In this document: positions 1 to 64,000 of the stretch, one piece after another
Layout of the letters: each line of letters begins with the position of its first letter
Numbering within the stretch: the stretch's first letter is position 1
Assembly (NCBI GenBank): GCA_024679065.1
Contig: JAGIQG010000008.1
Span: 68,634,001-68,698,000, forward strand
Direction of reading: 5' to 3'
Origin: Sphyrna mokarran
Lineage: Eukaryota
Length of the DNA stretch: 64,000 nucleotides
Program-made: the position numbers and the translations under genes
Notes under the pieces: model-generated
What the model was told of the DNA's origin: nothing
The model's input: the letters and a program-made list of their open reading frames with translations, nothing else
The model's database searches: none

Positions 1-24
1 TTCCTCTGTAACACTGTGAGCAGG

Positions 25-211
25 CACTGGCATAATGGTATTGTCACTGGATTAGTAATCAGGAGACTTAGGGGACATCGACTCAAATCCTGCCACGGCA
101 GATGTTGAAATTTGAATTCAGTAAAAATCTGGAATTGTTCTAAAAACCCATTGGGTTTACTAATAGCCTTTAGGGGTCTGGCCTACATATGATTCCAGAT
201 CTACAACAATA
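25..211 (+). mobile_element. tRNA-derived SINE fragment (same family as 12870-13200)
   Basis: Shares GGCATAATGGTA..TCACTGGATTAGTAATC..GAAATTTGAATTCA..GGTCTGGCCTACAT..TCCAGA blocks with 12870-13130. Confidence 0.65.
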
Positions 212-428
212 TGATTACTTCAGTGAGGCACATGAAATTGGTCTTTTAGAATATGAACTCTCTGACTGAGGTCATAATTACTTGCCCAATCATGTGTCCA
301 TAAAACTGAGTGTCAGGTTTCCTGGTACTCTGGTTCTGATGTTGTACCAAAGCACTTTATAAATGAAATAAAGTTTGTAAATAAAGGAATCTAGTGAAGG
401 GACACTGACCTCTGATGAGTTATTTCAC
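212..428 (+). mobile_element. 5' LTR of Gypsy element 1
   Basis: TG...CA ends, AATAAA signals, followed immediately by PBS-like CTGGTGACAAGG and a gag ATG at 514; related to the solo LTR at 2846-3114. Confidence 0.65.
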
Positions 429-725
429 TGGTGACAAGGAAAAAGAATGACCCAAAAGAGCTTGTTCACTAACTGTTTGCTACGTATTAAGGGGTAAGCC
501 ATTTTCAGGCAATATGCCTCTGTTGGGCAAACTGGACTCTTTTGACCCTGCTGTGGAGGATCAGACCCAATATGTTGAACGCATGTGTTACTTTTATGGA
601 GCTAATGACATTGTGGCAGATGAAAAGCGATGGGTTATTCTTTTGACTGCTTGTGGATTTGCGGCATTTGCCATTATTCACAGCCTTTCTTTCCCAGAGG
701 TACCAGATACCAAAATCTTTCAGGA

Positions 726-1640
726 TAAAGGCAAAATACTGCAGATACTGGAATCTGAAACAAACACAGAAAAATACTAGAAAATCTCAGCTGTCTGCTA
801 GCATCAGTGCAGAGAGAATAGAACTTTGGTTTCGAATTAGGATGACCCTTCGTCAGAGCTGAGAGCAAAGAGAATCAGTGGAGATTTATATTATGAGGGT
901 GTAGGATGTAGAATGGAAAAATGGGAATATAAATGAGCATGCAGAAGGCTGAGAAGGTGTTGGAAGTATCCTTTAAGTGATCAGAATGCGTAAATGTCAA
1001 TGTGTCAATTGACATGAAGAAGTGGGGTGTGGGAGAGGAAGGATGGAAAGAAAGTGAACAATAAATTAGAGAATGAAATGAATAGAAATAGGCTGGAGGG
1101 GAGAATTCTTGCTCTGAAGTTGTTGAACTCGATGTTCAGCCCAGAAGGTTATAAATGGGGTGCAGTTCCTCCAGTTTGCCTTGGGGTTCCCAAGAACATT
1201 GTAACTGGCTAAGGATGGAATTATGGGCAGGAGAGGAGGCTGGTTTGTTTGGGCTGGGGGACTGGAAGTTGTTGACATGGTATAGGACATCAGAAGAATT
1301 ATAGATGTAGGTGGGAAGGGACTGGATAAGAGGTATGCAAATGGAGTCAAGATAGGAGTTCAGTGGGGCAGGAACAGGCTGATGGATCTACTGGGGCAGC
1401 CCTGTTTGTGGACCTTGGGAAGGAGATAGAAGCAGACTGTCCTGGGTTAGGAGATGGAGGTTGAAGGCTGCAGAGGGAAGAGGGAAGATTTCCAGAGGAG
1501 ATGAGTTCATGAACATTTCCTGGAAACTGTAGCTTGATGTTCCTAGCTTGTGTCATGATTAAGGAGAGGTAGGAGGAAGTATCCGAAAATTAGCGCTCAG
1601 CCCGTGCAGGTAGAGATCCTCATGCCAGACAACGGCACCA
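726..1640 (-). mobile_element. Penelope-like element fragment (RT part plus terminal repeat) inserted in Gypsy gag
   Basis: Minus-strand remnants ELISSGNLP...SACSCPTELLS and GAVVW-like motif typical of PLE RT; terminal segment with hammerhead core at 828-856; CTTTCAGGA (717-725) vs CTTCCAGGA (1650-1658) resembles a TSD. Confidence 0.8.
828..856 (-). ncRNA. Degenerate minimal hammerhead ribozyme core in PLE terminal repeat
   Basis: Minus strand reads CUGACGA-AGGGUCAUCCUAAUUC-GAAAC; core boxes intact, stems degraded. Confidence 0.55.
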
Positions 1641-2845
1641 GGATTGGTCCTTCCAGGAATTGGTGGACCTAATGAAAGAATATTATGATCCTATGCCATC
1701 TCTGATCCTGAGAAGGTACCAATTTTACTTGGCAATCTGGGAGTCAAGGGAGTTTGTCGAGAGTTTTTAAGGCTGAGACAGCTGGCAGAAGCTTATGAAT
1801 TTGGGTTAACACTTAATGAAATCCTAAGGGGCCATTTAGTATGTGGGATAAATAATGTGACTATCCAAAAACCCCCGTTGGCAGAAGCCCAACTGGACCA
1901 TAAATAGGTGCTGCAGCTGGACTTAACATTGCCAAAGGTGACGATAATGGGGCATATGAGTTGCAAGGTATCCTGATGAAGAGGACACTCATGCCATTGA
2001 ACTGAGTTAGGGGACCATCATTTGATTGCAGGCAATTATATAGCCATCTTTAGGAAGGATCCGATATAAGCAAATCCAGGTCTGCCTGTAGGACAGCCGC
2101 AAAACAAAGCTAAGCTTTGAAAGACAGCCAACAGTCCCTTCAGAATCCTACCCTGCAAGATATTGTAACAGCTGCTGGTCTGCCACGTGGAGCAGCAACA
2201 TAAGTTTGCAAGATCTAGATTTAAGAAGACAACACTTAGGCTAATGTCTAGGAAAGTGCAAACCGTGGAAGGTTTACCTACATCTCACAATTAATTTGCA
2301 TAGTAATGACCAAATCAAAACCAATTAAAATAAACGTAAGATTAAATGGATATCCAGTATTAACAGAGGTCGATGCAAGCGCAGCCTATTTGTGGTAGGA
2401 AAATCAATGTTCAGTAAAATTCATACTGGACTCCACTTCTTAACCATAACCAAGGCTGCAGCAAGACTGAGGACTTACACAGTGGGCCTCCGAGATTTAT
2501 AGATACAACCTTTATTCCCATCTCTTACAAAAGACAACTGGATAGGCTACCATTAATGATAGTGGAAGGCTCGAACACAAGCCTAAAGAAGCAAAACTGG
2601 AGAAATCCACCTGGGTTGGGTAAACATCTTCCAATTAGAAAACAGAGCTTGAGTGAAATCCTGCTCAAATACCCAGAAGTTTTCTGAAAAGGGCTAGGAA
2701 CGATAAAAGGAACCAAAGCGATATTAAGTGTCAATCAAAATGCAGTCTTGCGATGTTACAAGGCCCATTCAGTACCAATTGCTTTTAGGTGAAAAGTGGA
2801 AACAGAAATTAGAAGACTTGAACAAGAAAGTATCAAGAAAGTACC

Positions 2846-3114
2846 TGTGATAACTTCAGCCAGGCTAATGAGGTTGGCTTGCTAGAATATGAACGACCTT
2901 ATGAGTCCTCCTGAAAAAAAGTAAACTGACCTGGAAAGACATATCTGATGAGTCCTAATTGATGGTTAAATCAGTGAACCTCATTCTCCCTATTTAAAGC
3001 AGGTGTGTCAGATTCCCAGCCTGCATTTAGCAGAGAACAACCGGCTGTGTACAGATGTATGGTAGAAATAAAGTAACTTGATGACGGGACTTCTACATCC
3101 GTGGAGTTACTACA
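2846..3114 (+). mobile_element. Solo LTR nested in Gypsy 1 pol
   Basis: TGTGATAAC...GAGTTACTACA; shares TAGAATATGAAC, GTGTCAG, AATAAAG and GAGTTA blocks with LTR 212-428; pol reading (KPVQF) resumes right after. Confidence 0.7.
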
Positions 3115-5029
3115 AACCAGTCCAGTTTGTGTAAAAGGCAGCATCAGTGATGTCTGATTTGAAGTCAGGTGATTCAGTCCATCATTGTGGGGACTTTAAA
3201 AAAAACAATAAACTGTTATTCATAGCTGGTCAAATACCCAATTCCCCAGATTTGGATTTAAATGTGAAGTTGGCAAGGGAGCTCTTAATCTTGAAATTAA
3301 ATATGAGTCATGCTTATTTGCAGTTGCAACTGGATGAGAATTTGCAGAAATATTCCACGATCAATATTCTAAAGGGTTTCTATCAATACAATGTTACCTT
3401 TTGGGATATCACTAGCATGCTTGATTTTCCAGAGAACAATGGAGAAAGTGTTAATTGGACTACTAAAAGAGGACAAGGCAGTGCCATCAAAAGGGATCCA
3501 GTGGTAATCATTATTATTGGCTGCTTACAATTATCAGTTGGAGCACCGGCCATGAGGGTGAGTGGCAAATGCATTTACCTTAAGTAAGTAACCTTTAGCA
3601 GACACACTGATGGTATCCCAAGTAGAAGAGACAGTAATGGCTATGAATTTTCTGGATACAATTCCAGTGGCCACACATGATATATATCTTTGGATGCGAA
3701 AGGACCCTGTACATTCAAAAATTAAACACTTAGCACTGATAGGGGAAACAAAAAGGCCAATTCCACCCTTACCGGAGTGGAAGAGAGCAGTTCACAGTTG
3801 AAGACGGAATATTGCTATGAGAGGCATAAGTGGTTATTCTGAGTCAGGCCACTTTGCTATGCTGGCTGAACTACATCACAGCTACCCAGCATTGTCCAAA
3901 ATGAAAGTGTTGGCCAGGAGCTATGTTTGCTGGAGCGACACTTGTGGGTCTGTGCCAGCAATGCCAGTAAGGACAGAAGTTGCCACCAGCAGCTCCCCTA
4001 TAACCATGGGAATGGCTGAGTAGACCACAGATTTGGCTGTATATAGATTGTGCAGCCCATTCATGGGCTCGATGTTCTTGATCATAGTAGATGCTCGCTC
4101 AAAATGGATGGGTGCACATAGGATACATTCAACGACCGGAACAGATTACACCTCCCTCTGTTATACTCTCTTATCTAACAGTGTAGAATACAGCTCCACT
4201 TGTGACATTCTCTGATATAACAGCAGAAATTAAAGCTCTCTCTGGTATATCATTATCTAAAAATATAAATTACTGTTCCAACTCTAGAACTCTCGGATAT
4301 AATGAATGAATGACCACCTTCCACCACCCCCCCTCCAGGTTTTTTACCTTCCACAATGGATTATTCTCAATTTGCATGGATAAGTGCATCACATCATCAC
4401 AGCAACATGCAAGAATTCAATGCCATCTCGGAAAAAGCAGCCCATTTTTTTAAACTGCACCACCACCTTAATCAGTAATTCCAGCATCACTGACTCACAC
4501 TGGCAGCATGGGTACCATCTATAAGGTGCACTGCAGGGAGTTACTTAGGCTTCTTCCTAGAGCCACAGTATATTAAGAGTCAGGTACACATGCAGATTTA
4601 CCAAGTCATAGGTTACCCACTAAACCCTCAGTATATTGGGAGAGTGTATAATGGTGTTGATATTTGGGATTTCCCAATTGCCTGCATTTTATGTACAATG
4701 TCAAGAGATAGTGAAATGCTTCACAAAAAGACGACCAGACTAATACAGAAAAATGTAACAAACCTCATCAACAGGAAAACAAAATCCCAAAAGCCCATCC
4801 TCATGGGAAACTGTGATTGTAATGTTGACTGATGAGAATTCAACCACAGAATAATATAGACAACTATCCATCACTATGAAGACGGATTATCCTTTAATAT
4901 CTCCAGCTCACCTCTGTTCTGACAGGCTACACACAGGCATTTATTATTCTAATCCAGCTGCTCTAGATAGTCAGGTAATCAGAGCATACACTGAAGCTGA
5001 CCCATGAGGATACTGCTCATATGTCAGAA

Positions 5030-5310
5030 TCAACAACAACTTTTATTTATATAACATCTTTAATGTAATGAAATATCTCAAGTACTTCAACAAGAGCAAT
5101 ATAAAATAAAAATAGAAAGCTGAGCTGCATAATGAGATGTCAAGTTAAATCATCAAAAGTTTGATTAAAAGGATAGGTTTTAGTGTCTTAAAGAAAAAAA
5201 CAGAGCGAGGGGCAGAAAATTTAGGGAGAGAAGTCCAGAACTCGGGGCAACCAAAGGCACAGCCACCAATGGTGCAGCAATTATAATTGGGAATGCATAA
5301 GGGGCCAGAG
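5030..5310 (-). mobile_element. L2-type LINE 3' end fragment
   Basis: AACAACAACTTTTATTTATATAACATCTTTAATGTA.. is the reverse of an L2/SINE-type tail. Confidence 0.5.
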
Positions 5311-5747
5311 AAACATATACATATTAACATTAATTTTATTCATGCAGTATCTTGAAGGTAATACATCAACCCATGGTCTCTAATAAGAGTGTTATAAATC
5401 AAATGTTTGGAGTTTGAGGAGGGCTGAGAGTGAACTGGAGAATGCAACATGAAGTTGCTGATTTCTTTATAGAGCGACTGATTGGAAAGCAGCTCTGTTA
5501 ACCTATAAATGGTATACTAAAACTGAGGGATGATTTCAATTGGGCTTGCCTGAGATCAGACTGTATGAACATTTTACTCCAGCAGAAAGTTAAATGGGGC
5601 AGGAAGTATCAGACACATCTGGGCAGCAGTTCTCCCTCTCGCTGTACAAAAAAATTAGTGCAGCGGATTGGAAAATTCTCACGTCAGCCAATTCGCAGGA
5701 TTGACACATATATTTGTCAATATTTGGAGGGGCATTGCTTTTTATTT

Positions 5748-5808
5748 TGGTCGGCACAACATCGAAGGCCGAAGGGCCTGTTCTGTGCTGTATTGTTCTA
5801 TGTTCTAT
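5748..5808 (+). mobile_element. Very short CR1 3' tail insertion
   Basis: GGCCGAAGGGCCTGTTCTGTGCTGTATTGTTCTATGTTCTA, nearly identical to the tail at 25770-25815. Confidence 0.8.
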
Positions 5809-5809
5809 A

Positions 5810-6650
5810 TAACCTTCCCAATGGTGTCTCCCAACACTGGATTTCCAGCAGCAACAGCTCCATGCCAAAATCGGCGGGGTGGCGCCAAGGTTATTTAAAT
5901 GGTCATTTTAATATTATCTAAATATCCTTAGTAGGCCCGGGACTGAAGTTTCTGGGCCTGTTAGCATCTCCTGCTTCCTGCCTCCCATTTGTCAGAGTGG
6001 TTCACTCCAGCGGGGATTACAGTAGCTTCCCACTAACAGGGAATTAGTGGCCCGATGACCCCACTGGAATGAAAGGGAAGCAATTGGGACCCCGGAAGGT
6101 TGGGCAGCAGGAGTGGTACCCCCTAGCAGTGCCAGCCTAGGCTCCCTGGCTTTGCCCAACAGGCAATGCCAAGGGGGTGGGGCCTAATGGGGCAGGACAA
6201 TCAGTACAGGTGGAGAGTCCCACTGCCACTGCAAACAGGATCTTTGAGGGAAGCAGGGAGGCTAGTGATTGGGGCAGGCTGGGGTCAGTCTGCTTGGGGG
6301 TTTCAGACTGCAGGGTGGGGCGTGAGGGATGGCTTGGGGCTGACCTGGGAATGGTCAGAAGGCCAGCAATGCATGGTTCGCGGGGTTGGCCAACAATTGA
6401 ATTGGCCAGCAATCGGGAGGCCGGCAGAGTGGGATTACTACTGATCTCAGTGCTAACAGATCAGTGCATGCACAGTGGCCCACTCAGCCCTATGCTGCTA
6501 GCCTTTTCAGCAGGAATAGACCCTGCCCACTGATTTCTAATGATAATCATACTAGTGCCCTTTGCAGTCACTAGTCTCTGAACTCCCACTTAATAAACCA
6601 GTATAAATTAGTCCAGTTTTCTAGCAAATGTTTCAAGAGAATTCTGGGCC
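5810..6650. mobile_element. Non-autonomous Harbinger-like DNA transposon relic
   Basis: AAAATCGGC..TTATT..AGGCCCGGGACTGAAGT block shared with 59625-59700 (next to the HARBI1-like ORF) and about 36750-36845. Confidence 0.5.
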
Positions 6651-7084
6651 TGATCTCCTCAGAGGATTCAGTGCATTCACAAATACACTTGAACACCATT
6701 TATCAACTGTGTCTAATCTGACTGCAACAATCTAAAACTAATCCTACTACCTCACTCTCCCAATAGCCCAGTGTTTTCTTCTCTTTCAGTTATTTGTTCA
6801 ACTGCCCAGTGAAAGATGCAATGTTATTTGCAACATCTTTTTCTTGTGGTAAAGGGTTCCATAGTCCAACTAAGGCACTTTGACAAACTGCTTTCCTTAC
6901 TTTCAAAGAACAAAGAACAAAACAGCACGGAAAACAGGCCCTTCGGCCCAATGGGCCCACGCCGCCACCCTGAAGTTCCCACTTCTACCTGTGATCCCTG
7001 TCTATGTTTATAGATCTAATATATTTCGTACTAATATATTTAAATGAATGGAAAAGAAAGACTTCCATTTATACAGGGCCTTCC

Positions 7085-7344
7085 TGTTATGACGGCTGCG
7101 GGGATTTATCAATCTTTCTGTAGGCTTCACTAAATAAAGGCTCCTCAATTGGGCAAATGGAGGCTTTCCCAATAGGGAAGGAGCAGTAGGGATGGAGTGG
7201 GGTTAAACCAGCTGGCTCCACTTAGGCTGACCGTTGACGGACTCAGGACTGATCTGAACTCTGCAGCCATTGAACGGTGTGTAGATCTCACTGTAAATTA
7301 AGGGTGATTGTTGACAAAAGATTGGCCTCGGTAAGATTATTACA
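7085..7344 (+). repeat. 5' LTR of Gypsy element 2
   Basis: TGTTATGACGG...GGTAAGATTATTACA; colinear with 12333-12597. Confidence 0.9.
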
Positions 7345-10300
7345 TTGACGATGAGGAGTAAAACAAGTTTTTTTCCTTCCTACCAGACCATCTTTACCAT
7401 TGAGACAAGGAATCCTCTGGTAAGAAATATACCTCTTTTCAGGAAACTTGAAGTCTTCAATGCAAGAATAAAAGACTGGACCCAGCATGCAGAGTGCATG
7501 AATTACTTTTCTTTGGGCACACAGTATTGAGGGGGACAAGAACAGAAAGTGATCCTGTTGGTAGCATGCAGGGTCCTGAGCTTCAGAGTAGTAAAAAACC
7601 TGACCTATCTGGATGTCCTCAACTGAACTGGTGAACTTGGTAAAAGGCGATTATGAACCAAAGCCTTCTATAAAACTCCTGTGATACTGCTTTAACACAG
7701 CAGGATGAATCACTGGGATATCTATCACCAAATTTCTGACCAGGCTACGAAAATTGGCAGAGCATTGTGAATTCAGGCTACCCCTAAATAACATGTTGCA
7801 ACAGATATTGGTCTATAGAATTAACGAGATGACAGGCCATAAAAAATTATTGACAGACCAAATTTGGATCTAAAGTAGGTCATTAAAATAGCTCTATTAT
7901 TAGTGAATGCAGAGAAGGGAGCTCAGAAATTACATGGAAAGTCAGATAGCAATGTCCATCCTTCAACTGAGAACAACAGTATCAGTAAAATATCCTTGAA
8001 TCCCTTACAGCAGTGGAGTCCGGGTCACATCACCAGCAGTCTAGGGAAGTCAGCGACAGCCTTCAGACTCCAGGAAGCATATTCCAGAAGGTTGTAGATG
8101 TCAGATGGCAGACAATTGCAAGTTCTGCAGAAGACCATAATCAAGGCTAAGAGATAGGGTCAGTTAAAACGCATGCTATTTTTAAAAAAGGGCCAAGACA
8201 ACTATACCTTATTGGTTTGCCTACAACCAGGAACAGAAACAATGCAATTAAATTGCATCTCCGCAACAAAGGTTATCCACATAATGGTGGAGCTATTAAT
8301 AAATGGGCATACATTAAAAAAGAAAATCGATATGGGGGTTGTGGTCTCTATTATCAGGGAGCAGACTTACAACCATCTCCAGGCTGGTATTCAACTCCTG
8401 TGGCATAGAAAGCGCAAAGGCCAGACAGGCCATCTACACAGGCGAACCATTGCTGATAAAGGGCACTATAGTGACCCTAGTGACTTACAGATAGCATTTG
8501 GCTCAACTTCTACTCATCATTTTACAGGGGCAAGACCAAGCCTTATGGAAAGAGATTGGCTCCAATGCATCAGACCGAGATCTTTAGGTTAGGTGTAGGA
8601 GAGCTATACAAAATTATTGATAAGTACTCCAACGTCTTCTAAGAACAGCTTGGGAAAATAGAGAGAGCCAAAACTAAGATTTAAGTCAATCTCATTGTTA
8701 CATCTAAATATTTTAGAGTGAGACCAATTCCATACACCTATTGGAAAAAGCAGAATCAGAACTGGTATACCTGGAAAAGCTGGCCGAACAGTTTGCAAAG
8801 TGGACCACATCTATTGTTCCTGTCCTTAAACTAGATAAGTTGGTCTGACTTTGTGGAGATTATAAGCTTACAATCAATAGAATTTCTAAACTTGGTGGAT
8901 ATCTCATGCCCCGGATCAAAGACCTATACACCAAGGTAACTGGGAACCAAACATTTTCAAAGTTGGACATGAGCCATGTATATCTACAACTTGAATTGGA
9001 TGAGCCTTCCTGAAAGTATATCACTAATACACTTGCTTGCCCTTTTTGGTTTCATTTGCATGTGCCATTTTTCAATGATTCATGAATCAAGTATTACCTC
9101 CAAGTGAGGTAGCAATGCACCTGGCTGATAGCTTTGTCACAGGGAACTTCAGAATGCAAACACCTAACAAACTTGGAAGAGGTCTTATTGCAATTTTTGG
9201 AGGTCAAGGTGCACCTGAAAAGGGAAAAGTATGTCTTCCAAGAAAGTGCCATGATATATTTGGGCTACTGGATGGATGGCAAGAGTTTTCATCCTGTGGA
9301 AGACAAGGTGTCGACAATTAAAGAGGTGCAAACTTCAAGGAACTCAACAGAACTGAATTAATTCCTGAGATTGGTGAATTATTATAGGAAATTTATTTCT
9401 AATTTAGCTTTTTTGCCCTGCATATCCTACTACGGAAGTATCAAAAGTGATCTGGGGGTGCCACAGCTGAAGGTTTTCAATGGACTAAAACAGCAACTTT
9501 TGTCCTTTATCTTACTGTCTTGACCCCAAAACGGACCTTATCTTGACATGCAATGCCTTCTCCTATGGGGTTCGGGTAGTACTGGCACAATGCCGAACGT
9601 TGAGTGGAGGTACTCCCAGATTGAAAAAGAGGGATTAGCAGTTGTCTTTGATGCTAGAATGTTCCAACAATACATCTACAGTAGATACTTTTTCATAGCA
9701 AGTAATCATAAACCACTGTTGGAATTTTTAAAAGAAGACAGGGCAATATTCCCATTGCCTCCACCTGATACAACATTGGGCCTTGTTACTGGCGGCTTAT
9801 GAATACCTTCTAGAGCACTACCCCGGAACCCAAATGGCTAACACTGATGCACTGAGTCTTCTGCCACTGCCAGGCAGTCTGGCTTTGTCACCATGTGGAA
9901 GAGATTGTGGTGATCCTCAATTACTTAGACACCTCACTGATATCTACGAGGCAAATCAAGGACCAAACACAAATGGACCCAGTTTTGTCTAAATTAAAAA
10001 AACATAAATACCGTGTAGGGATTCAGAGGACAGCCCTCAAATGAAATGAAATATTTATAGACAAAGAAAGACAAGCTTAGTGTTGAAGATGGCATCACCT
10101 TCTAAGGTTCCCATATAATAGCCTTCACCCAGGGCTACATCCAATATTTATAGAATTATACCACGCCCACCCTAGGATTTCAAAGATGGAAATGCTAGCC
10201 AGGGGCTAAGTATGATGGTCCAGCCTTGAGGCAGACATCATTGACTTGACTCGACAGTGTGAATCATGACAACAGAATTAAAAACTCTTCACTTTAACAT

Positions 10301-10948
10301 CTCTACATCCTTGGGAGTGGCCTGGTAGGCCCCAGCTGTGATTGCACGTAGACTTCACCAGGTCCTTTTTTTGGGCTCCATGCTCCTGATTATGGTCGGC
10401 ACACATTCTAAATGTTCGGAGACACACCAGATGAGCTCCACCACTTCTTATGCTACCATTGAGAAACTATGACAAAGTTTCTGCACACATGGGATGCTTG
10501 ATGTTCTGATCTCTGATAATGGTGCACTGAGTTTCAGGTCTTCATGTTTTCCAATGGAGTCAAATGCACTGGGACAGCAATCTACCACCTGGCTGAATAA
10601 GTGATACAGACTTTTAAGCTTGGCATGAAGACGCAATCTGCAATGTGCACAGAGACAAAACTAGAACAATTTTTAGTTGGCTACAAGACTACCCCTCACA
10701 CAATGACAGGAATTGCCCAAGTGGAATTGTTAATGGAACAGATACTTTAGACAAGATTAAGCTTACTTCTGCCAAACCTGGCAGGGAGGGCAGAGTTCCC
10801 ACAAGAGACCCAAGTGAAGAATCATGATTCTGTAAGGACAGACAGAACTTTCAAAACCAAAGACACAGTCCATGTGAGGAACTTTGATGTCAGTCTCAGT
10901 TAGATTATATTGGAGAAAACAGTAGTTGCACTCCTGCCTCATGGCAGG

Positions 10949-11588
10949 AAACCTATTCATTCACTAATATGCTTTAGGTAAGGACATATGCCATCCTTAC
11001 CTGGTCTTGTCTACATGTGACTCCAGAGCCACAGCAATGTGGTTAACTCTCAACTGCCCTCTGAAATGAAGGGCAGTTAGGAATAAGCAATCCTGTAAAA
11101 ATGAATAAATAAAAAAAAACTTCGCTTATTGTTTCTCTTTTCCACTGGAAATCTTCCCAGTGTCTGAAATCCCTTTCCCAACCCTGTTATCATTCTAATG
11201 AATCTCTGCTGTGTGTTCATAAATGAGCGTCTCCCAGTTAATACCATGAAAGCAATCAATCATTTCACTCAACTCAGCCCAACAGCACAACCCTCGCATT
11301 TGGCGTGTCACATGATGGCACCTCTTCATACAGGTACAGGCCCTCAGGGTTCCAAAAAGCTATCATTCCTCATACCATTATTACAACAGCAACTCCCATT
11401 TGATTTTGTTTTCATTGTTTGGATCTTCAGGCTAAACGCTGTGCAGTATGTTTCAAGTTCTAAACCTGAATACCTGCCAGGAAAGATCTCACATTGCTCT
11501 GTCATCTTGTTACCAGAGGGTACATCACTCAACTATTCTTTTATGTGTCAATCACAATGGCCGTAAAGAACAGTTGCCCAATTGCAAT
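10949..11588 (+). repeat. 640-bp near-identical direct copy of 13037-13676
   Basis: Constant offset of 2088; only two differences seen (11316 T vs 13404 C; 11388 A vs 13476 G). Confidence 0.97.
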
Positions 11589-11643
11589 AGTTTCATGGTC
11601 ATCATTAGATTTTTAATTCAGAGTTTTATTGAATTCAAATTTC
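11585..11643 (-). repeat. 59-bp inverted copy of 12964-13022
   Basis: CAATAGTTTCATGGTC...GAATTCAAATTTC is the exact reverse complement of GAAATTTGAATTC...GACCATGAAACTATTG. Confidence 0.95.
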
Positions 11644-12332
11644 GTGGCATCACAGACCCAGGTTCACATTCTCCAGTGTTCTACATGGATTTTCTCCAGG
11701 TACTCTGGTTTCCTCCCATAGTCCAAAGATGTGCAGGTTAGGTGGATTGACCATGGTGAAACAAAAATTGACCTTAGTGTCCCAAGTTGTGTAAGTTAGA
11801 CGAATTAGCCATGGTAAGTAAATGTGTGGGGTTATGGGGATTGGGCAGAGGAGAAGGCCTGGATAAGCTACTCGGTCAGAGAGTGAATGCTGATTCAATG
11901 GGTCGAATGATTTTATGAAAAAGGAGTCCATATAAATTCCAAGTTCAGGACAAGATTGTCAGAAAATACCTGGACTATCTCCTAAATAAGGAGCTCGGGC
12001 CAGCATAGGCCTCATTACTAGCCATAAAGATGGCCACTCAGGCCATAAATGAAGGTTGACACTATGCAGATCCTCTATGTGATGAAGATTTGGACTATGA
12101 TATGGAAGCGAAAGAAACCAGTGCACCTACTGAAGCAAGACCTCAAGAAGATCCAGAGTCGGTGGCTTTGAGGCGCTGTCTTTGAGAGCAAAAATCGCCC
12201 ACTCGCTTCATACCATCTGATCCCATCCTGCCTCCCATTGACACCAGGCCAATAGCTAAGTGATGAAAAATGTCACCCCCCCACTGCTGTAGCAAAGATG
12301 CGGGGGAAAAAGTGGATTTGAGAGGGGATGGA

Positions 12333-12597
12333 TATTATGATGGCCATGGAGACAATCAATAGAACATCCTGTGGGCATTATTAAATACGAACTCCCGTAT
12401 TAGGCAAATGGAGACTCATGCAATAGGGAAGGAGTAGCAGCGGGGGGAGAGAGGGAGGTTTTAAAACCAGTTGGCTCCACTCAGGCTGACAATTGATAGA
12501 CTGGGGATTTGCACTCTGTGTCATTGAACAGCATTCAGATATCGCAATAAATAAAGGGTAAATGGCAATGAAAGACTGGCCCGGTAAGATTATGATA
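12333..12597 (+). repeat. 3' LTR of Gypsy element 2
   Basis: TATTATGATGG...GGTAAGATTATGATA after the PPT; shares GGCAAATGGAG, CAATAGGGAAGGAG and TGGCTCCACT blocks with the 5' LTR. Confidence 0.9.
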
Positions 12598-12869
12598 CTT
12601 CCACAATCTCAAGATGTCCCAAAGGACTTCCAACAGAGAAGTACTTCCTCTGTGTTGCATTAAAGTGTCAGCCTTGAATATGAGTTCAAGCCTCTGGAAT
12701 CAGACTTGAACCTAGGATTGTCTGACTTAGAGAGCAGTGTACTACCAATAATCCATGACTGACATATTAAGAAACCCCCTTTTCCTTCCACTAATAGTTC
12801 AACTGGAGGAAATGATCTTTTCTTATTTTATCGTAACGTTAACAGACTTTATTAAATGGGGGTGGGGAG

Positions 12870-13208
12870 ACAGTGGAACAGTGGAAATATCACTGGATTA
12901 GCAATCCAAAGATCCAAGGTAATCTTTGGGAATCTACGTTTGAATCTTACCACCGCAGATGATGAAATTTGAATTCAATAAAACTCTGAATTAAAAATCT
13001 AATGATGACCATGAAACTATTGTCACTTCGTGTTAAAAACCTATTCATTCACTAATATGCTTTAGGTAAGGACATATGCCATCCTTACCTGGTCTTGTCT
13101 ACATGTGACTCCAGAGCCACAGCAATGTGGTTAACTCTCAACTGCCCTCTGAAATGAAGGGCAGTTAGGAATAAGCAATCCTGTAAAAATGAATAAATAA
13201 AAAAAAAC
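12870..13208 (+). mobile_element. tRNA-derived SINE with A-rich tail
   Basis: Pol III-like head, conserved core GAAATTTGAATTCAATAAAA..ACATGTGACTCCAGA..AACTGCCCTCTGAAATG, tail AATAAATAAAAAAAAA. Confidence 0.75.
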
Positions 13209-13679
13209 TTCGCTTATTGTTTCTCTTTTCCACTGGAAATCTTCCCAGTGTCTGAAATCCCTTTCCCAACCCTGTTATCATTCTAATGAATCTCTGCTGT
13301 GTGTTCATAAATGAGCGTCTCCCAGTTAATACCATGAAAGCAATCAATCATTTCACTCAACTCAGCCCAACAGCACAACCCTCGCATTTGGCGTGTCACA
13401 TGACGGCACCTCTTCATACAGGTACAGGCCCTCAGGGTTCCAAAAAGCTATCATTCCTCATACCATTATTACAACGGCAACTCCCATTTGATTTTGTTTT
13501 CATTGTTTGGATCTTCAGGCTAAACGCTGTGCAGTATGTTTCAAGTTCTAAACCTGAATACCTGCCAGGAAAGATCTCACATTGCTCTGTCATCTTGTTA
13601 CCAGAGGGTACATCACTCAACTATTCTTTTATGTGTCAATCACAATGGCCGTAAAGAACAGTTGCCCAATTGCAATTGC

Positions 13680-14700
13680 TTCCCTCTCCTTTCTGCCAAA
13701 CTTTAACATTCATACTTTCTTCAAAGCCGTGGCAGATTTCCATTGTAACTTTGGAGGAAATACGTCAGAGGCCTTCAGTAAGAGTTTAAATCATGTTGTC
13801 TACTGAACATGGGCCGAGCTACAGAATGCTAAAGATGGGGTCAGTTACAGTTCTCACCCTAATGTCTCAATGCCATATTGGATCAGGCCTGACGATGCCA
13901 ATTGGCTACAATGCCAAGGCAGAGAGGAAACCATCTTGTGCGCAAAGGAGTACATTCCGGCAGGGAGTTAATAGCTGCTGTGTGAGAGAAGACGGGAAAA
14001 ACATATTGAAAGAGGAGAAAAAAAAAACAAAATCATCAGAGACCATGAAGGGGCAAGTGAGTTGCTTTTCTTAAATAAATTGCAGCTACAAACAGTAAAC
14101 ATGAGAAGAGGAGAGAACACAGCTTTTATTGTTCATGGCCCAGCAGGAACTAAATGGTGAGTGGAGCCAAGCCAGTCACAGGCTGTGTGGAAACGTCGCC
14201 TCATTCCCTTTTTGTTCTGATGGTTAAATGCAACTCAAAGCTAGTATTGTTGCTCTGTCTTGGCATTGGCTCAGATGGGCAGTGAGGCTGGCAATTAATG
14301 GTCTCGCTTTGCTGAATGAGTTATGGTAACGACAGGTCTGATGGGGAAGCAGAGGCCCTGACTTTCCCAGGAACTGAATAAATCCGTGCTCTGACTGAGC
14401 TACAAACCTCATGTAAATGGGTGCAGGAAGGCTCTGCACATGACAGTGCTTAGAGGTCAGAGAAAATCTTACAAACTCTCTTGAAAAAGCCCTGGTTACC
14501 CTAATGAAAGTGCCTAGGATGTATTACCATGGTGACAAGTTCCTTTTTAACTGAATTCAACGGGGTTTTCTTTGGGCGAGGGGCGGGGCGTGAGACTTCC
14601 GTTCCCTTCCTGCCACAAACGCTAATAAAGTTGTGATTTCCCAGTCGTGATTGACTGGGCATAACTCAGGCTATTGGGACAGGGCATTATGGATTAAGTT
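13680..14700. promoter_or_regulatory. Non-repetitive-looking block with promoter/enhancer-type motifs
   Basis: GC box GGGGCGGGG 14580-14588 next to ETS ACTTCCG 14595-14601; CCAAT palindrome GCCAATTGGC near 13897; FOX-like GTAAACA near 14095. Confidence 0.3.
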
Positions 14701-15775
14701 TTATCACAATAAATACACTATAAGGAAAATTGTTGTTGAGGTGCAGACAAAAGTCTTGAATTCAGGCCATCAAGTTTCATTTGGGATGTATTGAAATAAG
14801 TTCATCTAAAAATGTTGGCGAGGATAATGGCAGGACACAAGTCTTTCTGCTTTTTAAATTCTGGTGGTAAACAAAGAATATTCGCTCATTCAAAACCTTT
14901 TCCAACAAACATTCCAGTGAAACTCATGTGAAAACTGGTCCCTATGGGAAAAGCGACACTTAACTTGCACACTGTAAACATCAATAAAATACTGATAAGC
15001 TAATCAGTATTTGTTATATTGTTTAAGGTTTATATTAGTCAGGGTAGAAAACAGAATCCTGCTCTTCTTCGATGAGTGCCATAGGTTTTGTTGCGATACC
15101 TGAGAAGGGAGATAGGGTTGCAGTTCAGTATCTTATCTGAAAGATGGAATTTCTGACACTGTATATAGTGTAGAGGCAATGATATTGGATTAATAATAGA
15201 GAGCTGCAGAACATGATTTCAAATTGCGCCATGGCATATTGTCATAGTAAAGGAGGAAGTAGTAGAGGAATTGAATTGGGTTAAAACACTGCAAGAGGTA
15301 TACTTTAGAAAGGTTGGCATTAGTCAAAGCTGACAAGTCGAGAAGGACTATTAAAAAAGGATATGGGATCCTTGGCTTTATAACAGGCATAAAGTGCAAA
15401 AACAAGGAAATTTCAAATGGTATTGAGAATAGAAAAGGAAGGGACTATACAAACAAACACAGCTGTGAGGCAGAATGGTATATTAAAAGGAGCATCAAAT
15501 GAAGTCATATGGATTGAACTCAAGCACAAAAAAAGGATGATCATATTGCTCGAAATGCACTCAAACAGTCAAAGGGAGATAGAAGAACAAATATGGAGGC
15601 AATTCTCTGAGAATAATAAGGCAGTAATAGTGGGGTACTTCAACGAATATAACATGAACAGGAATTAAATCTGTTTAAAAGGTATGAGAAGGAGAATTAT
15701 TCGTGCATCCAAGGGACAGTAAACAAACTCAAACAAGAGAAGGATCAATTGAGAGGACCAGCAGTGAAAAAGCAT

Positions 15776-16090
15776 TGTAGTTGTGGCAATGTGGCCCCTA
15801 AAGGGATCCTTACTCGAGAGCCACGTGAACAGGCTGGAGTCTATGGATTGTCAAGGCGGGAAGCTGAGTCAATTAGGAGCGAGGACATATATCCCAGGTC
15901 AAAGAGATCTCATAGTTGGAGCCAAAGAGGACAGTTGTTCAGTATTTAATAACGCTACTCTCTTTGATCTGGGATATATGTCCTCGCTCCTAATTGACTC
16001 AGCTTCCCGCCTTGACAATCCATAGACTCCAGCCTGTTCACGCGGCTCTCGAGTAAAGATCCCTTTAGGGGCCACGTTGCCACAACTACA
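15776..16090. mobile_element. 315-bp fold-back element (132-bp inverted arms, 51-bp spacer), MITE-like
   Basis: 15776-15907 is the reverse complement of 15959-16090 with 4 transitions; TG...CA ends; AT on both flanks. Confidence 0.9.
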
Positions 16091-17073
16091 ATTGTTAATT
16101 CATCGTCATTCTCAATCCATTACAATAATGCAGTTAGATTTAGTGAAGTTATGGAGAAGCACAATAATAGATCAAGAGTAAAACTTCTCATTTAGCGAAA
16201 ATCCAATTTTACTGAATAGAGATGTGATTTAGTGAAAATAGACTGATAACAGTGACTTGAAGGTAAACCAGTGTGAAGCAATGGGAGGCATTCACGGATG
16301 AGATACAGAGGGTTCAGAACAAATACATTTCCACAAAGAAAAAAGGTGGACCCCAAATTAGCAAACTCTTCCTCCTCACACACACGCACATACTCTGGAA
16401 GTCAACAAACATATAGGGTAGGAAAGGGCAAAAAGGGAAAGTTTATCTCAGATGCCAATAACTCAATACTGCAGAAAGCCGAAAGAAGTATACAAAGAGC
16501 AGGATGAAATTGGGACTGAAATTAGGAAAGTGAATAGAAGGCATGAAAAAGCATTGGCAAGTAAAATCAGGTAGAATCTGAAGATGTTTTTATAAATGCA
16601 GGAAGAGCAAGAGGATAACTAAAGAAAGAGCAAACACGTAAAATGAATCTGTGTATAGAGGTAGAAGACATGGGCATGGTTTTGAATAACTATTTCGCGT
16701 CTCTCTTCACAAAGATTTGCATCTCTCTTCACAAAAGCGAGAGGGGAAGCAGACATTATGGTATGAAATATTGGATGGGATAAATATAGAGATAGGGAAA
16801 ATATATAGAGATTTCGCATCTTTGGAAATAAATATTCACAAGGCCCAGATAAGATGTATTTGAAGCTTTTAGAAAAAAGCAAGGGAGGCAATAATGGATG
16901 CTCTGACCATAACAGCGGTGGCACCAGAGGACTGCTAACATTTTACCCATTGTTCAAAAGGAGGATTAGGAATAGACCAAGCAAATTAGATGCCAGTCAT
17001 ACCCTCACTGATGGGCAAAGGTATAGATTAATCAAAGAAGTCAACATGAATTTAAGAGGTCATATCTGACTAA

Positions 17074-17280
17074 GGTAAAAGGTAAGGTAAAGTAATCGTA
17101 ATCCCAGAAGACCATGACGGGGAGAGCTGATTGGTGGTGATTTAACCTGAGGATCACCACACCTCAGGCACAGAGCAAGGTTAAGAATAATCTCAGCCAG
17201 TTCAGGAATTAACACACACTGTTGGCATTGCTCCGCATCACAAACAAACCTTCCAGCCAACTGAGCTAATCAATCCCCAT
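17074..17280 (-). mobile_element. tRNA-derived SINE with (TTACC)n-type tail and 9-bp TSD
   Basis: TCTGACTAA at 17065-17073 and 17281-17289; minus-strand head GATTAGCTCAGTTGGCTGGA (A box). Confidence 0.85.
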
Positions 17281-17604
17281 TCTGACTAACCTGATTGAGG
17301 TAACAATGAAGTCTACATGGATTTTAGCAAGATTTTTGACCAGGTCCACATGGCAGTAAAAGCCCATTGGATACAAGGGAAAGTGACAGGTTGGATCCAA
17401 AGATAATACTTAATGGAAGGTTGTTTCAAGTGGTGTTCCACAGCGCTCATAACAAGCTCCCTTGCTTATATTAATAATATCATCACTTGCCTTTTAGTGT
17501 CATTGAAATAAACTAAAAAGCTTCCAGAATGTGTTATTTATTCTTCAGAACGAGATGACATTAACTCAAGTGTAAAGTCGATAATTTTACTCTGAAAGGG
17601 AAAT

Positions 17605-17910
17605 GATTTCATTTATTATTGTCACTTGTATTAGCATACAGTGAAAAGTATTGCTTCTTGCGCACTACAGAGACAGAGCATACCGTTTGTAGAAAAGGAA
17701 ATGAGATAGTGCAGAATATAGTGTTACAGTCATAGCTAGGGTGTAGAGAAAGATCAACTTAATGAAAGGTAGGTCCATTCAACAGTCTGACTGAAGCAAG
17801 GAAGAAGCTGTTCTTGAGTCGGTTGGTTAGATGATGTCAGACTTTTATATCTTTTTTCCAGCAGAAGAAGGCAGAAGGGAGAATGTCTAGGTTTCATGGG
17901 GTCCTTGATT
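17605..17910 (-). mobile_element. Rex1/Babar-like LINE 3' end
   Basis: Reverse complement matches 61700-61980 (ACTCAAGAACAGCTTCTTCC..GTTGATCTTTCTCTACAC..AATAATAAA). Confidence 0.75.
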
Positions 17911-17989
17911 AATGTTGTCATTCACTGAGTTTCTACCATTCTGGTTCATAACGTACAAAATATTTATCAAGCTTTTGGAAAGCATGTTT

Positions 17990-18790
17990 CTTGAAAGCTG
18001 TATTGGAACTGAGAATGTGTTGGTGACTTTGAATAAGTCAAACTTAAATATATAGTAATGACTAAGAAGTTTGTAAATGATGTGTGGTTGAAGGCAAAGA
18101 AGAAAATCTCCAAATGTAAGTTATCAATTGAATGATTAAGTGGGCTGAAAAGTAGCAAATGGATTAATTCTGGAGAAGTGCAAGGTAATACATTTAGGAA
18201 GTGCAAAAAAGCAAGGGAATACACAATAAATAAGAACAAAGAACAAAGAACAACACAGCACAGGAAACAGACCCTTCAGCCCAACGACCCCACAATGCCA
18301 TTTTAGCATTGTGAGTTCCTTCTTCCACCTGTGACCCTTGTCTATGCTTATGGCTCTTCACATTGGACACCAGATTTCCAAATGGTAGGATACTGAAAAG
18401 AACCTAGGCATACATATCCACAAATCCCTGAAGATAGCAAAACAGATAAAGTGGTTAGGCATATGGAATAACTTCCCTTATTGGCTGAAGCACAGAATAT
18501 AAAAGCCAGGAGATTATGCTAGAATTAGACTAAGACAAAGCTAGACAATGTGTACAGTTCTGGCCAGCTCATCCCAAAAGAATGTGATCACACTGGACAG
18601 CCTACAGACAACATTTACCAGGATGTTGCCATGGCTGGAACATTTTAGTTAAAGGGAAAGATTGGATAGGTTGTGGCTGTTTTCTTTGGAACAGAGGTGA
18701 GTGAGGAGAGATTTAATGGAGATGCATAAAATTGAAAGTATGAGATAGAGCGATTAGGACTTTCAATTTTTGCAGAGAATTCAGCGGGCA
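17990..18790 (+). mobile_element. Old CR1 RT 3' fragment with a short inverted CR1 tail inserted (about 18232-18350)
   Basis: GAGAAGTGCAAGGTAATACATTTAGG, TTTACCAGGATGTTGCC; AAGAACAAAGAACAAAGAAC is a reverse tail. Confidence 0.7.
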
Positions 18791-19130
18791 CAGAGTTTTC
18801 CTCCTAACTTTTGACCCTCCATCTGGGCTCTGGTTGCTTATGTTGACTGGTTTCAACACTCTCTATGGGAGAGGGTATTGTACCAATACTCTATGTTCTC
18901 TCAAAGTTTAATACATTCTTCAAAAGCACTACTTTATTCCCTGCATAGGGTCAACAAAAAATTGCCCTCAGAGAGCTGTAGCCCAACCTCTCAGTCCCTT
19001 GGGTGATAAGAAGATAGTTGAAGTTAAGTTCTTCAACAATTCTGGGGCCATAGATACACCTTTTGAGATAACTCTACAAGAGTACCTTATCTCTTCAAAA
19101 TAATACAAGGAAACTACACACCTCATGTTT

Positions 19131-19462
19131 CACACTACAGGAATGCAAAGTCCAATTTGACTGGTGACTGTTGATGATTTAATTAGCCAGTTGTCTCTGT
19201 GAATTATGCTATGGTCTGACTTGCACCTTGCTCTGTGCATACTAAGTTCCACACCACAGGAATGCCAAATCTAACTTGACGGGAGGCAACTAATGACTTA
19301 ATTGGCCAGTTGCCTCTGTGAACTGCGATGTGATCTGACATGTTCTGATTTGCACCCTGCTCTGCATACCTCAAACTCCACATCACAGGAATGCTAAATC
19401 TAATTTGACTGGAGAGAGTTGATGATTTAATTGATGCCTCTGTGAATAGTGATATGGTCTGT
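19131..19462. repeat. Diverged tandem repeat, about 120-130 bp x ~2.7
   Basis: CAC..ACAGGAATGC.AA.TC.AA.TTGAC..GATTTAATT..CTCTGTGAA recurs at about 19131, 19250 and 19379. Confidence 0.85.
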
Positions 19463-19599
19463 TCTTTATGTGAAGAAGGAAGATTCTGTGGTATGAGCAG
19501 CAGGAAGAAGGGTGAGGGGGAGGTTCTATTCTACGTAGAGGGTGTATAGACCCAGGACATTGTACCTGAACATGACAAAAAACCAGTGCCGTGATCAGT

Positions 19600-20240
19600 T
19601 CATAGAACCATAGAAAAGTTACAGCAAAGAAGGAGGCTATATAGTCCATCTTGTCCATGTCAGCCAGGTACCCTATCTAATCCTACCCAGTCCATAGCCT
19701 TGCAGTTTACAGCACTTAAAGTGCAGATCCAGGTATTTTTTAAAACGAATTTAAGGTCTCTGCCTCCACCATCAATCAGGCAGCAAATTCCAGACACCCT
19801 TTATGTAAAAAAGCTATTTCTCATCTCCCGTCTACTCTACTGCTATTTATCTTGAATCTATATCCACTGGTTCTAGAATTCTTCACCAAGGAAGCAATTT
19901 TATCTTGTCTACTCTATCTCTTCCCTTCATAACTGTGTTATAATCTCTATCAAGTTACTCCTCAGCCTTTGTTCCAAGGAAAATAACCCCAACCTATCCA
20001 ATCCCTCCTCAGAGCCACACTTTTCTAGCCTTGACAACATTCTTATAAACCTACTCTGCACTTTCTTCAGAGCAATTACATCCTTCCTGTAATATGGTGA
20101 CCAGAACTGCACACAATACTCCAGTTGTGACCTTGCCAATGTTTTATGCAATTCCAATATCATACCCTTACTTTTATGTTCTATACCTCTGCCAATGAAG
20201 GAGAGTATTCCATATGGTTTCTTTACAACCTCGTCCACTC
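19600..20240 (-). mobile_element. CR1 LINE 3' end
   Basis: ORF 19927-20238: VVKKPYGILSFI..RSQLEYCVQFWSPYYRKD..LGLFSLEQR. Confidence 0.9.
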
Positions 20241-22370
20241 AAACTGTTGCACGGTCCGTTAGCAATCAGACCAAAATCCATCAAGTGGATGTTGCATCAT
20301 ACAGGCACATATGGCATTTCACACATGATGATGACACAACTGAGTCATTGGAGCTACTTGAAAGAACCTCCACAGCACTTATTCCAGCCAGAGGTCCTGT
20401 TTAAGAATTGGGCATTCATTTTCCTAGCTTTCATATACACTTCTACAAACTACACAGACTACATCCTGTGACACCTGGGATGCAAATGCAGTCATTGTAG
20501 CGAATAATATTACTTGGACAATATGATCTGGATTATACATGACCAACTCACCTGCGCTGCCCACATCAAGGCCAAAGTGCAACACTGCAGTGCGGATAAA
20601 TGTCTAGTACTCAACAATCATGTTTTAGATATATGTGCTGACCAGCATCACGGAGTCTGATCATTAACTTCCATTAATGTCATGCTTTGAAGGAAAATGA
20701 AAGATGCAAGGAATATCTCAGTACACCTTTGACCTCCAGAGTTCTATATAGTCCAACAGAGATAAAAGAGGCTCTCCTAGGCTTCATCAGTCAGCCAAAA
20801 TTCTTGCTTCTGTTGACAGACGGCACTTCAAGATGGATATCAGTTTGTATTGTTATTATTGCTGATAAGATGTGCTTCATATTTTGAATATACGTTTTGA
20901 GCTCCCTAGAGTACAAACAGACACTGGGTCATGTAGAAGTAAAAGTATTTTTAAAAATGCTCAAATGTGACAGATACAATGTGACAAATTCACAGGGAAC
21001 CATTTGTGCTACAAGTGAGACACCATCCTTCACTCTTGCACACTCCTACATTGTATTCCCCATGCTGCTCATTTCTCAGTTCATATAGCAAGAGGAGTGT
21101 GATGTCTGGCCTTGTTGTGCAGACCCTACTTCAAATTATGGCCTTTGCATTTCAGTCATTGGCAAAGATGGAGCAGAATAACTAGGGAGGAGGAAGAGGA
21201 GGATGCTGAGAAATTTTCAATATCTTCACCCTCCTCAAATACCTCCATAGCCCTAGATCCTAATATAAGAAATAGGAGCAAGAGTAGACCATCTGGCCAC
21301 ATCAGGCTTCACTGTTCCAGCATTCAATATGATCATGGTTGATCTTTCCATGGACTCAGCTTCACTTAGCTGCCCACTGAGCATAACCTTCAATTCTTTC
21401 ACTGTTTAAAAATTTATCTATCCTTGCCTTAAAAACACTTACAACCCTTTGGGTGAAGAAATTCCTCCTCAACTCAGTTCTAAACCTGCTCCCTCTTATT
21501 TTGAGTTTATGTCCCATATTTCTAGTTTCACCTGCCATTGGAAACAACTTCCCTGCTTCTATCTTATTTATTCCCTTCATAATGTTACATGTTTCTATAA
21601 GATCTCCCCTCATTCTTCTGAACTCCAATGAATATAATCTCAGTCTACTCAGTCTCTCCTTATAAGCCAACCCTCTCAGCACCAGAATCAACCTAGTGAA
21701 TCTCCTCTGCATCCCCTCCAGTGCTAGTATATCTTTTCTCAAGTAGGAGATCAAAACTCCAGATGTGGCCTCACCAGCATCTTATACATGTACAACATAA
21801 TCTCCCTGTTTTTAGACTCCATCTCTCTAACAATGAAGGACAAAATTTCATGTGCCTTCTTAGTTATCTGCTGCACTTTTTGTGATTCATACACAAGGAC
21901 ACCTATGTCCCTCTGTGCAGCAGCATGCTGCAATATTTTACTATTTAAATAATAGTCAAGTTTGCTGTTATTTCTACCAAAATGGATGACCTCACATTTA
22001 CCAACATTGTACTCCAGATCCTTAGACTATCTATATCCTTTTGCAGATTTTCAATGTCTTCTGCACATCTTGCTCTGCCACTCATCTTAATGTCATCTGC
22101 AAATTTTGACACACTACATTTGATCCCCAACTCCAAATCATCTATGTAAATTGTGAATAATTGCTGTCCCAATGCTGATCGCCAACCAGAAAAACACCCC
22201 ATTTACCCCCATTCTTTGCTTTCTGTTAGTTAACTAATCTTCTAACCAAGCTAGTACATTACTTGTAATACTGTGCAGCTTTATCTTAAGCATCAGCTTT
22301 TGGTGCAGCATATTGTCAAATCTAGATATGCCACATCCATAGGTTCCCCATTGTCTGTCTTAGCACATAA

Positions 22371-22839
22371 GACAGGAGAGAGTGGATGCAGGAGAGAGTC
22401 GTGGATGGTGGTTTGTCTTCCTGGAGCTGGGATCCGGGATGTTTCTGGATGCCTCCCAGACATCCTGAAAGGGGAGGGTGAGGAACCTGAAGTTGTAGTG
22501 CATATAGGTACTGCAGACATAGGCAGGAAAAGGGAAGCAGTCATCAAAAGGGATTATAGAGAACTGGGTAGGAAGCTGAGGAAGAGAAAAGCGAAGGCAG
22601 TAATTTCAGGATTGCTGCCTGCGCCTCGGGAGAATGAGAGCAGGAATCAAATGAGGTGGAGGATGAATGCATGGCTGAGGGACTGGAGCAGGGGGCAGGG
22701 ATTCAAGTTCATAGACCATTGGGACCTCTTTAGGGGCAGGTGTGACCTGTACAGTAAGGACGGGTGGCACTTGAACCCTAGGGGGACTAATATCTTGTCA
22801 GATAGGCTAGCTAGGGCTACTGGGGAGTCTTTAAATTAG
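22371..22839 (+). pseudogene. CR1 ORF1 C-terminal SGNH/GDSL esterase domain (5'-truncated)
   Basis: MVVCLPGAGIRDV..VVVHIGTADIG..VISGLLP..DGWHLNPRGT; the upstream part of track ORF 22273-22839 is read-through from the flanking old CR1. Confidence 0.88.
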
Positions 22840-22964
22840 AAAAGCTGGGGGGTGGGAATACCGATGGGACGGTGAATAAGGAGGTTAGTTCCCAGGTAGG
22901 GAAGGACTGCAGGCACTCTGAGAAGGGCGTTAGGCGCGTGGTGGAAAAGGGAAATATCCTGACT

Positions 22965-25700
22965 GAGGAGCTGAGGTGTGTCTATTTTAATGCCAGGAGT
23001 GTAGTAAATAAGGTAGATGAGCTTAGGGCGTGGATTGCTGCTTGGGAGTGTGATGGGGTGGCCATTACAGAGACTTGGTTGTCTCAGGGACAGGACTGGG
23101 TACTTCAGGTGCCGGGATTCAGGTGCTTCAGGAGGGAGCAAAAGTGGAGGTGGTGTGGCACTGTTGATCAGGGACAGTGTCATGGCTGTAGAGAAGGTGG
23201 AAGACGGGGAGGGATTGTCTACGGAGTCTCTGTGGGTGGAAGTTAGGAACAGCAAAGACTCGATAACTTTGCTGGGTGTATTCTATAGGCCGCCCAACAG
23301 CGGCAGGGAACTTGAGGTGCAGATAGGGAAACAGGTCCTAGACAGATGTAAAAATAACAGGGTTGTCATGATGGGAGATTTCAATTTCCCAAACATCGAC
23401 TGGAATATCCCAAGGGTAAGGGGTTTGGATGGTGTGGAGTTTGTAAGGTGTGTTCAGGAAGGTTTCCTGACACAGTATGTGGAAAAGCCTATGAGAGGAG
23501 AGGCTGTACTTGACCTGGTGCTTGCTAATGAGCCAGGGCAGGTGTCGGATCTCACGGTAGGTGAGCATCTTGGGAATGGAGATCATAATTCTATCTCTTT
23601 CACGATAGCAATGGAAAGAGATAGGATCAGGCAGGCTAGGAAGGTGCATGTCTGGAGTAAGGGGAAATATGAAAACATTAGGCAGGTAATTGGACGCATA
23701 AACTGGAAGGAGGTGTTCTTGGGGAAGAGTACAGAAGGAAAGTGGCGGTTTTTCAAGGAATGTTTGTATAGGGCACTGCAAGACAACGTTCCGAGGAGTC
23801 AAGGAGGTTCTGGTAGGACGCGGGAACCGTGGTGCACGAAGGTAGTGGTGAACCTAGTTAGGAAGAAAAAAATGGTATATAAAAGGTTCAGAGAGCTAGG
23901 GGATGTTAGGGATCTAGAGGAGTATAAGGTGTGTAGAAGGGAACTTAAAAAGGAAATTAGGAGAGCCAGAAGGGGTCATGAGAAGGCCTTGGCAGTAAGA
24001 TTAAGGAGAATCCCAAGGCCTTCTACAAATATGTGAAAAGTAAAAGGATGAGAAGAGAAGGGATAGGGCCTATAAAAGGTGAAGGGGAAAAGTCTGTGTG
24101 AATCCGGAAGAAATGGCAGAGGTGCTTAACGAGTACTTTGCCTCGGTATTCACGGTGGAAAGTGAACTGGGAGATTGCACTGCAGGTTTGCGGCATACGG
24201 AAAACATCGATTTTGTGGATGTTAGGAAAGAGGATGTGTTAGACCTGTTAAATTCTATCAAGATAGACAAGTCGCCAGGACCAGATGGGATGTACCCCAG
24301 GTTATTGTGGGAGGTGAGGGAAGTGGTTGCAGAGTCCCTGGTGATGATCTTTGCGTCGTCCATGGAAACAGGAGAGGTTCCGGAGGATTGGAGGATTGCG
24401 GATGTGGTTCCTATCTTTAAGAAAGGGAACAGGGTTAGTCCAGAAAATTACCGACCGGTGAGTTTGACTTCAGTGGTTGGTAAGCTGATGGAGAGGCTTC
24501 TGAGGGATAAGATATATGAACATTTGGAGAAGTTTGGACTGATTAGAAATAGTCAGCATGGTTTTGTCAAGGGCAGGTCATGCCTTATGAGCCTAGTTGA
24601 GTTCTTCGAAATGTGACTGAACACATTGACGAAGGAAGGGCAGTGGACGTAGTGTACATGGACTTTAGTAAGGCGTTTGATAAGGTCCCACATGCAAGGC
24701 TTCTGGAGAAGGTGAGAGGGCATGGGATCCAAGGGGCTTTGGCCTCGTGGATCCAGAACTGGCTTGCCGGCAGAAGGCAGAGAGTGATTGTGGATGGGTC
24801 TTGTTCTGCATGAAGGTCGGTAACCAATGGAGTGCCCCAGGGATCTGTTCTGGGACCCCTGCTGTTTGTCATTTTCATAAATGACCTGGATGAGGAAGTG
24901 GAGGGATGGGTTAGTAAGTTCGCCGACGATATAAAGGTCGGTGGTGTTGTGGATGGTCTGGAGGGATGCCAAAAGTTGCAGCGGGACATAGACAGGATGC
25001 AAGACTGGGCGGAGAAGTGGCAGATGGACTTCAAGGCAGATAAATGTGTAGTGGTCCATTTTGGCAGGAATAATGGGATGAAGAAGTACAATATAAGGGG
25101 TAGGAGTCTTAGCTGTGTTGTAGAGCAGAAGGATCTCGGGGTCTGGGTTCATAGGACTCTTAAATCGGCCTCGCAGGTGGAGGAAGTGGTCAAGAAGGCG
25201 TACGGTGTACTGGCCTTCATTAATCAAGGAGTAGAGTTTAGGAGTCAGGAGGTAATGATGCAGCTCTATAAGACTCTTGTCAGACCCCAGTTGGAGTATT
25301 GTGCGCAGTTCCGGTCGCCTCATTATAGGAAGGATGTAGAGGCAATTGAGAGGGTTCAGAGGAGATTTACAAGGATGCTGCCTGGATTGGGAGGCAGGCC
25401 TTATGAAGATAGGTTGAGGGAGCTGGGACTCTTCTCACTGGAGAGACGTAAGTTGAGAGGTGACCTGATAGAGGTTTATAAAATGTTGAGAGGAATAGAT
25501 AGGGTGGACTCTCAGAGACTATTTCCCCGAGCTGAAATGGTCACTACGAAAGGACACAGATTTAAGGTGCAGGGAAGCAAATACAAAGGAGATGTCAGGG
25601 GTAGGTTTTTCACTCAGAGGGTGGTGAGTGAATGGAACCGACTCGGAGGTTGTTGAGGCAAACTCACTGGGGTCTTTTAAGAGACTTCTGGATGAGTATA
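22965..25700 (+). pseudogene. CR1 ORF2 (APE endonuclease plus reverse transcriptase), frameshifted
   Basis: YFNARSVVNK, ITETWL, FYRPPN, MGDFNFP, DHN; NYRPVSLTS, QHGF, YMDFSKAFDKV, PQGSVLGP, FADD; frameshifts near 23135, 23995, 24090, 24610 and stop at 24811-24813. Confidence 0.95.
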
Positions 25701-25919
25701 TGGAAAAGAATAGGATAGGGGGTTATAGATAGGTCTGTGGATTGGTAGATGTGATAGGCGCAACTCATGGGCCGAAGGGCCTGTTTGTGCTGTATTGTTC
25801 TATGTTCTATGTTCTATAATGTTAAAAAAATGCACAATATTAGTCAAACATGACCTGCCCTTCATGAACCCATGCTGTGTCTTCCCAATGGGACAATTTA
25901 TATCCAAATGTCTTTCAGG

Positions 25920-27900
25920 TGCAGCTGCTGGGGTTGGCAGCTGGAACTCACCACCTGTCCACTCCAGGGAAAACAAAGTAATTGTCCTATTAAGTGTACA
26001 CAGCTTCTCATGTATCTTTTGGATGTTGCACTCTGAGCAGACTAATACAGTCTACTGAAGGAAGCCTGCACATTATCCACATTGAGGCGCTGCTCTTTAA
26101 GCCTCTTTAAGTATTGCTGCATGTGTCTCTCCATGTGATTGGTCAATCTCTCATGATCAGAGCTCCATGATCAGAGCTCCAAATTGTCCTGCAGTTGAAC
26201 ATTGGAACAATATGGAGCTCACAAACTCCTCTCTTCAGAGTCCAAAGGATCCCATTGCTTCAAAAAATTCCACCAGACGTCTACACCCCTGTTCCTGATT
26301 GGGCAAACACTGTTCCCCAAAACGTTATCCCTGAGGCTTCATGTTCTTATTCGCTGGAGCATCATTATGACATTCCTCTTTCTCTGATGAGGACTGTGGC
26401 ACAGATACCTCTGACTCAGCAACCTCCTCCTGCACTCCTCCTGTGCCCTACATCCTGTGCTACAATTCTAAAGTTACACTATACCCCTCCAATGTGGTGG
26501 TATCTGAGTTGGTTGAGTGTGAGTTAGTCTGATGTGACACTGTATCCTTGGACATCTCACCTCCTTTTGATGTCTCAGAAGTCTGCCCTAGGTGGGGTCA
26601 AGGGTGGCAGAGAGCAAGCAAAGCATGTAAGGCAAAAAAGTGCTGTAGCCCTTACTCGAGTAAAAGCACAACGCTTGTGCCTTAACCATGCTGATGTTGC
26701 CCTCATGATGCAATTCCATCCTTGAACTTCCTCTCATTCCAACTTCCCAGCAAAATAACAATATGACCTCCACTATCACCATCATGTGTTAAGGTAATTT
26801 CATTGCCTCCTTTATCATCAGCTACTGGAGATTCACCATCACCAACATACTGCTCTTCAGACACCCTGCTAATCTCCATGGCTATTTGTTTCACATGTGT
26901 AAGGACCTCAGATAAGTTGGTTCCCTACAGTCAAGGCCATTGCTGTTGCATTCTTCGCCCTTTTGCTCTGCAATGAAAACAAAAATTTCTGTTAATTTTA
27001 TATATAGTGTTTGCAGAAATACTGTTTCCCACTATGTCTGTGCAAGACTGTGTCTATTCACTGTTTTGTATGCACTACATTAGCTGTTTACAAATACAAG
27101 ACTCATAGCTTATTGGACTCTTCCTTTGAACCTGTGTCTTTGAGCCAAGCTGCTCACAGAATGCAGCTGGCCACTGAAACTTTTGTTGAATCCACAATTT
27201 CTGATGATCTCTTAGCTGCAACACTCATCACAGGGCCAATTTCTACTCAGGCCTTCTGGGTTATGGCAGATGGATTCTAGTGCTCAGCAAGGTTTATAAC
27301 TGTTTGTCCTGCTGGGCCTCTGCACTAAAACTTGCAGATCTTGATCTGAGATATTTGCCACATGGCTCCTGCGTGTGACATTCTATTAATGAGAATATAA
27401 AGAGTCATGAGCAACTCAGATCACATTGCTCTTATTCACTTTTGTGTGCTTACATGCACTGACGATTTTTTATCATTTTATTAATGGGGAGAGAATAATT
27501 CCACACATATTCTTGGTGCCATATATGTTGTGGCTGTGACACCAAAGTGGAATGTTGTGATCAGCTATTGCTGACTGCCCTACTGACTTACTGCCTCTTT
27601 GTCAAATTATTAGACCATGACAGTGTGCAGATGTCAGTGACGTGGTTAGGCGTCCACAGTGTGGGTGTATCCTGATAGATGGGTGTCAAGAGGACAAGTG
27701 AATGGCATAATGAGCATGGAAATATTAATCATTTATCCACTGAATCTAGCCAACTAACTACATCACTACATATTATCTGCACCAGATACTGCTGGCAAGT
27801 CAATTCCATCTCCCATGGCTGTATCTTGAGATTCCACAAAGTGTTTTAGTTCCATACATTTTTTGACTAAATGGCAAAAATGATAATTCTGCCATACAGA
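25920..27900. mobile_element. Possible Harbinger-derived decayed segment
   Basis: Weak resemblance near 27730-27835 to HARBI1-type HSxNxQL..PGxxHD..ILR coding; otherwise not resolved. Confidence 0.3.
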
Positions 27901-28074
27901 AAACCCATGGTAGGCCACTGATTCCTGGGTCGGCTAACAGTTGGACAATTTTCACAACTTTGATGCTCAGCTGTAAACACAAAGACATCTTCTCCAAGGT
28001 TCAGGAAGTGTAGCATTTGAAGATCAACTTCTCAAACAGATCTTTCAAAAGGGGCTCAAGTTACCCAAGCAATA

Positions 28075-28137
28075 TATATGATCGGCATAATTTGTGGGCC
28101 GAAGGGCCTGTTTGTGCAGTAGTGTTCTATGTTCTAT
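28075..28137 (+). mobile_element. Short CR1 3' tail insertion
   Basis: GTGGGCCGAAGGGCCTGTTTGTGCAGTAGTGTTCTATGTTCTA. Confidence 0.75.
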
Positions 28138-28769
28138 ACCAGGTATACCTCCATCTCTTTTCTTATTCGGGGGTTTCCTGGCCTGACTTTAAATCTGAAC
28201 TAAAATACTCAAGACACAGCCATGAGATGACCCACTATCATCATCCTTGTCCCTTCACCGCCAACCAAATGTTGCAAGCTTCGGCAGATATTTTTAAAGG
28301 TCAGGTTTACGAAGATAGGAATTCTTCTAACACTGCATACCGAACACAAGAATGAAATTCTAGACCTAAATAAATGTTTTCAAAATCAATGATTTAGATA
28401 GATTATATATGGCACTGTTCCCTGTGGCAGAGTGTTGGTAAACAGCAAATACAGTTTTAAGATAATTGACAAAAGAAAATCAGGAGACATTTCTAATGCA
28501 ACGAATTAGAAATGTTTTAGTGATTGTAAGTCACTAAAATTAATATGTTGTAAGACAGAGGATCCTGAATCTGGACTACCTTTCTGTATAGCATGGCGCA
28601 TGAGATTGACAAGAGTCATGAATTAATTGATTTGCGGCAATTGGTGAGGCAATCAACAAGATACCTCATCCTTGCCAATTGACCTGCTGCAGTTGTGTCA
28701 GTCCATTACAGTTTCAAGACCTCTGCACAGTCCTTATAGAGACAAAATCTTGTCTTCACATTGAATATA

Positions 28770-30420
28770 CTCTCCATTATGTTGTATTATTTGACCAACA
28801 TCCTAAATGGATAGGTTTTGAACAGATCTAGGAACTCAAAATTGACATCCATGAGGCGCTTTGGGCCAACAGCAGCAGCAGAATTGTACTCAATCACAAT
28901 CTGTCACCTCACGGCCCAACATTTATCCCACTCTACAATTACCACCAAGCCATGGCATCAAATCTTGTTCAATGAAATAAACAAGAGGGCATGCCAAGGG
29001 CAGCACCAGACATAGCTAAAAATGAGGTGTCAACTTGGCAAAGCTACAACACAGGAATACTTGCATGTTAAAAAGCAGAAGCAGCATTTGGTAGAGTTAA
29101 GTAATCCAACAGCCAGAGGATAAGAACTAAGATCAGCAGTCCTGCCACATTCACATCACAAATGTCAGTCATCAAACAGTTCAATTCACTCAGCGATATC
29201 AAGAAACAGCTAAAGGCGCTGAGTACTGTAAAGACTATGGGCCCTGACAATATTCCAGCAATAGTATAGGAATTTGTGCTCTAGAGCTTGCTGCGACCCT
29301 AGCCAAGCAATTCCAATACAGTTACAAGGCATCTACCGACAATGTGGAAAATTGTCCAGGTGTATCTTATCAAAAGAAAAACAGGATAAGTCCATTCCAG
29401 CCAATTACCAGCCTATTAGTATATTCTTGATCATCAGCAAAAGGAGTGACGAGAGAGGTTGTTGAATATACTACCAAGTGCACTTGCAGCAACTGCCAAG
29501 GCCATTCAGCTCCTGTTCTTATGAAAACCTTCAGCTCCTTCATCAACAATCTTCCCTCCATTCTAAGGTCAGAAATGGGGATGTTTGATGATGAATGCAA
29601 AAACATTCAGCACCATTTGCAACTCCTCAGATACTACTCAGACCATGTCCAAATGCAACAAGAATTAAACAATATCCAGGTTTGGGATAATTAATGTTTA
29701 TATGATGCAAGTGCCAGGAAGTGATCATCTCCAACAAGAGAGAATTTAACTATCTCTGCTTATTATTGAAGTCCCCGCTATAAATATTCTGGACCACTGA
29801 ATAGAAACAGAACTGAACCGGCAATATGAATACTGTGGCCAGAAGAACAGGTCAAAGGTTGGGAATTCTGCGACAAGTAACTCATCTACTGTCCACTATG
29901 TACAAGGCACAAGTCAGAAGTCTGATGAAATACTCTCCACTTACTTGGATGAAGGTAACTCCAGTGACACTCAAGAAAATTGAAACTATCCAGGTCAAAG
30001 CATTTCACTTGATTGGCACCCCATTTACCACCTAAAACAGTCATTCCCTCTATCGCTGAAACACATTATGTACTATACTTTGAAAACGTACTGTACTTCT
30101 AAGGCTCCTACAACAATGCTTTCCAACACCTAACCACTTCCACCTCCAGGATTAAGGGCAACAGATGCATGGAAACACCAATACCTGCAAGTTCCCCTCC
30201 AAGACACACATCAACTTCATCTGGACCTATATCACTGTTCCTTTGCTGTTGCTGGGTGAAAATCTGGCACTCCCTTCGGAACAGCACTGTGTGAGTACCT
30301 ACAACACATAGACTGCAATGGTTCAAGAAGATGATTCATCTCCCTTTTCCCAAAGCAATAAGGGATGAACAATAAATATAGGCCTAACCAACATTGTTCA
30401 CATGTCATTAAACACTTTTA
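28770..30420 (+). mobile_element. Decayed CR1/L2-group LINE (RT to 3' end)
   Basis: ANYQPISI, FSSFINNLPSILRSEMGMFDDEC, MYKAQVRSLMKYSPLTW. Confidence 0.85.
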
Positions 30421-30451
30421 AAATTATAAGATTATAGGCTCATCCTAACCC

Positions 30452-30768
30452 ACGGGGTGGCACGGTGGCACTGCTGCTTCACAGTGCCGAGGACCTGGGT
30501 TTGATTTCCAACTTGGGTCACTATCTATGTGGAGTTTATACATTCTCCCCGTGTCTGTGTGATTTCCTCTGGGTGTTCTGGCTTCCTCCCTTAGTCCAAA
30601 GATGTACAGGTTAGGTGGATTAGCCATGCTAAATTATCCCTTAGTATTAGGAGGATCATGTAGGATAAATGCATGGGATTATGGGAATAAGGGCTGGCTG
30701 AGATTGTGGCCAGTGCAAACTCGATGGGCCATATGGTCTCGTTCTGCACTGTAGGATTCTATGATTCT
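30452..30768 (+). mobile_element. HE1-like SINE
   Basis: GGTGGCACGGTGG..GCTGCTTCACAG..GTCCAAAGATGTACAGGTTAGGTGGATT..CR1-like tail GATTCTATGATTCTA. Confidence 0.85.
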
Positions 30769-31754
30769 AACCTCCAGCGAGTTTTGTGTGGACTGGGCAC
30801 AGGATGAATGAAAAATGCATTTGAAGTCTTAATTTTGAGGAACAAGGTACTTTATAGCATGGGCTTCAGCTGTGGCCCACAGGTTAACATCAGAGGCAGT
30901 GAAAAAGGGGCAAATACTGATAGGGTAATGAACCTGTTTTTGGCCTCAGATTAGGTCCTTCTGCTTTGAACTTTAGACATAGGGCTTGATTCTTAGGCAG
31001 ACTGTGGACATTCTTTAATATCTGCTTGACACTTGTTTATTAATAATACATCTGAATAGATTACAGGGTAAGCACATAGCCTGCAGGCATGATTCCAATC
31101 TTTCTCTAAAGTCTAACATATAACTGACTATTACAGTGATGTATCGTCATCTCCGTCAAACATTAGCATACCCCAGCTGTTAATCCTTTACAGCTTTATT
31201 GGCCAATCATTCACTTTCATTTGTGTGAGTCAAGAAGCAGTGATAATCAATCTCTGTCTCTGTATCAGGTTGTGTGCTGCATCTAAGGAACATGTTAATA
31301 TGAACACAGAGACATTATATTGCCCAGAAAGACCTCGATAAGGCTTGCCACGGATGTTTTCTCCTGGTGTATTACACATACCTACAAATGATAGGAAATG
31401 AGAACCTGCCTTAAACACTATCAATATATCAAATCCACAGACTGATCATTCAGGAATAAATCAATTCCAATGATTCACTCCTGCCAGACAGCTGACCTTA
31501 ACTCCTAGGCTGTTTATATTGCTATTTATAGCAAAACTGTTAAGGTTAAGTAGAGGATAATCCCAATTGGGCTGAAGATTGAGCTTGCCTGATATTCACA
31601 GGACTTTAGGTTTAATGGTGGATTGGAAACTGCCAAGCCCTTTATCAACAGATAAAAATAATGTGAACCTGCAATGAACCTGCTGAGTAATAAAATATCC
31701 TAAGATACTTCACACTGGCTAGGGAGACTTGAACATGAAAATGGAGAAAAGCTA

Positions 31755-32100
31755 GGAAGTTGACCAATGCAATACTGAGAGGGTGTTGCTCAGTTGAAGA
31801 TGATTCAAACGTTATTCAGATCAAACATTAAGCCAAAACCCTGTCTGCCCTCTTAGACAAATATAAAAAATTCTTTGCCACAATTCAAAGGTGAGCAGTT
31901 CGGCCTGGTATCCTGACCAATATTTATTCCTCATCCAATATCCCTCACATTTGGTCGTGGTCATATTGTTGTTTGTGGGAACTTGCTATGCATAAATTGT
32001 TTGTTGTATTTCATACATTACAAAATGGTTACTGTTCAGAAGTACTTAATTGGTAGTAAAACACTTTGGTAACAGTTTCTATAGAAATGTAAGTCTTACC
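31755..32100 (+). mobile_element. DeuSINE-like SINE fragment
   Basis: TACTGAGAGGGTGTTGC..CCCTGTCTGCCCTCT..CCAATATTTATTCCTCA..GAAGTACTTAATTGG. Confidence 0.65.
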
Positions 32101-32324
32101 TTTTTTAGTCAAAAAGGAGCCTGAGGAAGCTATCGAAAATACAGTGAGATGAAGCAAAATTGATTTTTGAAAAAAATCATTCTTGGGATGTGGGCATCAT
32201 CATCTCCATCAAACATTAGCATACTCCAGCTGTAAGGCTATGCTTAGTTGCCCTTCAGCTACTGGCAGTGAGCTATCTTCTTGAACCTGTGCAGCCCATG
32301 TGGAGAAGTTATTAGGTGAGTTTT

Positions 32325-32590
32325 TTAAGTTTATTTTTTAGTGTCATAAGTAGGTACATTAACACTGCAATGAAGTTACAGTGAAAATCCCTTAGTCGCC
32401 ACACTCTGTCGTCTGTTCAGTTACACTGACAGAGAATTTAGCATAGACAATGCAGCTAACTAGCACATCTTTCTGTGAGGCTGTGTGAGGGCACCGGAGC
32501 ACCCGGGGGAATCTCATGCAGACACAAAAAGAAGATGCAAACTCCAAGCCAGGAATTTAATTAAGGTCCCTGGTGGCAGCACTGTGCCAG
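32325..32590 (-). mobile_element. SINE (HE1-related), reverse of the 36848-37110 family
   Basis: ATTAACACTGCAATGAAGTTAC..GAAAATCCCTTAGTC is the reverse complement of 37040-37082. Confidence 0.8.
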
Positions 32591-32984
32591 GGAGAGTAAT
32601 CCAATGACGATGAAGGAAATGTGGTAAATATTCACCATTTCAGGATGGTGTGATTTAGAGAACAATTTGGAGTTTGCAGCGATTCCATGTGTTTTCTGGC
32701 ATCTAGGTTTTGGTGTCTGTCTGTAGGGATGTGTAAACATCTGTGGTTGATTGTGTAAGTGTGCTTATCAGTGAAGTCTTTTTAAGACAATCACTATAAC
32801 ACAATCAAGCACACTGACAATCCATACGAGTTGATTCCAGCTAAATATTTATAAGGACCCTACAAGGATCCTTATAAATATTTCCTACTGTTTCAGCAGA
32901 GGAAGAAGGTATAGCAATGGATTGCAGCATTTCAAGACAGCGCTTTATTTCGCTGAGGCCTCCCTAGAGCTGATACTGGAGCAT

Positions 32985-33310
32985 AGGACATAGGAGCAGG
33001 AGTAAGCTTTTTGGTCCTTTGAGTCTTTCCGCCATTCAATAAGATCAAGATTGATCTGGTTTGGTCTCAGCTGCACTGTCCTGTCTGCCTCCATAGCCCT
33101 TAACTTCCTTGTCTATCAAAAATTTATCTCTGTCTTCAATAAATTCAATGATATAGCTTCCACTGCTTTCTGGGGAAAAGAATTCTACCCACGAACAATC
33201 CTCAAAGAAAAAGTCTCCTCATCTCTCTCTTTAAAGGGTGATCTCTTACTCTGAAGCTGCAACCCCTAATTCTAGTCTTCTACTATAAATGGAAACAGCC
33301 TCCTGGCACC
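32985..33310 (-). mobile_element. CR1 3' end fragment
   Basis: CATAGGAGCAGGAGTA..GCCATTCAATAAGATCA..TGGGGAAAAGAATTC. Confidence 0.7.
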
Positions 33311-33399
33311 TGCTCAATATAGTTATAAGGGTTCACAGGGAAATTCTTTTCCCCATTGGCAGGAGACAGAAGCCACAAAGGACAAGAAGGTGCAGCTAG

Positions 33400-34240
33400 A
33401 AATCATCTGAGGTGGTGAGCAGCAGAGTGTGGCCCCAACTCCTGGATGCAGATTTAATGAACATTGTCGATGAGGTCTAGAAAGATATGTGTCCTAGCAC
33501 ATATACCATTGTGAGTCCAACTCTAAACGTTCTCACTCTGCTTTCCCATACCTACTCCTTGCACATCATTCTTCTTAGCATCTTATCTTGCAGACACACA
33601 TATTCATCCTCACATTCCCATCTGACAATCTAACACCAATCTGACCTTCAGTTTAACACAATGTCCACCTATCCCTCACAATGAGCCTTGATGAATGTTG
33701 CCCGTTCCAATGCATTTCATTACTCTCATTCATAGATCTCTTCTCCTCGCCTCTTGCAGGAAAAGCAAGTGCAGGATTCCAAGGAGAGACAGAGAACTAG
33801 AGATCCCTTTCCAGTTACCTCCGCTGCAGAGGAAAGTGCACTGGAGAGAGGTCGATTCTCAGCATGTCTGGTCAACAAAGAACAAGAAATAGGGTTCTCC
33901 CAGTTACCTGATGACCAAATTAATTATCAGACGGTCACCTGGTAAATAACACTCACTCATGCTTGATGTCAGCAAATGCTGTAAGATACTTTGAACACAG
34001 TGATGACTAAGCACCATTGACATCAACAACTCTAATCCATGCCTTTCAACTCACCGCAGATCCTTCAACCTTCCCTAAAAGCTTTTGCAGGAGGAGGATG
34101 AAGATTCCTCAAAGGTGATCAGTCACTCTGGGGAAGCACTGTCACAGAAATATAGGAAGAGAAGCAGGTCATGCTGGATGGGAAGGCAGTGGGCTAGCCA
34201 CCCATCATATTTTACTTGACTCACTGGTGAAAATGTACCC
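33400..34240 (+). mobile_element. Possible Harbinger Myb/SANT-gene relic
   Basis: AP..DADL..IVDEV-like coding near 33430-33480, then intron-like pyrimidine tract ending TTGCAG; organisation parallels 56310-57000. Confidence 0.35.
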
Positions 34241-34644
34241 TAAAATCAGCTCCAGCAAGTTCAGAGAGGAAGTTAAAAAATAAATTAGAAAGGCAGAGGG
34301 AGAGTGTAGGGAGAAACTGGCAGCTAACAGAAAAGAGAATATAAATATCTTCTTTAAAAAGAGTAAAGCAAATAGGTAGTAAGATGAGAAATTAAATCAT
34401 TAGGGATCAAAAAGCGTATCAATGGATGAAGGCAGAGGGCATGGCTGAGATATTAAATGAGTATTTTGCATCCGTCTTTTCCAGACTAAAATCATAGTGA
34501 AAGGGGCATTATTTGAGAAACTGGATGGGTTAATAGTCCATCAAAAGGGAGGATTAGAAAGGGTGACTGGATCCAAGGATGCTGAGAGAAGAGAGGAAAT
34601 TGAAGGGATTGTGGCCATAATCTTCCAATCTTCCTTCAGATATT

Positions 34645-34820
34645 CACCTCAGTGCAGTGACCCTCCAGATAATCCACCTTAGTACACTGACCCATAATCA
34701 TCTCAGTACACTGACCCTCCACATAATCCACCTTAGTTAAGTGGCGTTCCACATAATCACTGATTCTCTACATGATCACTTCAGTGTAGTGACCTTCCAT
34801 ATAACCCACCCCAGTAAAGA
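34645..34820. repeat. Diverged minisatellite, about 30-bp unit
   Basis: CACCTCAGT.CA.TGACCCTCCA.ATAAT repeated about 5-6 times. Confidence 0.75.
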
Positions 34821-35389
34821 ACTTGAAAATTATTCATCATATTACAGAGAAAGTCCAAATAATCAATCCCCAGTATGGATTCTCCACGTATTCCATCCTG
34901 GTACATGAACTTTCATTCCTATAAATATACTCCAAACAATGCACCCACATACAGGAACAGACTAAGTAATCAAGCCAACCTTGAAATTATCCATCCCAGT
35001 GTACAGAGGGGTTGCGAAATATTTATCCCCTCGCAGCGATCTTGCAAACAATATTTTCTAGCAGAGATCTATCATCTAATCACCTCAATACAGTGGCCCT
35101 CAAGGAGGTGGAATTTTCCTGACCCACCCACAACTTAAATCGTAACGGGCAGGACATGGACCACACAAAGGTCTGTTGACCCCAGGTGGGATTTTCTATC
35201 TTTGTGGCAAGCATGGCTGAAAAATCATGTCTACTAACTCGTATTGCTCTGGAAAGTTAAACTTTGAAATTTGATGAGTGAAGGAATTTTAAGCCTTTTA
35301 ACGGATGATTTATTTTAAAATTTAGCTTAACTGCACTGTTTATAATTAGGTGACTTGCTAGCTTTCGGCCTTTGTAGCCTTAGTTTATT

Positions 35390-35473
35390 ATCAAATAAAT
35401 TGGTTGGATTTAAAATTGGTGTTGTCAGACCTCTTACTGAGTTTACCCCAGTCCAATGCCGGCATCTGTACAT
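35390..35473. mobile_element. Penelope-like terminal repeat fragment
   Basis: Reverse-complement similar to 53655-53740 (GATGCCGGCRTTGGACTGGG..). Confidence 0.7.
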
Positions 35474-36007
35474 TATAATTAGGTGGACAGTAAAGACTAG
35501 CAATTATTAGTAAGAGGTCTTTGGAATTTCTGCTAATATAAACAGAGGAGGCTTTTGCAAAAGCTAATGGTGCAAATGGCATGGTGTTCAGCTTTACGAA
35601 GCATTACTTCTACAGGGTACTCAACATGGGGAATCCAGTACAATGAAAGAAGAGATGGATGTACTGTTTTGTATTTTAAAAATACAAGGAGAGATCCAAG
35701 AAAGGAAGCAGCTGACATAAGAGCAGAAGTCTAGATCCAATCATTAAAATTAATAAAGTAATCAGAGTACTAACTATATTCCAAAAGAGAGAATAGAGAT
35801 TTTTAGTTAGTCAGAAATGGCAGCTGAGATCTACTACTTCCAAGTCTTGTGCTATGTGGGAATTTCAGGCTTTACATGTATTCAGTGGCCTCACATATCT
35901 CTAGATGCTTGACTTCTAGCTTGAGGTTTCAGACAGTATCAGGGCGGATGACAACTTCCTGGATCTTACATTCCAGAAAGTGGCCGTTCATAGGCAGAAA
36001 GGCTTCA

Positions 36008-36166
36008 TGTTAGTAGATAGGTGCATATTTTCAGGTACATATCAAGTAAAGTTATGAAGACATGATATAACATGATAATTTAACATGATATAACATGATG
36101 ATTTATAACATGACAATTATCGTGTTAGTAGATAGATGCATATTTCAGGTACATATCAAGTAAAGT
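36008..36166. repeat. About 45-bp direct repeat flanking an (AACATGAT)-type expansion
   Basis: TGTTAGTAGATAG.TGCATATTT(T)CAGGTACATATCAAGTAAAGT at about 36008 and 36123. Confidence 0.85.
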
Positions 36167-36847
36167 CCAACAAGAGGAAAAGGCAGAGGAGCCAAATTCA
36201 GCAGTCTTGCATGGAGAGTGAGTTGGAAAATATGATGACACAAAAAAGAGAATATATGATATTAGGTGGAATCAAGAATATGAGACTAGAATTGCAGTTA
36301 ACATAAAAGGGAATCCAAACATCTTCTGCCAGCATGTAAATAGGAAGTGGGTAGCAAGAGATTAGATGGGGCCTGTTAGGGACAAAGAAGGTGATATATG
36401 CTTAGAGGTGCTAGGCAAAGCCAGAATATGTCTCAAGCACTTTATAACTATGTTCACTAAAGAAAAGGGTGCAGACAAAATATCAGTATAAGTAATGGAT
36501 GATGTGAAAATGGATGGGAAAGATTTAGTGGAAAAGCTGGTGAAAATGCTTAGAATGGATTAGTTCCATATCTTCCTGGTACACATCCCTTGTGCCCCAG
36601 GAAGAAATTGAATTGGAGACAGGGAAAGGGCCATAATTTCCTAGAGTCTTCCTAGAGGCCAGTAAATACCAGTGGAAGGGCTGAAATGGAAATTGCGACC
36701 GGCAGCCAGCCGATCATGACTTTCCCAGACCATTTTTTATGGCGTGATCAGCCTTGCATTAGAAAACAGTGCAAGGCTGATTACAATATTATGATCAGCA
36801 TTTGAATCTCATTAGCAAGCCTGGGACAGAATTGTCGAGGCTTACTG

Positions 36848-37110
36848 CAGCGGTTAGCACTGCTGCCTCACAGCACCAGGAACCCAGGTTCAATTCCTGG
36901 CTTAGGTCACTGTCTGTCCGGAGCCTGCACATTCTCCCTATGTATGCATGGGTTTTCTTCAGCTGATTCAGTTTCCTGCTGGTTAAGTGTATTGCCCCTG
37001 CTAAATTCTCCGTCAGTGTACCTAAGCAACCAAAGTTTGGTGACTAAGGGATTTTCACAGTAACTTCATTGCAGTGTTAATATAAGCCTACTTGTGACAC
37101 TAATAAATGA
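36848..37110 (+). mobile_element. HE1-related SINE inserted in a Harbinger-like relic (about 36680-37590)
   Basis: GGTTAGCACTGCTGCCTCACAGCACCAGG..GGTTCAATTCC; tail CTTGTGACACTAATAAA. Confidence 0.8.
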
Positions 37111-37989
37111 GCTTAATGTTTCCAACCCTGCCAGGGGAAGTTCCTACCAGTAGGCATTAAAAGTGGTCCCAGCATCAGAAACCAGGTGTGATGGCTTTGC
37201 TTTTGGGGCCAGAGGCCATTGAGACCATTCTGGGACATCAGGCTCAAGGGCCAATGTCCCTTGCTGCCAGGCACCCTGGCACTGCCTACTAGGCACCCTG
37301 TTATTGAGAGACCAGCAACCAGGAGGCCGGCAATATATGGAGGACTAATGCACATGCACTTATCTCCCAATTGGGAGATCAGTACGTGCATAGTGGCCTG
37401 CTTAGTATGCTAATGCCAGCCTTTCAGGTGGAATTAAGCCTCCCCACTACTGGTGTGAATCCCCCAGTGGACTCTGTGAAGCACAGAGTACCAAAATTTC
37501 AATCAATTAAATTCACCCAAAAATGGGTGGAAAATCTTCTGCTTTCCCGCCTGTTGAGCACTTAAATTCTTTTTTGGGAAAATCATCATGCAAGTTTTTG
37601 GATAAAGCATATAAGGGACGTGTAAGGTATTTTTACACAGCTATTGGTAATGACCTGGGACTCACTGCCTACAAGGGTAATGGAAGCAGAGCCAATCAAT
37701 GATTTTGAAAAGCAATAACCAATTTAACAAACAAGTATATAACCAGTTTCCTGCACCCCTTCAACATCCTGGGGATTACTATTGACCAAAAGTTAACTGG
37801 ACAAGTCACATAAATACCGTGACCTCAAGAACAGGTCAAGAATTCTGTGGCAATTAACTCATGTTTTAACTCTCCAAAAGCCTTTACACCATCTACAAAA
37901 ACATAAGTCAAGAGTGTGATGGAATATTCTCCACTTGCTTGGATGAGTGCCCAAACTTCTTTGGATTTCCATTGCTTCTAGTTTTTTGT

Positions 37990-39040
37990 ATTTTGATTAA
38001 TCCTTTTTAAAGTAGATGAACTTACATATACCTAGTTTGAAACCCAACTGACACAGTTTTCCTCATTCGCTTAAACTATTAGTCGCTCTGCAATTTTTTG
38101 ATTAATACTGACAAAATGCAGTGGTCATGAATTTTTGTGTCATGGACGAACTTGAATATGTGGCTTTCTATAGCATCATTTAACTAGCTAGCAATTATGA
38201 TGAATAGTTGAAGCCCCAACACAGAACCTTGCGGAACTAGTCATAAGTTATCAATTGGTATACTTGTTCTATCTCCTGCCATTCAGCCAATTTCTCAGAT
38301 CAATTATTTGTCTTCAATCCCATGAGCTTCAATTTTGGCTAACTGTCTGTTTTAAGCAACTTTTTGAAATACCTTCTCAAAATCTATATAAATAAGACCC
38401 GTAGACATTTCATTGTTCACTACTTATCACTTCTCGAAAGTATTCAGTCAGTTTTGTCGAGCTTAAACTGCCTTTAAAAAATCTGTGCTGACTCTTTCTG
38501 ATTAGCTGAAAAATTTCAGGGATCCTTAATTACAGGTTCCATTAACTCCCTAATGGCAAATATTAGGCCAACTAGTACTATGATTCCCTGGTTTCCTTCT
38601 CTCATCTTTCTTAAATAACAGAATAACATGTACAATTTTCCAATATTAAGTAATGATCCCTGAATCAAAAAAACTTTGAAAGATTAGACTTAGGGCATCT
38701 GCAATGTTCTCACCTACTTCCGTTAAAACTTTGGGAAGGAAACTATCTGGTTCTGGGGCTCTTTCATGCCATTCATTTTTTAATTACTGTTACTTTGTTT
38801 CTGTAATTTTTGCTGAATCCCTGTCTCAATTCAATATTAGTGTTATTGGAATGGCTGGCATACTAATTGCTTCTTGCATTATAAAAGCTGAGAGAAATTA
38901 ATCACTCAATGTTGCTGCCATTTCCTCAAATTCCACTGACAGTATTATTAAATGTCCATCATCTCACGTAAATGGAAGAGTGGCAATGAGCAGATTTTCC
39001 CAGTTTATTGTGGATAGTCTGTTTCATCTTGTTGAAGTCA
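37990..39040 (-). mobile_element. Old CR1 ORF2 fragment
   Basis: Reverse remnants of PQGSV (AGAACCTTGCGG), KSxGPD (TCTGGTTCTGG) and YxLVxL regions. Confidence 0.6.
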
Positions 39041-39062
39041 ATTCTACCTAAATCTAGAAATT

Positions 39063-39714
39063 GTGGACAGAATTTCATCCCCTGCCAACAAATTTGCAGC
39101 TGGAGGATTTGTAAAATTCCCCTGGTGGGCTATCTACCAGCCTTCTACCTATCACTGATCTGTCCTCAATTTTCCATGGGGTGGGCATGACATATGGCAG
39201 CCGGCCCTCGCTTAAGTTGGTGCCCTTATTGGCCACTTAAGGGCAGTTTCCGGTCTGACTTGTGGGAAGACATCTAGGTCAAGAGAAAAGTCTGACAGAT
39301 CAGCCTGCTTGGATCTCAGGCAAGATGGGAAGGGTGACTTCCTCAAGGTGTTTCTTTCCACAGTGGATGTACTCTGAAGGTCTGTCCCTCGAGGATACTC
39401 ATTCCCAGCTGGCCTCGCCATCAATAACCCCCACCTCTCTCTCCTTTCCCCTTAAGCTTCACTTCTCCTCCTCGCTGTGTTTTCTGGACTCTGGGATTTA
39501 GAATCTGTGGACTGTTTGTATTTTCAATCCTGATCTTTGTGCTGCCACTGCTGCTGCTGGAACTACAGAGCTGCCAGTGGGAATGAGAGGTGAAAATCCC
39601 ATTACCAACTAATTCTCACTCTATGGAACATCAAATGGTTGTACGGCTGCTATGACTGGTGGGAGTACATTGCACAGTGAGGCAGGAAACACCACCATCC
39701 AGAAAATCTTGCCC
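39063..39714. mobile_element. Non-autonomous Harbinger-like element with imperfect TIRs
   Basis: GGACAGAATTT at left vs AAATCTTGCCC at right; internal TGGCCACTTAAGGGC motif. Confidence 0.5.
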
Positions 39715-40379
39715 TTGATACCTGTTCTGTGTTTCCCCCTTTCAAGCACAATGTTCATTTATAACTACTATTCGGTAAATGCTCATGTACCTTCAGGCTA
39801 TTAACTAAATCTGTTTGTTGACAATGACGAAATCTAACATTGTCCTGCCCCTTTGCTGACTTGAGGGCATATTATTGCAGAAAACTTTCCTGAATACATT
39901 CAAGAATTTTACTTCTCTTCTGATATGTGCTAGTCTGCTTACCCTAAAGTATGAACAGTTAAAATTCAACATTTTGCCTTTATTGCATGCATATCTAATC
40001 TCTGCACTTGTACAATCAGTCATTTTAAAGTATCGGCCCAACAACACTTATTACAATCTGAAATTATTTTATATTCCTTAATTCTATGTATTCTCCAACT
40101 CCTGCTAGCTCTTTAAATGTGTTGTTTTTTTTTATTTTAAAGACATTAGATAAAGATCTTGTTGTTATTGCATTCTTTCTTATCATTAAATAAAATAATT
40201 AAATCCTTAATCACTGAGGCAGTCCTTGCACTCTTCCACATTCCCTATCGTTTCTGTAGACTTAATAAACTGAAGTGAGAAAAACAATAATAAAAACAAA
40301 TTAAATTGCTGTACAGCAATGTGCACAGCATTTTGTATAAAATGGGGAACTGGAGGCAAAAATTAGATCTAGTAACATC

Positions 40380-43300
40380 TGTTACATGACTACAAGATGA
40401 ACAACTCTCGCAATTAAATATTGCAATTTATGACATTTTGAAAGAATAAGTGTTGGAAGAACTAATTGTACCAAATAGAGATTACAATATGTCCATTTGT
40501 TTTCTACTGTTATTAAGATATAAAGAGAATCGGTATAGATTGAGATAAAGGATGCAAATGGATTGATCATAGTAATATTCTACGCATCAGCTAATAGTGG
40601 AAGAAAATGAAGTGGAAATATGTAAGCAAATTTATGAAATGAGTGAAAGAATTTGAAAAGCAATTATGGAAGGTTTCAAATAAATTGACAAGAGGGAAGG
40701 AAAAGGGTAAAGAGAATGAAATTTTTACAGTGTATACTGGACTCATTTTTTGTTAATACATCAGAAGTCCAACAAGAGACGAATTATTGCTCAATCTAAC
40801 AATAGGAAATAAATCAGAACAGATAAGAAAAGCAGGTGTAAGGAAACTTAACGAAACAAAGCAATCAGAGCACAATAAGGTTTAAAATGATGATTATGAA
40901 AGACATAAATAAAACTAAAGCTAAAGCAATAGATTTGGAACAAAGTTAATTTTGTCGGGATGGAAAAGGCCAATGATGCTGACAGACTGAGAGGTTGAAC
41001 AGCAGTAGGAAATACTTAAAAAGGAATCAAGAGTTCAGGCATCATTTATTCCATCACAAAATAAGAACAAACTAGCCATGAGACAAACACTAAGACAAAT
41101 AAAGTGATCTTAAAACTGAAACTAAAGAAAAGAGCACCTGTACACTCACTGTATGAACAATAAAGGAAAGAATGACAAAAAGGAATACAAAGAGGTCAAG
41201 AAGGAAGTCGACAAGTAATCAGGGAGGTAAAGGAGAGCAACAAAAATAAATTAATTAGGAAGTTAGAAAGAAATAGTAAAGTATCACACACATTATTCAT
41301 AAAATCAGAATTGGGTAAGCTTACTAAATGAAGCACAAGATAAACTCAGAGCTAATGATAGCAAAATGACAGAAAGTGTGTGCAAACTCCTCACAGGTAG
41401 TGACCCAAGGCAGGAATTGAAACCTAGCACTGTTAGGCAGCAATGCTAACCACTGTGCTATCATTTACCAAGGATGCTTAACAGTGTGGACATACCACTG
41501 GAAGAAGCAAAGTTAAAAGATATAATACCTTTCAGATAGAAAGTGATGAAAAGTCAAACTTAGGTACGATAAAACACATAGTCCAAATGGATTGTATCAG
41601 TGCATGCTTAAAGTAAGGGGATTAAGAGTAGAGGCACTATTATATATTTACAAAACAATAGGATGAGAATTTAGTAGGCAAGGGTAGTAAGTTTGCAGAT
41701 GATACCAAGATTGGTTGCATCATGGACAGTGAAGAAGGTCATCTGGGGTTGTAGTGGGATCTTGATCACCTGCTGCCTCACGGGGACCTGGGTTCAATTC
41801 CAGTCTCGGGTGACTGTGTGGAGTTTGCACACTCTCCCCATGTCTGCGTGGGTTTCCTCCAGATACTCCAGTTTCCTCCTACAATCCAGGGATAGGAGGA
41901 TTGGATTGATTGGTTATGCTAGGTTGACCCTAGTGTCGGGGGATTAATGGGATGAATATGTGGGGTTGTGGGAGTGGGCCTGGTGGGATTGTGGTCGGTG
42001 TTGACTTGATGGGCCAAATGGCCTCCTTCTGGACAGTGGGGATTCTATGATTCTATGAGTTGGGCCAGTGGGCTGATGAATAACAGATGGAGTTTAATTC
42101 AGATAAATGCAAGGTGATGCATTTTGGTAGATCAAATCAGAACAGGACATACTCAGTTAATGGTGGGGCCTTGAGAAGATCTAGGGGGTACAGGTTCATA
42201 GTTCTTTGAAAGTGGAGTGATAAATGGACAGAATGGTAAAAGAGGCATTTGGCATACTTGGTTTCATTGGTCAGAACATTGAATATAGGAATTGGAATGT
42301 TTTGTTGAAATTGTACACGACATTGATAAAGCCACACTTGGAATACTGTGTACAGTTCTGGTCACCCTATCATAGAAAGGATATTATTAAACTGGAAAGG
42401 GTGCAGAAAAGATTTACCTGGATGCTCCTGGAACTTGATGGTTTGTGTTAGAGGCTGGGAGAGCTGGATAGACTGGGACATTTTTCTCCGGAATATAGGA
42501 GGCTTAGCGATGAACTTATGAAGGTGTATAAAATGAGGGGCATAGATCAGCTAGATAGTCAATATCTTTTCCCAAAGATAGGGCAGTATAAAACTGGAGG
42601 GTATAGGTTTAAGGTGAGAGGGAAGAGAGAGAAAAAGGTTCAAGAGGCAATTTTTCACACAGAGGGTGGTGAGTGACTGGAATGAGTGACCAGAGGCAAT
42701 AGTCAAGACAGGTATAATTTTGTCTTTTAAAAAGTGTTTAGAAATTTACATAGGTAAAATGGGTATAGAGGGATATGGGCTAAATGCTGGCAATTGGGGC
42801 TAGCTTTTGGATCAAAAAAAGGAGTGGTGTGAACAAGTAGGGCCGAAGGGCCTGTTTTCATGCTATAGACCTGTCTGATCTGATCTAATATCAGAAAGGG
42901 GAATATGCCAGAGAACAGGCTGATAGCTAATGCTATTCCTATATGTAAAAGACGAAACAAATCCAAGTAACTTTATATCAGTTGACTTAATGTTGGTGTT
43001 GGGAAATTGTTTCTTATATATTCAATAGAAACTGCCTAAAGTACAAAGATACATTAAAGTATGGCTAGCATGGATTTCAAAAGAGATACCCCTGCATGAT
43101 CAAACCTATTTGATTATCTGAAGTAGCATAAAGAGTAGATGTAATAAATTTGAATTTCTCAAAAGCCTTTGATAAGGTACCATCTAGCTGACTCATGACT
43201 AAGGTGGGAACACATAGAGAGAAAGAACAAGTCAGAATGGAAAATAAGCTAGCCACAACACAAAAAACTTGAAATAGGGCCAAAATATATTTACCCAGTC

Positions 43301-43820
43301 TGGTCGAAGGTATGAAGCGATATTCCACAGGGATCGATGCTCGGACTACTGCTGGTCATCATTTACATCCACGACTTGGACTCAGGAATTGGAATTAAAA
43401 TTCTAAATATTCGTAGGACACTGAATCGAAGAAGATTGCAACAAAATGCAAAACTTTAACAACTTGAAGAATGGATGTATCGATGCACTGAAGAAAAAAA
43501 TGGTGAAAAAAAGATTTACAAAGCTGATACCAGAATTGAAACCAGAACTGAAGGGTTAAACTATCAGGAACAGTCAAGGTTTCTTTTCTCTCAAGAAAAT
43601 GTTTCCACTTGTAAGGGGACCAAAACTAGCAGTCATCAATAAAAGACAATCACCAGTAAATCCAGTAAGGAATGCAGGAGTAACATCTTTACCCAGAGAA
43701 TGATTAGAATATGTAATTTATTGTCTCAGGGACTAGGCCAAGAGAATTGCGTAAATGTATTGAAGGGGAAGCTTGATTAACAACTAAGGGGGAAAGGAAT
43801 AAGGGCTGATGATAGGGTTT
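40380..43820 (+). mobile_element. Very old CR1 with a nested CR1 3' part (about 41670-42880) and HE1-like SINEs (41380-41465 minus, 41770-42056 plus)
   Basis: SKFADDTK near 41690; EAFGILGFI..KPHLEYCVQFWSPY; flanking degenerate QHGF/KAFDKV/PQGSMLG. Confidence 0.8.
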
Positions 43821-43854
43821 CATAGATCAGTCATACCACAGCACAGGGTCTTTG

Positions 43855-45200
43855 TCAAAGAAATACAATCCAACAGAGTCTCTTTTTGAATTACACTTCC
43901 CTTCTGTCAAAGAACTACACCCCAGTACAGTCAAACAATCAGCCCAGTACAGGGAGGCTCCACATAAATTCTATGTCTAGGTATAATCCTGCCTGTTGTA
44001 GCAGACTGAAGCAGACTTAGGACCAAGTGCTCACTTGGATATATTGCCAGCTGTGTAGTTCTCCTGAATAAATTGTAATTTTGTAGCTCCACAGTCTATT
44101 TGGTCATGATTTGCTCCTTCTCAAATATAGGATATATATACCATGCTTGAAGAAACAACTTTCTTTTCAGACACATCATGTCTGTCCCTCCAATATCCTG
44201 GAATGGCACTGACTGCTACTCAATATCAGACATATCCAGTTGAAGGGCGAATGCCTAGATGATCTGAACATAAGCCATCCCCAAATGCTGCTTTGTCCTT
44301 CTGGGAAAGTTCCATTGGGCTATATTTGACTCCAGAGATTTGTTTTGGTCTGTCAAAGGGATGAAGTATAGGATGAATTGTTGATACATCTGATGAGATA
44401 CAATTCTTATTTATATTGTCTGGACCACTTCATTAATAACCTCTACTTTATAACTTTGGAACTTAACTAAACCACTCCCATATAACTCCAACAAACCAAA
44501 ATGGCATTTCCCTGGTTGACCATCAAACCTGTCTTTCTTCCAGTTGACAGAATTGGAACTGTTAATGGAACTCCTGGTCGCTACTATTGATTATAAAATA
44601 ATCTGGAAATGCAGTGGGGTATTTAACTTGAAGACTCAAAATCTAAACCATTAGCTGGAAGATATCACTTGGTACTGATACAAGTCAGTTTTTAATATTT
44701 GTTAGAATTTGTTAACAAAATCTGCCCTTTGTTAAGACCCAGAGTTGGCATTTCCTAGCTATCAGTAGCCTATGAACCTTGGGCATAAGATAAGCATCAA
44801 ACTTGGATGCATCATTTACATTTTTAAAATTGGAATCTTTATGACCCATTGAAATTTGGCATTATAGCTAAATAAGATTTGACCATTCATTATGAGACAT
44901 CTCTATTATTTCTAACTCTAGCATTGTATGGCCTGTTAGAAAATATACTGCCTTTTGCCTAAAAACTTCAGTATATTTTTACCAAGATATTATCTTCAGA
45001 TGTTCTACAATATCACATCAAGTAACGTGCATTCTTCTGCTTAAGAGGCTAAAAGCATTGCTGTAGATTTTGATTAATTTTAGCAGCTTTAGTCACTGCT
45101 GTACTATTAATTCTTCAACCAAATAAACATGATCAGGTCTTCCACTCTTCATTTCCCATCTTGCTTAACACAATAGTGGTTTCGATGGATACTTTACAGT
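43855..45200 (-). mobile_element. Decayed Gypsy-type fragment
   Basis: Minus-strand DAYLMP..LTKG (about 44720-44800) and MPFWF/YLDD-like RT remnants. Confidence 0.5.
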
Positions 45201-45239
45201 GTCCCTTGTTCTAGGAGTGACTGTCTCCAGCCTCTTCCT

Positions 45240-45780
45240 CATTTTCATGATGCAAATTCAGCACTGAATAAACAGAAATTTCCACCAATTAAATATTGGG
45301 AAGATTGAAGCCATTGTATTTGGTCCTTGTCCCTATCTATGAACTCCATCCCTTTCCCTGACAATAGTCTGAGATTAAGTCAGTCTGTTTGTAAGTGTGG
45401 TATCAAATTTGATTCTGAAATAAGCATCCAATATCACATTCATCATTAAGCCATCACTAAGAACTCCATAATGTTGTCCGATTTTATCTCTGTCTCAGCC
45501 CATCTTCTGCTGAAACTTTGATTTGTATCTTTGTTATTGCAAGAATTGATTGTGCCAATGGACTTTTGGCTGGGATTTCCACATTGTGCTTTCCATAAAG
45601 TCGAAGTCATCCAAAACTCAGCTGCCTGTGCCTTAATTCAACTAAGTCCCTTTCACATATTGACATAGGCTCCTGGTTAAGCAATATTTTGATTTTAACA
45701 TTCTCATTTCTTGTGATTAAATCTCGATATGATTATTCCCTCCCTACCTCTGTAATCTTCTCCAGCTCCACAAGCCATGT
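45240..45780 (+). mobile_element. L2 LINE fragment
   Basis: QLNIGKIEAIVFG, ETLIxxFVxxRIDCAN and VIQNSAA remnants typical of the L2 RT C-terminus. Confidence 0.75.
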
Positions 45781-48050
45781 GAGACCTGGTCAAAAGCATT
45801 ACTAAAAGCCATGTAAACTACATCAAATGCACTAATCTTATTGACTCTTGTTGTTTTTCTTCAAAACAATCAATCAAGTTAGTCAGACAGGGCCTTCCCT
45901 TAATAAATGCATGCCTTCTAAATGACAATTAATGCAAACCTGCAGATTTTTTTTCAAATAACCTCCACCGAGGTGAGACTGACTGTCTTTAATTGTAAGA
46001 TCAATCCTTTCTCCTTTTTGAAAAATAGCTAAATGCTAGTAGTCCACCAATCCTCACCTGTAAACCAAAGAGGATTGGAAAATGATGGTCAGAACCTCGG
46101 CTATTTCTTCCTTTGCTTCCTTTGCTTCTCTAAACACGATTTTCATCTGGACCAATCAAAGCAATTTATCTACCGCCAAAGATGCTAAATCCTTTAATAT
46201 TTTCTCTATGTTTATTAAATCTAATATTTCACATTCCTCCTCCTGCTGATTATATGTATTATATCTCTTTTCTGCAAAAATAGAGAAGTCTTCATTTAGA
46301 ACTATGCCCTTGTCTTTTTCTTCCACACAAAGGTTACCAATTGTCTATAATAGACTACTCTACATTAAATTCCCACTTGCTCTTTATGTATTTATAAAAC
46401 ATATGAGTTTCCTTGTTTTTATTTGCCAAATGTTTTATGCTCCATGCTTGCTTCCCTAATTCCATGTTTAATTTTATCTTTGCATTTTCTATACTTCTCC
46501 AGATTTTTTACAGTATTGAACTCACAATATTAAGTGTAATCTTGCTTCTTTTTTGGTATTATTCTGCTCTCTCTGCTCTTTGACATCCAGGGTGCTCTAG
46601 ATTTGAGAATCTAACATTTATTTGATATGGGAAAATATTTGTGCTGAACGCGTACTGTGTCCTTAAATGTCTCCAATAGCTCTGATTCCAGTGCACCTTC
46701 ATTAAATCACATCTTAGCTTGATACAAATGGCTTTTCCCCAGTTGAAAACCTTTCCATAACTACGCTTAATCGAATTGAATTACGGTCATGACTGCCAAA
46801 CTGACAGTTGTTCCACCTGCACAAATTAATTCCCTAAAATTAAATCCAGAATTGCCCCTTCTCTTGTTGGACTTGCTACATACTTACTAATTTTTTTTAG
46901 AATTCTGCAGTCTCTATAGTGTTTATATTGATTCTATTCCAGCTAATATTTGGGTTATTGAAATTTAGTCTATTACTTCCCTGTCATTTTTGCATATCTC
47001 AAAAATTTGCCTATATACTTGTGTTTCTATTTCCTTCCTACATTTGGAGGTTTATAATACACTCCCAGAAATGTGATTGCCTAATTTTTCTTCTTCACTT
47101 AAACCCATAAGATTTAATTGATGATCCTTCTAGCACGTCATTCTTCTTCACAGCTATAATTATTTATTTAGTCAATAGTGCAAATCCTTTCTTCTTTTAT
47201 CCTCCTCTCTACCTCATCTGAAAATCTGGTAACCAAGAATGTTGAATGGTCATTCTTGCCTATCTTAAAACCTGGTTTCAGTAATACAATGATATCACAC
47301 TTCCAAGTACCCATCTGTCCCGTCAGCTCACCTGCTTTATTTACCAGACGTTTTGCATTGAAGTCTATATATAAAATCACTGAACAAGTCCCTTTTTATT
47401 TATTTTCTATTATTTGTTTTCTTTGCCTTACTAAGTTACTGTCTTTCATTTCAAGATTTTCTTCCAATCTCTCTGCCAAACCCTGCAGTAGGATAAGCAA
47501 ACCTCCCTAGAAGACATTGATCCTACTGAAGTTCAACCTATGTTCAACTTGCCAGCCACACATTTAACTACTTTATCTTATTCATTATATATTTGGTAGT
47601 GCATGGCACTGGGAGTAATGTGGACATTATTACATTTGAATTCTTCCCTATTTATTTATTTCCTAGCTCACTAAAGGTCTGCCTGCAGAAGCTCATCCCG
47701 CTTTCCACTGTTTTCATTGGTAACAATATGAACCATAACTTCTGGTTCATTTTTCTATCCCTGCCAGAAAGATCAGCTGCCCCTCGATAGATCCTTGACC
47801 ATGGCATCAGTGTGGTAACATAGCATCCTGGAATCACACTACTGGCTGCAGTAATGCCTGTCTGTACCCCAACTATTAAATCCTCTATCATTATTGCTTC
47901 TGTGGTCTTTCTTTGCCCTGTCCTCCCCCCATCCCCATTGCATAGTTGAGTCATGCATATTTCCTTGGACTTGATTATGGCTGTACTCCCCAGAGGAACC
48001 ATCATCTGTATTTTGAACTGAATACTGGTTAGAAAGTAAGATTGACTCAT
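45780..48050 (-). mobile_element. Old CR1 (ORF1 esterase, EN and RT remnants)
   Basis: FNAKRLVNKAGEL..CDII (EN N-terminus, 47168-47380); reverse ORF1 CYHPG/HIxTN remnants at 47700-47850. Confidence 0.75.
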
Positions 48051-48579
48051 GTACATCAGGCTGTGTATTCAATAAGACTCAGGTACCCTGCTGTATTTTT
48101 ATTTATTAGGCTACTGCTTAAACTTATCAGAAATAAACTTAAAACTTGCCATGCTCTGGTCAAAAAATTAATTAAACTTTACGTAATTAATTAACTCACT
48201 TTATTTTTGTTAGATTTAGGAAAAAAGTGAATTACTTTAAAATAAATGTTTATTCGTAAACATAGTCCTGCCGTCTTTTCTTGGGCTGTGGTATTATTTA
48301 GGCTTTTTTTCTCCCCTCCAGTTCATGGCTCTCTGATCAGTTGTCACCTCGTTTAATTTCTTGGGACTCTCCAGAGTTTTTCCTCCCTCTCCCAAAGCTG
48401 ATCTGCTTTGATTTAAATTCTTGGAACTACTCCCTTAGTTCTCCTCACTGTCCCAATTCCCCAAAGTACACACATCCAAATAATCTCTATTCCCCGTCCT
48501 CCCTTTTTTTTGTCTTTACATATTTATCCAATTCCCTTTTAAATGTTATATTGAATCTAGTTCAATTTACTTTCATCAG

Positions 48580-48955
48580 GAAGAGACGACTTGATTGAAA
48601 CCTTTAAGATTCTGAGGGGTCTTGACAGGTTGGATGAGGAGAGGATGTTTCCTCTTGTTAGACAATCTAAAAATAAAAGGTCGCTTGTTAGAAATGAGAT
48701 GAAGAGAAATATTTTCTCTCAGAGGGTTGTGAATCTCCGGAAGTCTCCAATTCGAAAGGAAAGGAAGCAGAATCTTTGAATATTTTTAAGACAGAGATTG
48801 ATAAAATTCTTCATTAACAAGGGAGTGAAAGGTTATCAAGGGTATTTAGGAATGTGGGTTTAAAGTTACAATCAGATCAACTGTGAACTTATTGAATGGC
48901 AGAGCAGCCTTAAAGGATTGAGGGGCCTATCCTGCTCCTAATTTATATGTTCATA
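48580..48955 (+). mobile_element. CR1 3' end
   Basis: IETFKILRGLDRLDEERMFPL..FSQRVVNL; tail CCTGCTCCTAATTTATATGTTCATATGT. Confidence 0.85.
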
Positions 48956-49189
48956 TGTACCCCTTCATGCAGTATTTTCCAAACCACAACAACTCACTGT
49001 GTAAAAAAAAAGTGTTTTTGACAATCACTATAAATCTATTCTTTTGTCATCAATTCTTCTGCACTGCAAAACAATTTCTTCTTATATATTCTATCAAAGC
49101 TGTTCATGATTTTAAAAACATCTACTGAATCTCTTCCTAACCTTTGCAGGTCTATGGAGAATCACCCCAGCTTCTTCAAGAGAACAGTA

Positions 49190-50637
49190 ATAATATTGTG
49201 CCTTTCAGAAACATTCTTATGTTATGTTTCTTGTGCAAGATTTATTTTAGCTGTCAGTTCTATTAACCGGTGCCGCTTTGTCTATAACCGGCAGCCTGTT
49301 GATACTGCAGCAGCATAAATGGTCGTAATTGCTATTATTTTGTTTTAATCTGGACTAATACAGTTGTTATTTTAATGTTTTCTTCTGGGGTTTTTCAAAG
49401 TAGGGCTTGATTAGGTAGATTAGCATGCAAAAATGACTGGATGGGACACAGCTTATACTAAAAAAAGTTCAGCTGTGCTTGGGATCTTTAGGGACAGGTA
49501 CATCTCTCTATGTCTCTTTCTTCTCTCTGGATTTGGAGACAGGGATTTGCCAGGAAATAAGTGTTTTTCTCTGGAGGCTGCTGAATGACGGTCAGAAGAC
49601 AGGGGTATTTCTGGATTTGCTCAAAGTGGTTGGAAGGCTGGAAACATAGCACACACATGAGCATATCTGTTTTATGCTAACTTGTTCTGAAGGGGAATTT
49701 ATGTCTGTGGGGATATCACTTAAATTAAAACTATAGAGATAGTTAGCTGTTAAGAATTAAACCTTGTACTGTTTAAATATTTCAATTCATGGAAGTTATG
49801 CTAATTCTTGTTATATTTTAACTGTTGTTTAATAAATTTTGTTTTATCAAAAGCTTTCTAGCTGGTCAATTGAATTATAATAGGTGCAAAATACCTAATG
49901 CCCACCTTAATGCCAAAATCAAAAGAAGTTGAGGTCTAGGCTAACTTTGTAATATATCTTGGAGTTTCTAATCTGTTGAATCTAACCAGTGTATATTCAC
50001 TTCCCAGTCTAGTCCTCTCATCGAATTCCAATCTCCTGGCTAGCCAACAGTCACCACAAATCTGTGAACGCTTGCATTTACACAAAAGTTCAATACACAT
50101 TCTCTTTCCCCCTGCTGACTGCCTAGCCTCTCTATGTCTGTCTTTCCTCCAATATTCTCAGTTTCCTGTATCTCTCTGTTCTACTGAGTTTTACCCGCCA
50201 CATGCTTTTCATTCTTTGGATGTCAACTCAATAGAATTATATTTTCTGGTTTAAAAAAGATCCTCTTTTCCCAAGTGTTAGCTGAACAATACTTGGGAGC
50301 ACACAAGTGAATGCAAACTGGTTCCCATCTGAGATCTGTGTTTTAGATTGGAGGGAGAGGGAGGATTTCAGGCTTTGTCTGTGTCTACACTGGTAAGAAT
50401 TATACCATGTCATGTTTAAACATTTCAATTGGTAAAAGTTATGCTAATTCTTTTTGTTGCATTTGAACTGTGTTGTTAAATAAATAAATTTTGTTTTAAC
50501 AAAAGCTTCCTAGTGAGCCAATCAAATCATACCTGGACCAAAACACCTTCTACTCACCTTAATGCCAAAATTAAAAGAAGTTGGAGTCTAGGCAAACTTT
50601 GTAATATATCTTGGGGTTTATGATCTGGTCCTTAACA
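49190..50637 (+). mobile_element. Solo LTR-like element with internally duplicated 3' part and a captured 420-bp segment, inside an old minus-strand CR1 (about 48960-51475)
   Basis: Start TATTGTGCCTTT.AGAAA resembles the reverse end of 59880-60562; AATAAA; end GGTCCTTAACA; 49750-49975 repeated at 50392-50627. Confidence 0.65.
49969..50390 (+). repeat. Diverged direct copy of 51835-52252
   Basis: Colinear along the full length (CCAATCTCCTGGCTAGCC, TGTGAACGCTTGCATT, AGTGTTAGCTGAACA, TTTGTCTGTGTCTACAC); offset about 1866. Confidence 0.95.
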
Positions 50638-52079
50638 TAAAATCTCTCATCCCTGATGTGACAAATCTCATCTGCATCTCTCCTAAATTGTGGTGTTCTG
50701 AATTGGACAAAGTAATCCATTTATAGCCTAATGTCTGATATATAAAGGTTTTGCATAAGTTTCTTGATTTTGCATTTTATGCTTCTAGTAATACCACCAA
50801 AGATTCCATATGCCTTTTAACAACTTGACCTGCCACTTTCTAAGATTACTGTACATCCAACCTTGGCTTCTCTGTTCTTAACACTCTTTAAAATTGTACC
50901 ATTCCAGTTACACTGTATCTTCTCATTCTTTTTACCAAAATTTTTCACCTCACAGATGCCATATTTCTTTGTGCTCCTCAAATCTTAAGCTCTCTGAAAT
51001 CCACATTTCTTGCACAATGCATACTAATTCTTAAATGTTAACTACATCTCTAAGTTCCTTGCCATCTGTTAATTTTGAAACTATGCCCTGCATAGTTCAG
51101 TCTAGTTCATTAACATATATTAAAAGAGAGCAATACTTCCAACAGCTACCTCTAAAAAACAACTGATCACCACTAGCTTCTACAATCTGTCCCTTGGTCA
51201 CTTTTGTCTCTGCTATTCTTTTAATTCCATATCTTTCAATTTTACTAACGAGTTTATCATTTGGTACTTTGCAATCACCTTTTGAAAGTCCATATACCCA
51301 ATATCTACCACACTACCCAAATCAACACTTTCTACTGCATACAAGACCACAATCAAGCAGGTCAATTTACCTTTAAATCTGTGATTAGCTCATACTTCTC
51401 CACATATACAAATTAATTTTGTCCTGAACTGTCTTTAAAAGTTTCCGCACCACCGACCTTAGGCAAACTGGCCTGTGTGAGAGTGAAGATTTGTTACTTC
51501 TCTCATATCAATGACACAGTCATTGATTCAGTAAAATATATTTCCATTGATCTATGGTAATTAATTAAATTGTTTTTACACGCCCTTTTCCCATTGTTTT
51601 AGGAAAACTGTTTCCCAGAGGCCATGATAATATCTAACCTCTGGAGACACAGTGCTCCTAATGTGGCGAATGCATAAAAACAGAAGTATTCATCTTTTAA
51701 ATCCCAAATAGTGAAGAATACACTGAGAAGTGGCAGTGCTATTGTTGATGAAGCTCTCTAACCCCCTCATTACCAGTACAATCGGGGGACAATGGGAAGA
51801 GGCAATGAATAGCTAATATGTTAGCTTGTGACATTAATCTGCTGAACCTAACTGGTGTACATTCCTTCCCAGTCCAATCATCGCATCAGATCCCAATCTC
51901 CTGGCTAGCCTGACAGTCACCACGAGGTTGTGAACGCTTGCATTCACATACAGGTTCTGTACACATTCTCTTCTCCCATGCTGACTGCCTAACCTCTCTG
52001 TGTCTGTCTTTCCCCTAATACTCTGTTTCCTATGTCTTTCTATCCTACCCAGTTTTACCCGCTGGATGCTTTTCATTCT

Positions 52080-53680
52080 TCGCACGTCTACGCGACAGAA
52101 TTATATTTTTTGGTTTAAAAAAAAACCCTTTCCCCGAGTGTTAGCTGAACATTGCTTGGGAGCGCACAGCGAACGCAAACTAGTTCCCGGCTGAGATCTG
52201 TACATTGGATTGGGGGTGGAGGGAGGATTTCAAGATTTGTCTGTGTCTACACACCTCGGGGTGAGCAGAGAGGGATTCATCACAAAAGCAAGGCTAGGCG
52301 AGCAGGCTCTCAAAGACATCTAGCAGGAAACTAACCGTGTCCAGTATAGGAGAGCCTGGAGTAAAGAAATGGAGTGAAATTGAGGTGAATGAAGAAGAGG
52401 GAATTTCCAAAGCACTGGAGACGATTTAGCAAAGAGATGCAAAAAACAGTGGCAACGGTTCGTTCGCAAACCGGAGCCATGTAAATCATTCGCCACCATT
52501 GAACACAGGGCGGACAGGGATCAATCAGTTCGGCTATGTCAGCACACAGTCCTGGCATATCTGCTACTGTGACATAATGAAATAACAAGGCAACATGCAG
52601 TATTTAAAAAAAATCATTGGGCTCGATGGAGTTGAGGTGTGGATTTAGAATGTGAAACAAATGGACAGGAAATGACTGGTAATGTACCCCTGTAGCGAGA
52701 AAAATCGCGCCCTTTCAATCTCCCCTGTTCTGATTCTAGCTCTGAAGATTGACTGGGATCTCTCTCCGCTCCATGGTGAAGATTACATCGCACTTGCCTC
52801 TTGCCCGTCCGGGCTCGGGACCAAACTTCAAAGGAATTCATATCAATTAGTACGCCAGTGAGACCCGTCTGCAATAAAACTGGTTTGCGCTTCCAGCTGT
52901 AATGTAACTACACATCAAAATATTGTTATTCGATAAATATAGAATCGTTTTAAAACTCACCTTTTACTCTTCTTACAATTCTCTTTTTTTTCCGTGTCAA
53001 CTGAAACAATTTTCTGAGATTAAATCACTAGATCCCTGCTCCCTTGGGATTAGATTTTCTTTGTGTGGCGCGGATAGAGTGGGATATAATCCTACAGGCA
53101 CAAAAGCCTCAGGATGTCCTCGCACCGATTCCTGTGGCTGCCGTCAGTGAAAGGTGTCCTGTGGTGACACTGCTGCCGCCCCAGCCTGTGTGTTGGAGAG
53201 TCTCGGTGTGATGGCTCTGATCAACTGTGTGCTGCTACCGCCTGGCTCGGAGTGGCTTTGCGCTTGCTGAATGGTGGGATGGCACTATTGAAGCCTGTCT
53301 GAGCTGGATGGACTTTACACAGCCACAACTCTCTCTTTGACATCACACGCACATCGTTGGTTCCTCTGTAAATCCCTCTCTGAAAGACAGCGAGACGGAT
53401 AGGCTGCTCTCATCATCTGCCTGAATGGCTCAGTGTTTTGAGCCAAGCTCGTTCTTGGCATTGAAAGTTCTCCTTGACCTCTCTCTACCCTTTAAGAATG
53501 CCACTTTATTATTTATTCCCTTGTATTTACTGAGCGGTCTTAATATACTTCCTTTCTTTCCCCATGATTATTATCTTCACTCGTTTCTTTGTCCGAGTTT
53601 TACAAACACTCGTCCGCGCTGGCAGCCAGATGCTCAAATGTGTGTTTCTTTATATGGTGTAGAGATGCCGGCGTTGGACT
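52080..53680. promoter_or_regulatory. CpG-enriched unique region: candidate unmethylated promoter/enhancer
   Basis: Visibly higher CpG density than the non-TE background; GC box near 52508; TGATTTAC and TGATTGAT on minus strand at 52481-52488 and 52520-52527. Confidence 0.55.
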
Positions 53681-54013
53681 GGGATAAGCATAATAAGAAG
53701 TCTCGCAACACCCAGGTTCAAGTCCAACAGGTTTATTTGGTAGCAGTACCTTTAAGGGTCTCAAACTCCTTCATCAGGTGAGTGAGGGCTTGTGTTCACA
53801 AGCAGGGCGTATAAAGACACAAACTCAAAGTATAAGACAATGGTTGAAATGCGAGTCTTTACAACCATTATCTTGTAAATTGAATTTGTGTCTGTAAATG
53901 CCCTGCTTGTGAACTCAACTGCTTATTCACCCGAAGAAGGAGTGACACTATGAAAGCATGTGCTACCAAATAAATCTGTTGGGCTTTAACCTGGTGTTGC
54001 GAAACTTCTTATT
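53655..54013. mobile_element. Penelope-derived inverted terminal-repeat element with degenerate hammerhead cores in both arms
   Basis: Arms about 53692-53846 and 53862-54013 are imperfect reverse complements; cores CUGAUGA..UAAA (minus, 53751-53777) and CCGAAGA..GAAA (plus, 53931-53955). Confidence 0.75.
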
Positions 54014-54632
54014 TCCTTTACATAATCAGGTAGTACTCAAATTCTCTTCCACAATCTTGATCTCTATCTAGCTTTCTGTTTATACTGGATAGATAACCTC
54101 CTGTTTAATATCTCGTGATTGTGAAAGTGAGCCCAACTTGTAAATACAATCCATTTTAAAAGGTGCAGATTTCAAAGGTGCTGAAGAGAGGAGATCTTGT
54201 TACTCTCATATAGCTTAACAGTTACTCTTAGATAGTTTAGCCTTCTGCGGGGAATCTGAATTTGTGTCTGTAAATGCCCTGCTTGTGAACTCAACTGCTT
54301 ATTCACCCGAAGAAGGAGTGACACTATGAAAGCATGTGCTACCAAATAAATCTGTTGGGCTTTAACCTGGTGTTGCGAAACTTCTTATTTCCTTTACATA
54401 ATCAGGTAGTACTCAAATTCTCTTCCACAATCTTGATCTCTATCTAGCTTTCTGTTTATACTGGATAGATAACCTCCTGTTTAATATCTCGTGATTGTGA
54501 AAGTGAGCCCAACTTGTAAATACAATCCATTTTAAAAGGTGCAGATTTCAAAGGTGCTGAAGAGAGGAGATCTTGTTACTCTCATATAGCTTAACAGTTA
54601 CTCTTAGATAGTTTAGCCTTCTGCGGGGAATC
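53881..54632 (+). repeat. Perfect tandem duplication, 2 x 376 bp
   Basis: 53881-54256 equals 54257-54632; no difference seen by eye. Confidence 0.97.
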
Positions 54633-54854
54633 GACCATCAAATTGTTACAATAGGCACTGACTGGATTTTACAAACCAGTGAGGTTTTAGGATTAAGAAA
54701 GAATAAATACAACACTAGTCTGAACAAGGTACAAATCATAAAAAGACAGAAAATCGTGGGTAGGAAAAAGAGACCGAAAGGCAAAGCAAGAATAATTAAT
54801 TTAAGCTTCAGAACTTTATATCGCACAATATGTGTGTTTGTAGTTATTAATTAT

Positions 54855-55370
54855 AAACATAGGAATTCAGAGCAGGAGTGTGCCATTCGGCTCCATGGCT
54901 GCTCCGTTATTTGATAAGATCGTAGCTAGTCTGATTCTGACCTTTCCTGTCTACCCCTAATATCATTGACTCCCTTGTCAGTCAAGAATCGGTCTAATTC
55001 AGCTTTGAATAGATTGATTGACCCAGTCTCTATTGCTTTCTGGGGAAGAGAATTCCTCAGACTCAACACTTTTTGGGAGAAAATAATTCTCATCTCAAGC
55101 AATATCCCTTATTTTTAAACAGTATCCCACAGTTCCAGCCTCTCCCACAAGAAATATCCAAAATGCCAAGTCCCATAAGGGTTTTATGAGTTTCAATGAG
55201 ATCACCTCTCAATTTTATAAATTCCAATGATTCCAGATCCAATCTGTCCTCACAACCTCTTCATCCTAGAAATCAGCCAAGTGAATCTCCTCTGCATTTC
55301 TTCTAATTCAATAATATCCTTTCATAAATAAGTGACAAAACTTTAGACAATACTCCAGATGTGGTCTTAA
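54855..55370 (-). mobile_element. CR1 3' end
   Basis: AACATAGGAATT..GAGCAGGAGT..AATACTCCAGATGTGGTCT (reverse RPHLEY). Confidence 0.8.
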
Positions 55371-55462
55371 ATATGTATGTACATGCATATGTTCATAGAT
55401 AATTATATTTATATGTGCATATATAATTACACACATCCCACACACTAACATACACAGTTGTA

Positions 55463-55570
55463 TAAAAAAGCAAAATATGACAATGCTGGAAATCTCAAAT
55501 TAAAAAAAACAGAAAATGCTGGAAAAATTTGGCAAATGTAGCAGCGTCAATGGTGCAAGAAACAAAGTTC
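55463..55570 (-). mobile_element. Penelope-like terminal fragment
   Basis: AAAGCAAAATA..GCTGGAAATCT..ACAGAAAATGCTGGAAA, same family as 726-830. Confidence 0.65.
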
Positions 55571-56309
55571 ATGCTCAAAATTTTGTATCCCCAAGGGGCA
55601 GCTGGCAGGCATCAAACCAGCAAGACTTTCATCCATGTTTCTCTTTTTTATGATCTGCCTACAGTCCCAGTCAAGGCCATTCCCAATTATGAATCAGAAA
55701 GTTGCCAGTCATTTGATTTACAAGCAACTCTCAGATGCAGGACATCTTCCCTAATAAGGGTGGTCAGGTGGGGAAATATTCAGCCCAAATGCTTATCTTT
55801 GTGATCTTTCATCAGAATATACATTCATGCATATATATATATGCAGCCTTATATTCACACAGTAAGTCCCCATTTAATGTTGCCCCATTTTATCGCATTT
55901 CACTTTAACACCAGTCAGTTAATAGAGCTTGTAGTATTTCCTGGTGACAAAAATTTCATTTTCCATTCAATAACCCAACCTCTTGTTGCCAACTCTCTCT
56001 TTGACTTTGATTCCCCCTCTTATCAATCCTTGCTCTCGACAACCATCCCACTCCCTAGGGGAGATCCTACAAAAAAATTTAAATGCCAAATGGATAGGAA
56101 AACAAGAGTTATTTGCACTTTTTTTGGTGAACCACAAATCACAATGAGACTTAGTGCAATGAAAGAGCCTCAATATGATTCTCGCCACCATGGATTCTCT
56201 GGGCACATGACCCACTTAAAATGGCTGCAGTTGAACAGCTTTGACAAGAGAGAGCTAAATATAAGTGCTAACAATGGAAACACAGGTATTCATGTGAGGA
56301 AGAAACATC

Positions 56310-57960
56310 TTATAGAGTAGCCCCATGATTTATCAAAGGAGAGTCTGCTGACCACAGTAGAGGAGAATGTCTCTTTCCCCACAATGGGCAATGACCCAGC
56401 GGTGGGTCAGCAATAAGGCCTGGGAGGTAATGGTGGTGGGAGTCAGTGCGTGTGCACTGTCATGGAATAGGGCCACCAGTGTCAGAAGAAAATGAATGAC
56501 CTCCTTAAGGCAACAAGGGTAAGTGTTTATTCCATTCTGGCATCAGCCCTGTTTGTCGTGCCTGTAATGTCCATTCACACTCTGACAACCCATGGTCTTC
56601 CAGCATCTGGCCCCAGCATCTGCCTTCAATGCCTCTGCCACAGCATGTCACAACCTCTGCCTGCCGAGGCACAGCCTCGACAGACCCCAACCAACCGACA
56701 CCACACCTAACACCCTGTACCCTTCCAGCCATCAGGCTTTCAATTCCCCCTTCTGTCCCCACAGCAGAAGATGGCCAATGATCTCCAGGAGAAGACAGGA
56801 GTTGTGGTCCCCGAGCCTCATATTCTCACTCCCTATTTTTCCCTTTGAGGAAGGAGCCATTAATCCGGCTGGAGAGGAGGACAGAACTGTGATTGACAAC
56901 CACATCAGCCTGTGACCAGGAAGTGGGCATCCTCCAGTCCTTCATTCATATGACAACTCTCAAGTAAATGGCATGCTGCCCAGAGACTTGTCCATCAATG
57001 TGTCTTTTATTGCAGCAGATGCACTCAGACCATTTGGTGTCACTGCTCATCCTGCAGCTCATGCTGAAATGCTCCACTACAATATGGAGGACACCTCAGA
57101 GAAGATCCTGATTAATCTTCCAAGGCCAGCTTAATCAATTTGACAAAGATTTCCTGCACACAACCCACCAGCGCAGATGCAATCACCTCAGTCAGACAAA
57201 CTGGTGGTGAGGCTTCTGGGTCACAGTCTGATGCACACAACACAGCTTTGATGTACATTGGGTAGAGATAGGGATATCTAAGGGCTCAAGAAGGTTTCCA
57301 GAGCCACAGAATCAGCTGGTCTCTGGCCAAGTGTTGGGCTGCTGTGATTAATTTGCCTTAAGCTGTTGGAGATACAGCAGCAGAACCAAGGAATGTAAGA
57401 AGGCGGTGTCTGCAACACTGCAGCAACTATGGGAGGAGTCCCGCAGCCTTCAGATACAGGAGATGTTGCCAGCATTGTGTAGCACCCAGGCCAACACTGC
57501 AAGGGTGACTCCCGCTGTGGAAAGACTGGGTCAGGCCACAATGGGTGGTATGGTCCAAGACATGTCCGAGTCACAGTAGGCCATGGCTTGGGGCTCGGAA
57601 GCATAGTCCAGTCACAATGGGTCATTGCTGAGCAGCTGCAGAGATTGGCTGAGTCTCAGAGGGCACTTGCAGCTGGCATCGAAAGCGTGACTCAGACTCA
57701 GAGGACCATCAAGGTCTCGCACACCTTGCGGTGGATGCAGTTGGTCCTCCAAGGCTGGCAGGGCCAGATGATGAAGGGGTTTCTGCAATTCACTCCAGAT
57801 GCCTTATCATCCCATGGAGTGGCCCAGGGGACTATGGATACCCAAAGAGAGGTGGAACAGCTGAAGTCTATGCTGAGGTCTTTCGCCTGGAATCTCCAGC
57901 CTTCAGTACGCTTTCCAATTTCCCCCCTTCCTGATATGAGGGAATCTCATGGGTAGCGGG
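56310..57960 (+). pseudogene. Harbinger Myb/SANT-like DNA-binding protein gene remnant (intron-containing)
   Basis: KAWEVMVVGVSA..GHQCQKKMNDLLKATR followed by donor GTAAGT (about 56519); downstream coiled-coil-like IAEQLQRLAESQRALA. Confidence 0.7.
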
Positions 57961-58889
57961 ATGAACAGGATTGCATTGATACATCTGTGACACCAGAAAG
58001 TAGGCCCAGGCCCTTCAGGTCTCGGCCCTCCAGGGGACATCTGCCAAGGGCATCAGAAGGGCATGGGGTACGTTCGGACCACCACCACCTCTGTTATGTA
58101 CCCTGGGAATGTGGTAGGCCACAAAGGGTTAAGAGGTTGTAGGATCACCAAGATGGCATGAGTAAAGGACTGCATGTTATCTAGGAGAGGTTTATATGCA
58201 CTGTTAAATGTCATTAATAAATGATATTGCACCACACAGCTGTGACTAATCTATCTGTGTTTCGCTTCCCACAAAGATGACCGGACACTAATCGTACCCA
58301 GAGGGCCTCAGAGCATCATTGTGCATGAGAAAGGCCCTTTGGCCACTGATATGTAATTCCCATTTTCCAGCACAATGGCCAGACCACTGGCTGGCATGGG
58401 ACTCCAAGTATTCATGATAAGCAGTCCCAGCGGTGGGTGCCATGTAGGCTCACAGTGTCACATAGCTTAGTGCAGTATTCCCAGCACCCACCAAACCTTA
58501 GGACTGCTCCTCTCCTTCCCCCCAACCTAAACAACCAGCCACGCGCACTTCTTGGGCATTGGACAGCATAGTGGTGCCCCCAACCCTCACTCAGACATGG
58601 ATCCAGTGTCAGTTTAAGGTGAAAGAGCAGTAGGAGTTAGACTTGTGTGGCACCAGGGCAATATCACAATGTGCTGCATAGCAAGTCATCATCACTGCCC
58701 TGCCTGAACCAGCAACTCACTAACACAACTAATCCAGATCTATCATTCTGGTGTAAGGTCAATGGAAGTCATGGCAGGGATTTGGATAAGTTTGAGGGTG
58801 AGGGATTTGCTAGCTCCCAGGGGTGGTCTACACACCCACATACTGGAGAACCTTGTGACAATGAAGCTTCCCTCACCTCCCAGCTCTGA

Positions 58890-59620
58890 AACTCCTCTGC
58901 CATCACTGTCTTCTTTCCTCTAGCTCCTCCATGGCCTCTTCCTTCACATCCCTTTGGGCCTCCTCTACTTCAGGGGCATCCACTTGCTCGCCAACCACTT
59001 CCTCCTCCTCCAGGAAGTCTCCCTGCTGCTGTGCCAGATTGTTCAGCACACAACAGATCACGATGATGCACAGTACTCTCAGGGGCTGTATTGCAGGATG
59101 AGTGGCCCAAGTAGCACATCTTCAGCAGCCCAATGCACTATTCAATGATGGATAAGTTGGCAGCGTGGGTCTCCATTTTGCATTGGCATCATCAGCCCTT
59201 AGCCTTTTTTCCTCACAAGCCATCTTGGCAGCCTGTATTGGTCTTCGAAGACCCCAGGTATGTCACAGCTCTGAAAAATGAGGCTATCATGCACGCTCTC
59301 CAGGATGGCATGACCACTGGTGATCACTTACTATTTTTCAGTCCAATGATCCCAAAGCAATCAAGAAATATACATTTTGATCAGGCAAAGGAGCCCCCAG
59401 TTGTTATGAGCCAGATTAGAAACTCCAAGATGTTTCATGAAGTCAGCCTTGGCCTTTTGTTTTGTACTTTGAATTTAGCATGGGTAAACATAAACCAGGC
59501 GATTCTCTCAACAGTGCAGTGGCCCAGAGACTCAAGCCAAGGCCATATAGTGGGCTTCCCACTGGGCACCACAGCCTTCGCGAGTCTCCAGCTGCTGGAT
59601 TTTTGGTGCCTTCAGCTCCG
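58890..59620 (-). pseudogene. Harbinger (HARBI1-like) DDE transposase remnant
   Basis: Minus strand RVLCIIVICCVLNNLAQQQG followed by an acidic tail, typical of the HARBI1 C-terminus; convergent with the Myb gene. Confidence 0.7.
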
Positions 59621-59879
59621 TGCTAGAAATCGGCTCGGAGCTCCATACTTTATTATAATAATGACTTAAATTTCATTATCAGGCCCAGGACTGAAGTCTC
59701 TGGTGAGAAATGGGGGAGATCAAGACAATTAAGATGGCCAAGTATGGGTGGAAATTCATTTCAAAAATCCCACTCAAAAAAACCAGCAGGATTTACTCCA
59801 GTTTTTACGTGAATTCAATGCTAAGAATTTTTTGAAGAGCATCCCACCCAAGATGTTTCACTCCAGGTGAGATTCAAGT

Positions 59880-60562
59880 GACAGATGCATATTTAAGAAT
59901 ACAATTAATATACAAGACAATTTGCAATAATGTTTACCAATTACAAACAAGCAAAACAAAACAATGATATTGTATAATTCTTAACAGCTAAATATATTGT
60001 TCCAATCAAAAAAATCCAACACATTAGGCTTAGCACAGAAAGTAAGTATGCTCACATGATGCTGAATTTTGCAGCTTTGCACTACCTGCTGTGAATCAGT
60101 CCTTTGGATGGAGAATTGAAACTCTGATTTCTCAATCCTGAAGCATTCAGCACACCTCAAGGTAGAGAGAGAGCCACTGTTTACCTCTAACTGTTAGCTA
60201 GAAAACCACTGACAGCAGAATTTTCACTTGAGAGAGATAGGCAAGAAAGACTGCTTCCAGTCTGTAGTCCAAACACCAGCTAACAAACTGAAACTAACCC
60301 TTGAATTTTCCTTGTGAAAAAGTTGTCCCATGGTTCCACTTGACCTGTCAATCATTTTTCCCCAACAATTCAAAGAGGATCATAAAATTCCAGCACACTG
60401 CATTTATCCAAATTAAAAATAAACAAAAGGCCCATTATATGGCTGCAGCAACAGAAAATATAACGGTAAAGACAGAATGCATCAAAATCAAAATTATCAG
60501 GCCTGCTTGAAACAACTGCAGGAAAACATGATTAAAATACATTTCTTATAGGCATAGCAACA
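59880..60562 (-). mobile_element. LTR-like fragment
   Basis: Minus strand starts TGTTGCTATGCCTATAAGAAATG, similar to the start of the 49190 element. Confidence 0.5.
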
Positions 60563-61084
60563 TCACACCTTGATCATAGGACCCTCAGACCAGCGTGAGC
60601 CTCCCAAACTCCTGCACCCATGCAAGCCACCCACCCCACCCTGCACCTTGGCCATGTCTGAAACTCCACCACCCCACCCCAGCTATACTGCAGAGGTTAG
60701 TACTCAATGGTACTCACCTCCTCATTCGCCTTCATCATTGCTGCTCCTGAACTACATTTATATACAGCAATTGTAACTCTCGCTGGCATGGCTCCTCACC
60801 AATGAATTGGTAAATGTACACAATTGTGCCACACTCACTAATGAAGTTGAAGTCCATTCAAATGTATGCTAATGTGCGTTTCATCCATTTTGAGCATGAA
60901 GCTGTTCACATCCGGAAAAAGTGGCTGATAGGATCAGAACCTGTGTGAAATGGGGTGTAATTCCAAATTTTTGCTTTGCACACAATCTTACCACCTTGCA
61001 CACCAATCGACACCAGGACGAGGCCATAAGATCACAGCCCCAGACTTTCCCACAACACTTTCTTCTCCTTTAGTAAGCATTGGC

Positions 61085-61985
61085 AACAGCATCTCCTCTA
61101 CAATCATCCTCAACACCCACAAGGCTGTGTTCTCAGCCTACTATTATACTTCTTATATACATATGACTGTGCAGCCAAATTCCCCTCCAACTCAATTTTC
61201 AAGTTTGCCACCGTAGTGGGTCGGATCTCAAATAATGAGACAGAGTGCAGGAATGAGATAGAGAATCTGATGAACTGATGCGGCAACAATAATCTCTCCC
61301 TCAATGTCAACAAAACGAAGGAGATTATCATCGAATTCAGGAAGCATAAAGGAGAACATCAACATGGATGAAGTAGAAAGGATCGAGAGCTTCAGTTTTT
61401 TAGGTGTCTTGTTCTGGGCCCCCATGCTGATGCTATAGTTAAGAAAGCCCACCAACAGCTCTATTTTCTGAGAAGACTAAGGAAATTTGTCATGTCAGCT
61501 ACAACTCTCACCAACTTTTATAGATGCACCATAGAAAGCATTCTTTCTGGTTCTATCAAGCTTGGTATGGCTCCTGCTCTGCACAAGACTGCAAGGAACG
61601 ACAAAAGATTGTGAATGTAGCCCAATCCATCATATAAACCGGCCTCCCATCCAGTGACTCTGTCTACACTTCCTGCTGCCTTGTCAAAGCAGCCTGCTTA
61701 ATTAAGGACTTCATGCACCCCGATATTCTCACTTCCACTTTCTTCCTTCGGGAAAAAGATACAACGGACTCAAGAACAACTTCTTCCCTACTGCTGTCAG
61801 ATGTTTGAATGGGCTTACCTTGCATTAGGTTGATCTTTCTCTACACCTTAGTAATGTCTGTAACACTACATTCTGCAGTCTCTCGTTTCCTTCGTTATGA
61901 ATGATGTTTCTTCTGTATAGTGCACAAGAAACAATATTTTAACTGTATGTTAATACATGCGACAATAATAAATTAAAGCAAAATC
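61085..61985 (+). mobile_element. Rex1/Babar-like LINE 3' part (RT)
   Basis: PQGCVLS, NNLSLNVNKTKEIIIEFRK, KKAHQQLYFLRRLRKF, TNFYRCTIESIL; tail AATAATAAA. Confidence 0.85.
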
Positions 61986-62727
61986 ATTGTAAGCTGAGCA
62001 TCTGGAGGTGAGAGATGAGTGGCAGGAAAAACAGCTTTGACTTGCAGGAAGTCAGTTCTCGTCAAGTGAAATTACAATCAGCTTTACCCCTTTCTGATCT
62101 GAAATTACTTAGTAGCAGTTTCACAACAATGAAATTATTTAGTGAATATTGGATTGAACATATTTGGGAGGGTGAGTCAGGAAGCAGGAGAGACCACAAG
62201 TTGAAAGGAGCGAGAGGGTGAGCCTGTAATGACAGGCCGTGAACTGTAGGGTCAGTGAGGGATAAGTTCTACAGTTACCTGGAATATCAGAGAGCAACAG
62301 CTGTTATATATACTTATAGAAAATTACAATCTTTCTTTTGTTTTTTAAGAAAATTTCTTTTTAAGAGTAGTTAATTTACCAATACAGGAATTTAGCAATG
62401 CAAAATTATTTCGCCTTTTCTCTGATGAGGAAGATTCTACAGAACTTAATGACAGTTTCACCTTTGGTTTTAATGAGAAAACATGCTTCACTTAAAAGTC
62501 ATTTCACTTAATGTTATGATTTTCAGGAACACAACTATAATTTTAAATGAGGACTTAACATATTTGCATGCTATCAGACAAATAAGGAATTATATTTTTC
62601 TTTTAGTAATAGCATTGTAATGTTGCTAATGGACTGGAAAACAAGCTTTTGGGATGTGATTGTTGTAATTAGATTAGAAGACAGAATGACAGCAAGAGTC
62701 TAAAACAACAATAACAAGTAGATCTTG

Positions 62728-63032
62728 ATGGCGGCACACTGGACAGCATTGCTGCCTCAAGTGCCAGGGATCCGGGTTCAACTCCAACCTTGAGTGACCA
62801 TGTGGAGTTTGATTATTCTCCCTGTGTCTGCATGTGTTTTCTTTGCTCTCGTTTCCTCTCATAGTCCAAAGATGTGTAGATTAGGTGGATTGGTTATGCT
62901 AAATTTTGTCTTAATGTCATGGAGATTTGCAGGTTAAATATATGAGGTTACAGGGTTGGGTGGTTCTATTGTCAATTCAGGCTCAATGGGCTGAATAGCC
63001 TCCTTCTGCACTTTTGAGATTCTATGCTATGT
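62728..63032 (+). mobile_element. HE1-like SINE
   Basis: GGCGGCAC..GCTGCCTCA..GGGATCCGGGTTCAA..GTCCAAAGATGTG..GATTCTATG. Confidence 0.8.
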
Positions 63033-63034
63033 TA

Positions 63035-63870
63035 ATGAATCAAGAGGAGCTTAATTAAAATATACCTAAGGCAACAAAATAAGCAGTTTTAAAGTGGGTT
63101 ATTTTAGTTCAAAGGGGGACATATACAGGTTGTAAAATATATAAGTAATGAAGCAAAGATAAGGTAAGTTTACATTTTAAAATATGAAATAAAGAAAGGA
63201 ATTGGATTAGGTCTTGGAAAAGAGCATTTCTGAGACACTGGATGAAAATATAGAAGATAGATCAAAGGAAAGGAACATACTAAAAAAGCACTGAAGCATG
63301 TGTGAGGTAGGGACTGCTTCGACCTCCCAGAAGACAGACTGCAGAAGATTGAAATGTCTCCAAAAGTATTTCCGTGAAGAAGTAAACCAACAATTGGAAA
63401 TAAAAGACAAGAAGCCACTTAGGTTCTTTAATCCAGTCTCAAGTTTTTAGTGCAGAAGATGGAAAGAAGGAGAAAGGTCATGTTTCCGTATGAATATGTT
63501 GCATCCATTTTTACAAGAAGTTGCCAAATTCGTTGTAAACTAAGGGGATGGCTAAAACACTGAATGGACTAAAAACTGATGATGAGCAAGTATTACAGTG
63601 GTAGGCTGTACTTAAGTTTGATAAGTTATCAGGAGCAGATAAAATGCATCCCAGGATACTGAGGGAAATTAAGGGAGGAAACTGCAGAGGCATTGACCAT
63701 AATCTTCCAGACAACCTTAGCTGGAGGGGTTGTGCCAGATGACTGGAGAATTGCTGGTGTAAAAGAAAGGGTAAAGATCCCAGAAAATACAGGCCAGTCA
63801 GTTTAATCTAAGTGGTAGGAAAGTTTTTAGAATCATTAAGCTGAGAGAGAACCCAGCCACTGGTCAGACA
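63035..63870 (+). mobile_element. Old CR1 ORF2 fragment
   Basis: KLSGADKMHPRILRE, VPDDWRIA, PENTGQS/NYRPV-like remnants. Confidence 0.75.
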
Positions 63871-64000
63871 AGTCAACATGTATCAATGGCTGTCCCAAAT
63901 ACGGAGGATTAGTGACAGGAAGGGCATCTGGCTATGAAACCACCTACCAGATCCAAATGATAGTTAATATGGATGAAAATGGCACCCATGTTAGAAAATT

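Follow-up and report, generated by a model that had tools for sequence, protein, structure and literature searches.

The locus described here raises the question of how two pieces of neighbouring DNA, copied in opposite orientations and joined to each other, came to interrupt a SINE in the shark Sphyrna mokarran. The window, that is, the whole stretch of 64,000 nucleotides that was analysed, had been the subject of a sequence-only reading, which described an insertion copied from DNA further downstream and attributed it to a replication template switch in the germline.

Anatomy of the composite insert

The insert between the two copies of the sequence TGGCA comprises 698 bp and is built from the dinucleotide GG, a direct piece, an inverted piece, and a single G. 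A self-search of the window together with a base-by-base comparison identified positions 10949-11588 on the plus strand (piece B) as a direct copy of 13037-13676, with 2 differences over 640 bp: T at 11316 stands against C at 13404, and A at 11388 stands against G at 13476. Both differences are CpG transitions at donor CpGs, of which the donor piece holds eight. Piece B consists of the 3' part of a SINE, an A-rich tail, and 469 bp of unique DNA, in line with the earlier estimate of about 470 bp. The inverted piece (piece A, 11585-11643, minus strand) matches 12964-13022, read as the reverse complement, at every position (59 bp, 0 differences, 100% identity; E 1.6e-23 in the self-search). By base-by-base comparison the tetranucleotide CAAT at 11585-11588 (plus strand) is common to both pieces, whereas the 14 donor nucleotides 13023-13036 are absent from both.

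On the plus strand TGGCA is found at 10942-10946 and, again by base-by-base comparison, at 11645-11649; the left copy could be extended to 8 nt with one mismatch, starting at 10939. Short filler is present at both outer junctions. The GG at 10947-10948 on the left resembles neither donor nor target, and the single G at 11644 on the right replaces an A that both the donor and the empty site have within a shared TCAT. RNA editing was considered as a source of these A-to-G junction changes and was rejected, since the left changes are on the wrong strand. The microhomology amounts to 4 nt at the middle junction, while the right junction has 2-4 nt (TC/TCAT), a mismatch included; there is none at the left junction, where weak microhomeology sought by eye did not exceed chance. 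Neither a poly(A) tail nor an element end was found at the insert junctions, and the end at 12964 lies in the middle of a SINE, antisense and tail-less.

The templated local insertion is thus real. The coordinates of the sequence-only reading all hold in the self-search of the window, as do the two CpG differences of the direct copy, the joining of the inverted copy through CAAT, and the TGGCA near both junctions. Its offset of about 2.1 kb needs a qualification: 2088 is the present offset, but before the insertion the donor was situated 1.3-2.0 kb from the break (the gaps from the donor pieces to the break are 1321 and 1449 bp).

The interrupted element, which we take to be an HE1-like SINE, is left with a 5' stump at 10920-10946, recognized by BLAST across the rejoined flanks, and a remainder at 11650-11910 (end approximate), which matches the copies at 30.5, 41.8, and 62.8 kb with 78-85% identity; both are on the plus strand. 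The insert hence splits one transposable element (TE) into two collinear parts, as is required, from a length of 50 bp upwards, of repair-mediated duplications. When the flanks were joined with a single TGGCA, they aligned across the join to the SINE copy at 36857-36896 (BLAST, 80%, 41 columns). The spacing of the rejoined flanks is the same as in two of four SINE copies of the window, the other two being shorter by 1 and 6 nt and none longer; the register of the 5' SINE part was read by eye, as MAFFT misplaced that part. Since the rejoined flanks fit other SINE copies in alignment and spacing, we regard TGGCA as a target duplication. Taken alone a 5-mer duplication is weak evidence, because a flexible search finds one by chance in 22% of random flank pairs.

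Contig evidence for the junctions and the empty allele

The comparison covered contigs of four of 24 listed runs: X1, which may be the assembly's own sample, and three relatives, X2, X3, and X5. An X1 contig covering 10689-11018 crosses the left junction with 0 differences and at a depth like that of neighbouring contigs. The left junction is therefore backed by a contig; the middle and right junctions are those of the assembly. In one of the three relatives, X3, a contig covering 10830-10946 stops at the end of TGGCA and its further 34 letters diverge from the insert. Judged by its stop position, the contig parts from the insert at the point expected of an empty allele.

In all three relatives the contig over piece B ends exactly at 11588 and continues for 140-2257 letters that are unlike the insert, as the donor would continue. 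Contigs of the SINE family, with loose ends at 11585, extend past piece A and, like the donor, enter sequence that resembles the gap. These continuations support the earlier proposal that the copy at 13 kb is the donor.

The long X1 contig over piece B likewise ends at 11588 and continues away from the insert. Together with the middle and right junctions not being among the contig pieces listed, and with X1 possibly being the assembly's own sample, this might suggest an assembly artefact at one or more junctions. We consider such an artefact very unlikely. A collapsed repeat along the donor path, which is expected in short-word contigs, explains the stop at 11588; the left junction is spanned without differences at neighbour depth; and an artefact would hardly produce CpG transitions between the copies, a duplicated target, and flanks that rejoin into a SINE. 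The collapsed X1 contig on the donor path carries the copy alleles at both CpG sites, which short-word contigs cannot phase. The contig depth is 15.2, where 15.0 is expected for a heterozygous and 16.4 for a homozygous insertion, two expectations that lie close together.

Donor locus and copy number in the genome

All donor parts lie on the plus strand. The donor of piece A (12964-13022) is inside a second, high-copy SINE (about 12860-13200). It is followed by the 14 nt found in neither piece (13023-13036) and by the donor of piece B (13037-13676), which ends within a 12-bp palindrome at 13667-13678. The antisense strand of this SINE (13091-13180, minus) is the best-scoring predicted cryptic exon of the window; it would be on the sense strand of SLC1A2 (see below) and was duplicated by the insertion as 11003-11092 (minus). 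A 132-aa ORF in piece B did not match any Pfam family, and at E 0.1 the region 12800-16300 did not match any Rfam family.

In a genome search with 561 insert bases, the best 40 of 539 candidates being scored, 41 matches were obtained: the insert, the two donor pieces, and 38 others. Within this scope the 38 others reach only a 60-bp SINE part, the unique part has two genome copies (insert and donor), and no further locus with the same composite was found. For the unique part there is accordingly a single donor on the same chromosome, within the 50 bp to 5 kb that characterizes repair-mediated duplications.

These results bear on whether the insert could be a small composite TE, or the product of retroposition of the donor SINE with 3' transduction. 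Both pieces begin in a high-copy SINE and a target duplication is present, as such an origin would have it. Yet the composite is not a TE family, as its unique part matched only the donor, and a plus-strand SINE transcript would give the opposite piece order and join. This origin is largely refuted and is the least probable of those considered here. The earlier statement that ordinary transposition was not involved thus agrees with the missing poly(A) and with the lack of a family among the best 40 of 539 scored candidates.

The insertion site probably lies in intron 1 of SLC1A2

To the left of the window, at a distance of 32-97 kb, there are exons on the minus strand that match SLC1A2/EAAT2, a glutamate transporter (EAAT2 E 2e-41), and exons coding for sushi, EGF, and trypsin domains were found 30-90 kb right of the window; by human synteny the latter gene is presumably PAMR1. 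Besides one half-masked island, the CpG island at 52.5 kb is the sole unmasked one between both genes. This island (52500-53300) contains a strong minus-strand splice donor at 52960 and is likely the first exon of SLC1A2. Start motifs expected of the SLC1A2 first exon were not matched anywhere from exon 2 to the neighbouring gene. With the coding exons to the left and the likely first exon at 52.5 kb, the insertion site likely is in intron 1 of SLC1A2.

Several other features were noted in the window. About 1 kb upstream of the likely first exon, 53881-54632 form a perfect 376-bp head-to-tail duplication with 0 differences, which either arose very recently or reflects an error of the assembly. 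Near the CpG island, 49747-50627 and 51835-52252 are local direct duplications of greater age (79-82% identical). A 134-nt inverted repeat with 97% complementarity and a 51-nt spacer at 15774-16092 has no Rfam match, and 22255-25656 (plus strand) is the long remnant of a LINE, still intact in part, in which both an endonuclease and a reverse transcriptase were matched.

Mechanism of the insertion

We considered three mechanisms for the generation of the insert. First, and in our opinion somewhat more probable than all others together, it is a repair-mediated duplication that arose in the germline when the two ends of a single staggered double-strand break each took one and the same exposed strand as template. 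The break would have left 3' overhangs with TGGCA on both of them. Resection of the right arm over at least 2 kb would then have exposed the minus strand, the sole template strand that both pieces need. The right end could have snapped back onto its own strand near 12964, aided by the 2-4 nt microhomeology (TC/TCAT), and would have synthesized 59 nt or slightly more, until meeting the left end. The left end would have primed in trans at 13037, where no microhomology is seen and the GG filler was added, and would have synthesized 640 nt. Both new 3' ends would finally have been released and annealed at CAAT, and the gap filled.

The donor pieces abut, 14 nt apart, in tandem on the minus strand, suggesting that both break ends used one strand. 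If donor positions were uniform within 2 kb, such an abutment would occur by chance in about 0.7% of cases. For a donor situated to the right of the break, resection should place the direct piece on the left flank and the inverted piece on the right flank. This arrangement is observed, in what is a 50:50 test, and resection of the right arm likely explains the single-strand geometry without RNA. Five other ATTG sites are present in 13216-13675. Snap-back and trans priming on resected DNA have been described for SD-MMEJ, where snap-back gives inverted and trans priming direct templated pieces, as here; the SD-MMEJ snap-back described takes place within 30 nt of the break, whereas a 1.3-kb loop is needed here (PMC5728401). 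Several points weigh against repair from both ends: the left junction lacks microhomology, the 5-nt target duplication is weak by itself, and Pace et al. look to the homologous chromosome, not to the resected arm, for the template (PMC2671141). Moreover, no intermediate is visible, and one event cannot fix the mechanism.

Second, one nascent strand could have made three template switches, either where a fork had stalled or during break-induced replication (FoSTeS/MMBIR; complex MMB-TI), with TGGCA being copied again on its return. The CAAT microhomology and the TC/TCAT microhomeology are in keeping with such serial switching, and in two persons 33 of 103 and 26 of 99 events were complex germline insertions from multiple templates in both orientations (PMC8421209). 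On the minus strand the insert reads like the donor segment after an inversion, in place, of its distal part, an outcome that could result if the fork switched to the opposite strand. However, three switches, one of them without microhomology, and an exact re-replication of the target are needed. Serial switching by itself does not explain the 14-nt abutment, nor does it explain the fillers at the two outer junctions, such as are also seen on either side of single-piece events nearby. As a two-ended repair accounts better for the target duplication and the abutment, we hold serial switching to be possible but rather unlikely. Of the sequence-only reading, the real, young, and local templated insertion stands, while FoSTeS/MMBIR is not the best explanation for it.

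Third, both break ends could have reverse-transcribed nascent SLC1A2 pre-mRNA, or primed on the DNA strand displaced by its R-loop, in a kind of twin priming on RNA in cis; the enzyme would have been either the reverse transcriptase of a LINE or a repair polymerase. The sense strand of SLC1A2 is the minus strand, and the site likely falls within intron 1 of this gene. Transcript-templated repair is described for human cells (PMC12065846), and inverted RNA-derived pieces are described at breaks (PMC2246262). Nevertheless, the end primed first has no poly(A), tail, or element end, and a retrotransposon particle that diffuses freely would not integrate 2 kb from where it arose. The agreement in strand is one 50:50 fact, for which resection accounts as well. 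Furthermore, no splice was removed despite the strong predicted cryptic exon in the copied part, and marks specific to RNA, for instance the loss of an intron, are absent. A transcript as template therefore appears unlikely to us.

Local duplications in the surrounding region

We surveyed 1.864 Mb around the window (G000:C1437, 67.73-69.60 Mb) for local duplications. In a young set (at least 96% identity, at least 40 bp, tandem arrays taken out) 15 of 560 hits were pair-specific. They correspond to 13 events, of which seven are inverted, five direct, and one, the composite insert, mixed; the gap is within 158-1911 bp in every one of them. A target duplication of at least 7 nt (7-12 nt) with short fillers was observed in 4 of the 13 events against 8.5% expected. 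A looser pair-specific set (at least 88%, at least 30 bp) gave 102 hits in both orientations; 38 had gaps of 50-2000 bp and none of 2-5 kb, and the 57 that are more than 100 kb apart are probably rare repeats. The sharp cut-off at 2 kb would fit a limit of resection.

From 40 rows below 6 kb we examined 34 events, after dropping two tandem or near-tandem cases, one at 5.7 kb, and three second pieces. A target duplication of at least 7 nt was present in five of these 34, near the chance expectation of about three. Among the 34 there was no other clean composite of a direct and an inverted piece. Second pieces at nine other local duplications were rejected as old repeats, satellite, low-complexity DNA, or pieces of the same orientation. 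Splicing was likewise rejected for a two-piece direct event at +923 kb, whose 341-bp skip has no GT..AG ends.

Some of the inverted pairs may be transposon ends. The survey suggests roughly seven young and 20 total candidates per Mb. The density of local copies looks far above published vertebrate values, a comparison in which methods differ and empty sites are unconfirmed. Two of the local duplications may be mentioned separately. L012:2391-2572 is a 182-bp direct copy of L012:963-1144 with a target duplication of 10-12 nt and adjoins an SLC1A2 exon. At about 69,112,900-69,114,400 of G000:C1437 there is a 505-bp inverted local duplication, 100% identical, with a 10-nt target duplication and fillers of 4 and 7 nt.

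Age and constraint

The copy diverges from the donor by 0.29%, whereas the relatives diverge from piece B by 8.5-8.7%. A retroelement remnant in the left flank, which we take to be LTR-type, diverges from the relatives by 7.5-9.3%; its contigs may include paralogs. The ratio of the divergence between copy and donor to that of the relatives is about 3% (95% range 0.4-12%), and the true ratio is probably below 3% because both changes are at CpGs. As piece B has diverged like the flanking remnant, that is, at the neutral rate, it appears to be without constraint. Judging from these divergences, the insertion is young and neutral, and there is no sign of a function of the insert.

The duplicated segment had been placed next to a candidate regulatory block. 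Its divergence of 8.5-8.7%, being like that of the flanking remnant, does not support a regulatory relevance, and in the neighbouring block nothing beyond motif-like sequence was found that would speak for or against such a role. By eye we found promoter-like motifs in 13950-14620, presumably a GC box and ETS-like and RFX-like sites. The same region has plus-strand splice donors at 14057 and 14157 and may be an antisense exon or an alternative promoter.

Relation to known systems

Twin priming of L1 was reportedly described by Ostertag and Kazazian in 2001. The insert shares with L1 twin priming, as portrayed in 10.1101/2024.08.27.596794, the presumed priming of two ends on one strand, the inverted distal piece, the small internal deletion, the join at microhomology, and the target duplication. 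Unlike in L1 twin priming, there is no poly(A), L1, or element end, the donor is in cis at 1.3-2.0 kb, and the template was probably DNA.

The closest resemblance is to the 824 human repair-mediated duplications inside TEs reported by Pace et al. (2009; PMC2671141), whose donors are less than 5 kb away with a peak near 1.2 kb. They measure up to 619 bp and have no poly(A), but microhomology, filler, and sometimes target duplications, of 4-21 nt; a class with microhomology, target duplication, and filler ('MH+TSD+filler') comprises 2 of 39 inspected proximal cases. The shark insert has the same features: an interrupted TE, a single donor closer than 5 kb, no poly(A), and microhomology together with filler and target duplication. 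With 698 bp it exceeds the proximal maximum of 619 bp. That study also describes 20 two-donor chimeras, joined by terminal annealing at short complementarity. In five chimeras with two local donors the donor pieces are 289-3432 bp apart, compared with 14 bp here; the two pieces have opposite orientations here, whereas the text passages and table head considered give no orientation for the chimeras. Cartilaginous fish do not figure in that survey as presented there. The insert thus agrees with repair-mediated duplications in its target, its donor, and its junctions, and synthesis-dependent annealing is inferred, here as in that study, from the junction signatures. Most likely it is an ordinary break-repair scar of a known kind.

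The complex MMB-TI described by Osia et al. (2021; PMC8421209) are similar in being germline, multi-template, and local insertions of mixed orientation with microhomology. Their model, as set out in the part of that paper considered here, is serial switching of one strand and calls for neither target duplication nor abutting donors. According to Sudmant et al. (2015; PMC4617611), human inversions are most often inverted duplications that measure less than 1 kb and have their other copy no more than 5 kb away; this 'Inverted Dup' resembles the insert in size and distance but is described as single-piece. In a non-exhaustive literature search, mostly of titles and abstract openings and of part of Table S1, we found no published case of abutting donors for a direct and an inverted piece.

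Meaning of the insertion

As a single neutral scar in an intron the insertion is of little importance by itself. Its value lies in being a clean record of a mechanism: the abutting donors give a testable polarity rule, which sets the resected arm against the transcript. If a transcript had served as template, the insert would be a relic of twin priming that took place in cis and involved no retrotransposon, and part of the abundant local duplications at 0.1-2 kb would be products of transcription-templated repair. The polarity rule bears on the long-unsettled question why repair-mediated duplications have their donors at a distance of about 1 kb and can be copied in both orientations. The genome of this shark, being apparently rich in such candidates, would be a good place to test it.
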